DNA of 64,000 bases from Eledone cirrhosa (taxonomy: Eukaryota), in the NCBI GenBank assembly GCA_964016885.1, contig OZ024742.1, positions 96,348,001 through 96,412,000 on the forward strand. The letters are read 5' to 3'. The notes under the pieces are model-generated. The model did no database searches, was not told the origin of the DNA, and saw nothing but the letters and a program-made list of their open reading frames with translations. Position numbers and translations under genes: made by a program. The number at the start of each line of letters is the position of its first letter. Position 1 is the stretch's first letter. Positions 1 to 64,000 of this stretch are shown piece by piece.

Positions 1-325
1 TTTTATCGACCCCGTAAGGATGAAAGGCAAAGTGAACCTCGGCGGGATTTGAACTCAGATCGTAAAGGGACGTAACTATGCTGGAAAGCATGGCGTCCGA
101 CCCTCTACCGATACTGCCAATCTACGACCATTATAATAATTGTTTCTACTTTTGGCACAAGGCCAGCAATTACCCAGTGCATTACTGGTACTTTATTTCA
201 TCGACCCCATGAGGATGAAAGGCAAAGTTAACCTTGGCGGGCTTTTGAACTCAGAATGGCAAGGGACGTAACTCTATGCGTCAAAGCATGGCGTCCGACC
301 CTCTACCGATACTGCCAATCCACCA
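1..325 (-). mobile_element. Two tandem copies of tRNA-derived SINE family 1 (ATT-tailed)
   Basis: The reverse complement shows A-box TGGCAGTATCGG, B-box GAGTTCAAA(T)CC, central GCCTTTCATCC..GGGGTCGATAAAA..AGTACCAG and tail GGCCTTGTGCCAAAAGTAGAAACAATTATT. The same unit recurs about 20 times in the window. Confidence 0.85.
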
Positions 326-417
326 ATACTGGACTGTAGTACGATCGGCTTCAACTATACAAACTCTTGAAAGTCAACAGTTGACATAATGTTGTATTCT
401 TGTATCAGTAATGACGG

Positions 418-419
<2 letters not shown>

Positions 420-499
<80 letters not shown>

Positions 500-580
500 A
501 AGTGAGTAGAGTAGCGTGTGTGTGTTTGTTTGTATGTATGAGTGTTGCTGTGTGCGCGCATATGTATGCGCGTGTGTGTA
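420..580. repeat. (TA)n/(TG)n microsatellite
   Basis: Seen directly. Many similar tracts occur, e.g. 6553-6632, 7122-7220, 16905-17080, 19720-20040, 37010-37110, 48110-48390 and 61785-62300. Confidence 0.95.
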
Positions 581-630
581 TGTCGTACGTATAAGTGTCA
601 TTAAGTAAATTTTTTTTTTTTTTTTTGCGC

Positions 631-960
631 GGGGACATAGAAATAATCGGGCTGGATGCCCGATCGCGCAGTTAAACCACTGGGAGTGAAGAACCCCTAG
701 CCCATGTCAGGGCATTCTTCTAGGAGAAGGCATCTCAGGAAACTTGGTTAACTCCGACATAAAACCTGCGGCTCAGTAGTTACCGATGATGTTGATTTTT
801 TCTTCTTTTCGGGTTATAGCTACTGTCGCTCAGAGAGTGGGATTGGCTCAGTGTACAGTCTTTCCTCACTTTAAAAATATTCGTCACGCACAGGCATTGC
901 ACGAGTGCATTAATAATTATTAATAGTGTACTATTATTATTATTATTATTATTACTATTA

Positions 961-992
<32 letters not shown>

Positions 993-3900
993 CCAAATTC
1001 AATGATAAGAGATAATTGGCAATTTAGGTTCTGGAACAAAAAAGATCATTGGCAATAAGGGCAGGAGCCCCAGGTCATCACAGCCTGGGCCCGCTCGTCA
1101 TCGTGCCATTGTAATAGAGCCAAACAAGGCATTTAGTCTTGGCTGCTGGAACGTACGGACGCTGCTTGACAAGGATTCCTTGGGGCGTCCTGAACGAAGG
1201 ACCGCTCTTGTTGCAAAGGAGCTTCGACGTTACGATCTTGACATCGTGGCTTTATCTGAGACGAGGCTAGCTGGAGATGGTCATCTTACGGAATTTTGTG
1301 GAGAATATACATTCTACTGGAAAGGAAGAGATGAAGGAACCAGAAGAGAGGCGGGGGTAGGATTTGCTGTTAAGACTGTGCTTGTGAACAAATTAGAGGA
1401 ATTCCCAGTAGGGATTAGTGAGCGTCTTATGTCCATGAGAGTTCCGCTGGACAAGGGAAGATATGATACCCTGGTGAGTGTGTATGCTCCAACTATGAGT
1501 TCTGTCGATGAGGAAAAGGTGTCCTTTTACCATGCCTTGAAAGGTGTTTTAAGAAATATCCCTCAGGCAGACAAAGTCATCGTGCTTGGTGACTTTAATG
1601 CTAGAGTGGGTAGGGATTTTAACACATGGAATGTAATCGGAAGGCATAGGGTGGGAAAGTGTAACAGCAATCGTATGCTCCTGCTGCAGATGTGTGAGGA
1701 GCTGGATCTGTGTGTTACCAACTCCATGTTCCAACAAAAGAACAAATTCAAGACCACATGGATGCATCCTGCATCTAAGGAATTGCATCTTTTGGACTAC
1801 GTCCTAGTCAGGATGCGTGACAGACAGGATGTGCAGTATGTTCGTGTTCTTCGTGGAGCTGAGTGCTGGACGGACCACCGCCTGGTACGCGCAAAAGTGA
1901 AACTAATCACTAAACGTAAAATCCGGGCTCCTGGTGTTGTCCTGCCCAAAAGATTGAATGCTGCTCGTCTTAAGTATAAAAATGTGAAGAGGACATTGGA
2001 AGAAGAGATGCAGGCTGCAGATCTTGGTGAGGATTGGCCGACCCTTAAAAAGTCGGTTTATGATGTAGGCAGGCGTGTTCTGGGATTGGCGCAGAGGAAA
2101 CATCAGGACTGGTTTGATGAGAATGATGTACATATCGAAGACTTGTTGGCTGATAAGCGGCGTGCTCTGTCACGCTACTTGACGGCAAAAACCACAGGAG
2201 AGGAATACGTTGCATGAGGAGCTCAGGGATGTAAAATCACGTGTTAGGCGAAGTCTTTCTCAGATGAAGGATCAGTGGTGGAGTGAGAAGGCTGGTGAGA
2301 TACAAACTGCGTCTGATTCCAATAACACAAAGCTGTTGTACAGTTTCTTGCGTGAGGTTTATGGACCGTCTTCTTCTCTGGTGACACCGCTTCGCAGCAG
2401 AGATGGCAAAGAACTTCTTCGTGACTCACAAGGAATTCTACGAAGGTGGCGAGAGCACTTTGATGATCTTTTGAATCAGCCGTCTGTCGTCAGTGAAGAT
2501 TTCCTCAATCTCATTCCAGAAAGTCCTGTGAAAGTAGCTCTCGCAGAACCTCCGACGCTTGTGGAGGTTGCAGTGGCTATTTCGAAGCTGAACAGTGGAA
2601 GATCTCCAGGTATGGATGGCATTCATGCTGAGCTCCTACAATATGGTGGTGAGAGACTCCTGCAGCATCTTCACTCTTTGTTTGGCAGGATATGGGCTAA
2701 TGAATCCGTACCTGAGGACTGGAGAGATGCAGTAATGGTGGTCTTGTACAAGGGAAAGGGTAACAGGAACGATTGTGGGAACTACAGAGGTATATCATTG
2801 CTTTCTGTCGTAGGGAATGTTTTATGTAGGGTGCTTCTGGACCGTCTGCTGACACACATTTCAGATTGTGTTCTTCCTGAAAGTCAATCTGGTTTTCGTG
2901 CTGGACGCGGCACTACTGATATGATCTTCTCAGCTAGACAGCTCCAGGAGAAGTGCATGGAACAAGGCTTGGATCTGTATCAGGTTTTTGTCGATCTGAC
3001 AAAAGCTTTCGATACTGTTAACAGAGATGCATTATGGAAGGTTCTCCAGAAACTTGGTTGCCCTGATAAGTTCGTTGCTTTAGTTAGGTCTTTCCATGAC
3101 GACATGAAAGCTTCTGTTAATGTCGGGGTAACATGTCGGAGCCTATCTCAGTAAAAAATGGAGTGAAACAGGGGGATATTCCAGCACCGACCCTGTTTGC
3201 CATATACTTTGCAATGGTTTTCTGTATTGCATTCAGGAATTGCGAGCATGGTGTTTACATCCGATATCGAACCTCAGGCAGCATATTTAACATCAGGCGC
3301 TTTGCTGCGAAGACAAAAGTATTTACATCAATCATAAGAGACCTCTTGTATGCAGATGATTGCGATCTTGTAGCGCACACAGAGAGTGATATGCAGCACA
3401 TTTTGAATGCATTTTCTGACGCTTGCACTGCCCTAGGTCTGACTGTCAGTCTCAAGAAAACCGTCGTCATGTACGAACCTGCCCCTGGTAAGCAGTACAC
3501 TGAACAAAACATCTATGTGTGTGGCAAACGACTTGGAGTGGTTGATCAGTTTATCTACCTGGGAAGCACTGTCAATCGATACAGCAACCTTGACAGTGAA
3601 ATCTCACTTAGGATTAGGAAAGCAAGTGATGCTTTCGGAAAGCTAGAAAGGCGACTCTGGGGTCGGCGAGACATATGCAGGAGGACAAAGGTAAAGGTGT
3701 ACAGGGCATGTGTGCTCTCTTGTCTTCTTTATGCCTGCGAGACCTGGGTCACATATCGACACCACCTTAAGCAATTGGAGCGTTTCCATCAGATGTGTCT
3801 CAGACGGATCCATGGCGTTCACTGGAGGGACCACATCAGTGATGTCGAGATTTTGGAAAGCTCTATGTGTGACAGTATAGAAGCTCTTGTGCTTAAGCAA

Positions 3901-4718
3901 CGACTCCGTTGGAGTGGTCACCTTGCCAGGATGAAGGATTCTAGAATACCAAAACAACTCTTTTATGGAGAGTTAGTTAAAGGAAAACGACCGCCACATA
4001 AACTAAAAAAGAGGTATAAGGATTCCTTGAAAGCCTCTCTGAAAGACGCTAACATCTCTGCTGATACATGGGAGAATATTGCTGCTGATCGTAATAAATG
4101 GAGAAAGACTGTATATGAGGGAAAAGTTGCCTTTGAGGCATCTCGAATCGCATACGAGAAAGTAAAGCGAGATGTGAGGAAGGGCATTGCTGTTGCGCTT
4201 CCGGACGGCGAGGGTCCTCCTATGGTGCTGACATGCAGCGTATGTGCGAGACTCTGCCTAAGCAAAGCTGGACTCGAAAGTCATCTTCGCAGTCATAAAG
4301 TAAGACCAGTGGTTGACTACCAGGCTGCTGTTGGAGATGCTACTCATCATGCTTGCCAAACATGTGGTAGAGAATGTAAATCAGCAGGAGGGCTCAAGCG
4401 ACATGCAAAAGTACACGAACTCCAACCACAGCCGACTATTCCCAGTGAATGTTTTGGTTGCCGACTCTGTGCAAGACATTTTAGATCATTGGCTGGGCTA
4501 AAAAGCCACATTCGATCGCAGCGCTGTTAGTTGCTATCGTGTGTGTGTGTGTGTGTAGATATGCTTATGTGTGTGCGTGTGTGTGTATATATATATGTAT
4601 ATGTATATTATTATTGTTGTTTTCGTTGTTGTTATTGTTGTTATTGTTATTATTGTTATTAATGTATGTGTGTGTGTATATGTGTGTGTGAGTGTGTGTG
4701 TGTGTGTGTGTATGTGTG

Positions 4719-4751
<33 letters not shown>

Positions 4752-4778
4752 TTTTTTTATTTTTTTACTTTTATTTTA

Positions 4779-4809
<31 letters not shown>

Positions 4810-4885
4810 TTTCTTTCTCCTCGTGCCATGGCCATACTCGATAACGAGGGGGCAGCCATCATGTATGTATGTATGTATGTATGTA
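631..4885 (+). mobile_element. Near full-length RTE-clade LINE
   Basis: 5' UTR with GGGCA..TCTAGGAGAAGG motif, APE-RT ORF, 3' hairpin CTCCTCGT...ACGAGGGG near 4817-4851 and an (ATGT)n tail. Boundaries are approximate. Confidence 0.88.
1021..4530 (+). pseudogene. RTE ORF: APE endonuclease + reverse transcriptase + three C2H2 zinc fingers, split by two frameshifts
   Basis: EN motifs WNVRTL, ALSETR, LGDFNA, LDY, TDH. RT motifs NYRGISLL, QSGFR, FVDLTKAFD, GVKQG, YADD, YLG. Three CxxC-x12-H motifs at the C-terminus. ORF pieces 1180-2217, 2210-3154 and 3133-4530. Confidence 0.93.
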
Positions 4886-5371
4886 TGTGTGTCTGTGTAA
4901 AGTGAGAGAGAGCTAAGAAGAAATGCCTTTAGAAAAATTATTATTTATCATCAGATTATAAATTAGTAAAACATTCCATTTTCAATTATTTGTCAATTTT
5001 ATTCTGTTTATTTTGTTGTGTTGTGTTTATGAAATTAAGTACAGCATATATTATTTTTGGATATATGTATATATGTACAACTAATAAATAAGACATTTAA
5101 TATGCCATATTATTCCTTAATACTTGGTCGTTGTTTATAATTAGATTGTCGAATTTCCAAGGAAACTGCTGATATATATATTATTTACATTGTGGACAAG
5201 AAAAGGATACTTTTGTTGTACTTTTGGCCTAATCATTTCTTTAATATATGGCAAAAAGAGTGGTTTTATTTTGGGGTGTTTGTACTCTCCAGTGCTGCCA
5301 AAATTAATGGCAATAACATTGAGTGCATCTAATATTTGGAGCCCCGGGTTGGTATATTGATTATATCAGTA

Positions 5372-6552
5372 TTACTAGCGTAGATTTCTTAGACATTAAT
5401 TTAGACCTTCGCACACACACCCACAGACCCTTCCATAAGCTAAACGAGAAACTTAATTACATTCTGAAGGACTCATTCCACCCTCCCACAGTTTTTAGAA
5501 ACTTCGTTAAGAATATCAGTGCTAGAATCTCAAACCTCTCCTCTAATAAGGCTATCTTTCACATGGCGGCACCCTACCGGCGTTGGCTAACAGCGGCTTC
5601 TCACAACCTATCACTTACTCTCCCACTAGCAACAACACCATTAAGAAAAGTAAGCGCAACAATAGACAAACTATCTGGTTCTCTCCTCCCTTCTCACTCA
5701 ACGTTAAAACCAATGTAGGAAAAAAATGTCTAGCCCTCTTAGATAGACACTTCCCCATAGGTCATAAATACCGCTCCATCTTTAACCGACACAAAGTTAA
5801 ACTAGAATACTCCTGCGCTAAGTATATGAAGGCCCACATCACCAGTAGCCATAAGAGCAACACCCCACCAGGGTGCTCTTGCCGTAAGCCTGAAGCTTGC
5901 CCCCTTCAACAGCAATGCAACACACCAGCTGTAATCTATGAAGCTGTGGTCACTTCCAACCGACCAAACGAACCACAGTAGGTCAAATCCTATGTGGGCA
6001 TGGCGGAGGGCCGATTCAAGGAACGTTTCCTGAACCACCAGTCTACCTTCAGGTACCCGGACAGACGTTCATCCACGAAACTCGCGAGCCACGTATGGTC
6101 CCTCAAGGACTTAAGTATAGACTACTCCATTCAATGGAAAGCCATCACTAAGTCCAAGCCATACGCAAGGGGAAATCTGACGTGTGGCTTATGTATTGAC
6201 GAACGAATAACTATCCTAAAGAGATTACGCAATAGTGATTGCCTAAACATGAGAAGTGAATTTTTTACACGTTGTCCACACGTCGCCAAGCACCTATTGC
6301 ATAACTACAAGGCTCCGGACTGATTTTTTGTAATTTTATTTTCAACCTAAAAACTTTTCGGACTTTCGCAGTTATCTCCCTTACACCTTTTCGCACGCAG
6401 TCTAGTATTGCCTGTGTGAAGTGACCGGGTTTCTGCGCATGCTCGGTTGTCCTTCCTGTTCCTATAACCATGTCCATTCCGAGCTGAGGATCCGCTAAGG
6501 TGAAACAATTGTTCTCGGTATGGTGAACTAACTGTTATGTAACCACTTCTAA
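5372..6552 (+). mobile_element. 5'-truncated Penelope-like element (Naiad-type: RT thumb, Cys linker, GIY-YIG endonuclease, pLTR)
   Basis: Motifs VDFLDINL, WFSPPFS, CSCRKPEACPLQQQC, VIYEA..SYVGMA..FKERF..H, CGLC and LNMRSE..CPH. Frameshifted with a stop; ends at (TA)n. Confidence 0.88.
6474..6523 (+). ncRNA. Minimal type I hammerhead ribozyme in the PLE pLTR
   Basis: ccat-t-ccgag CTGAGGA tccgctaaggt GAAA C aatt GT T ctcgg-t-atgg. Stem I pairs 9/10 bp; stem III is the palindrome ACAATTGT. Confidence 0.8.
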
Positions 6553-6574
6553 ATATATATATGCATATATATAC

Positions 6575-6639
<65 letters not shown>

Positions 6640-7121
6640 GAGAAGAAATAAGAATACTGCGTGGTTGCACATGGGTTACATATGATAAAATTAGTCCTTC
6701 GTCAGTGATTTGCCAACCATCATTGATATTTCATCGCATTAAAAATCATATACCTCAGGTTGGTGCGAGCAATAACTAAAAAAAGTTATTGGGACCAGTA
6801 AATCGCGTAAAGCGAGGGGGACAAGTAAACAACATAGAAGGATAAAAGCAAACCAAAGATAGGAAAATAAACAAGCAACATGGTTGTCCGGTCAGCATAT
6901 TCTGGGTGGATTTCATGAGCGATCGGGATACAGACCGTCCGACCTCAGTGAGATGTGAGCAAGAAGAGAACCCACTACTAGCCAAACGGGAGGAAGTGAG
7001 AAGGGGAGAAACAGAGAGTGAGTGAGTGGATGTGCGAGGAAGAGGTCAGTCGAGAGAAAGTGTAACTGACAGAGGGGGCGAAAGAAGGTGAGAGCAACAG
7101 AGAGAACGGGGAAGCAGTAAG

Positions 7122-7223
<102 letters not shown>

Positions 7224-7384
7224 GTGTATATATATATATGAATATATATGTATATAGCTTCTCTCCCTTCTTTCGCCGAAAAGAAGTAAGTGACATAGTC
7301 ACTACTTTAAAACCGATAGCGTATGGTCTTCAAAATGTTTTTAATTAAACATACGGTATATATATATATGTGTGTGTGTATATG

Positions 7385-7450
<66 letters not shown>

Positions 7451-7734
7451 AGCATACATCATCATCACCATCATCTCCTTTTAACATATAATTTCTCTGC
7501 TTACTTGGGTTTAACAAGTTGCTAGGTATCGTTGATTTTTATCATGCCCCCAGCATTACAAGTGACATATTATGATGATTGATTGTTTCTATTGTTTTTG
7601 CTACTAGAACATTGTAAAGAAATTTTCTTTGTCTAGGGTAGAGACTCACTTATTCAACTGGATTCTTCTAAGACCACTTTCAATTATTTGAATGACCATA
7701 CAATGTACTTATCCTGTGTGTATTGTTTGATAGT

Positions 7735-8030
7735 GAAGGTGTGTGGTTTAGTGTTTAGGGTGCTCAGTTTAGGATGTTAAAATCTGAAGTTCAATTCCAG
7801 ATGGGCTGTTGCTAGACATTTTAATTTCCTCCAGTCCTTTCAGCAAGAAGAACTGAGTTGTACCTATAGTATAAAATGCTAGCCTCACCATACTGTATCT
7901 CTCTGAGAATTATGTTAAGGGTATACATGTATGTGGAATGCTCAGTCATTTACATGTTTATTTCATGAATAGACTGTTCCATTGATCAGATAACTGTAAC
8001 ACTAATTGTTGGAACCAATGGAAGACCAAG
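7735..8030 (+). mobile_element. Degenerate tRNA-derived SINE
   Basis: TGGTTTAGTGTTTAGG A-box-like and AGTTCAATTCC B-box-like head resembling 11787-11860. Confidence 0.45.
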
Positions 8031-8254
8031 AAGAACATTGTTTACTAAATATCTAATTCTTTACTGACATGATCAAAATATTTTCAAAACTAAAAAAAAA
8101 ACCTTGAAATTAAACCATTTTAGTAAGATATTGAAAAGACATTATAAACATATCTGGTAGACATCAATACTTACTCCAAGATGATCATTGTCATTCTCAT
8201 TATTATCATCTTTTAATGTACATTTTCCCTACTAACAGGAAGGGAAATGTAATA

Positions 8255-8480
8255 AAAATAGACACCCATACAACAAATACTTGCCTAGAAACTTCAACAA
8301 GATATGCATGATATAATTAATAATGACATCAAAATAAGAGTGACAAAAGTAATATATTTGTGATCATGGATAAAGCCGAATGTAATTGCAAAAATTAGTA
8401 ATTCGCTTAACAACAAAAACAATTTAATAAGAATTTAAAATGATAATTGCACCCAATTAAAAATTATACTGAACGATTTT
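8255..8480 (+). pseudogene. Penelope-like RT N-terminal fragment
   Basis: Translates KSDKSNIFVIMDKAECNCK, matching the PLE (A/S)DKxN..VxMDK motif. Confidence 0.5.
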
Positions 8481-8689
8481 ATTTAATTACATCGATAAAA
8501 GAATAAATAGGATTTCCTTAGTTACCTCATAAAGAAATTAACACAGGAAGAAGCTGAAAATATTGAAAATACTTTTGCAATTTATTGGCTTCTACAATAA
8601 AATAATCTTTACATAGAAAAAGATCACTAATAACCAAAGTTGTCAATTAAAAAATTAAATCAATTTACAGAAATGAGCATATTAATAAT

Positions 8690-8885
8690 AATGATTTCTA
8701 ATTTAAACATAAGGCCAGCAATTTGTGACCGGAGAAAAGTTGATTATATTGTCCCAGTACATGATTAGTACTTAATTTTATCAACCCTAGAAGGATGAAA
8801 GGCAAAGTTGACCTTGGCGGGATTTGAAACTAGAATGTACAAGGATGTAATGAAATATTTCAATTCTTATCTACCACACAATAAT
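8690..8885 (-). mobile_element. SINE family 1, degenerate
   Basis: GGATGAAAGGCAAAGTTGACCTTGGCGGGATTTGAA core. Confidence 0.75.
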
Positions 8886-8925
8886 GATTTCTAATTTATG
8901 CACAATTCAAGCAATTCATTTAATA

Positions 8926-11192
8926 CTAGCTGAAGTATGTGGCTTCGCCCAGGAGAACAGTTAAGAGAAGACGGATAAAAGAGAAAACAACTGTATTGGA
9001 TGTGTTATTTGGTTTACAGTATGAGGTGAGACCGTAATGTGTGTGAGAGAGAGAGATATAAAAAAAAGTCCTAAAACTTCCTTATTAGTCTGGAGGAGTA
9101 AACTGCTGATTAAATGGTAGCATTGGCCTTGGATTTTTAAATGTTGTGAAATAACCAGAGTCATTATGATCCTTTTCAGCCCTAAAGGATGTCATCTGAA
9201 ACGCAGCAATATACCACATGACATTGCTTCTGAAGGGTTTAGCTTTGTTAGTATGGTCTATAAGTAGTATATGGATAAAAGCTTGAGGGTTCTCTATCAG
9301 TGGAAGTCTGATCTTTCCTCCTAAGCAATACATGCCAAATGTAATATCCATGCTACCAATTACGACTTTAGGATCATTTCTATAATTCTTTGATGAATCA
9401 TATGAAAACGCAGCTCTTAGCCAGTTTATTTTGCCTTGAAGAGACGTTTGTGCTCGTCAAGTTTGCATCGCAACTGTCTTTCCCTCTTGGTGATTTTCAT
9501 ATTGAACCTCTTGTGATAGTCCTTCTTCTTGCCTTAATCTTTCTGTTTCCTGTCTCAGGTTTTGTACACTTTCAGAAAGTTGAGATCGTCATTCTTGCTG
9601 TCTTAACCTTTTTGTTTCCCGTCTCATATTCTGAATTAGGTCAATAATAACATGACACTATCGTCAAAAAACATTAATTTCAAATATTATCAATTTTTTC
9701 TGTGTTCTGTAAAATCAAAGACTGGTGTAAAACGACTTTATAAAAAAAATAAAAGTAGTATTTTATTTATCACACTAGCACAGCTGATACATAAATGTAA
9801 GTATGCACACATATACACGCATATATATATATATATATATCCGGAGAAAATGTAGAAAAGATGAATATAAAATGAAAGTGCTTTTATAAAGGAATTTATT
9901 AGGTATTGACATATTTTTCTGTAACAGACGGAATACCTATGTATCGCTGCTTGCGTAATCATATAATGTTAGCAAGTATTCAATAGAAAATGTATAATCA
10001 GTTGTGACAACTGATTATACATTTTCTATCGAATACTTGCTAACATTATATGATTACGCAAGCAGCGATACATAGGTATTCCGTCTGTTACAGAAAAATA
10101 TGTCAATACCTAATAAATTCCTTTATAAAAGCACTTTCATTTTATATTCATCTTTTTATATATATATATATATATATACACATATATATATATACATATA
10201 CATAGGTAGGTATGGGTCATATCAAACTTTAATAATACTGTTCGCTTCGTTTGTAAATAAACGGCCCGATTTGAAGCTGTGACATGCTGGTGACCAATCG
10301 TTATCTGTTTGTTCAACACTTGCTTTGAGGACAATCAACATGTTTCTGGGTCATTACCTTTCATCAGGAATGTATACCACTGCCAGTATGTTGAATGGTT
10401 GAAAATATATAGTATTTTTTTAAGTACACATCAGCTGAGTAGACTCAATTGCATACCGAGCGAGTTACGGCTGGCCTTGCCGAGTATTAAAAATGAAATT
10501 AGAATTCTTTTTCTTGCCCTAGCACAGCTGATACATAAATGTAAGTATGCACATCTACCCACACACACATATATATATACATACACATATATATGTATAC
10601 TTATGTATGCTTTATAAAAGCTAACGCAATGTTTTTAAACGTTCAACTGATACTTTGATTTTAGTTTAAGCTGATTTTAGACTTTTGTGGGGTGTCACTC
10701 ACTCTCTCTCTCTCTCTCTCTAAATATCTATCACCTTAATTGTATCTCTCTCTGTATAACGGTCTAGCTCTCTCTTTGCGTCTCTCTTTAGATGTGTGTG
10801 TGTTCGTTATGTCGGTCGTCACAGAAATGTATGTATACTCACACACACATACACTCTCGGACATGTGTGGAGATGTGTGTGTGTGTGTGTGTGTGTTTAA
10901 TTATGTGTGCAACTTACTAAGGCCTAACGTACTAATGATCGTGCAAACACACACACACTCACAGACACATACACACTCATATACGAAATGTGCCATTGTT
11001 GTTGTGGTGTTATAAAATGTAATTTACTATAATTGACTATAGAAAGATTATTTTTGATAAAATGTTATATTGTTTTAATCCAAATGAAAATAAAAATTAC
11101 ATGTTGTTAATCCCGAGGTTTAATACCGTTTGAGAATGCATAATGAAACACACAGACAGAGAGGCATATAATTTTACATATATATAGATAGA
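8926..11192 (-). mobile_element. Non-autonomous Helitron with RepHel fragment
   Basis: On the minus strand it starts A|TCTATCTATATATATGTAAAA at 11192 and ends GGGCGAAGCC..CAGCTAG|T at 8926. Internal translation AAFQMTSF...YFTTFK/IQGQCYHLISSLL matches the Helitron RepHel N-terminal region. Confidence 0.72.
9841..10156. repeat. 150-bp-arm near-perfect palindrome (fold-back element) in (TA)n with decayed hammerhead
   Basis: Arms 9856-10005 and 10007-10156 around centre 10006; one mismatch seen. Confidence 0.92.
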
Positions 11193-11371
11193 TGGAAATC
11201 CAATTATATCATTCCCAGTTCTTTAGGGAAAGATAAAAGACTAACTTGCCTACAATCGAATTTGAACTCAGATTGTAAAAAGCCAGAATGAAATATATGA
11301 CTGACCCTCTTATGATTCTGATAATCCCTTACCCAAGCATGTTAGTGGTAATAACAATAAATATAACACTT

Positions 11372-11770
11372 TATAATAATTGTTTCTACTTTTGGCACAA
11401 GGCCAGCAATCATCCCAGTGTATTACTGGTACTTTATTTTATCGACCCCATAAGGATGAAAGGCAAAGTTAACCTTGGCGGGATTTGAACTCTTACCTTA
11501 AAGAGCCGTAACTGTTTGCTGCAAAGCATGGTGTCCGACCCTCTACCGATACTGCCAATGCACTAATGGTTTCTAATTTAACGCACAAGGCCAACAATTT
11601 TGGGGGAAAGGGAAAGTCAATTAAATCGACTCCAGTACTTTATTTTATCGACCCTGTAAGGATGAAAGGCAAAGTTTACCTCGGCCCGATTTGAACTTAG
11701 AACGTAAAGGGCCATAACTCTAAGTCACTAAGCATGTTGTCCGACTCTCTACAGATTTTGCTATGGCTAC
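11372..11770 (-). mobile_element. Two tandem SINE family 1 copies
   Basis: Full motif set present twice; a degenerate third copy lies at about 11200-11330. Confidence 0.85.
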
Positions 11771-11786
11771 TAATTTAAGCAGAAAG

Positions 11787-12231
11787 AAGGCGCATGGCTT
11801 AGTGGTTAGAGCATTGGGCTTGCAATCGAAAGGTTGTGAGTTCAATTCTCAGACCGGGTGATGTGTTGTTTCCTTGAGCAAGACACTTTATTTCTCATTG
11901 CTCCAGTTTACTCAGCTGTAGAAATGAGATGATAGGACAGGGGTCCCTATCATTCCACTGCAATGTGGTCATGGAGGTGCCACGGCAAAAAAGCACCCAG
12001 CCCACACTGTAAAGTGGACGTGTAAGCGCCATGGAAAAAAAACACCCAGCACTCACTGTAAATGAGATTGGTGTTAGGAAGGGCATCCAGCTGTAGAAAT
12101 CAAGCCAGAATCAGTTCCCATATGAGCAAGACAAGGTCAGCCGACTGGACACTGCCTACAACAGGACAACCTGTCTAACCCATGCTAGCGTGGAAGAAAG
12201 GACATAAAACGGTGATGATGATGATGATGAT
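11787..12231 (+). mobile_element. tRNA-derived SINE family 2 with RTE-type (GAT)n tail
   Basis: A-box TGGCTTAGTGG, B-box GAGTTCAATTC, CORE/V-like TCCTTGAGCAAGACACTT, internal GGTGTTAGGAAGGGCATCCAGCTGTAGAAA and tail GGACATAAAACGGTGATGATG. Confidence 0.85.
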
Positions 12232-12604
12232 AGTAACAATAGAAATAAATATTTTGCTAATAAAATAAAAATTCTTCTTAGCAAAGAACCGATGAGCAAA
12301 ATAATAGTATTTTTAATTTCATTATATTATTGCTATAGATATGAAGTAATTTCAAGTTTATCGAGTTGTTTGCTAAGAGGCATCATCCTGATATTTGTAA
12401 AATATTTAAAGATCATGTTAGTCTTGTGGTACGTTCAATCTTGGTTAGTACCTAACTTGGCTATGTGTATCTAGTTCAGAATAGGTACACAGTTTCCTAG
12501 CATTTTGGAAAAAGTGACTTTGGGGGTTAGTCATAGGAAGAGAATCAAGCTGTAAAACATTTCCCCAAAAGGTCCATGTCAACATGATAAAGTTCACATA
12601 GATA

Positions 12605-12795
12605 TGATAATTATTTCTACTTTTGGCACAAGGCCAACAATTATCCCAGTGCATTATTGGTACTTTATTTTATCGACTCCGTAAGGATGAAAGGCAAAGT
12701 TAACCTTGGCGGGATTTGAACTCAGATCATAAAGGGCCATAACTCTATGCTGCAAAGCATGGCGTCCGACCCTCTACCGATACTGCCAATTTACC
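12605..12795 (-). mobile_element. SINE family 1, full length
   Basis: All motifs present. Confidence 0.88.
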
Positions 12796-13179
12796 GGCTG
12801 CTGAAGTTGTGATACCACTTAACATAGGTTATTGATTAGTGAACTAATAGTACGAATTTGAAGTAAACAGAAATCTAAGACAGTCTGGAGAAGATATACA
12901 AAGTAGGGAAAACATCTGGTCTTTTGAGTTTTGCTGCTGATATAGTTGAATTATCTACTGGAGTAAGATACATGCTAGTCACTCATATAATAAACCAGGT
13001 AGTACTTACTGGTGTCACACCGACTGGATAGTGTATTAGCATCAGTCTTAACTTCTACAATGCTAAGATACAATATACAGAGGTAATTACATGCATAAAA
13101 TGGCTGAAATGCATTATGAAAGCTACAAAAAGAGTGATAACAAAACTTATTAGGGACAGAATCAAACTTGATATGATAC

Positions 13180-13475
13180 AATTTCTCTTTATGCCAGAGA
13201 GAAGCACTCCCAATGCTTCCTAGTGAGACAGCTTTAGAATAAATCGTGAGCTAAGCTTAAGACCCAGTTGCTGACCTGGAAAAGGCCTTTGACAGAATGT
13301 CATGCTCCATAACCTGGTGGACATTGAGGAAGTTAGGGATAGATAACTGGCTTGATAGGGTTGAACAAACCAGATATAGTGAGGAAGTCAGCAATGTGAG
13401 GGTTAACAATGAGTACAGAAATGAATTTAGTGTACAAGTAAGGGTCCACTAAGGCTCAGTCATCAGCTCCCTGCT
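13180..13475 (+). pseudogene. Degenerate RTE RT fragment
   Basis: DLEKAFDR..WWTLRKLGI and VQVRVH*GSVISSLL remnants. Confidence 0.65.
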
Positions 13476-14031
13476 GAACATATACTGCACGAATCTCTAC
13501 ACACCTGAGAATATGGACCTTACACACCCATAGGAGATACTGATCATAAAGCAATCAGACCATTTTGTTGCTGAAAACGCATACTGTCCAACATGTTGCA
13601 GTTTTGAACTACTGAATGAACAAATCTCTCTCTATATTATAATGACGCCAGAAATAGCAGCAAAAAAAAACTGCCTAAATCAACTCTACAATGAAATGGT
13701 CTGTATACTTTTTGATCAATATCACCTCTTGTTCCAACGAATACTCGCCTGGGGGAAAAACGAATTCTTCCAGTATTGGATATTCTAATGATTTCAAATT
13801 GTTGGTATTGTTTCTTTTGTTTTTGAAACCATGGTAGGGTGATGTTTATATGAGTGAAACTTGCTTTTATTTTAGTCTGTCTGACTTATACTTCCCCAAA
13901 TATAGTGTTTTGGCATATGTTTAATATGTACAATTTCTACTCTGAGTGATTATCTTATCTCTATATTTAATCCATTCATAGAAATGTCTAAGTATTTGAG
14001 ACAAATAACCATTTAATGTATATATATATAT

Positions 14032-14032
<1 letters not shown>

Positions 14033-14064
<32 letters not shown>

Positions 14065-14290
14065 GGTTAACGTCCATCTTCCACGCTTGCATGGGTTTGG
14101 AGGGGAATTTTCCCACTTGAAGCCAGATTGGTGTCTTGCTCGTATAGGACTGGCTGGCGGGTTTTCTACGGCTGGATGCCCTTCCTAACACCAACCACGT
14201 TTACAGTGTGGACTGGGAGGTTTTTACCGTGTTACCTATACGGCCACATTACAGCGTGGACTGTGTTTTTTTGTCGTGACACCTACGCGA
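14033..14290 (-). mobile_element. SINE family 2, 3' part
   Basis: (CAT)n followed by GGCTGGATGCCCTTCCTAACACCAAC on the plus strand. Confidence 0.75.
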
Positions 14291-14366
14291 CCTCATTTGT
14301 TTCGGACTGGATGTTGTGGTACCAACATAACTTTACATCGAAAGGGGTGGTGTGGATGGGGTGGGG

Positions 14367-14401
<35 letters not shown>

Positions 14402-14560
14402 TGTGGTGGTGGTGGTGGGGGGGGGGGGGGGGGCGTTAGAGGTGCCTACTGACTATATGTTTCGCTTTGTACTTAGGCAAGGCGGGTTTTCTGTATTACT
14501 GTGTAGCGCCAAAGATCTCGGTCCAGTGACATTGTCTTGGAGAGGTGTAAGTGTGTGTAA

Positions 14561-14610
<50 letters not shown>

Positions 14611-14859
14611 TTACACACACTTACATATATATATATTCATTATTTAAGCAAAACAAGACCACACATTTCACAAGGAAGACATTATTAAAAGATTGTCAAC
14701 ATATTTTAGTTTGATGTAAGGAATGTAGAGAATAATAATAATAATATTAATAATAATTGTTTCTACTTTTGGCACAAGACCAGCAATTATCCAGTGTATT
14801 ACTGGTACTAAATTACCCAGTGTATTATTGGTACTAAATAATATTAATAATAATAATGT

Positions 14860-16600
14860 CCGTTTATAATTATTTCGCGTCTCCATATAATATTTCTGGA
14901 TCAGATGACTATATATCATTATTGATCTGGTTCAGTTGAAAATAATTAATACATTTAAAAACAGAGCGGCTCATCGGATCTTCAAAGGAATATAAATTAA
15001 AATAAGGGGAGAATATTACATAATGTAATGTTCCATATATTGGTATTTCACTATGGTGTCCTGGTTGTATCAATTGTCAGCCATAATCAAGCAGTATTCA
15101 TCTGTCCAGGCTGCATTGTGTGAGATCTGCCTATGAGTAACAAGATGGCCACCAAAGGACATATTTACCTTACTAATTAGAGGGTGGTTTCAGGGGAAGT
15201 AACTCCTCGAGAGATTAGAAATTGTGGGTAGTTTATAGTTAAGTGCTAATTTTTAATTTTTTTAATTGAGAGACAATGTAGGGGAGGTAACTTATAATTA
15301 TCTAAGTTAGTTATAGCTATTTAACTTATTAGCTACAAGTAAAAATGGGGTTAGATGACTATGTTGGGTCAAATATTCTATTGGCGAAGGAATTAGCCCT
15401 TCGATGTTGACAGCTAATAGTTACCTCCGTTCTATCGTTAATCGGAAGAGGTCGGGATAGAGTTATGTAATATGCTTCGGTAATACAGAGATCACAAGAA
15501 TTTCTTCGTCCATTGAACAGTTGGGCCCTAGCTACGATATCCCATTTAAGTGAGTGTTCAATGTTGCTTAATTTAAGGTTTTTAATGATCCTAGCTAGAG
15601 ATGTCGAACATCTGTTGCTAGGGTCTCGGAAGGAAAAAGAGCTGGTATTCGAAGCAGTTTTAACCGTGCACCTATAGACTATGTTGGGTGTCAGGCAGTG
15701 TCCATTTAATGGGCATGCATTAGGGTAACGGCAGTAGCAGTTGCTTCTGCGGTTAGTGAGAGTAGGGTAGTTTAACCTAAGCGGTTGGTCAGTGCTAGAA
15801 GGATTAGATGGGGCAGGTGTGCTACTAGAGTAAATATTGGTGTAGTGGCGTAGTGTATTTGATAGGGGAGGTGGTACCGCGGTGTGGGAGTTATACTGTC
15901 TTAGTTTATGATGGTTACTGAATGCGATGTGGCTAGCTAGGTTAGGTGTTGTGGAGAATGAGATTTTAATGTTATTTTTATTAAAGAGTTTGTAATATCT
16001 ATGGTTGGGGGGGGGGGTTTAGATAGGATAGAGAAGAAGCGTTTAGGGATATTAGTGGCTAGATCAGATGAGAATGGGGGGTTAAACCAGGTGATATTTC
16101 TAGGTCTATTCCTTCTAGGGGTTCTAGTGGAGTTGGTAGGGGCCTTCCTAGGGTTTTTATTACCTCGGGATTTGTTATTTGTCATCCCATTTCTCATTCC
16201 TATTCTAGGGTTGATTTTTAGTTTGCTACTTGGAGTGGGGAGCAGGCCGCTGCCACCATTAAATTTCCCTGTATAAGTGCTGTTACTGCTAAAATTCCAG
16301 CGAATCTGGCTATATGCTAAAGTATTTCTAGTTCTAGTGTTAACTTTATTATGGTGAATTGCTGTGTTATGGCATTTAGGTATGTAGTAAATGGATTGTT
16401 CATAACCAGATTCAGAAAGAGCCTTATTATAATATTGTGCATGGTTTATAAATATCTCCTCATTTACTGATAGCATGGAGATCCTATACGAGATAGATTT
16501 GATTCCTGCTCTGATGACTGCCGGAGGTGGTTAGAGTGTGGGCTAATATATGTGAGTATTTCAGCTGGTTTATGGTAAGGGTAATATAGGTTATTGTTAG
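14860..16600 (-). mobile_element. Second Penelope-like (Naiad-type) remnant
   Basis: Motifs YYPYHKP..YISPHSNH, ITWFNPPFS, CYCRYPNACPLNGHC, KWDIVARA, CDLCITE and NDRTE..CQH. Multiple frameshifts; the left boundary is uncertain. Confidence 0.85.
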
Positions 16601-16905
16601 ACGTCACCCTGGATCTCAACAATTCCTTCATTAGTGTTTTTGCATAATATGCCACGAAACTACGTAGTCGAGGAGTAATGAAGCATTTTGGGTATGGTAT
16701 ATCTTATTTATTATATCTAATGTTTCTTCTTTCTCTATAATGTATTATATAGCTCTGATACTGAATCAATCTAATCCATTCGGATTATTTTGTCCCAGTT
16801 ATTCATAGAGCAAGAACGGTTGAGGTTGGCACCACAAATTCAGGGATATATGTGGATATATTCATGTATATGTATGTGTCCGCATGTATCTGTGTATTTC
16901 TTTAT

Positions 16906-16944
<39 letters not shown>

Positions 16945-16980
16945 TTATATTTCATATATACATACATATCTATATAAATG

Positions 16981-17082
<102 letters not shown>

Positions 17083-18264
17083 GCAATAATAATTGTTTTT
17101 ACTTTTGGCACAAGGCCTGCAATTATCCCAGTGCATACTGGTACTTTATTTTATCGACCCCATACACACATTAAGTACTCTCTTTGATGGTAAGTTTCCA
17201 TCCCACAATTTGTATGGACAATCTGGATGTGATGGTCATCTTTTTTCATTTTCCTATATATTTATTTCATTAATCATACCATCACCACCATCCTGATGCA
17301 TATTTCTCTCAAACTGTTTGTAATAAACCGCAAACACATATTTCTTCCCTGCACATACATCTACACATATATATCTGATGTGTACATGCACACATAATTA
17401 CACTAACATACACTTGATACACACACACGTACACCCTGACATGTTATATACACAAACACACAATCTAAATCACACATCAACATCCACATAAGACTACACT
17501 TTCTCAATGCTTTCTTCATAAACGTGTCTATCAGAAACAGAAATTAATTTTTCTCAAATTGATTACTCAAAGTATTATTACAAAGCGTTATATTTGAAAC
17601 TATACATCATAAGCCATATTACGATTCACCATTTGTGGCAATTTATCAACGATTCTCGCTTTTGTCCTTTTGTTCTCGTGTCCGTTTAGCCATTATTTCA
17701 GACATCTCGGTTCAAAAGTCAGCATTTTTATTAGCAATATTAGAAGCTGGTAAATTCAACCAGTCAAGTGTTGATATAAACTGCAGCAATATTCGTTAGA
17801 CATGGTATTATTTTTCACATTAGCCAAAAGGGGGCTGGCTATACCAGACCAGCCATGCACATACCTCATCTATACAAATTCTTCTCTTTTCCTTCATAAC
17901 AATTATTCGAACTTTACGTGTATCCTTTATTAAAGTTGCAGAGTAATTAATTTTATGTTTATGGCTTGACCTATCCTACACAAATTTTCAGACCATAGTG
18001 TCCGAAATTTCAAAGATTTTGAACTCTGAATCTGATTACATGGCAATCTTTTCTTCAATAAACAATACATAACTTCATAACAAGTGCCATACACTGCAGG
18101 AAAAATTCTCTGGTAAACCAATGAATGATTTCATGATATTTCAATTTTTAGTTTAAATCAGTTTAGTTTCATTTGTTTATGATTCTAACACCATTGCGAG
18201 TGTCATGGATATCACAAATTCTTATTTTACACCCCCCCCCCCCCCCACACACACATACATACAC

Positions 18265-18478
18265 ACTGGTAGAGTTATTAGAATGTTGGATGAAATGCTT
18301 GACAACATTTTTTAATGATCGTTTAGATTCTAATTTCAAATACTGCCTGTTAACATTGCCTTTCATCCTTACAGGGTCAATAAAACAAAGTACCAGTAAT
18401 CAACTGAGGTTTATTTAATCGACATTTGCCTCCCTAAAATTGTTGAGATGTGCCTAAATCAGAAATCATTATTATTAG
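18265..18478 (+). mobile_element. SINE family 1, degenerate
   Basis: GCCTTTCATCCTTACAGGGTCAATAAAACAAAGTACCAG core and AGAAATCATTATTATT tail. Confidence 0.7.
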
Positions 18479-18689
18479 CAGTACTATGTGAAACTTCCTT
18501 TGGATTCTGCTTTTTTCCCATATCTTGCTGAGTTTCAAATTGGTACTGGAGGCAAAATTTGGTAATATAAACATTTAACAATCAATTGGCATGCAAATGA
18601 TACTTTATGGGCGTAAAGAGAGCAGTCAATTTCTCTCAAACTAGTTTCTAGCTTATTAGCTGTCATCAGCACCGTATACCTTCCTGTCA

Positions 18690-18870
18690 GTTGATTGAAC
18701 GTTTGAAAGTATATAATAAGCTAGAAACTAGTTCATCGTTCCTTTGTCAGTGTTGAACAAATAGGGCAGCGATGGTTGCCGAACGCTGTACGGCTAATAA
18801 TTCGGGCTGTTTGTTTACAAACAAACCGAGCATTATAATAAATGTTTGGTAAACCCATACGTACATATAT
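18690..18870 (+). repeat. Fragment related to the Helitron internal region (inverted relative to 10205-10320)
   Basis: AGTGTTGAACAAA..CGGGCTGTTTGTTTACAAAC is the reverse complement of GTTTGTAAATAAACGGCCCG..TTTGTTCAACACT. Confidence 0.55.
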
Positions 18871-19756
18871 ATATATATGTGTGCATGTATGTATGTATAT
18901 ACATACTACTGTACGTCTGTATACATATATGTATGTACGTATATATACTTATATATATATATATATACAAAATTCTCTCCTAGAGAACTAGTGCACATAC
19001 ATTCATACTTAAACTTAAGTTGTCTAGGAGAGAATTTCTAAAATCTTTGATTGCTTTGATCAATTTATCAGAGAGAAAAACAAAAATATTTCTTTGCTTT
19101 ATTCTTTTCTATTTAAACCAGTGCCAAGAAACTTGTACTTGTTTTTGTTACATAGCAAGCCAAAGACTGTTTATAAAGTTCACTTCTATAATAGAAATAT
19201 ATTTGAAAATCTTCTTGTTTACATTTATTTCAACCCTTTTGGGGGTGTATATTAGATGTCTTTTGTTTCTTCATACTTAAGTATATATTTTATATATATT
19301 TCAGACACACACACACATATATATATATATACATATATACAAGTGGAAGCTTAGTAAAATCGAAGCTTTGGCTGTGGGCAAGCAAAGTCGACCTACAATA
19401 GGAATGAGTTAGCAAAACACTCAATTAGGGTAGGTCCTTAAAGTAATAACATACGTTTAAATAGATTGACAAATTGAACATTGCGGTAGGCAAAACCCAA
19501 CCACACAATACCAAAGTAACGAAAGAACTAACAGGTAAAAAGATACACCTGGACAAATCAAACGATATACGTTTAAAGTGTTGCTATATATATGTAAATA
19601 CTTATATGTATATACATATATGTATATATATGTAAATATATATATGTATATACTCATTGAAATGATCATAGTATAATAAACCTTTTAAGGTATGACACCA
19701 GTCCAGCCTCCTGTTATTTTATAATATATATATATATAAGTATAAACGTATATAAG

Positions 19757-19897
<141 letters not shown>

Positions 19898-19997
19898 GTA
19901 TATACTTATATATATGTATATAAAGTTATATATATATATATATGTATATACTTTTATATATATATGTATATACTTTTATCTATATATATATATATAT

Positions 19998-20040
<43 letters not shown>

Positions 20041-20544
20041 CCATTTGTATACTGACATATACACTTTTGATTAATTTACTCATTTTTTTAGATATGTTTT
20101 TGAATACCATTTAATAGATATATACATCAAAAACATACATATGTATATATATAAATATATACATATATTCTTAAATGTGTGTGTCTGAATACAGATTTCT
20201 ATACTTATTTAAAGGAAAACATTTTTTTTAATTAAAAAGAGAAAATGTAAAAAGATAGGGGTTGGGAGAGAAAAGTTATGTTGAATTAAATATGAAACCC
20301 ATGGTGTTCTCTCTAACCATATCTGCCATCCCTACCATGATCACCCCCCTGCCCACTACAACTCACAAAACAACAATGCCAATATTACCATCTAGTAACC
20401 TTTCTTTTACTGTAAATACAAATATCTTCAAAAACATCTACCAAGATTATCACCATCACCATCATTATTACAATTATCAACTCTACTACCATTAAACCAC
20501 AACATCACCATCAGCAGCACTATATCTGTTAGTTACTAACAGAT

Positions 20545-21443
20545 CGGAAGGAACGTGGTTGTATTTGAGATGTTTGGTCAAATTACTGCTTTTGAGAGAA
20601 AACCTCAACTGTGAGAATCACAACTTCAAAAAGGAAACTATTCTCATTTCACAAGTCTCCAAAATCACAAGAGAGATATAATATCTTTGTGAGCTCTATT
20701 AAGGATTTGAGAAGCGAGTTTTCCTCTCGTTTTGCTCTATTTAAGTTATTTGGTACTCCTTACGAAACAGATGTGGAGCAAGTGGCAGAAGAATATAAGT
20801 TAGAGTTAACTGACTTACAGTGCGACGAATCTTTGAAATCAAAATTTCAGTTTGAATCCACTGCTGACTTCTACAAGAAATATATATTGCCAAGCAGAAA
20901 ATATAAAAACATCTTGACTAATGCGAAACTGATGATAGCATTATTTGGAAGTACATATGCTTGTGAACAACTTTTTTCCAAAATGAAATATACTAAAAGT
21001 CATTTAAGAACAAGGTTGCGGGACGACCACCTGGATGATGTTTTGCTCCTGTCATCAACAAATATTTCACCTGATGTGGAGAAGTTATCGGACAAGAAGC
21101 AGAAACAAGTGTCTCATTAAATCATTTACCATTTCTAACTGTATTTCGTTTGTAGCAAGGAATTTGCTTTTTTTTGTTGATGATTGTGATAGTAGTTGTT
21201 TTTCTGTTATTCCTTCAGTAAAATAAGGAATATGCATTTTTTTTTGTTGAATGTGTTTGTAGTTTTTTTTTTTTTGTTATTCATGCAGTAAAATAAGGGG
21301 CCTTGTTAAAATAAAATTATATTAAATTCCTTGTTTTACTTTAAACCTCCAGAAAATTTATTTACATATTTAATAACATGGCCGTCGTTCATGACACTTC
21401 ATAGCTATTTGGCCCTCTCTCTCCAAAAGGTTGCCGACCCCTG
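20545..21443 (+). mobile_element. hAT (Buster/SPIN/GTF2IRD2-like) DNA transposon, right half
   Basis: Transposase C-terminus FGSTYACEQLFSKMK..KS..R.RL.D.HL. Right TIR GGTTGCCGACCCCTG at 21429-21443, followed by the 8-bp target TGTTAGTA. Confidence 0.9.
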
Positions 21444-21451
21444 TGTTAGTA

Positions 21452-23300
21452 CAACTAACACCAATACCATCACCATCATTGCAACAACCACCTCCACTAA
21501 TGCCTCATCACCCATTACCCAGCAAACCACCAGCACCACATCTACCACTACACTTAACACTACCATCATCATCAACTGCAGTCACTATTACAACTAAAAC
21601 CATCAACAACACCTCATCTACCACCACCATCATCACTCTCTATACCATGAACTTCATGACAACCAGCCTATCACCACTACCACTATAGCCAACACCATAT
21701 TTCTTGCAATCACCAATAGGATCGCTAGAATTACCTCCACTACTATTACTATGAGCACCTTTATCATGATCCTCTCACCTCTATTACACCACTACCAGCA
21801 TCACCAAGCCCCGAGAGAGCCTGAACATGGTTGTTCCTCCTGCTAGAAATTACATTCAAACCTCTTACAAATCACCAAGACATAGTCTTAATATGGCAGA
21901 ATAGTTACATGCACTATGCCTTTAAAAAGGTGCCTCTGGTCATAGCTGAATGCCATATGTCATAGATCCTTTTAAACAAACCCGACCTGCAGCTGATAAC
22001 CAAACATTATGGCATAGTATCATTGAGAGATTCACTCCAGCTTTTGTGTTGTCTGCTTTTCTTACCGCTTCTACTGCAACTACAATCGTTGCTACTTCTC
22101 AGAGCTGGTTGGCTTGTCTCATGCTACCTTCATTCAAGCAATTCAGACTCAACCTTCTGTCTCTCCTGTCATTACATATGTAGTATCAAGCAAGCCAGGC
22201 CCTGCATTAACCACAAGACAAAATCCTACTTGTTCAGAGCATTGGCCCTTACCCATTAACATTTAAACTGGACATATCTGGCCAGAATACTCTCTCTCCT
22301 CTTTCTGTTCAAACCAGCCATAACTGGCCACTCATACTGATGTTAAGGTATTGTTCTCAAAATAAATAATATCAAAATCTTGTAGCTCCAATTTTATGTG
22401 AGATAATTATGTAAAATAAAGCCTTACCATAAAAATTCAATAGTAAATATAGAGTAATGAAAATGCTAAAGGGTTATGAAATCCATCATTGTTTATCTAC
22501 CCAAACAGAGTTGACTGGTAACAGTTTCAAACAAACATCAATGGCATCAATTCCTCTAGGCTCTGAGACCTGTGAAGACCATGAACACTGCCATCAAGAC
22601 CTACCAAAATCAAGCCCTTAAAAACTGTCTATTTCAAACGCATCTAGCATTGCCAGAGTTTCCATCAGCACTACAACTCTACTATCTTAGCAACAGTCCT
22701 CCTTTGCATCAGCATCTTTATCACAGTTATCACTACTATTACAAACATGACCACTACAATGACCATAATCACTTCATCACCGTCCATTGTCACCATAACC
22801 ACCATCACTATCACTATTCAAACCACCACCATCATCACCATCATCAACCACCACCATCATTGCCACACACCACCACTATCATCTCTACCAGTAATTCTGC
22901 CACTATGAACACAACACTCATCATTAGCACCTCTATCACTAAGGCTGCCAACATTATCATCACAACTAGCAGTACTCCACATAATGACATTTGCCAGCCA
23001 GAACACAACCACCATCTCCACCAGTTCATCCATAATGACCCCCCCCCCATCCATGTGAACTGAAGAGATCTAAAGAAGTTAATTTATAGTTATTTATTGA
23101 AATGACTGTGTTGTTGTTATTGTTGTTTCATTGGTGTTGCTGTAACTACTGCTGCTGTTAATGATCTTATAGGTACAGTTATTGTTACTCTATTGCTGCT
23201 GTTCTTGCTGCTACTGCTGTTATTGGTGTTGCTGGTGTAGCTGTTGTTACTGTGTTAGTGGTGTTATTCAGGTGGTGTTATCATAGTAAGTGCGAGTGAC
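21452..23300. repeat. Degenerate (CAC/CAT/CAA)n low-complexity tracts
   Basis: ACC/ATC-rich stretches at 21452-21810 and 22690-23040, and a GTT/GCT-rich stretch at 23105-23285. Confidence 0.7.
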
Positions 23301-23529
23301 TGAAATATATGTATATATTTTTTCAGAGCGATTGGAACAGTCAGAGAGAGACACTGTATATATATATATATATATATATATATTTCGTTGACAAATATAT
23401 CAATATGCCCAGACATGTAGATATATTGCCCTTGGTATGACAGTGTGGTTTTAGCTCAATGTAGGATAATTAGTATACTACAGAGCCGTTATAGTTATAT
23501 AAAGAGTGCTTAGAAATACATTGTTTTAT

Positions 23530-23580
23530 TAGCTAACAGTGTTTCATCCATACACCATGGCAGGAATCTTCAGAGCCTAT
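23530..23580 (-). ncRNA. Minimal type I hammerhead candidate in an orphan pLTR
   Basis: Minus strand: ggct CTGAAGA ttcctgccatggtgtatggat GAAA C act GT T agct, then AATAAA. A (TA)n tract lies about 150 nt downstream. Confidence 0.62.
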
Positions 23581-24106
23581 AAACATGAGTATATCAGTAG
23601 TTGCATGTTCCATCGAGCTGCGTCACCAGAACAAGGTTAAATGACCAAAAGGGGGGTCCCGAGGCTAGCGCTATATGGAAAAAGACATAATACATGATGC
23701 ACATAATGTCATAAAATGTCTTAAAAATTAAAAAATTAAAAATTAAAAATTACACCAAAAATGTATCACTTAGATGGTGCAATAGATGATAAAGAGGTTG
23801 GGAGAGGGTAGCAAGGGGTGAGTGAGGGTATTACTCAACATGATCAGAAACAATCAGAAAATAGAAGAAAATAACAAAAAAATAATTAAAAAGTGCAAAA
23901 ATACAGAAGTAAGAAAAGAGATAAATACAAAAATACAAAACAATAAAGGAACAAAAAGACCGGAACCCCCCCCCCCAAAAAAAAAAATATATAAGACAAA
24001 GCAAAGCATAGATGCATCAAAGCACAAGCAGTGCAAAAAGAGGGTGTACAGGCAGATCAAGAGAGTTTACAAGCATGAGTCTATGAAAAGAATTGTTGGT
24101 TAGCAG

Positions 24107-24420
24107 TAATAAAGTACCAGTAATGGTCCTTGTGGTTAATAAAGAAAGCATTATTATTATCTTTAAACACACAAAACCCACATCGTACCGTCCTGTGACG
24201 TCTGTAATGTTTTTCTTGATATCAGCCCTTGTGGCCAATAAAGAAATCATTATTATTATCATTTGCAGCAGAGTTACGTCCCTTTACGGACTGAGTTCAA
24301 ATCCCGCCAAGGTTAACTTTGCCTTTCATCCTTACGGGGTCGATAAAATAAAGTACCAGTAATGTACTGGGTAATTGCTGGCCTGGTACAAAAAGTAGAA
24401 ACAATTATTATTATCATTGA
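24107..24420 (+). mobile_element. Stack of short 3' ends: SINE/LINE-tail chimera, Tx1-like 3' fragment, SINE family 1
   Basis: Three successive units, each ending CC(T)TG..AGAAA..ATTATTATT. Confidence 0.75.
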
Positions 24421-24469
<49 letters not shown>

Positions 24470-24898
24470 GAATGCTATGGTTGACGGAGGCTCGGCTCTG
24501 TAAGGTATTGTAAATTTTGACCGCTATAACAATTGTAAATTGTTTAAAACTTTAACCAACTTGTAGACAAAAACACCCTCCTCGTGAGAGGGGTCTTTCT
24601 GCCCATTATTAGGCCCTTCGGGGTTAAATAACCGCTCATTGGGGTTTTGTGCCCAATATTTATTTTAAACAAAAAAAAAAAACATGGCTACGAAAAATAA
24701 TTTTCATAGGTCACTCCCACTCATTCCGTCTTCTTCCTCAATCGTCACTACAGCAGAGAGAAGATTGTCTCTCTCCCTCCCTTCTCTAAATGTGTCTCTC
24801 TCCCTCCCTTCTCTTTCGCAAGCGACGCCAGAAAAGAAAAATCACGTGCAAAGCGTGCAACATTTCTCCACGACGACGACGACAACGACGAAAAAATT

Positions 24899-26770
24899 GT
24901 GCGGGAAATACGAAATTTATTTCATTCGTCTGACGTCACGAATAATAGCAGAAGCAGCCGTAATAACAGCAGCAGCAGCAACAAGGAAAACAACAGTAGC
25001 AGCCGCAACAGCAACAGCAGCAGCAAAAATAACAACAGCATTAGCAGCAACAGCAACAACAACAGCAACAGCAGCAACAACAACAACAACCACAGCAACA
25101 GCGGCGGCGGCAGTAGTCGTAGTACCTGCAGCAACAACAAAAGTAACAGCAGCTCTGACGACAACAACAACAACAACAACAGCAGCAAAGAAAAAACAAT
25201 CTCGTTTGCAGGTATCGCAAAGAACCTGGAAACCATCCTCATAACAAATGAGGAATTAGAGGAAGCGAAGAAGATGGTGACGAAAACCGGACACCGAGCA
25301 ATCTGCAAAGCAGCCGAAACATTTTTCGAAACCCAACAGCACTGTACGGTCACGTACCGTACATTAAGCACAACATCCTGTAGGGTTGAAAGAGCCACAG
25401 AGGCTCAAATACAAAAAGCCTTAGGGTCTGTGTGGCAGCGGAAAACGCACATCACCCGAGGCAAGAAATATGCCACCGTAGACGTGCTTCTTGCCACACC
25501 CCAGGAGGCAAAGACTCAATCCTTAGTGACCCTAAGGAGCGAGGAAAAGGTGTTGGTGCACTCCTACTGCGGGCAAAAAAAAATTGTGAGGGTCAAACTG
25601 ACCCACGTCCCCCCCCCCACCTTCTTGGCTGGCCGCGTCTGTCCTCGTCGGAATCGACGACAAAACAATTGTACTGCAAGTACAGAAAAAAGTAAGAGAA
25701 GATTGGGTCGGCACCTCCATTGAGATGTTAATCCAAACCAGCCAGGAGTGCATCGAAGCTATCCCGGATGTGATAGACTTCGATAACGGCACTCAACTGC
25801 CCATAAGTGTTGAGGGCAAACGACCGAAATGCTTTCGCTGTGGATCGAAGACTCACCTCAGGGGCTTCTGCAACGAGAAGACCCTGAGAAAGGAGAAAAC
25901 CCCCCTCCTTCCGAAACCGGCTCCACGGCTATCAGCAACAGGACAAGGGCAATCAGGAACGATAGGTCCGTGGCACCCATACCCACGCCACGGAAATCAA
26001 AAACAGCAGCAGCAGTGGAAGTATTAACAACAACAACAGCAATACCAAATGCAGCTGCAACAAAGACTCCAGTGCAAACATCACCAACAACAACAAGTGA
26101 AAGAGTGGAGCTGGTACCCCTCCCCGACCTCACAGAATCAGACATGGAGTGTGAGGTGGGAGAGGGATGGCAAAAGGTCGTAAGAAGGCACAAACGCAGA
26201 AGCAGGGTAAAGGCTACTGCAAAGAGACTCACAGAAGCAACACCACCAACACCATCACCACCAACACTAGCACCACCATCACCACTGGAGACAACCCCAC
26301 CGCCAACACCTTCAACACCTTCAACACCACTACCACAAGCACCAACATCGCAAACACAACAACAAAACACACACATCCAGCAACAACGACAAGAAAATAG
26401 CAGAACCACACCCCACCCGCAGAAAAACAAATGCACGGCAATAAATACACACAACAAGAAACTAATGACTTACATAATTGAAAACAGACATTTCACAGCA
26501 CGACTACTTAGTACCAGCACCAATCAAAACACCAACTAACACAAGACTGCTAAAAATAGCACAGAAACAATACACAAACATTAAAACGAAATTCCCCAAC
26601 GGAGTTGGTGATTCCAGAAACCTAGGAGGGACTCTCAACCGGAGAGTATATTCGCACATACTCATAGAAGAGCCGACGACCAGCCGAAGGGACGATTCAA
26701 CGGTCCCTTCACCAGACGATCAAGTGAAAAGGGATGGAAAAACAATCCTCCTCTACGAAAAGTACGGTAA
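24899..26770 (+). pseudogene. ORF1 (nucleic-acid-binding, CCHC knuckle) of copy A, frameshifted
   Basis: S/N-rich N-terminus, SFAGIAK, CFRCGSKTHLRGFC and a P/T-rich linker. Homologous to copy B ORF1. Confidence 0.8.
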
Positions 26771-26805
26771 GTGGTCTTTCCCATCTTTTCCACTCTATTT
26801 AAAAC

Positions 26806-29800
26806 ATGACCTCACTCAGAATAGGCAGCATAAATGCGCGTGGCTTGGGGTCGTCATGGAAGCAGGGTCACTTGCTCAACGACCTCAGGTCACTAAACAT
26901 AGATGTAGTGGCCATCAGCGAGACCAGAATCTCCGAAACACGGGTCTTCGCACCGATCTTCGGCGGCTACGATGTGTACGCATCTCCCAGCCGTCCTGGA
27001 TCGGGGGGGGGGGGGGGGGAGGGAGTTGCTGTGCTTTTTCGGAGAGGTTTGGATATCGCCATACGGGCCATCTTCCTGAACCCAGAGGGTAAGTTGGTGG
27101 TGCTGGAAGTGACCAGCGGAGACGGGCAAGCTTTCAGGCTAGTGGCCGTCTATGCCCCGACAGGAGCAGGGCGGCCTGATTTCTTCCGGCGTCTGGAGAC
27201 CTTTCTTGGAACGTCTCGCTCTTTAGTGTTAGTGGGCGACTGGAACGGAATCTTAGATGCACGCTGGGACTGTGTGGGATTAGCGGATAGGGGTGGAGGA
27301 TGCAAGAGCCTCACCAACCTGCTCAGGCGTTTTGAACTGTCTGACAGGTACCGATTGGATTTCCCGAATGTGCCAATGTGGACTTGAACAAAACGCATAG
27401 GGTCATCCCCGATCATATCTGGAGAGAGTATTTTGTAGGGAAATAGATAGGTCTAGCATAGGCTGTCCACAATTCAAGATAGTCAGCTACACGGACCTCA
27501 AATTCGTCATCTGTGTGCTTGACTTAGATAGGCTTCATAGACGAGGACCCGGCTACTGGAAGCTAAACGCGTCCTTACCAGCGCGCAAGGTCTACAGAGA
27601 CCGGATTAGCGAACTAGTTAAGCGGGCGTTGACGGGGGCAACAAGTGGTGGTTTGCTCTGAAAAGAGCGATTAGAATAGAATCCATTAGGTTTAGTAAGG
27701 CTTTAGCAAGAGAGAAAAATAGAGCAGAGGGAACACTAGTTAGAAAATTAGACGAGGCGCTTAGGAAAGGCATCGCGAACGACGTGCTTGAGGCGAAATT
27801 AGCCATTGACCAATTCTTCAATGCAAAACACGAAGGCTGCGTTGTCAGAGCTAGGGTGCGTGCTCTCAGACACGAGGGGACGAAAGTCGTTCAATGGGCC
27901 CGAGTGGCGGAGGCACGTCGTGGCAACAAAGTCACGATCCGGTCTTTGGTGGATCATGACGGCCACATGCTACTCGATCCTGGGCAAATGTGTGAAGCTT
28001 TTCAGCGACACTTCGCTCAGCTGTTCGGGGTCAGCGGTGGACCGGGTTGAGGGATGGACTTTAGTGTCTACCTCGACGGACTGCCGCGACTCTCGGCCAC
28101 TGAGGCGGAGTGTTGCGAAAATCCGATAACAGCCGCTGAAGTACGAGAGGCAATGACTGGCTGCACAAGGGGTAAATCGCCTGGTTTGGATGGTCTGCCC
28201 TATGAACTTTACGTACAGATGCCAGACTTGTTCGGAGGCCTCTTGGCGGACGTCTACTGCAACTGGCAACAGAACGGGAGAATTCCCAGCTCTGTGAGCC
28301 GATGAGCGGTGGCACTGCTGAGAAAGGATCCGAACAAAGGAGATAACATAGATAATTTCAGGCCCATAACCCTGCTAAACACAGAGTTCAAGATTTTGGC
28401 CAAGGTGCTAGCAAAGAGGTTGGCGCTTGTCGTTGGTGGTCTGGTGGGAGAGGCGCAGACATGCGCCATTCCCGACAGATCCATCCACGACAACCTCCAC
28501 CTCATGCGATACATTGTAGAGAGGGTAGCTAGGGAACCTGGCACGGGTGGGTCCTTGATCAATTTAGATTAGTCGAAAGCTTTCGATAGGGTCGACCATC
28601 GTTACCTAGGGGCAGTCCTGAGGGCGGCTGGCTTTGGGCCAGTCTTCAGAGGCTGGATCGCTGCCTTGCACAGCGACATCTGCTCTGTGGTGAGAGTGAA
28701 CGGTCACCTTTCGGAACCGTTCAACATCATGCGCTCGGTCCGCCAAGGATGTCCCCTCTCGTCCCTCTTGTACGTACTGACTCTCGAGCCATTACTGCAC
28801 AAACTGGAGACGTTGAGGGGCGTCCCGCGCGAACTAGGATGCGGAAGATCCGTGTCAGCATATGCGGACGATGTCACCGTAGTGGTGTCGAACGCCAAAC
28901 ACATCGAGGCGATCGGCACTACACTAAGAGAATACGAAGCGGTGACAGGAGCAATAATCAACCAGGAAAAGTCACTGGGCCTGCAGCTCGGCACCTGGAG
29001 AGGCAGGCCCATGCCGTCCAACAGCGTCGTCGGACGCTGGACGGACGGACCGGTTAAATTGCTAGGGGTCTGGTTCGGTCCGGACCTCCAGACACTGGGA
29101 CGAGGTGACGAGCAGGGTGGCTTCTCCCACCCAGAAATGTACGGAGAGGAAGCTATCCCTGGAAGGTCGAGCGGAGGTGGCTAACGCGTACATCGCGTCT
29201 GTCATCTGCTACCGCCTGATTGTCGTACCCTGTCCTAAGCCCCGCCTGACTGCGCTGGAGCATTTGCTCATTCGCTTTTTGTGAAAGGGACCCGCTCCGA
29301 TGGTCAGGCGGTCCATCTGCTGTCAACACCCGCTACGTGGAGGGCTGGGAATGCCGTGGCTGATGATGCGCAAACACGCGCTGAGGCTACGACATCTCCA
29401 CCTCTTCCTCGACGGTGACCAGGTGTGGTCGCCGTTTGCTAGACACGTATTTCCCCAGCTCATTTCCTTGACAGAGCTGCAGTCCTGGGTCAAGCGAAGA
29501 CCGAGAGGGAGCGCTTGGAGACTGGAATGTCTTCAGGCTCTCACAGCCCTCGACCAATCGGGCAATGTGATCGGTGGAAACTCCACCTCGGCGTTCTATA
29601 GAGGATTAGTGGAGGAGAAGAGCGACGACGTACTTGGGGAAACTCTTGGCGTCGACGAAAATCAACTAGCCAATCTCTTCGGAAGAACTTTCGGGCGGGA
29701 CCTATGGACAACTTCCAGAAATCTCTGGCCTGGCAGTGCTACCGAGGAGCCTTGCCAGTTCGGGATAAACTCTACAGGCATGGAGGTGCCGTTAGCCGGG

Positions 29801-30219
29801 CATGTCCGAGATGAGCGCAGGGCGACGAAACCGTCCTGCACGCACTCGTCGAGTGTCCGAAAATTGCTGACTTGTGAGTTTATGTCGAACACCTGCTGTC
29901 GCGTGTAGGACGGATCCGGCTATCATCTGAATCCATCGTGAGGATTGCACCGCCCTCTTCCTTTAGCCGGGAAGGGCAGGCAGTTTTTATCTGTCTGGTG
30001 GCCATGGCGAAAGAGATAGTATGGTGGACACATTTGAAAGGGCTGAAGACGAGTACTTACCTCTTCGGTGATGCCCTGATTAACTTTTTCAAATTTCATT
30101 TGAAAAGGAAAATCAGGGTAGAGAGTGAAGTGCTCTCTTCCCAGCATTTTGTTGAAAGATGGGTGAGAGAAGCAAGAATAGCCCGAGTGAATGGGTTTAC
30201 TCTGTGCACATATCTGTAA
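26806..30219 (+). pseudogene. ORF2 (APE-RT-CCHC) of copy A, disrupted
   Basis: Motifs INARGL, ISET, VGDWNG, GYWKLN, KSPGLDG, FRPITLLN, KAFDRV, RQGCPLS, AYADD and KLLGV. Confidence 0.92.
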
Positions 30220-30931
30220 ATTAAAGGTGGAAAACTGGGAGAGGGCACTTGCCCTGGTGGTCAGGGTCACTGTGGCCTTTTACTAGGCTTTCTCTACAAA
30301 TGTCCTCCGAAGTCTCCCCCCTATTGGGGAATTTTTGATAGTTATGTTTTTGTTACATCTCTGTTTCTGTTTTTTACACGCAGAAATGCCTATTTGTACC
30401 GTCCTGTATTGTCCTGCACTGTCCGTAATGTCTATTTTATGTAAACCCTTGTGGTTAATAAAGAAATCATTATTATTATTATTATCATTATTATTATTAT
30501 TATTATTATTATTGGCGACCTACGTAATAAATCGTATCATCGTGGGCTCCGCAAAGGTTTGTTATTTTCAGTTGTTTAAAATTGCCATTTATGAAAATCT
30601 TTTATTATTAACTGTATATAAGTGCACATACCTTGTTATCTGAAAAGGACACTCAAAAAGATTGGGGCCTTGAGCCCAAAATTTAAACTTTTATAATTAT
30701 CAAACAACAGATGGACGACTCAGATTCACACCTTCCTCACTAACTAACACCTCACACCGACACCACCATTGTAAATATTACTACGTTTGCTAACACTAAA
30801 AATATAAACAGTAGCAATATTTTAAATTTGTCTCAGAGAGACATTCATTTCCCGCCATTACCAGTGACTGCAGGTGTTGAAGCCGCCACCCCAACCCCCA
30901 CCACAGCGACAACAGAGAAAAATATCTCGAA

Positions 30932-32610
30932 ATGAATTCACCCAAAATGAACTCTTCCACACCGAACACCACTGACGCCACCACCACCACAACTGTAACT
31001 AAAATTAACAATAACAAAAATAACGATAACAACAACAGCAACAATGAAATTAAGAAAACCACCCAGTCTTTTGCCAGAGTAGCAAAAAAGTGCGAAGCAT
31101 TCCAGGTAACTCAGGAGGAATTAGAAGAAGCCAAAAGAATGGTAAAGAAAGATGGGTACAAGGTCAGCCTGACCCCCCACCCCCACCTAGTAAAATGGAG
31201 CATCGGCGCCTACGCACCGTGTCTTATCGGACGATTAACATAAAATCGCGCCGAGTAGAACGGGCATCCGAGTCGCAAATCCAAAAAGCTTTGGGACATT
31301 TGTGGGCAAAAAAAACCCACATCAGACGTGGGCAGAAATATGGAACCGTGGACGTGTTCTTTGAAACGCCACAGGAGGCCAGAGAACACTCCATGGCCAT
31401 ATTAAGAAGTGACGACTTCACACTCGTCCCAAGCTATTGTGGCCAGAGACTCGTGAATATCAGGGTGACCCACGTTCCACCGGCCATCGAAATTCCCTGG
31501 CTAATAGCTGCCGTCCTCGCCGGCATCGAGGCCAACACCAATATAATCGAAATAGCGAAAGAAAAGCAGGAGAACTGGTCCGGATCTGGGATGGAGCTCC
31601 TGATCCAAGCGGACCAAAAAAGCATTGAAGAGATCCCAGAGGTAATAGACCTCACTGACGGCAGCCACCTCACCGTAATGGTCGAGGGCAGAAGGCCTAG
31701 GTTTGTCGTTTGTGGTGAAGGAACCCACCTAAGAGCTTTCTGCCCTCAGGCTAAAAGGTTGAGGCCCCCTCTCTTACCCACCCCAGTGACTCAACCATCA
31801 ACACCACCAGCAGCAGAAATGGCAGCAAGAACAGAAGCAACTGTAACAGCAACAAACCCAGCAACAGTAGCAAAACCAACACCACCACCACCCAACGCGC
31901 CAGAACTAGCACCAGCGCCTACACCATCCACCACGCCACAACCAAAACCAACGCCTGTGGAGGATTTTCCACTCCCCCACCTATCGCAACTGGAGACAGA
32001 TTGTGACGCCGAGGAGTGGGGAACGGTATCAGGAAAAAAGAAAAAAAGTGAAAGAAACCAAAAAAGAAAAAATCCCCTTCCTTCCCCCTCTAAAAACAAA
32101 ATACAGAGGGAAACAAATAAATTATCAAACAAAAAATTTAGGACAGATATGCCACCATCCACACCAGCATCAACAACCCCATCAACACAAACACCAACAC
32201 CATCACCATCATTAACCCCAACACCACCATCACCAACACCGCGAAAGTCACCAAAAAGCGAAACAGAAAAAAACCCACAACAAACGCAAAATAAACAAAA
32301 CAACCAAAACGATACACACTTCACAGCATTAAATTTGAACAACAACCAATTATTACACTACATCCAACACAACACCAGCATCACAGAAAACGACTACACA
32401 ACAACCCAAAAGTTCACACCACCTCTACACATACAAATCACTCGCATCACACAGAAAACGTACATGACACTAAAACAAAAATTCCCCAAAGACATCGGAG
32501 ACTTCCGACAAGCAATCTCCAGGAAGATTTATAAGGACATCCTTCCGGAGGAGGACACAAGCAGTGAAAAGGATGGAGAAACCAACCTTCCTCTACGAGA
32601 AGTAAGGTAA
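30932..32610 (+). pseudogene. ORF1 of copy B (one frameshift near 31180)
   Basis: SFARVAK..EELEEAKRMV, VERASESQIQKALG and a degenerate knuckle FVVCGEGTHLRAFC. Confidence 0.8.
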
Positions 32611-32644
32611 GTGGTCTTTCCCATCTTTTCCACTCCATTTCAAC

Positions 32645-35600
32645 ATGAGCTAACTCAGAATAGGTAGCATAGATGCGCGTGGCTTGGGGTCGTCATGGAA
32701 GCAGGACCACCTGCTCAACGACCCCAGGTCACTAAACATAGATGTAGTGGCCATCAGCGAGACCAGAATCTCCGAAGCACGGGCCTTCGCACCGATCTTC
32801 GGCGGCACCCATATGTACGCATCTCCCAGCCGTCCGGGATCGGGGGGGGGGGGGGGGGGGGGAGTTGCTGTGCTTTTTCGGAGAAGTTTGGATCTCGCCA
32901 TACGGGCCATCTTCCTGGACCCAGAAGGTAAGTTGGTGGTGCTAGACGTGACCAGCGGAGACGGGCAAGCTTTCAGGCTCGTGGCCGTCTATGCCCCGAC
33001 AGGACCAGGGCGGCCTGATTTCTTCCGGCGTATGGATACCTTTCTTGGAACGTCCCGCTCTTTAGTGTTAGTGGGCGACTGGAACGGAATCTTAGATGCA
33101 CGCTGGGACTGTGTGGGATTAGCGTTTTGTGCTCAGGCGTTTTGAACTGTCTGACAGGTACCGATTGGATTTCCCGAATGTGCCAATGTGGACTTGGACA
33201 AAACGCATAGGGTCATCCAGGTCATATCTAGATAGAGTATTTTGTAGAGAAATAGATAGGTCTAGCATAGGCTGTCCACAATTCAAGATAGTCAGCTACA
33301 CGAACTACAAATTCATGATCTGTGTGCTTGACTTAGATAGGCTTAATAGACGAGGACCCGGCTACTGGAAGCTAAACGCGTCCTTACCAGCGCGCAAGGT
33401 TTACAGAGACCGGATTAGCGAACTAGTTAAGCGGGCATTGACGGGGGCCATCGTCAAAAACAAGTGGTGGTTTGCTCTGAAAAGAGCAATTAGAATAGAG
33501 TCCATTAGGTTTAGTAAGGCTTTAGCAATAGAGAAAAATAGAGCAGAGGGAGCACTAGTTAGAAAATTAGACGAGGCGCTTAGCAAAGGCATCGCGAACG
33601 ACGTACTTGCGGCGAAATTGGCCCTTGACCAATTCTTCAATGCAAAGCACGAAGGCTGCGTTGTCAGAGATAGGGTGCGTGCTCTCAGACACGAGGGGAC
33701 GAAAGTCGTTCAATGGGCCCGAGTGGCGGAGGCGCGTTGTGGCAACAAAGCCACGATCCGGACATTGGTGGACCACGACGGGCGCATGCTACTCGATCCC
33801 GGGCAAATGTGTGAAGCTTTTCAGCGACACTTCGCTCAGTTGTTCGAGGGCAGCGGCGGGCCGGATCGAGGGATGAACTTTAGTGTCTACCTCGACGGAC
33901 TGCCGCGGCTCTCGGCCACTGAGGCGGAGTGTTGCGAAAAGCCGATAACAGCCGCTGAAGTACGAGAGGCAATGACTAGCTGCACAAGGGGTAAATCGCC
34001 TGGTTTGGATGGTCTGCCCTATGAACTTTACGAACAGGTGCCAGACTTGTTCGGAGGCCTCTTAGCGGACGTCTACTGCAACTGGCAACAGAACGGGAGA
34101 ATTCCCAGCACTGTGAGCCGAGGAGCTGTGGCGCTGCTGAGAAAGGATCCGAACAAGGGGGATAACATAGATAATTTTAGGCCCATAATTCCGCTAAACA
34201 CAGAGTTCAAGATTTTGGCCAAGGTGCTAGCAAAGAGGTTGGCGCTTGTCATTGGTGGTCTGGTGGAAGAGGCGCAGACATGCGCCATTCCCGACAGATC
34301 CATCCACGACAACCTCCACCTCATGCGATACATCGTAGAGAGAGTAGCTAGGGAACCTGGCACGGGTGGGTCCTTGATCAATTTAGATTAGTCGAAAGCT
34401 TTCGATAGGGTCGACCATCGTTACCTAGCGGCAGTCCTGAGGGCGACTGGCTTTGTGCCCGTCTTCAGAGGCTGGATCGCTGCCATGCACAGCGACATCT
34501 GCTCTGTGGTGAGAGTGAACGGTCACCTTTCGGAACCGTTCAACATCATGCGCTCGGTCTGCCAAGAATGTCATCTCTCGTCCCTCTTGTACGTATTGAC
34601 TCTCGAGCCATTACTGCACAAACTGGAGACGTTGAGGGGGGTCCCGCGCGAACTAGGATGCGGAAGATCCGTGTCAGCATATGCGGACGATGTTACAGTA
34701 GTGGTGTCGAACGCCAAACACATCGAGGCGATCGGCATTACACTAAGAGAATATGAAGCGGTGACAGGAGCAATGATCAACCTGGAAAAGTCAGTGGCCC
34801 TGCAGCTCGGCACCTGGAGAGGCAGGTCCCTGCCGTCCAACAGCGTCGTCGGGTGCTGGACGGACGGACCGGTTAAATTGCTCGGGGTCTGGTTCGGTCC
34901 GGATCTCCAGACGGACAAAAACTGGGACGAGGTGACACGCAGGGTTGCTTCTCTCACCCAGAAATTGGCCGAGAGGAAGCTATCCCCGAAAGGTCGAGCG
35001 GAGGTGGCTAACGCGTATATCGCGTCCGTCATCTACTACCGCCTGACTGTCGTACCTTGTCCTAAGCCCCGCCTGACTGCGCTGGAGCGTTTGCTCTTTC
35101 ACTTTTTGTGAAAGGGACGCGCTCCGATGGTCAGGCGGTCCATCTGCTGTCAACACCCGCTACGTGGAGGGCTGGAAATGCCGTGGATGATGATGCGTAG
35201 ACACGCGCTCAGGCTACGACATCTCCACCTCTTCCTCGACGGTGATCAGGTGTGGTCTCCGTTTGCTAGACGCGTCTTTCCCCAGCTCGTCTTCTTGACG
35301 GAGCTGCAGTCCTGGGTCAAGCGAAGACCGAGAGGGAGCGCTTGGAGACTGGAATGTCTTCAGGCGCTCAGAGCCCTCGACCAATCGGGCAATGTGATCG
35401 GTGGAAACTCCACCTTGGCGTTCTATAGAGTATTAGTGGAAGGGAAGAGCGACGACGTACTTGGGGAAACTCTTGGCGTCGACGAAAATCAACTAGCCAA
35501 TCTCTTTGGAAGAAATTTCGGCCCGGGGCCTATGGACAACTTCCCGAAATCCCTGGTCTGGCAGTGCTACCAAGGAGATTTGCCAGTTCGGGATAAACTC

Positions 35601-36003
35601 TACAGGCATGGAGGTGCCGTCAGCCGAGAATGTCCGAGATGCGCGCAGGCGGACGTAACCTTCCTGCACGCACTCGTCCAGTGTCCGAGAATTGCTGACT
35701 TGTGGGTTTATGTCGAACACCTGCTGTCGTGTGTAGGACGGATCCGGCTATCAGCTGAGTCCATCGTGAGGATTGCACCGCCCTCTTCCTTTAGCCGGGA
35801 AGGGCAGGCAGTTTTTATCTGTCTGGTGGCTATGGCGAAAGAGATAGTATAGTGATGGCCTGATCAACTTTTTCAAATTTCATTTGAAAAGGAAAATCAG
35901 GGTAGAATTGGAAGTGCTCTCTTCCCAGCATTTTGTTGAAAGATGGGTGAGAGACGCAAGAATGGCCCGAGTGAATGGGCCTACTCTGAGTACGTGTCTG
36001 TAA
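32645..36003 (+). pseudogene. ORF2 (APE-RT-CCHC) of copy B, disrupted
   Basis: Same motifs as copy A; C-terminal CPRC-x8-HALVQC zinc knuckle. Confidence 0.92.
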
Positions 36004-37012
36004 ATTAAAGGTGGAAAACTGGGAGAGGGCACTTGCCCTGGTGGTCAGGGTGACTGTGGCTTTTTAATGGGCTTTCTCCACGAATGTCCCTCGGAAGTCT
36101 CCCCCTATTGGGGAATTTTTTCATTGTTCTATTATTACATCCTATTTCTTGTTTTTTACACGTAGAAATGCCCTTTTGTACCGTCCTGTATTGTCCTGTA
36201 CTGTCTTTAATGTCTACTTTATGTAAACTCTTGTTGTTAATAAAGAAAGCATTATTATTATTATCAATATTAATATTATTCATATTGTTTAAATTATTAT
36301 TATTAATATCGTTAATATTATAGTTGTTATTACTGCTGTTGCTTTGGCTGTGGTAGTAGTAGTAATAGTGGTATTAGTTGCAGCAGCAGCAAAAGCAGCA
36401 GAGTTGTTAATTATTTCCGATACTTTTATATTATTATCCCCATTGTTACTGTAGTCATTATTATTGTTATTGTTTTTGTTGTTGTCTTTGTTGTCGTCTT
36501 TGTTTATGATGTCTATGTTATTGTTGTTGTTAAAGAAAAAGAGAGGAAACATTTGAAAATAAAGTGGTGCAAATAAGAGAAATGGATTTATTTTCAAGAA
36601 GGAAAATATAATTATACACTTTACACACATATACAAATGTATTTATATATACATGCAGAAACTAACACATATATATGCACACACACAAAATATATTTAAG
36701 TACACATACACATAAACTCATGCGTACACAAATATATGTATATAAACATGCATAATCTAACACATGTATATGCACACATAAACACAAAATATATTTAAGC
36801 ACCCATAAATACATGCATACACATACTCAAACACACTCAATTGCATACATACACATGCACATAAGTACATTCGCACACACAAAACATAATTCCCATGTAT
36901 ACGCAAGCACATGGAAACTTGCATATATATGCAAAGACATGTACATAACTACACAAATATACATTCGCACACATTCACATATATATTCACACAATTAGAT
37001 AATACACACACA

Positions 37013-37114
<102 letters not shown>

Positions 37115-37986
37115 TATACATGCATACATATGTACAATTTGACAGAAACTAATATAAAGCAAAAAATAAAGATGCATTATGAATAATAGGCTGGCAGTGA
37201 AGACAAATCTAATTTAGCAATTTCTCAGACACAATATTATCTTTTCTATAATGACTAAGTTCTCTCCTAACATAGATTCACTGTCAAATATGTGCAGAAC
37301 AAATTAATATTTATAAATATGTATTTTAAAACTACGTATTGTTTCAGACACAAGTGACACATCATAGATAATCAAGAATTCTTAAATGAGTGGCAAATGA
37401 TTCATTGAACCCACATCTGCTAGTTGAATGCTATCTGCATAAATGAGAGATTTCATATATCATCATCATCACCGTTTTATGTCCATTCTTCCATGCTAGC
37501 ATGGGTTAGACTATATATATATATATATATAAACACACACACACACATATATATATATAGGAAAAGAGTCAGGAACCCGAAGGCTGAGCTCCAGCCATTT
37601 CAACAGCTGAATGAAAAATAAGGTGAAGTCAAGAAAATGAAAAAATACAAAGAGTCTGATATCATCAGCTGACTGCTAGAGATGCTTTGCTTCAGTGCTT
37701 TAAGATCGTTAAAACTTGCTCTAGTGCACAAGGGACAGTAACAAATGGACAAAAGACAAGATGATAGTCTTAATGACTATTTACAAATAAGAGAAAATTT
37801 GCCACTAACTCTTAATCTACAACTGAAAAGATATCGACGAGGCCTAACATATAGATTAGCCAAGAAAAAGGAAAGATAAAGAATATGCAAATGTTAATAA
37901 AATTATTTTCTGTTTGTTTGGACATTAAGTCAAAAAAGAAAGAAAAAAACAGACACAAGGAGCAGAGAGAAAGGGAGCGAGAGAGA

Positions 37987-38042
<56 letters not shown>

Positions 38043-38109
38043 AGAAAGATAGACAAACGCTAATATTTTTTTTTATAATATATATTGGCATGCCATAATA
38101 TATATATAG

Positions 38110-38503
38110 AATGATATTAAATAAATGGAAACTATATTTATAAAACCATATTTATTCTATTATATATATTTCAAGGGTACCAAAAACTTTGGTACGCTTT
38201 CATGAGATAAAATACAAAGTGTGTTTTATAAATTTTGACACAGCCTTGGAAAAATTCAACTGATAAGGTATGTTCCTTGGCTATGTCAAAATTTATAAAA
38301 CACATTTAGTATTTTATCTGATGAAAGCATACCAAAGTTTTTGGTACCCTTGAAATATATATAATAGAATAAATATGGTTTTATAAATATAGTTTCCGTT
38401 TATTTAATATCATTGAATATTTACTCCAGAAAACTGTTGAGTGCTCTGAATCAGTTATAAACATTTATATTTGTTGTTACCAACAAATTAAATATCCCTT
38501 CTG

Positions 38504-38506
<3 letters not shown>
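38110..38506 (+). mobile_element. Fold-back hammerhead element (family H1) in (TA)n
   Basis: Arms 38110-38245 and 38279-38414, a 33-nt loop and a tail of about 92 nt. Homologous to 56174-56621. Confidence 0.85.
38310..38371 (+). ncRNA. Type I hammerhead ribozyme
   Basis: tattttat CTGATGA aagcataccaaagtttttggtaccctt GAAA T atat A T A atagaata. Confidence 0.8.
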
Positions 38507-38561
<55 letters not shown>

Positions 38562-38566
<5 letters not shown>

Positions 38567-39421
38567 CCTCCAAGCCATAACAGAGGAGTTTAAGACTGGC
38601 TGCCTATGGAACTTCTCTATGCTGATGATCTTATAGCAGAATCAGTAGAGGAGCTAGAGAAGAAATTCTGGCTATGAAACAGCAGTTGGAATCAAGAGGA
38701 CTGAGAGTGAACACAGTTAAGACAAAAGTGTTGATAAGTAGAAGAGAGGACAAAAGTCTGATTCCATCAGGGAAATGGCTATGTTCGATATGCCGAAAAG
38801 GAACTGGCATAAATTCTATAAAATGTACACAATGCAGATCTTGGGTACACAAGAGATGTAGTGGGATAGCAGGCAAACTAACAGGTAGGGAAAACTACGT
38901 ATGCAGTAGATGTACAGGGAAATTTGCTTCTTCTGTTCACAAAGAAGGGTTTCTCCCTGTGTATGAAAGGTCGATTATATGATGCCTGTGTGGGATGCGT
39001 GATGCTGCATGGTAGTGAGACATGGGTAGCAACATGGGTAGCAAACATGCTCCGTTGGATGTGGAATGACAATGTGTGTGAATGACCAAGCATAGAAGAG
39101 TTGAGAGAGAAACAGTGTATAAGAGGGATAAGTTGTGGTGTGTGGGAGAGAAGACTGAGATGGTATGGACATATGATGCACATGGAGAATGACGCTGGGT
39201 AAAGAAGTGCCAAGAAATGCCAGTAAAATGAAGATGCAATAGAGGAAGACCACAAAAAGAATGGGCGGAGGTGGTTATAGCAGACCTCAGATCACTGCAG
39301 CTCATGGAGGGGGGGGCATGACGGAGTAGCGTGACAAGTGGAGAGATGTTGTGCTGAATAGGACCCGTCCCACTCTTGTAAGCAGGGAAAAGTGGACGTA
39401 AAATAATGATGATGATGATGA
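38562..39421 (+). mobile_element. 5'-truncated RTE-type LINE with (GAT)n tail
   Basis: LLYADDL, CSIC..CTQC..WVHKRC..CSRC, MLHGSETW and RLRWYGH. Its tail GGACGTAAAATAATGATGATG matches the SINE family 2 tail. Confidence 0.82.
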
Positions 39422-39629
39422 TATATATATATATATATAATTAGAGCAGATATTTATTAATAGCACAGATACTTAAACAAACAAATTCTTTCTTCACCCT
39501 TTTCCAGGATTTTCTGAAACTGAGAAATATATCAATCTGCATCCACATATTTTTATAATTCTCAGTTTCAGAAGATCCCCTAAGAAGGTGAAAGTTGGAC
39601 TTCTTTGCTTAAACTTTAACATATAGACA

Positions 39630-39923
39630 ATGTGACCCCCCCCCACCCCCACCGCAAGGTGGTCGTGGAGGTGCCACGGCAAAAAAGCACCCAGCCCACA
39701 CTGTAAAGTGGACGTGTAGGCGCCACGAAAAAGCACCCAGCACTCACTGTAAATGAGGTTGGTGTTAGGAAGGGCATCCGGCTGTAGAAATCAAGCCAAA
39801 TCAGTTCCTGTATGAGCAAGGCATGGTCAGCCGACCAGACACTGCCCACAACAGGACAACACGTCAAACCCATGCTAGCGTGGAAGAACGGACGTAAAAC
39901 GGTGATGATGATGATGATGATGA
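39630..39923 (+). mobile_element. SINE family 2, 3' part
   Basis: Nearly identical to 11960-12231. Confidence 0.85.
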
Positions 39924-39944
39924 TATATATATATATATATATAA

Positions 39945-39992
<48 letters not shown>

Positions 39993-39996
<4 letters not shown>

Positions 39997-40703
39997 AAGT
40001 AAAATAAAAAGTCAAATGTTTAAAATTTAGCTTCGTTTATTACTGCTATATATATTTCGGTGACAGCCATCTTTGGCTGTTGACCCGTTCAGGCAGTCCG
40101 AATTAGTGTGGTATAGACAAGTACATATGTTGTTAAGGTGTATAATTTTGTCAATACTCTGATATGCCCAGTTCTTGGTTGGGTTGTTATTTCACTGAGG
40201 AACTGGAATCATATGAATTCAAACAAACAAATTTCAGTGTCAAAGGGCCTCTTCTCCGCTCATTGGTCAGTTGTTAGAACATTCCTCATTCAAAATTTTC
40301 TATAGACTTTTGAATGAGGAATGTTCTAACAACTGACCAATGAGAGGAGAAGAGACCCTTTGACAACGAAATTTGTTTGTTTGAATTCATATGATTCCAG
40401 TTCCTCAGTGAAATAACAACCCAACCAGGAACTGGGCATATCAGAGTATTGACAAAATTATACACCTCAACAACATATGTACTTGTCTATACCACACTAA
40501 TTCGGACTGCCTGAAGAGGTCACAGCCAAAGATGGCTGACACCGAAATATATATAGCAGTAATAAACGAAGCTAAATTTTAAACATTTGACTTTTTATTT
40601 TACTTTATTATACATTACTCCGGAGTAACCAAACCAACCTGCGGACTTCGTCGAGTGCTCCAGCCTGCATACTGAGGTGTTGGTATACAACCAACATTTA
40701 CTC
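39993..40703 (+). mobile_element. Fold-back hammerhead element (family H2) in (TA)n
   Basis: Arms 39993-40295 and 40308-40609, a 12-nt loop and a tail of about 94 nt. Confidence 0.88.
40506..40560 (+). ncRNA. Type I hammerhead ribozyme
   Basis: actgc CTGAAGA ggtcacagccaaagatggctgacacc GAAA T atat A T A gcagt. Stem I is perfect and G10.1-C11.1 is canonical. Confidence 0.88.
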
Positions 40704-41130
40704 AAAAAAAAATATATATATATATATATACACCACTTAAGTTAGTTTGATTACAAATGGGTAGAACTGGTGGTTCTGGTTGGTAAACCATGATGCAACA
40801 AATTAATTAAACCACTCAACATTATGCAAGTCATCCATTGTAGATGTGGTATCCAGTGGTTGGTGCAGCTGCCAGGAATGTGTGTGTAAGGGGGGGGGGG
40901 GCATATGAAGAAATCAAGTTGAGAATAACTGTTAAGGAGTGCTAGTGGAAGGGGGAGGGGACGACAGGTCACATTGTATCCTGCAGGTCGGGTCTTCTTC
41001 AGCACTGGGTAGCACCAGTCCTCGTGGTCTTTAGTCATTTCTGTTGTAAGGTTTAGATTTCTAAGGTCAGTCCTTATCATATATATATATGTGTATATAT
41101 ATATATATACGTATATAGTATATATATATA

Positions 41131-42465
41131 TAGTAGCTGGCATTGCCTGGGTTAAAGAAAACTTTTTCTAGGGTATATTTGAAACTTCTAATATAGTTGT
41201 TTCTTGTATGTAACATATCTTGTAGCTGCAATATGATTCCTTACTTTGTTTCTTTATTCTTTGAATATCTTTTCTGTACTTGCATTTTTATATCACTGAT
41301 GAAATGCTGTAGTAAATATTTTGGTTCTTCTCCTGAAAGTGGCTGAAGCAATCCAATTCTATCGTAAATTTCCCTTTGGATCTTGAAAGTGGGCATAAAG
41401 CCATCTTCTTGGATGGCATCTGCACCAAATAATGTCAAGAATCAAGCATATTACTACTTGATATTTTGAATAAATTATCTTGTATGAGTAGTTATCCCAA
41501 TCAGCAGTCCCATCAAGGGTTCTGGTGGTTTAGGAAATAGTATAAACTTAATCTTTCCATTTAAACAGCATAATTCAGGAGACTCATCAATCTTTGTTTT
41601 AGCACCACAATTTGGACCAATTTTGTTCATTGAGGAAATATCAATTAAAAGTTCTGAGGCATAATTTTGATGCGGATTGTAACTAAAAGCAGCAAAGTTT
41701 CACTCGGCAACTTTGAAAAATTGTAAATCTTCTGCTCTTACTTTTAGTTCACATAGCATTTGGGTTGTTTGAGATTCAGTTTCTTCATGCTGTCTTGGTG
41801 TTTTTTTATATATCTGAATCCTCTTAGCAAATAGTTGTTTTCATTACCATATCTTCAGCAAGTCTTTTTGATCTTTGTTCTTCTGATTCATCTTGTTTTT
41901 TCTGTGCTCTTCTTATTCTTTGTTGTTGAAGCTTTGATGATCTTTGTGCATCTGATTCATCCTCTCTGTTTTGTACTGAAGTTTTTAACATCTAATTCCT
42001 CTTGATGAGTAGTTGCTTTCCTTGTCCTATCATCAGCAAGGCCTTTTGACCTTTGTTCTTCTGATTCATTTCGCCTATATTTTGCTGTTGTTTTTCTTTG
42101 TTTTTGGAGTCTTTCTTGTTGCTGCTCTTCACTTTCATTCTCCCTTTGTAGCTGCTATGCCATAGCCTTATGAGACACTTTCTTCCAAATGAAGGGCTAT
42201 CCTTCAGTGGAGTGGCTATTTATATTAAACACAAAAGAGAACTTAACTGAAATGACCAGCCTAAATGCAAACATATCTCTATTTTTTTACTATAACACAC
42301 TTTATTGGTGTACATGGCTTCTGGTGAACAGCCTACTAGCTGTGAAATATATAGAGGCAAACCTTTATGTTTTTCTTTGTGCTGAGAGAATATCTATCAC
42401 AATTGTTTACATTTCACAGCAAAGCTTATAAAGTATAGTTATACCAACATTACATTGATCTCATA
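41131..42465 (-). mobile_element. Helitron remnant (RepHel N-terminal fragment)
   Basis: LCCLNGK, TLFGA..GFMPTFKIQ.EIY.RIG and repeated charged RLAD..R segments. Degenerate 3' hairpin CCAGGCAATGCCAG. The stretch 42215-42465 recurs at 63205-63445. Confidence 0.75.
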
Positions 42466-42588
42466 AGTGTGTGTGGGGTGTGCGTATGTTGAGCATGTCT
42501 ATATGTGTATGTGTGTATTTGTGTTTCTACATATATATATATATCATCACTAATTCATCATGTTATGTCCATTTTCATTGGTTGCATC

Positions 42589-42619
<31 letters not shown>

Positions 42620-43279
42620 CGTCTGTGTATAAATATGTTTACATGTATGCATTTGTATGTATGTGCTATACTAGTATTAGATGTTTGCTTTAATGCATCA
42701 TATTTATCATGGATTTTTTTTACCTTCATTTGGTTTGGGTGTCAGATCATCTCAGTAATTAACCTCTTACTGTATGATCTATATATCTAGATACAGTAGT
42801 TTCACTAACCTGTGAACAATGTCTAGCCTGTTGTTACTTTCGTTCATACATTCCCAATCTCAATATATTTCAAACTATTCTTGCCAGCAATATATCTTGT
42901 TGGAGAATATTATTTTTCTAGTATCCTCAAACAACATATGAGGATATGTTAAATTTGCCATACTATTTTCTTAAATCATATTTCGGTTATCTATAGACAT
43001 ATCTATCACTAGTAGTATCTCGACTATATAAATCAGTATACATAATATATAGGCTTTTCTCAATTAGACTCACAGCGAAGTTTTGGCAGGTAGTATTTCA
43101 CTGCTGTAGTGGGTTTTGTTATTATTATTGTTTGCTTCTTTTTTATTTTTTTATTCATTTATTTGTTTATTATTTATTTATCTATAATCATATTAGTAAT
43201 AATAATAATAAGTATTGTTATTATTAATATTATTCAAATAAATAAATATATAAATAAATAAATACACCATTATTATTAT

Positions 43280-45035
43280 GAATTTGATATCTAACAGAAA
43301 AATTTGCCCAAATGGACATCAAGCTGCTACCTACAGCCTCAGATATTCAGGGTGTATTGGATGATCCTTGCTGTTCACTGTAGGCATGCTTTTTGAAGTG
43401 TTTGAAAAAAGGGGCTGGGCTAATGTTCTTTAGCCAAATGTGGAAACTCTTTGAGATAATTGTTTCTACTTTAGGCACAAGGCCAGCAATTACCCACTGC
43501 ATTACTGGTACTTTATTTTATCGACCCCATAAGGATGAAAGGCAAAGTTAACCTCAGCGGGATTTGAACTCAGTCCATAAAGGGACGTAACTATGCTGCA
43601 AAGCATGGCGTCCGACCCTCTACCGATACTGCCAATCCACCGCCCTTTGAGATAATGCCTAGTATTCCTATGACATTTGGAATGACATTGTTCTCATGAC
43701 AGTTCCAAATCCTTTTTAATTCCCACTTTAAATCCTGGTACCAGTTAATTTTCCCCTCTTCCTTCTCTTGCACTTATATGCCAAAGAAGCAAGTTATATC
43801 TATCATTCAGCAAGATATATTTCGTTTGTCAAAAAACCAGGTCATGCCTGTTGTATTCTAATTCATCTGTTTGTATCCTGAAATCACACAGCACTTTCAT
43901 TTGATCATCTTCTATCACCGAATCTGGCATATGTGCATACCACTTCTCAAAATGGAGCAAATTATTTAGTTTGCATAAAAGCCAGTGGATCACTTCTATG
44001 ATATCAGGCCTCCATCCTTTATAATGAATCTGAGCTAGGTGTTTTCACTCACATACAATGTGAGCAGCAGCTTCCTCTCTCACCACAGATATTACAGAGC
44101 AGGCTAGCCTCCTGCTTCTCAGGCTTTAAGATGCCACATTTTCTCAATTTCAGTTGTCAGATCTTTATATTTACTGAGCTTTCGGAACTCTTTTGTCTGA
44201 TATAATGTTCATATCAATGAAGAATTCTGTTTTCTTTTTACAGTCATTCACACTCATATAAGGTATGTTGGCCTTGATCATTCTGTTGGTGAAATCCCAC
44301 AGGATTTGTCACGTTCTTGCTTCCTGTTACTTCATCTGGATGATGATTATACCTTTTTACCTCTATCTTTTTCCTGTAAAACCTGCATATTATCCAGTGT
44401 AAATATTGCCCTACTCTATCATGCCATTTCATATTCCTGGTGAGGAAATCAGGTCATGTATGGTCTCATCACAGATTCAACACTTTGGGTCAGTACCATT
44501 TCTGATCACATTGGTTTCAAGGTTTTGCATTGAAAGACTCAGGTCTTGTGCAGCCAAAATGAAGCCCTCACTCTCTGCTTTTAGCCCAGAACTCCACAGC
44601 CACTGATGGGTGAGATTTTGATCTACATCAGATTCTTTACTACAGAGACCATACTGCTCATGCAATGGTTTTTGCTCTCATTTAGAGCACATTTTCTGTT
44701 GACCTTCTTGTTTTACCAGCATTTTGATGTTCTTTGCTGCTTTAATTGTAGAATCTCCATCATTTTCAAAATGTATTCCCAATAATTACACAAACTTCCT
44801 AATTTCCTTCATGATTGAATGTAATCACTTCTTCCTTTCATGATCTGCAACAATTTTCAGCACCCAGTCAAGCTGGATCATTCCTCTACTTCTTTTTGTC
44901 TAGAGAGATAGAGGTGCACTTCATCTGCTTTTGGGTCATGTAGTTTATTACAAGTCAGAAGTTTCCTAATTTTGGTGTCCATTTTCTTTATTTCATCAAT
45001 GTTCCATTGAAACTATAGGTGACAACTAGGATTGC
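43280..45035 (-). mobile_element. R4/Dong-clade (RLE) LINE remnants, probably two copies
   Basis: WL.SSGLKAESEGFILAAQD, HDRVGQYLHW and KINWYQDLKWELKRIW..VIP.VIG.LG. The 3' end abuts (TAA)n; interrupted by a SINE. Confidence 0.75.
43457..43644 (-). mobile_element. SINE family 1 with 12-bp TSD
   Basis: CTTTGAGATAAT at 43449-43460 and 43645-43656. Confidence 0.9.
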
Positions 45036-45041
45036 ATTATT

Positions 45042-45875
45042 GGTGGATTGGCACTATCGGTAGAGGGTCGGACTCCATGCTTTGACGCATAGAGTTACGG
45101 CCCTTGCCATTCTGAGTTCAAATCCCGCTGAGGTTAACTTTGCCTTTCATCCTCACAGGTAATTGCTGGCCTTGTTCCAAAAGTAGAAACAATTATTATT
45201 ATAGATTGGCAGTATTGGTAGCGCATCAGACAACATGCTTTATGGCATTGAGTTACAGCCCTTTATGTTCTGAGTTCAAATCATGCCAAAGTTAGCTTTG
45301 CCTTTCATCTTTACAGGGTCAATAAAATAAAGAACCAGTAATGCACTAGGGTCAATTTAATCGACTTTTCTCTCCCCAAAAATTATTGGCCTTGTGGCTA
45401 AACCAGAAACCATTATTATTGATATTATTATTATTATTATTATTATAATGGGCGGTGAATTGGCAGTATCGGTAGAGGTAGAGGGTTGGACGCCATGCTT
45501 TCTAGCATAGTTACGTCCCTTTACAGTCTGAGTTCAAATCCCGCCGAGGTTAACTTTTCCTTTCATCCTTACGGGGTCGATCAAATAAAGTACCAGTAAT
45601 GTACTGGGTAATTGCTGGCCTTGTGCCTAAAGTAGAAACAATTATTATTATAATGGGATGGATTGGCAGTATCGGTAGTGAGCTGGATGCCATGCTTTGC
45701 AGCATAGAGTTACAGCCCTTTATGATCTGAGTTTCAAATCCTGCCAAGGTTAACTTTGCCTTTCATCCTTATGAGGTCAATAAAATAAAGCACCAGTAAC
45801 GTACTGGGGTCGATTTAATCGACTTTCCCCTCCCCCAAATTACTGGCCTTGTGCGTATACCAAAAATCATCATAT
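45042..45875 (+). mobile_element. Head-to-tail array of four SINE family 1 copies joined by (ATT)n
   Basis: Heads near 45042, 45205, 45451 and 45657. Confidence 0.88.
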
Positions 45876-46389
45876 TGTGTGTGTTGCTGAAGAAATTGTG
45901 TTACAGTAACTCTTTCCATATGAATCTGCTTGTTTTAAAGTATTTATCATTACCACCATCTTCATTTAACATCTGTTTTTCCATGCTGGCATGGTCAAAC
46001 TGTTTGTCAAAGACCAAGTCAGTACTTAATTGGAGCTACTGCTCTTAAAGATGGGCCAGTTGCTATGACACAACTGTTTTTCATGTTGGACATGATATCA
46101 TGTTCTGTGATTTGACAAAATAGATGACTGGGATTTGCTCATACATTATATTTTAGCACCTTCTATGAAAAACCTCAGTTAAATTATTTTCCAAACACCA
46201 GCTTAAAGCTTTTGATACTAGGCCAGGTTAAATCATCCCTGGTCTACCATAAAAACTCCCTTTTTTTAAAGTGTTTCTAGTTATCTAAAACCCTGTTATA
46301 ATAATTATATGTAAGATCCGTTTGATACCAAACCCCCTGAAATCGTTATATGTTTTATGAAATGTGACGATTAATGAAATGCAGTTTGT

Positions 46390-47645
46390 ATTTGTGCCAG
46401 GAAAAGATTGACTAATGCAACTTTCATTGTGAAGCAGTTACAGGAGAAGAATAGTTACAAGTGGAAGAATAGTTACAAGTGGAAGAATTTGATTTTTGGA
46501 TTTGTTGACCTGGAGAAAGCGTTTGATGGTATTCTACATAAAGTAGTGGCATGAGCAATGAGAGAGTCTTGAGTGGCAGTATTGTAGTTTGAATAGTAAT
46601 GACAATGTATGAGAAAGTGTGCACAGTCATAAGGACAAAGGAAAGGAAAAATGATGAGTTTGAAGTAAAGACTGAAGTGCATTGTGAATGAAGATTAAGA
46701 CCCCTACTGTAGTTGTGTTAGAAGTACTGTTCTGAAGTGTAAAAGAGGGTTTATAATGGGAGTTGGTGTATGGATAGACTGAAGGGGGAAGATGATTAGG
46801 TGGAAAGAATTTAATGAAGCAAAATGTGTAAAGGTGAATATTAGAAAGACAATAATGATGGCAAGTGGTAAAGCATTTGATAAGATGGAAGGAACTGTGT
46901 GCAAAAAGGATGCTGGAGTGTTTCAATATTCACAGGTAGGTTCATCTAAAATGAAATGTTGTGAAGGGATTTTGAAAGAATGTGGTAGCTACATTTACAT
47001 GTAAAATATATATGAAGATAGCTACAGATAAAAAGGATGTTGGGCAGAATTTGGAGAATGATGGGAAGATAGAAAGGGCAAAAATGTTTTGTTACTTTGG
47101 AGACATGTTGAATGGAGAAGGTAAATCTGATTCCAAATTAATATCTAGAGTGAGATGTGCAGCAAAGAATTTTGGAAACTGAGTGGTCTATTAATGAGGA
47201 GGACAGTGTTTCTGAAGTGAAGGGAAAAGTGTACGCTGTATGCGTGAAGGTGGCATGATTTTTGGAAGCAAGATATGGGTGATGAACTTGGAGCAACATA
47301 GAAATCTGGAAAGAACAAAAATATGTAAAATTAAGTAGATGAGGAGAGTATTGCTGAGAGAGAGGAAGGCAGGCAATGAATTGCATAGAGCCAGTGATAA
47401 ATGTTTCGGAGAGAAATGGAATGAGATTGATAGTCATATGTGGGGGAAGGATGAAGGTGAACGTGTGAGAGGAATGATAGAAATGAATGCAGAAGGAAGT
47501 AGAGAAAGACAGTCTAAAATGATGGAATAAATGAAAGCAAAAGCCTAAGTTTCAGTGATACAGATGATAGGGAAATGGAGAAGTCTTTCATGGGACTAAC
47601 AAGGCTAACCCCTGTTTTAAATTGCCTTAAAACTTTTGTTGATGT
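46390..47645 (+). pseudogene. Old RTE LINE remnant
   Basis: QFVFVPG, FVDLEKAFD and FCYFGDML remnants with many stops. Confidence 0.65.
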
Positions 47646-48199
47646 TTTGTGCATGTATAAGATATATGTACATACACATACATGTGGAGAGACAAAAAAA
47701 GCACCAGATATATTGAGAAATAGAAAAACTTGTTATTCATTCTATGAAAAAACATGATAATTATTGTATCAAATAAAAACAATGGTGGTTGATGCAACTT
47801 GCAAAAAATCTATGGAATGAAAAGTAATTGAATAAAAATCTTGGTGAGATGTTTATGATAAAAATCAAATTAGACAGACAAAAATTGAATGATTGAATGT
47901 AAAAAAATATTCCTGTGTATCTGCATGATATGTGAGATATGAAAAGAATTTATTATCATGTCACCATATCTGATATCAGAGAATGATGTTTCATCATCGA
48001 TAAATTTAGTTTTGTCTCTATTAATATGAAAACAATTAGATATGGCAATGTTTTGAAATGTCAAATATGTCTATGTGTTATGAGTAAAGTTTACATATGA
48101 GTGAATGTGTGCATATATATATATATGTATTTATATATATATGTGTATGTGTGTATATATATATATATACATACATACATATATATTATATTTATATAT

Positions 48200-48248
<49 letters not shown>

Positions 48249-48345
48249 CATATATATTACATTTATATATATACATATATACATATATATATACATATAT
48301 ATATATATGTATATATATATTATATTTATATATATACACATATAA

Positions 48346-48395
<50 letters not shown>

Positions 48396-48824
48396 ATATA
48401 ATGAAAATATTGTGTACAGTATGTATATAAATATATATACATACGCACATATATCATTTCACTGATCAGTTTTGATTCAGTAAAACTTGGCACAAACAAT
48501 ATTTGGCATTCTTATGTCAGCGGTTATCGAAATCTAAGATGTCATTGCCACAATTTCGAACACATAACTTATTAATGTTTAGGCTATTGATAATATTTAA
48601 GTGGAAAGTTACACATATCTAATACAGAACTAATAAACAAAATACCTTTACGCTACATGACTCACATAGGAATCAATAAATACCTAAGAATTTTCTCTGA
48701 GACTGAGGTATTTATCAACTAGAAATCATATTGATATTGTCACTGGAATTTATATTAAAACTTTAAACGGATGGATGTACTGAAAGTGTATATATTCAAA
48801 GTAACATGTATGAATGAGACATGA

Positions 48825-49390
48825 TTTTTTCCTCAAATATTTACATTAAGCATGTATTATAGTTTCTGGTTTTGATTAATCAAGCTTAACGAGATACAGT
48901 TGTATTACATATTGCCATCTATGTACTCTGGTGCATTGACTTGCTACTTGTAATTCTCACCAGACGTTAAACACACTACTCTCACCATCATCATCATCAT
49001 CTTTTCCATTCTGGTATGGACTGGATATGTTGTTCCTGTTGGAGACAAGATAGGGATGTTCCATATTTTATCACAGTATGCCTTTAAGATCACCAACCAT
49101 TTTACAGTGTGCACTGAATGTATTTTATCACTTCATTAGCACTACCACTTTACACAGTGCACTGATTGCATTTTATCATGACACCAACACTATCACTGAA
49201 AGTGGATATCCTAAATCTAATACATACCAGTTTGACATTTTTTCATATATTTATATCAAGCATGTATTATAATTTCTGGGTTTGATTAATTATGCTTAAT
49301 GAGTTGCAGTTGTCTTATATATTGATATCAATGTACTCTGGTGTATTGACTTGCTGCTTGTAATTCTTACAAGAGGATAAACACATCACA
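48825..49390. repeat. ~160-bp imperfect direct duplication flanking a SINE2 remnant
   Basis: 48825-48980 resembles 49235-49390 (AAGCATGTATTATA..ATGTACTCTGGTG.ATTGACTTGCT.CTTGTAATTCT). Confidence 0.75.
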
Positions 49391-50156
49391 CTAAAATGGA
49401 TGGATTAACTACAAGGATTTTTATGTAAAGTAGGACTAGCTAATAAGTTCACTTTGCTGGTTTCCAGCTAGTTTTTTGCAATAAGCCTGAAGCTTGAGTG
49501 AAGTGAACAGTTTACAAGTTAATAAATAAAATCATTCACCTATACTTTATGCAAATTTAACAGGTATTTTCATAATTATCATTGTTTTCCCCTCCACTTT
49601 TCCATGCGGGCTTTGGTTGCATGTGATAGTTTGAGACAATGTTTTAGTCACTACTTACAACATGAATGGATACAGTGTACCTATTCAATAATTCTCATCG
49701 TAATAAGAATGTAGTTATCTGTATAGATATGTAGTTATCTCTTATATCCTCTCTGTTTTGTAATAATATAAAAAAAAAATTCAATTTATTTAAAATACAA
49801 TATTTGTTGAAATTATGTAAAGTATAGGTGCATTAATTTATTTACTACATTGTAAAATGTGAGTAAAGCAAGTGTATCAAGCTTGCTTCATGTGCTAACT
49901 AGAAGCTAAGAAGAATGAACTTATTGGTTAAAACATATATATATCATCATCATCATCTTATATATATATATTAGTTTTGCGAGATTAGAGCAAACATCAC
50001 AAAAAATTATTTTTGAAAAGCATTAGAAATGCGCAACCGGTAAAAATTTAAAACTAAAACTGAATACTAACCAATACTTATTACTAATTTATACTTATTC
50101 CTAATTAAACTATTTTTCACTGGGAAAAATTTGTCAGCATTTTCTTTTCCTTTTTA

Positions 50157-50198
<42 letters not shown>

Positions 50199-50201
<3 letters not shown>

Positions 50202-50630
50202 TCATCATCATCATCACCGTTTTACGTCCGTTCTTCCATGCTAGCATGGGGTAGACGGGTTGTCCTGTTGTGGGCAGTGTCTGGTCGGCTGACCATGCCT
50301 TGCTCATACAGGCACTGATTTGGCTTGATTTCTACAGTTGGATGCCCTTCCTAACACCAACCTCATTTACAGTGTGGGCTGGGTGCTTTTTTGCTGTGGC
50401 ACCTCCACAACCACCTTGCAGTGGGGGGTGTGGCGGCATATTGTCTATATGCTTCAGCTTGTACCCATGGGAGGTCGGGTACTCTGTATTACTGCGTGAC
50501 GCCAGAGGTCACGATTGTGTGTCATCGCCTTTGAGAGGTGTAATTGGGTAAGGTCGGCTTTTATCACCTCATCCCAGGTCATCTTGGGTTTCCCCACTCC
50601 ACGGTTTCCATCGACTTTCAGTGCTCTGCA
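50199..50630 (-). mobile_element. SINE family 2 3' part plus RTE 3' fragment
   Basis: Reverse complement of 39630-39923; GNRGVGKPKMTWDEVIKADL is an RTE C-terminal motif. Confidence 0.8.
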
Positions 50631-53239
50631 CCTTTTTTTATATATATATATATTTATATATATATTTATATAAGTGTACATTCTCATTCTGCATTCATAT
50701 TCTTGAATTCACTGCTCCTTATCCAATCATTCCAGAATGGTAAGACAGGTGCACCCAAAAATGTACCACCAGCTATATTCTCAATCCTATCATGCCTCCC
50801 CAGCCTGGTCAAAAACACGACAAGCTGCCTAATGTCGAAAAGTGATAGGGCTTATTTTCACAATTAAAAGTACTTGGCCTACACTTTACAGAGGTAGTGC
50901 TAGTGCCATGATAAAATGCAACCAGCCTTCTCTGTAAAGTGGCAGTGTTGGGATGATGATATAAAGCACCGGACCCTCCTGTCATGTAGTAGTGCTGATA
51001 CCGTAATAATGAAGTGGTTCGCATTAAGAAGGGTATTCAGATATCATGGGCATAAATTTGATAGAAGATAGGAAACAGCCAGTATCGCATTGATTAGATT
51101 AAAACCACATAGCTATTGCTTGCCATGTGACTGCACTTTCAATTAAACTACATAGTGTCTACCATTCCATCTGAAATTAGTTACTAGATATTGCTTTTGC
51201 TATTTTAATAATTTGTCATTATTGGAAATCATCATATCTGATATAAAAATGATGCCAGACACTAATCTCTAAGCAGATCCTGAACTTACAGAAGGTTATC
51301 ACCTGTAGGTCACAAGTAAATGCTTTCATGCCTAAATCAAAATCATGTCCCTATTAAGAACGGCTTTAATGCCTATATCAAGATCATGTCCTTATCAAAA
51401 ATGCTTTCATAACCACATAAAAATCATGTCATCATCAGCATCATCATAGTTTAACGGTCATTTTCCAAGCTAGCATGGGTTAGGCAGGTCCTAAGAAATG
51501 TTTTTATCATGATGTTCTTATTAAACATCTGCTCTAACAACTAGGAAGATGTGGTTGAAGAATGTAAAATTTGGAGATAAAAAAGAAGAGATGATGCAGC
51601 TCATGGGAGTCACATTCAAAATCAATAATCTGAAGAAATATGAATCTGAAAAATCGAAAAAAATTAATGACTATTGCAGCTTTTCTGCAACATTAGTGCT
51701 AAGTTTGAATCTCAAATATCATCATCACCATCACTGTTTAATGTGTGTATTCCATGCATGCTTAGGTTAGATAGGTTATTGAATACTGAGGCTATCTTGG
51801 TCAATTGACTACATCTTGCTTGTATATTTCAATTTTTACTTGGTTTCTACAGCTGGATGACTTCCATAACACTAACCATTTTACAGCATGTACTGGGAGC
51901 ATTTCAACATGACTCTGGCATTAACACATTACATGTTAGACAAGGTGCAGTTTGTCATGGTATCAGCACTATCACCATACAGAGTGATGGCACCAGCATT
52001 ATCACATCACAGAGTGAAACAATGAAAAATGTTCAGAAGCTAGACACAAAGTCTATAATAAAGAATTGAATTTCAGAAACTGTAGTTAGTAGACATGAAC
52101 CATTCCCACTCAGCTTTTGTACACCATCACGTTTTCCTGCTCTTACTCAATGGGGCTGGGGTCATGCTGGTGGTGAGCCGGTGCACTGTGGGTCACCGTT
52201 AGTCCCCATTAGACTAGTACACCTTAGGTGGCCCTATCAGGGGCAAAGCTCCAAACTTAATGTTCTCTTGGATTTATGAAACATGCAAGCCCCCTCGCAA
52301 GGCCAGACCAAGAAGGGGGACACCATAAATTGAAACATATTTATTTATTATAAATACAATGTGAGGCCCATTGAAAAGGCTTGAACGATCAACCCCTTAG
52401 ACTTAGTCCAGCATCTTATCAACACAGGCAGCTATTCCATAATAATGGTACAATAATTCATTGATTATTCATTAGACACTTCTATTGATTAATGATGAAG
52501 CAATATTTTCATTGGCTGTTGATGAGGTAAATAATTGATTATTTAGTTTACAATACATATTTCAGTGTTTCTATTGAAGTATTTTATTGATTAATCAACT
52601 CAGGAGATCATTTAGCTGGAAAGTTGTTTTTAGAATAAATTTAATGTATGAAAACATATTCAGATTTGCTACCAAGTAATTCCAGGTTAGAACCAGAATT
52701 TCCAGCAGGAAACATGATACTATAAAAGAAAAGTAAAAGAAAAACCACAGTTCAATGAAATTGATAGTTACTGATCATCATCATTATCATCATCGTCATC
52801 TGTTTAAACCCATTTTTCATGATGGTATGGGTTGAATGGGTTTTCATTGTCTAATATTAGACAAGTCAGATAAAACCTCCTTCTTAAGCATTCCATTTTG
52901 CTTTGTCTTTATTATAATTATTATTTGTATTTTTCCTCTTACTTCAGTTTTGTTTCCATTTTTTGCTGAGAGTCTTCCCAACAGCTAGTGCAGAGAAACT
53001 CATTGCATACATTCATAAGCCATAAAAATAAACATACTAGATTGTTCACATCATGCACTTTACACAGTTACAAGTATATCATTTGCTTTATACATATGCA
53101 CATTATCTGTTTAAAATAATATTTTCAACAGAATGATAATCAATCATATATGAGTGCTCGATTATTTACAACATAGATAATTATGGAATATAATCAAATA
53201 AAGTTATGAAAACAAAATTATGTAGATGATTATCATTCT

Positions 53240-53860
53240 CACAGCAATAGTTCTCATCTCAATGCGTGTGCTGTACAAGTTTATACAATTTTGTGTACTT
53301 CTTGCAGTGATAGTAAGCCAGGGATCATTCTGATATAATTTTAGATTACTCTTTTGATCAGTCCTAGTTCTTTTAAAATCATTGGTATTGTAACAACCTT
53401 GTGATGCCTCATTTTTTCAATTTCAATGAAGAAATCCTTATATTTTCTGAACCTGACATATTCTTTTGCTGCAATATTTTGCTCCCATGAGATGCCCACA
53501 TCAATCAATAAACATATTTGAACCTTTTTAATCAAAATATATGGTTTTTGGATTTTCCAAACAGTCTGGAGTCATCCATAAGCGGCAGCTTATTGATAAC
53601 TGGATTGCCACATTGCTAACCGTTTCAAATTTCCTAAGTGTCAGTATAATAGGTATAAGGTCAATGACAAATATTAATGGTGAAAATGAGTCACTTTGGA
53701 AGAACCCATTTTATTTTTACATCTACAAAGATTACAGTGCTTAAATAAAACTTGGTCTCCCAATCTAGCATACTATTCAGAAGTAAAGTTGTGATGTTGT
53801 CAGCAATACCAAACATCTGCAGGCATTCAACAATCCAAGAATGAGGCACCATATCATATT
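53240..53860 (-). pseudogene. R4/Dong-clade LINE fragments
   Basis: CLLIDV..EQNIAAKEY...KYKD..IEIEKM and YDMVPHSWIVECLQMFGIADNI. Confidence 0.7.
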
Positions 53861-53867
53861 ATTATTA

Positions 53868-54052
53868 TTGGATTGGCAGTATCGGTAGAGCATCAGGCAC
53901 CATGCATACAGTTATGGCCCTTTATGTTCTGAGTTCAAATCCCGCAGAGGTTAACTTTGCCTTTCATCCTTACAGGGTCGATGTAATAAAGTACCAGTAA
54001 TGCACTGGGATAATTGCTGGCCTTGTGCTAAAAGTAGATGCAATTATTATCA
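53868..54052 (+). mobile_element. SINE family 1
   Basis: Full motif set; inserted after ATTATTATT. Confidence 0.85.
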
Positions 54053-54470
54053 TTATTGTTGTTGTTGTTAGATGCTATCCAACTATTTTGCTCATGGTCT
54101 CCTGCTGGCTGGTTTTGCCTGTATATTCTGCCAGTGATTCTTTCCTTAGATATTCTAACCACTTGTCCATAGCACTACAGCTGTGAACTCTCAATGTAGA
54201 GAAATAGCAGCTCTAGTTGGAATGATAAATTGGTGTTGAAGCTATGCACCCTATTGAATAATGTCATTTCAACGACGCAGCAGATAAACCCCGTTTTGGC
54301 TGCTTGTATTCATGATCATATTCTTACAGTCCTTACCCAAGTTTCATGATCACAAACACAAGTAGGCAAGAACACTGAATTGAAGATAGCAAGTTTAATT
54401 TTTACTCCTAACTGTCTTCTTCTGATGAATGAGTGCTGAAGCTGGTGCATTATTGCACAAGCTTTAACAA

Positions 54471-54667
54471 TTAATTGTTTCTACTTTTGGCACAAGGCCA
54501 GCAATTATTCCAGTGTATTACTGGTACTTTATTTTAACGACCCCGTAAGGATAAAAGGCAAAGTTAACCTCAACGGGATTTGAACTCAGACCATAAAGGG
54601 CCGTAACTCTTTGCTGCAAAGCATGACATCCGACCCTCTACCGATACTGCCAATCGACCACCAATCG
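54471..54667 (-). mobile_element. SINE family 1 with 19-bp TSD
   Basis: ACAAGCTTTAACAATTAAT at 54457-54475 and 54668-54686. Confidence 0.9.
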
Positions 54668-55750
54668 ACAAGCTTTAACAATTAATGAATTTGATTCAGC
54701 TTCCTGCCTTCCATTACTCATGGAAATGGCTTGGAGATATTTGAACTTTTCCAGCTGCTTCAGTTTAATTCCACTCACATGAGTGAAAGCAAATATGACA
54801 GTTACTGTATAACTTGCATGGCCTAGTAGTTAGTGTTGGCTTCACAAACATGATGTCATTTTCAATGCTTCCATGGGTTAGATGGGTTGTCCACGTTGAG
54901 AGACAAGTCTGGCCACAATTGACCATGCCGTACCTGCTCTGATGGGACTATAAATTTGGCCCTTTCTAACACCAACCACATTTATATATATATATATATA
55001 TACACATGTGTATGTGTGTTAGAGATAATTCACTAAACCCACTGAAAGTATTGGTCATATTGAAAATTAATTGGATCAATAAAGTAGTCTACATGCTAAA
55101 ATTTAATCAAGAAAGGGTTAAACAGAGTTCACAGGAAAGAATAGAATAAATATGGATGTTATCAGAAAACAATTATACTGATTAAGATAGTGATTTTCAT
55201 TAGAAGTAAAAATTGGAGCTTAAAATGACAAAGACAAGACTCACAACGATGCCAAATTTTGTCTATGTTCAAGAGAACTTGCTACTAGTAACATTTAAAG
55301 TTTTCTGTGAACAAGCAGATATCAGGTTATCTGGAGGGAAACAATGCAGTTATAAATAGGAATAGTTGGACTTAATGAATGCAAGATTTCACTGCTCTAC
55401 CATCATTCCTTCATAGTCAGCCTATGAACCTTTCAGCTTATCCTCGTAAAATATAAAATATATAACGACAAGCATTTTTGGACATTTTTCTTGCATAAAG
55501 CAGGGGTTAGCCATTTGGGGCACCATGACTTGCTTCTCCATTTTGATTTATTCTCTGCAATACCTCTCACCAATGCCTTTGCTTCCATTTGCTCCTCCAT
55601 CTCTTTTAATCATGTCTTACTTGAGTTGAAAATCCTTTTTAGGTGGGTGATATTCATGTTCTCAAGTATAGTGTGGTAATATATATATATATAAAATTGT
55701 AAAATAAGAGGAAATAATAGACACAGACATATACCTATTTTTTCTTCAAA

Positions 55751-55843
55751 GTCCTGACTGTACAGTTTTGCTGATCCGTATGCAGCAATTGTACATTATA
55801 GATATGCATCAATGTTGTGAGGCCAATCAGCTTATCGAGGAAC
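55751..55843 (-). ncRNA. Decayed hammerhead in a pLTR-like repeat (partial second copy 56773-56875)
   Basis: gttcct C-GATAA gctgat..atcagc AAAA ctgtacag TC aggac. The second copy keeps GAAA CTGTACAG TC. Confidence 0.5.
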
Positions 55844-56215
55844 ACCTTAGGGAAAAGGACTGTTTTCCAGATGTGTTTGTAGAAAGTGAGAACATTTCTA
55901 TAGGCAGAGGGAGGAATTAACACGTAATACATCGGTCAAGAAAGAGGACTGATTCCCTTGTAGCAAGTGAAAAATATCTCGAAGGGTGGAGTAAGAAATT
56001 AATACAGAGGTCACAGGTGGGTAGTAAGGTAGACAGAAAGCGATTATCATGTTTGCTAGAGAAAGCAGTTACTACATTTTCAGGTTAACTCAACCATAAG
56101 AGAGTTTGAGACAATATAATAATGAGATACACACATATACATATATACACATATACATGCATATATATATATATACGATATTAACAAATGGAAACTATAT
56201 TTATAAAACCATATT

Positions 56216-56280
56216 TATTTCATTATACATATTTCAAGGACACCAAGTTAAATTATGGTGTGCTTTCATCAGATAAAATA
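56216..56280 (-). ncRNA. Type I hammerhead ribozyme (left arm, minus strand)
   Basis: Reverse complement of 56426-56490; TCATCAG and TTTC are intact on the plus strand. Confidence 0.8.
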
Positions 56281-56425
56281 TAATATAGAGCAGTTTTATA
56301 AATAAATATTGACATACCCTTAAATAATGCAACCATTACTGTTGGAAGCTCCCGGAGCTTCCAACAGTAATGGTTGCATTCTTTAAGGGTATGTCAATAT
56401 TTATTTATAAAACTGCTCTATATTA

Positions 56426-56490
56426 TATTTTATCTGATGAAAGCACACCATAATTTAACTTGGTGTCCTTGAAATATGTATAATGAAATA
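56426..56490 (+). ncRNA. Type I hammerhead ribozyme (right arm)
   Basis: tattttat CTGATGA aagcacacca-taatttaact-tggtgtcctt GAAA T atgt A T A atgaaata. Confidence 0.82.
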
Positions 56491-58417
56491 AATATGGTTT
56501 TATAAATATAGTTTCCATTTGTTAATATTGTATTTTTTACTCCAATTATTTGTTGAGTGCTTTATATCAGTTATAAAAAGATTTGCTTGTTGTATCCCAA
56601 CAATTTAAATTGAACTTTCCCATATATATATATATATATATATATATTTTTTGGTTTTTTTTCATATGTATGCGAGTGTGTGTGGTCTCAACCTTGACCA
56701 ATGCTGCTCGATGATCGGAAGAGACAAAATAACCAAGATCACTAAATTGACTCGATAATCAGAGCTATATATCAAATTATAAAATAAGAGGAAATAATAG
56801 ACACAGATATATACCTATTTTCTCATCAAAATCCCGACTGTACAGTTTCGCTGATCCGTATGCGACAATTGTATTCAACTCAGAGCTGATCAGTGGCCAT
56901 TTAATTCTGTAGGTCCTTACATTGATTTAATAGCATCATCTGTTAAGTGGGGTAAACCTATGTGTATATTAAAGTTTACTTAAAAATAAATTCATGGAGC
57001 ATTGTATCATCAACATACCTAAATGTATTTCACTGTGAATTACTGCTATAACATATAACTAAACCTTTCAGTGTGTTAGAAACGTAATATCAGTTGAGAA
57101 TTAATTATAAATATTTTAGATAGAAAGCTAACCAATGACCAGAAGTTCTTAGAATGATTTACTAGCATGATCTGGTGATTGAATGCTTTGAATAAAACTG
57201 AGCAACTCTTTGTCCGTTCATGCAAGGTCCTTATAGTGATTTAATAGCATTGTCTGTTGAATGAATGTTTTGGGTAAAACTATGGTGTATAGTGATATGT
57301 TTATACATATCAATACACACATGGTTTGCTTAGAAATTCATGGAGCCTTTTATATATATATCACAGATTTGAAACATAATACTTGCTAAGAAACTCATGG
57401 AGCATATTATAAATATATATATTATCGGACTTATAACAAAATATTTGACAAAAATTTAAAAAAACATTTCACTGAGAATTACTGCTTTAGCATATAACTA
57501 AATATTTCAATGAGTTAGAAAACTAATCTCTGTTGAAAAATTGGTTTTAAAATGTTAGATTTACTTGCCAAAGAATGGACATATTAGAAATGAAGAAAGA
57601 AAACTGTCGAGTTATAAAAATAAAGCAATGATTGATCCTGTTTTTCTATTATTATTCACCAAAATCACTGTTCTAAGACATTGTGTGAATTTATGCAAAA
57701 TACACACAAAAATGCACACAGATTTATGTATAAACAATGATATGTATATATATATGTGTGTGTGTGTGCATATATATATATATATATATAACATGTGTGT
57801 GAGTGTGTATACATACATATGTGTGTCTGTGTGTGAACGCAAGCATATATGAAAGTTCATGTATTATATGTATGTGTTATTGTAAACATTTACATGTATA
57901 TACTCCTTCATGTACATAGAAACATATATGAGAGAGAAATAGAGTTGATTTGTGAGTAAATACATAGGCATCGGCTCCTACACACAGATAGACACCTGTC
58001 TAAAGCTCAATATATATATATATATATATGGAGAAAGAGAGAGAAAGAGAGAGAGAGATAGAGAGGGGGAGGGGGAGAGAGAAACCTAGTATATATATAT
58101 ATAAAGATTTACAAACATAGACATATATGTATTTGTAAACACAACCATATACGAAATTTCACACATATATTTTTGTGATAGGTTCCAGCATGAACACAAA
58201 CAATCACCTGTATACGTGTATGTATAAACATATACATACATTCAAAAAAATAAACACATAAACACATATAGGCGCACACATGTGCAAACATAAACATTCA
58301 CCTCTTATTTTCAATAGATCTATTACATCTTACCTGGAAATAAAACCAAAATAATGTATATATATATATATATATGTTAAAAAGTACAAGCTTAGCATGT
58401 ATATATTTAAATATATG

Positions 58418-58471
<54 letters not shown>

Positions 58472-59039
58472 TGTAATCACTCATTGAGTGCTTTTGCTGA
58501 AAAGACTCATACAGATTATCCTGTCCAAATTCTTTAAGGCTGTGGCAGGTTTGCAATTTTCTGCTTTGTTCAATCATGATGAATATCTGACAAGTTATTG
58601 CAGTGGAAGAGAGAGATTTGATAGAGCAGCATAATAACAATATAAATAACAACCAATAATAGTAACAACAACAAAAACAACAACAACAACAACAACAATA
58701 ATAATAATAATAATAATGTATATAATAGGTATAATAATAATACAATTTTAAAAAAATAATAATGATGATATACAAAAAATGTTACTTGCAAAAATAATAT
58801 AAATAGACATACAGCCAAAAATAATAGATAGATACATAGATAGATAGATAAATCAATAGATAGATTCTAATTTAAAACCTTGGTTTAAAAAGGAATAACA
58901 AACAAAACATTAGTATTGAGATGATAGGGTAAAGGTAAAGGGCAAATGAGATGATAATATCATTTCATTTCATTTCATTTTACGTTCGCTTTTCCCTGAG
59001 AATATCAATAATAGTAATAATATAATGACAATAATCATA

Positions 59040-59535
59040 ATAATAATGGTTTCTAATTTAGTTACAAAGCTAGAAATAAGAAGGAGCTGAAATTGATTTT
59101 GTTGATTTCCCCGTGCTTTACTGGTAATTTATTTTATTGACCCTTGAAAAAATGAAAGTCAAATTTCGCTTCAGCAGAATTTGAACTCAGAATATAAAGA
59201 ACCAGAAAAAATGCAGCAAATCATTTTGTCAGATGCTCTAATGATTCTGCCAATCTATCAGTATAAGAACACCATTAACAATAAAAACTTCAACAACAAC
59301 AACAATAATAATGATAATAATAACATTAATAATAATCAAAATAATAATGGGCACAATTCTAGTGTGAGGGGGAAGTTAATTAAATTGTCTCCAGTGTGTT
59401 ACTGGTACTTAATTTTATCAACCCCATAAGATGAAAGGCAAAGCTAAGATTTGACTTCAGAATATAAAGAACCAGAGCAAGTATGACAAATTATTTTGTC
59501 AAATACTCTAATGATTCTGCTAATCTCTCACCATA
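59040..59535 (-). mobile_element. Two degenerate SINE family 1 copies in (AAT)n
   Basis: ATGAAAG.CAAA and GATTTGAACTCAGAAT remnants. Confidence 0.65.
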
Positions 59536-59569
59536 ATAGTAATAACAACAACAAACATAATTTGAAATA

Positions 59570-60630
59570 TAGTCATCCCAACACAAGTGATCATATTTAG
59601 TGGAGATCTTTATAAATAATAATTGAGAATGTCATAGAGAGTATCCCTGGAGATGAGAAAAAGTGGACAGAGGAGCCTGCAAGAAATCAAAATCCAGCAT
59701 CTAAGAGATGCTGGATGGCTGCATTAAGCACTAGTTTAAAGAGATGTTGGCCACCAATCCTGTTTTCTTAAGATATTGTAAACCTATATGCAAAAGTGTA
59801 AACAACTCTTGACTTAAGAAGTATTACGAAAATTGAGAATTTATCTCATGTAACTGGCATTGAATTACTATCAGGTGAATGATTGAGTGTTCTACGTGAT
59901 GAAGGCTACAAATATCTTGGAATACCAGAGATTGGTTAGTCATTGCATGGGCAAATGAAAGACAAAAACATATTCACAAAGCCAAAACTTCGTGAGTTCA
60001 AACTGTATGTAAGAAACTTAATTCTTACTATAAACATCTGAGCTGTATCTGTGATAAGGTACAGTACTAAGATCTTCAAGTAGACTAAGATTGAGGTTGA
60101 TGACTGAGACAGCAGAATAAGAAAAATGATATACAAGTATAAGCACAATGAAATGTACTGTTCAAGAGGAGGACTGAAAATGATACATAATTTATCAACA
60201 ATGAAAGGTGAGCCATCAATTACCTCCCAATAAATAGTAATTAAATTCTTCTACAGTATGCTCAGCAGCAAAAGAGAGGGATGACAAAAAGGAAGCAGTA
60301 ACGAAAAGAGAAACAGTGGTTTGAGTAAAAAGAAAAGAAGCTCTATGTAAAATAGAAGCAGTATTTTGAAGGATATTGCATATCTAATTTGGATGACAAA
60401 TTCATGAATTAAAGACTGAAAGGGCTTGAGAAAGTCTCACCCATAATACTCTAAAAAAGGAAACTGAAGCACTACTGATTTCAGCCCAAGAACATGCATT
60501 GAGTACTAAGTTGGTGTCTAAAAGTGTATATCATTTTGGTGAAAGTGTGAAGAGCCATTTGTGTGAAAAAATACAGAAAGTTTCACCAACATAGTGAGCA
60601 CATGCAACATTTTAAATCAAAATGAAAGGA
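59570..60630 (+). pseudogene. Old R4/Dong LINE remnant
   Basis: EGYKYLGI, IN..AVSVIRYS and LKKETEALLISAQEHALST motifs. Confidence 0.65.
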
Positions 60631-60759
60631 GGATCGTGACAGGAGCACATTTGGCTGTGGGTCTGCTGGATTGAGGTGGACCAGGGTTGATCAACAACAG
60701 CTAAAATGAACTCTTCACTTAAATATAATGGGAAGCAACACCTTCTTCTCCACACTCAC

Positions 60760-60837
60760 CTTTCTCTTCAGTAAGTTCTGGAAGAATTTCGTAATGGTTT
60801 TTTCCGAACACAAAGTGTCTTGTCCTTGATAATAATG
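60760..60837 (-). other. Candidate internal exon (78 nt) of an unidentified host gene
   Basis: Acceptor tgtgttttttag| and donor AAG|gtgagt. Length is a multiple of 3 and two frames are open. Confidence 0.4.
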
Positions 60838-61895
60838 CTAAAAAACACAATAACAGCAACAATTGTGATCATAATAAAAAAAAAACAATAATATTTGCTG
60901 TTTACTGTATCTGCATGAAGTCTGCTCTATTAAGTGGATGTGAGTAGAAGTTCACATATTTATTCTTGTTGCAAAGAGCATGAGCAATGTCAGTTAAAAA
61001 AATACAGTTACTCTAATTGTGAGGAAAAATTGTGGTTAGGTGCTTGATTTTCCTAACAGCACTTACTCATAAACAAGACTGGGGGCACTATCACCAACAA
61101 CAATAATATATTATTAGTAATAATAATAGTAACAATAAAATGTTATGACAAAAGAATGGACCTGCTATATTGAATAAATATTGGTATGAAAAGAAAAAAT
61201 ATATATATATTTTGTCAGAGGAGCTTCATCTTTGGAGAGATGTGAGTTGCACTTTTCACTTGTTCCCATAATTGAGGGGAAAATTAGTGTATGCATGCAT
61301 GTCGAAATACGTGTGTATGGGTATGTATGTATCTATGTGTATGTTTACATGTATGTATAGATATAGATATATTCCCATGGACATATATATAGAGACATAT
61401 ATATACATTAAACCATATGTAATTTTGTAGAACTGATCATATATATAGGTAAAACACACATGTATATATGTTGAATATTAAATGTGAATGACATCAACAT
61501 AGAAAATGGAGTTTTAACTGGTAGTGGTGGTATTAAGGACAATTATGATTGAGGGAAGAAGACAGTGATTTAGTGTGTGAGGATATATATATATATATAT
61601 ATATGCATATATTCACATGTGCACATATGTACACATATTGATACAGATACATGTATACTTGTAAGTAAATGTTCGTACATATATGGACAATATGTTTCAA
61701 GATTTGCCTCTACATTTATTGTTAGGCATATAAAATACAACACGTGTACACAAACAAAACATATAGAATTTATACATAGATATCACTATATATATATACA
61801 TATATATATATACACACACACATATATATACATATATATATATGTACATATATATATATACATATAAGTTCATATATTTACATACATACATATAT

Positions 61896-61976
<81 letters not shown>

Positions 61977-62135
61977 CGATCCATCTAACAAACTTTCAAT
62001 CTGAGCAATCGGGGTTGATCTCGCTAAAACAAAATGTGATCTATTAATGCCAGAGGAATGTTTTTTTTTGCGGTTGTTCCAGAAAATTCCTTCTTCCACT
62101 GTATTTATCTAAAGAGTGCTTTTTATACATACATT

Positions 62136-62241
<106 letters not shown>

Positions 62242-62536
62242 CACACGCACTTAAAAGCATATATATATACATTTGCATATATATATATACTCTTACACTG
62301 GCGCATACAAACATATATATATATACATTCACACATATATGTATATGTTTTAAAGTTTGGGGTTAAAACCAGGTTGTGTTAGATTGATGCAGAACTATTG
62401 AAACTGCCATCCTTATTCTGGTTTATATATATTACATGCTGTTTTCTTTCTGGAACAATCTGTAGCAGGCATTTATTGTATTTATTCCAATAAATAAAGA
62501 AAACATATTGCTTTATTTTTATTATTATTTTTTTTG

Positions 62537-62928
62537 TGGATTGGCTGTATTGGTAGAGCTTTGGACAACGTACCTTGCAGAATAGAGTAACAGCCCTTTA
62601 CTTTCTTAGTTCAAATCACACAGAGGTTAGCTTTGCCTTTCATTCTTTTGGGATTAATTAAAGGAAGTAGCAATAATGCACTATAGTTAATTTTATTGAC
62701 TTTCACCTTACCGCAAAATGTTTGGCCTAGTGCTGGTGGATTGGCAGTATTGGCAGAGCATCAGACACCGTGCTTTGCAGCCTAGAGTTATGGCCCTTTA
62801 CGTTCTGAGTTCAAATCCCGCCATGGTTAGCTTTACCTTTCATCCTTACGGGATTGATAAAATAAAACAGTAATAATGCACTGGGGTAATTGCTGGCCTT
62901 GTGCCCAAATTATAAACAATTATTATCA
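62537..62928 (+). mobile_element. Two tandem SINE family 1 copies
   Basis: Heads near 62537 and 62735; another partial copy lies at 63478-63640. Confidence 0.8.
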
Positions 62929-63716
62929 TCTGTGTGTTTATGTGGTGGTTGTAATATTCACCCCACCAAAAATCTATCACATCACTAACAGCACTCATAC
63001 CACAATCTTCTTCTTCTTCTTCTTCTTCTTCTTCTTCTTCTGTTGCTGCCTGGTATACTTTTCTATGAATATGAAAAACATTTTGTTATTCTCTTTGTGC
63101 ACAGAAAAACATGTTGACTGCTACATAATTCACAGTTCACTGGCTGTTTATTAGAAGACAGGCACCTCTTGTCTTTTCACCTATAAAGAGAACATATTGC
63201 TTAATGCTATTTATATTAAACACAAACAAGAACTTAACTGAAATGGCCAGTCTAAAATGTAAACAGATCTCTATCTTTTTTACTATAACACACTTTGCTG
63301 GTGAACAGCCAACTAGATGTGAAACATATAGAGGCAAATTTTTATGTTTTTTCTTTGTGCAGAGAGAATATTTTTCACAATTGTTTACAATTCTCACCAA
63401 AGCTTATAAAGTATAATAATACCAACATTATATTGATCTCATAAGTTCTTCTTCAGACATGCTCTGTAATATATAGAGATAGCCTTTACTTTCAGAGTTT
63501 AAATCCCGTCATAGCTAGCTTTGCCTTTCATCCTTATGGGATTGATAACATAAAGTACCAGCAATGCACTGGGGTAGAATAATGGACCTTTCCACTTGAA
63601 ATTGCTGGCCTTGTGCCAAAAGTTGAACAGTTATTTTATTACTGTGTGTTTGTGCAGTATGTGGTATATATATAGTAAATATATATATATAATATATATA
63701 TATATAATATATATAT

Positions 63717-64000
63717 CTTAGTGGTTATAGCATTGGCCTTGCAATCGAAAGGTTGTGAGTTCAATTCTCAGACCGGGTGATGTGTTGTTTCCTTGAGCAA
63801 GACACTTTATTTCACATTGCTCCAGTTTACTCAGCTGTAGAAATGAGATGATAGGGACTGGAGTCCCTATCGTTCCACTGCAAAGTGGTCGTGGAAGTGC
63901 CACGGCAAAAAAGCACCCAGCACTCACTGTAAATGAGGTTGGTGTTAAGAAGGGCAGCCATCTGTAGAAATCAAGCCAGAATCAGTTCCCGTCCCACCCT
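63717..64000 (+). mobile_element. SINE family 2 (runs off the window)
   Basis: Near-identical to 11797-12120. Confidence 0.85.

Follow-up and report, generated by a model that had tools for sequence, protein, structure and literature searches.

The fold-back at 39990-40707 carries a hammerhead motif in each arm, one with an intact core and one with an altered core, and it raises the question of how such a structure arose and whether the difference between its arms has a meaning of its own. It lies in AT-rich DNA of animal type, rich in microsatellites and decayed LINE-like ORFs (the window, i.e., the whole 64,000-nt stretch analysed here). Our answer is that the fold-back is a real, ordinary truncated insert of Penelope-like element (PLE) type. 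It illustrates an insertion pattern already in print, and the analysis sets right an over-reading of the locus as a case of arm-specific ribozyme loss.

Fold-back geometry and hammerhead motifs

The inverted arms occupy 39990-40295 (306 nt, minus strand) and 40308-40612 (305 nt, plus strand). Comparison of the two identifies the left arm as an inverted, tail-less copy of an element end and the right arm as a sense copy of the element's 3' region, with stop codons in all three frames. A 12-nt loop separates them (40296-40307, plus strand), as delimited by public-run contigs and analysis of the turn. The arms differ at 11 places (10 substitutions and one insertion), and two clusters of these differences also allow a reading as paired indels. 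Beyond the right arm follows a one-sided tail of ~95 nt (40613-40707, plus strand), defined by contigs and reads in four public runs; a perfect 14-nt palindrome opens it (40615-40628), which is absent from the tails of the H1 family, represented in the window by fold-backs at 38101-38505 and 56173-56622. The sequence on both flanks is (TA)n: a microsatellite at 39924-39989, presumably the left part of the target, and (TA)9 at 40713-40730 after an A-run, presumably its right part. Within (TA)n the outer limit of the left arm is fuzzy by 2-3 nt and a target-site duplication is unreadable. The preliminary description of this locus reported a fold-back with 303-bp arms, which is real, the figure reflecting the same arm cut at 39993. 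Its likeness in geometry to H1 also stands: the predicted cut lies ~54-57 nt from the arm end (~51-54 nt in the H1 copies), AATAAA is present, the tail measures ~95 nt (~90 nt in the H1 copies) and the flanks are (TA)n.

Descriptor matching, reads and folding predict a minimal type I hammerhead at 40506-40560 (plus strand). Its 5-bp stem I (40506-40510/40556-40560) is followed inwards by the core word CTGAAGA (40511-40517), stem II (40518-40543) and GAAA (40544-40547), then by the palindromic TATATA of stem III and TA, with the predicted cut after 40555. The sequence agrees with the type I core throughout (C3 U4 G5 A6 N7 G8 A9, G12 A13 A14, A15.1-U16.1, H17, three helices), and AATAAA stands directly 3' of stem I (40561-40566, plus strand), as in the H1 copies. 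The descriptor matched 2 of 5000 dinucleotide shuffles of the right arm; in the window it found 4 matches, against a mean of 0.07 and a maximum of 1 in 60 block shuffles. Coordinates and descriptor statistics thus confirm the AATAAA-adjoining hammerhead. The word "canonical" that had been applied to it is right for the core, which is intact, and wrong if taken to mean a pristine copy, since stem II has a private A at 40539. The left-arm copy (40042-40097, minus strand) is predicted from core comparison to be inactive: it departs from the type I core at G8 (40087) and A9 (40086) and has an extra stem II base at 40081. Its core word CTGAACG had been described as altered at positions 7-9; G8 and A9 are indeed changed and position 7 (A) is not. 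The G8 change stays below 5% in all four public runs.

Rfam hammerhead models gave no match at E<=1 when run on all of the window, nor at E<=10 in 40440-40730. This lowers only the case for an Rfam-family label, because PLE variants needed relaxed descriptors of their own in the accessible text of PMC4209133. The miRNA-family Rfam matches at 40245-40359 fall below gathering scores and were discarded as reflecting the long hairpin only. The predicted stem III self-duplex amounts to -5.2 kcal/mol, and in the predicted fold of a read-through transcript 52 of the 55 right-hammerhead bases pair with the opposite arm. Because the two hammerheads lie on opposite strands, a single RNA can have only one of them in sense.

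Several smaller observations concern the right arm. The closing base of stem II, 40543, is T in ~55% of family reads, which gives a G-U pair. Core positions are absent among the variant rows listed, a hint at selection on the core in source lineages. At 40335-40344 there is a word that we take to be CCAAT-box-like. Loop II contains an ATG 24 nt upstream of the predicted cut, as in the PAc element of Anolis; it was considered as an ORF start and rejected, as the frame stops after 16 codons. The stem III region at 40548-40555 contains TATATATA, and PMC3846280 (accessible text) suggests that such a word may serve a rotifer pLTR as its TATA box.

The family in public runs and the parent element

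A run search with the stretch listed 17 runs, none of them on record as RNA, which says nothing about expression; 13 contain some of its words and 2 at least half. We compared 40296-40712 with four runs at 80% likeness, leaving out runs X7-X13 with their small shares. Matching contigs numbered 3936 in X1, 52 in X4 and 245 in X5, and X15 yielded 9054 raw reads. Such counts in four of four runs, under at least two organism labels, indicate an abundant family; the run that shares most with the stretch may come from the source of the window itself. All four runs depart from the stretch at ~40707 into TC/(TA)n, with 29, 1 and 2 contigs and 696 reads in support, and this common exit makes the tail end a fixed family boundary. 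At the other side, contigs start at 40297 and run on upstream in non-inverted orientation (agreement 0.62-0.74, several such contigs in two of the runs). The stretch 40297-40307 is therefore ordinary sense family sequence, and the centre is the 5' truncation point of the 39990-40707 copy. The turn shows ~2 nt of microhomology and, within a homopolymer run, a single extra base. Neither a joint at the 40296-40307 centre nor a tail-to-head joint is listed in the four runs for the 417 nt compared, a result to be read with the caution that contigs drop rare forms, so that unlisted joints could exist.

Read ends in X15 pile up at 40297, 40373, 40384, 40499, 40502 and 40578, all at or next to AATT (the AATT near 40297 is shifted by one base in the 39990-40707 copy). 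As these piles coincide with AATT sites, we rejected them as element boundaries and treat them as library artefacts, and the strand-change joints at 40386-40389 in the same run are likewise put down to the library. Two further strand-change joints in X15 lie off AATT, at 40413/40661 (60 reads, 2 starts) and 40396/40675 (9 reads, 4 starts); these are possibly inverted junctions of other copies.

Since no RT/GIY-YIG ORF is linked to the fold-back, we infer its PLE membership; a missing ORF is what one expects of a truncated copy. A full parent of this type would have an ORF for a telomerase-like RT and a GIY-YIG endonuclease, framed by partial tandem direct pLTRs. Searches for relatives of the parent were negative within their scope. 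The exact 21-nt stem II pattern had no match in metagenome contigs and none in viral contigs, and tblastn of 150 PLE-like (Hydra-like) proteins against 39401-41200 returned matches at chance level only. None of these 150 proteins ends like the short frame found upstream in reads. The window's GIY-YIG-like fragment, used in a word-index search of proteins, gave 203 candidates of which none passed, and Pfam found nothing near cut-off in five window fragments. A composite pattern of stem III, AATAAA and the tail motif hit 12 loci, which were dismissed as chance, none having a hammerhead core within the 70 nt upstream.

The window does contain two other PLE remnants, recognised by their ORFs and motifs. 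The one at 5323-6323 (plus strand, region to 6553) is a C-terminal ORF remnant; 160 nt after its stop there is a hammerhead-like motif (6479-6518) with a palindromic stem III and one mismatch in stem II, then ~35 nt, then (TA)n. This shows that PLE, hammerhead and (TA)n are associated in this genome, in a family different from that of the fold-back, as judged by the 0/150 C-terminal matches and the chance-level tblastn result. The second remnant (15359-16530, minus strand) is frameshifted, and scans found no hammerhead just downstream of it. Both have the Hydra-type motifs CxCX5C, CxxC and CxH that the accessible text of PMC8557442 gives for Hydra-clade PLEs. The second remnant has 1622 relatives at E<=0.001; among 7 long sequences of the 150 used here, Pfam gave sub-threshold GIY-YIG in 2 and RVT_1 in 1, and a DKT motif is present in one of the two relatives inspected.

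Other repeats in the window were noted in passing. A fold-back at 9795-10203 has a 1-nt loop, (TA)n flanks and no hammerhead core, one arm being ~12 nt longer beside (TA)n; it is possibly a hammerhead-less PLE end. At ~130 nt from it lies a degenerate hammerhead-like motif (10367-10330, minus strand) with a palindromic stem III. The region 41804-42145 consists of two copies of a ~178-nt repeat at 70% identity, each with a minus-strand CTGANGA...GAAA word that fails the hammerhead descriptor.

Arm differences and formation of the insert

Comparison with X15 reads assigns the differences between the arms to one arm or the other. The tail-side arm has private letters at 40355, 40366, 40367, 40539 and 40610, where 96, 95, 93, 99 and 95% of reads differ from it, respectively, and where the left arm agrees with the majority; 40539 is the stem II position, and there 99% of reads have T against A in the tail-side arm. 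At the other six differences it is the left arm that is private, and a split of 5 to 6 gives a binomial p of 1. Three of the left-arm changes are secure: 40345 (absent from the A>C places, of which the listing gives all four), G8 (each run has a single G>C place, at 40644) and the insertion, which has no row. The calls at 40428, 40468 and A9 rest on absence among the variant rows listed (40 of 92).

This even split bears on the contrast that the preliminary description drew between a canonical tail-side core and a broken opposite one, a contrast that we do not uphold. The probability that at least one of 10 differing sites in 303 nt falls on one of 12 core positions is 0.34, and the same figure for the H1 copy at 38101 is 0.61. 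The H1 fold-back at 56173-56622 (arms to 56533), with two arm differences and a 1-nt loop, has both cores intact. Together with the 5-to-6 split, this leaves selective inactivation of the far arm unsupported. One might still propose that the core of the tail-less arm is systematically altered across families, by error-prone second-strand synthesis or by counter-selection of an antisense ribozyme. In its favour, G5 is changed in the tail-less arm of the 38101-38505 copy, so that tail-less cores are changed in 2 of 3 window fold-backs and tail-arm cores in 0 of 3, and three left-arm changes at the present locus lie within 7 nt (p ~0.02 under uniform decay). Tallying core changes by arm, as had been suggested, nevertheless fails to carry the claim: given two core differences, both fall on one named arm with a chance of 1 in 4, and the tally is biased because copies get noticed through an intact core, which makes 2/3 versus 0/3 unremarkable. 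Both arms of the 38101 copy, moreover, bear private differences relative to the 56173 copy. The 7-nt cluster suggests either a single complex event or a misassembly near the hairpin; a quasi-palindrome correction across stem II, tried by eye, failed to reproduce it. Taken together these points make systematic core loss very unlikely. The openly accessible main texts searched yielded nothing on arm-specific loss of a hammerhead core.

We consider it highly probable that the insert arose when a member of an abundant, endonuclease-bearing Penelope-like family entered a (TA)n microsatellite as a 5'-truncated, dead-on-arrival copy, a formulation that includes a twin-priming variant. The element protein would nick the (TA)n target and reverse transcription would set in at the 3' tail end and halt after ~410 nt of cDNA, whose 3' end would fold back via the ~2 nt of microhomology, leaving the 12-nt loop; self-extension would then generate the head-to-head copy, which ends at the tail start, a putative second start or nick site. 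The hammerhead would belong to the terminal repeat of the parent and would there function as a dimer, with tandem copies supplying the two motifs. In the fold-back it would have no partner on the same RNA and be buried in a long hairpin, so that neither copy would be under selection. The arm differences are thus most likely neutral decay, possibly with some assembly error. The earlier proposal of a PLE end with a dimer-type hammerhead, integrated along an H1-like route, holds by this reasoning, the route itself being already published (PMC8557442, PMC3846280 and PMC4209133, in their accessible parts). Two sets of observations concern the source of the arms. Of 24 sites that vary in the family, with another letter in 5-93%, the arms agree at 22 (tail rows and three rows next to a cut site were excluded), where two random unlinked copies would be expected to show ~10 mismatches. 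This fits one template, although the agreement is weaker than it looks, because the sites are linked in subfamilies and later arm-to-arm conversion would give the same result. The three hammerhead fold-backs in the window share a common geometry with short centres, and the centres of all four window fold-backs measure 1, 1 and 12 nt, with ~20-40 nt in the most decayed. We favour a route in which the truncated cDNA folded back on itself, similar to the antisense-template self-priming set out in the accessible text of PMC3846280.

The twin-priming variant shares the probability of this best explanation and appears to us possible but the less likely route. Here two cDNAs, started at the tail end and at the tail start on opposite target strands, with a single RNA or a protein dimer as source, would be joined by microhomology. 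It directly explains one tailed and one tail-less arm, and it agrees with the activity of the purified PLE protein from the anole, which acts on both strands by cutting and extending them and has two start sites bracketing the tail (PMC11167929, accessible text). On the other side, in three of the four window fold-backs only ~1-12 nt separate the ends of the two arms, and independent truncations would rarely coincide so closely. Readings outside the truncated-insertion explanation find less room. A non-autonomous hammerhead retroposon, like a retrozyme or a SINE, with no ORF of its own and moved by a PLE protein, would agree with the lack of a linked ORF and with the stops in all frames of the arm, and non-LTR retrozymes are described as PLE derivatives (10.64898/2026.07.22.740005, accessible text). 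Yet no tail-to-start joint is listed, the tail enters (TA)n and contigs reach further 5', three facts that speak against a tandem monomer of <=~410 nt, and we regard this reading as unlikely. Least probable of all is a palindrome produced by the assembly or by fold-back of long reads, or one that belongs to a MITE-like DNA element and represents its long terminal inverted repeats. Among the reads listed, none crosses the centre of the 39990-40612 copy (four runs, one arm queried), and the two clusters of differences resemble paired indel errors; the arm mismatches, once taken as an argument for real, aged DNA, are by themselves compatible with assembly error. What speaks against an artefact is that at three separate loci the inverted copy ends ~51-57 nt past the predicted cut, with the flanks excluded. 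As for a MITE or Foldback element, with its symmetric terminal inverted repeats, fixed ends and shared centre, the family centre is not fixed, other copies passing it in sense, and the tail is one-sided. The truncated PLE insertion thus remains our preferred reading. The wider interest of a head-to-head PLE copy with a one-sided tail lies in the choice between self-priming and two primed strands, for which a family of thousands of copies allows a tally of loops, microhomology and arm haplotypes.

The tail, possible kinship with H1 and comparison with known systems

Three motifs occur in the same order in the 40613-40707 tail and in both H1 tails: TACTCC, GTYGAGTGCT and a terminal TGTTG/CAACA hairpin. 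Here GTYGAGTGCT lies at 40650-40659 (plus strand); it has 13 one-mismatch matches in the window, and its exact matches are confined to the three tails. The hairpin, recognised by sequence and folding, lies at 40678-40696 (plus strand), has an AC-rich 3' side and ends ~11 nt before the tail end, as in both H1 tails, where the loops differ. Among shuffled tails 17 of 5000 reached the summed alignment score and 49 of 5000 shared a 10-mer, which with post hoc tests and boundaries set by eye means p of about 0.003-0.01. The rest of the element compares poorly: for the arm body 5' of the hammerhead 188 and 68 of 2000 shuffles align with H1 as well as the real sequence, and the same holds for 347 and 1206 of 2000 shuffles of the part between the cut and the end of the arm. 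The earlier statement that the sequence is unrelated to H1 is thus roughly right for the arm body and wrong for the tail. The shared tail motifs point to distant kinship, and the simplest reading of these sequences is that the family and H1 may descend from a distant common ancestor. That one mechanism acts on independent PLE families accordingly keeps its first half, the mechanism, which we infer, while the independence has become doubtful.

The long tail with its shared motifs is a candidate protein-binding and start element. It is conceivable, though we hold the idea only tentatively, that the ~95 nt form a conserved structured cis-element of diverged PLE families of this genome, a binding site for the PLE protein between two RT start sites, made up of an ACTC/GAGT pairing, GTYGAGTGCT and the terminal AC-rich hairpin. 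The pairings show no covariation in the three sequences and folding z-scores are -1.5, -2.9 and -0.6, so the structure is only suggested; the tail may be a conserved reverse-transcriptase start element. If true, the two-start-site model, derived from one vertebrate Poseidon element whose tail is short and coding, would come to cover a tail that is long and non-coding, and its start sites could be mapped in vivo from thousands of genomic copies. We found no account of a ~95-nt tail with GTYGAGTGCT in the openly accessible main texts searched; consensus sequences of the family and longer tails may already stand in supplements or Repbase entries.

The following comparisons refer to the accessible parts of the papers cited. 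Non-LTR retrozymes (10.64898/2026.07.22.740005) resemble the fold-back in being PLE-related and non-coding with a type I hammerhead. They consist of tandem direct repeats, each with a hammerhead, whereas here the pair is inverted and the four runs list no tandem joint. Hydra-clade PLEs (PMC8557442), whose proteins are marked by DKT and RWK motifs and a CxCX5C linker and lack CCHH, share canonical hammerheads and (TA)n targets, but no sequence link was found between the two Hydra-type remnants of the window and the fold-back family. In the Poseidon element PAc of Anolis (PMC11167929) the hammerhead likewise lies 5' of the tail, an AC-rich stem-loop occurs near the 3' end and the target is AT-rich; its ORF starts at stem II and its tail is coding, whereas the loop II ATG here opens a frame of 16 codons and the tail is longer. 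In that purified system the tail lies between two RT start sites, cleavage is dispensable for insertion, and G8C abolishes cleavage of the anole element.

The hammerheads of metazoan PLEs (PMC4209133) come in minimal form, paired on opposite strands 100-700 bp apart; the two cores here are ~420 bp apart on opposite strands. Common features are a 5-bp helix I, a long helix II, G10.1-C11.1 and a palindromic helix III, and the present motif differs in that position 9 adjoins helix II directly in the predicted fold, that helix II has an internal mismatch and that Rfam gives no match. PLE hammerheads with such a short palindromic stem III are reported to need a second copy and even then to cleave weakly (PMC4209133; PMC6765202). 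The closest parallel is the inverted pLTR and tail of PLEs. PMC8557442 describes insertions biased towards (TA)n, with a 30-40 bp tail on one side and a 5'-truncated copy that adjoins the 5' end in inverted orientation; head-to-head palindromic junctions, read as self-priming, are described in PMC3846280. The fold-back differs from these in its tail of ~95 nt, about three times as long, and in the absence of an ORF in the copy. It shares with endonuclease-bearing PLEs the inverted, head-to-head 5'-truncated copy with a palindromic junction, the one-sided tail, the type I hammerhead and membership of a multi-copy family dispersed in AT-rich or (TA)n targets.
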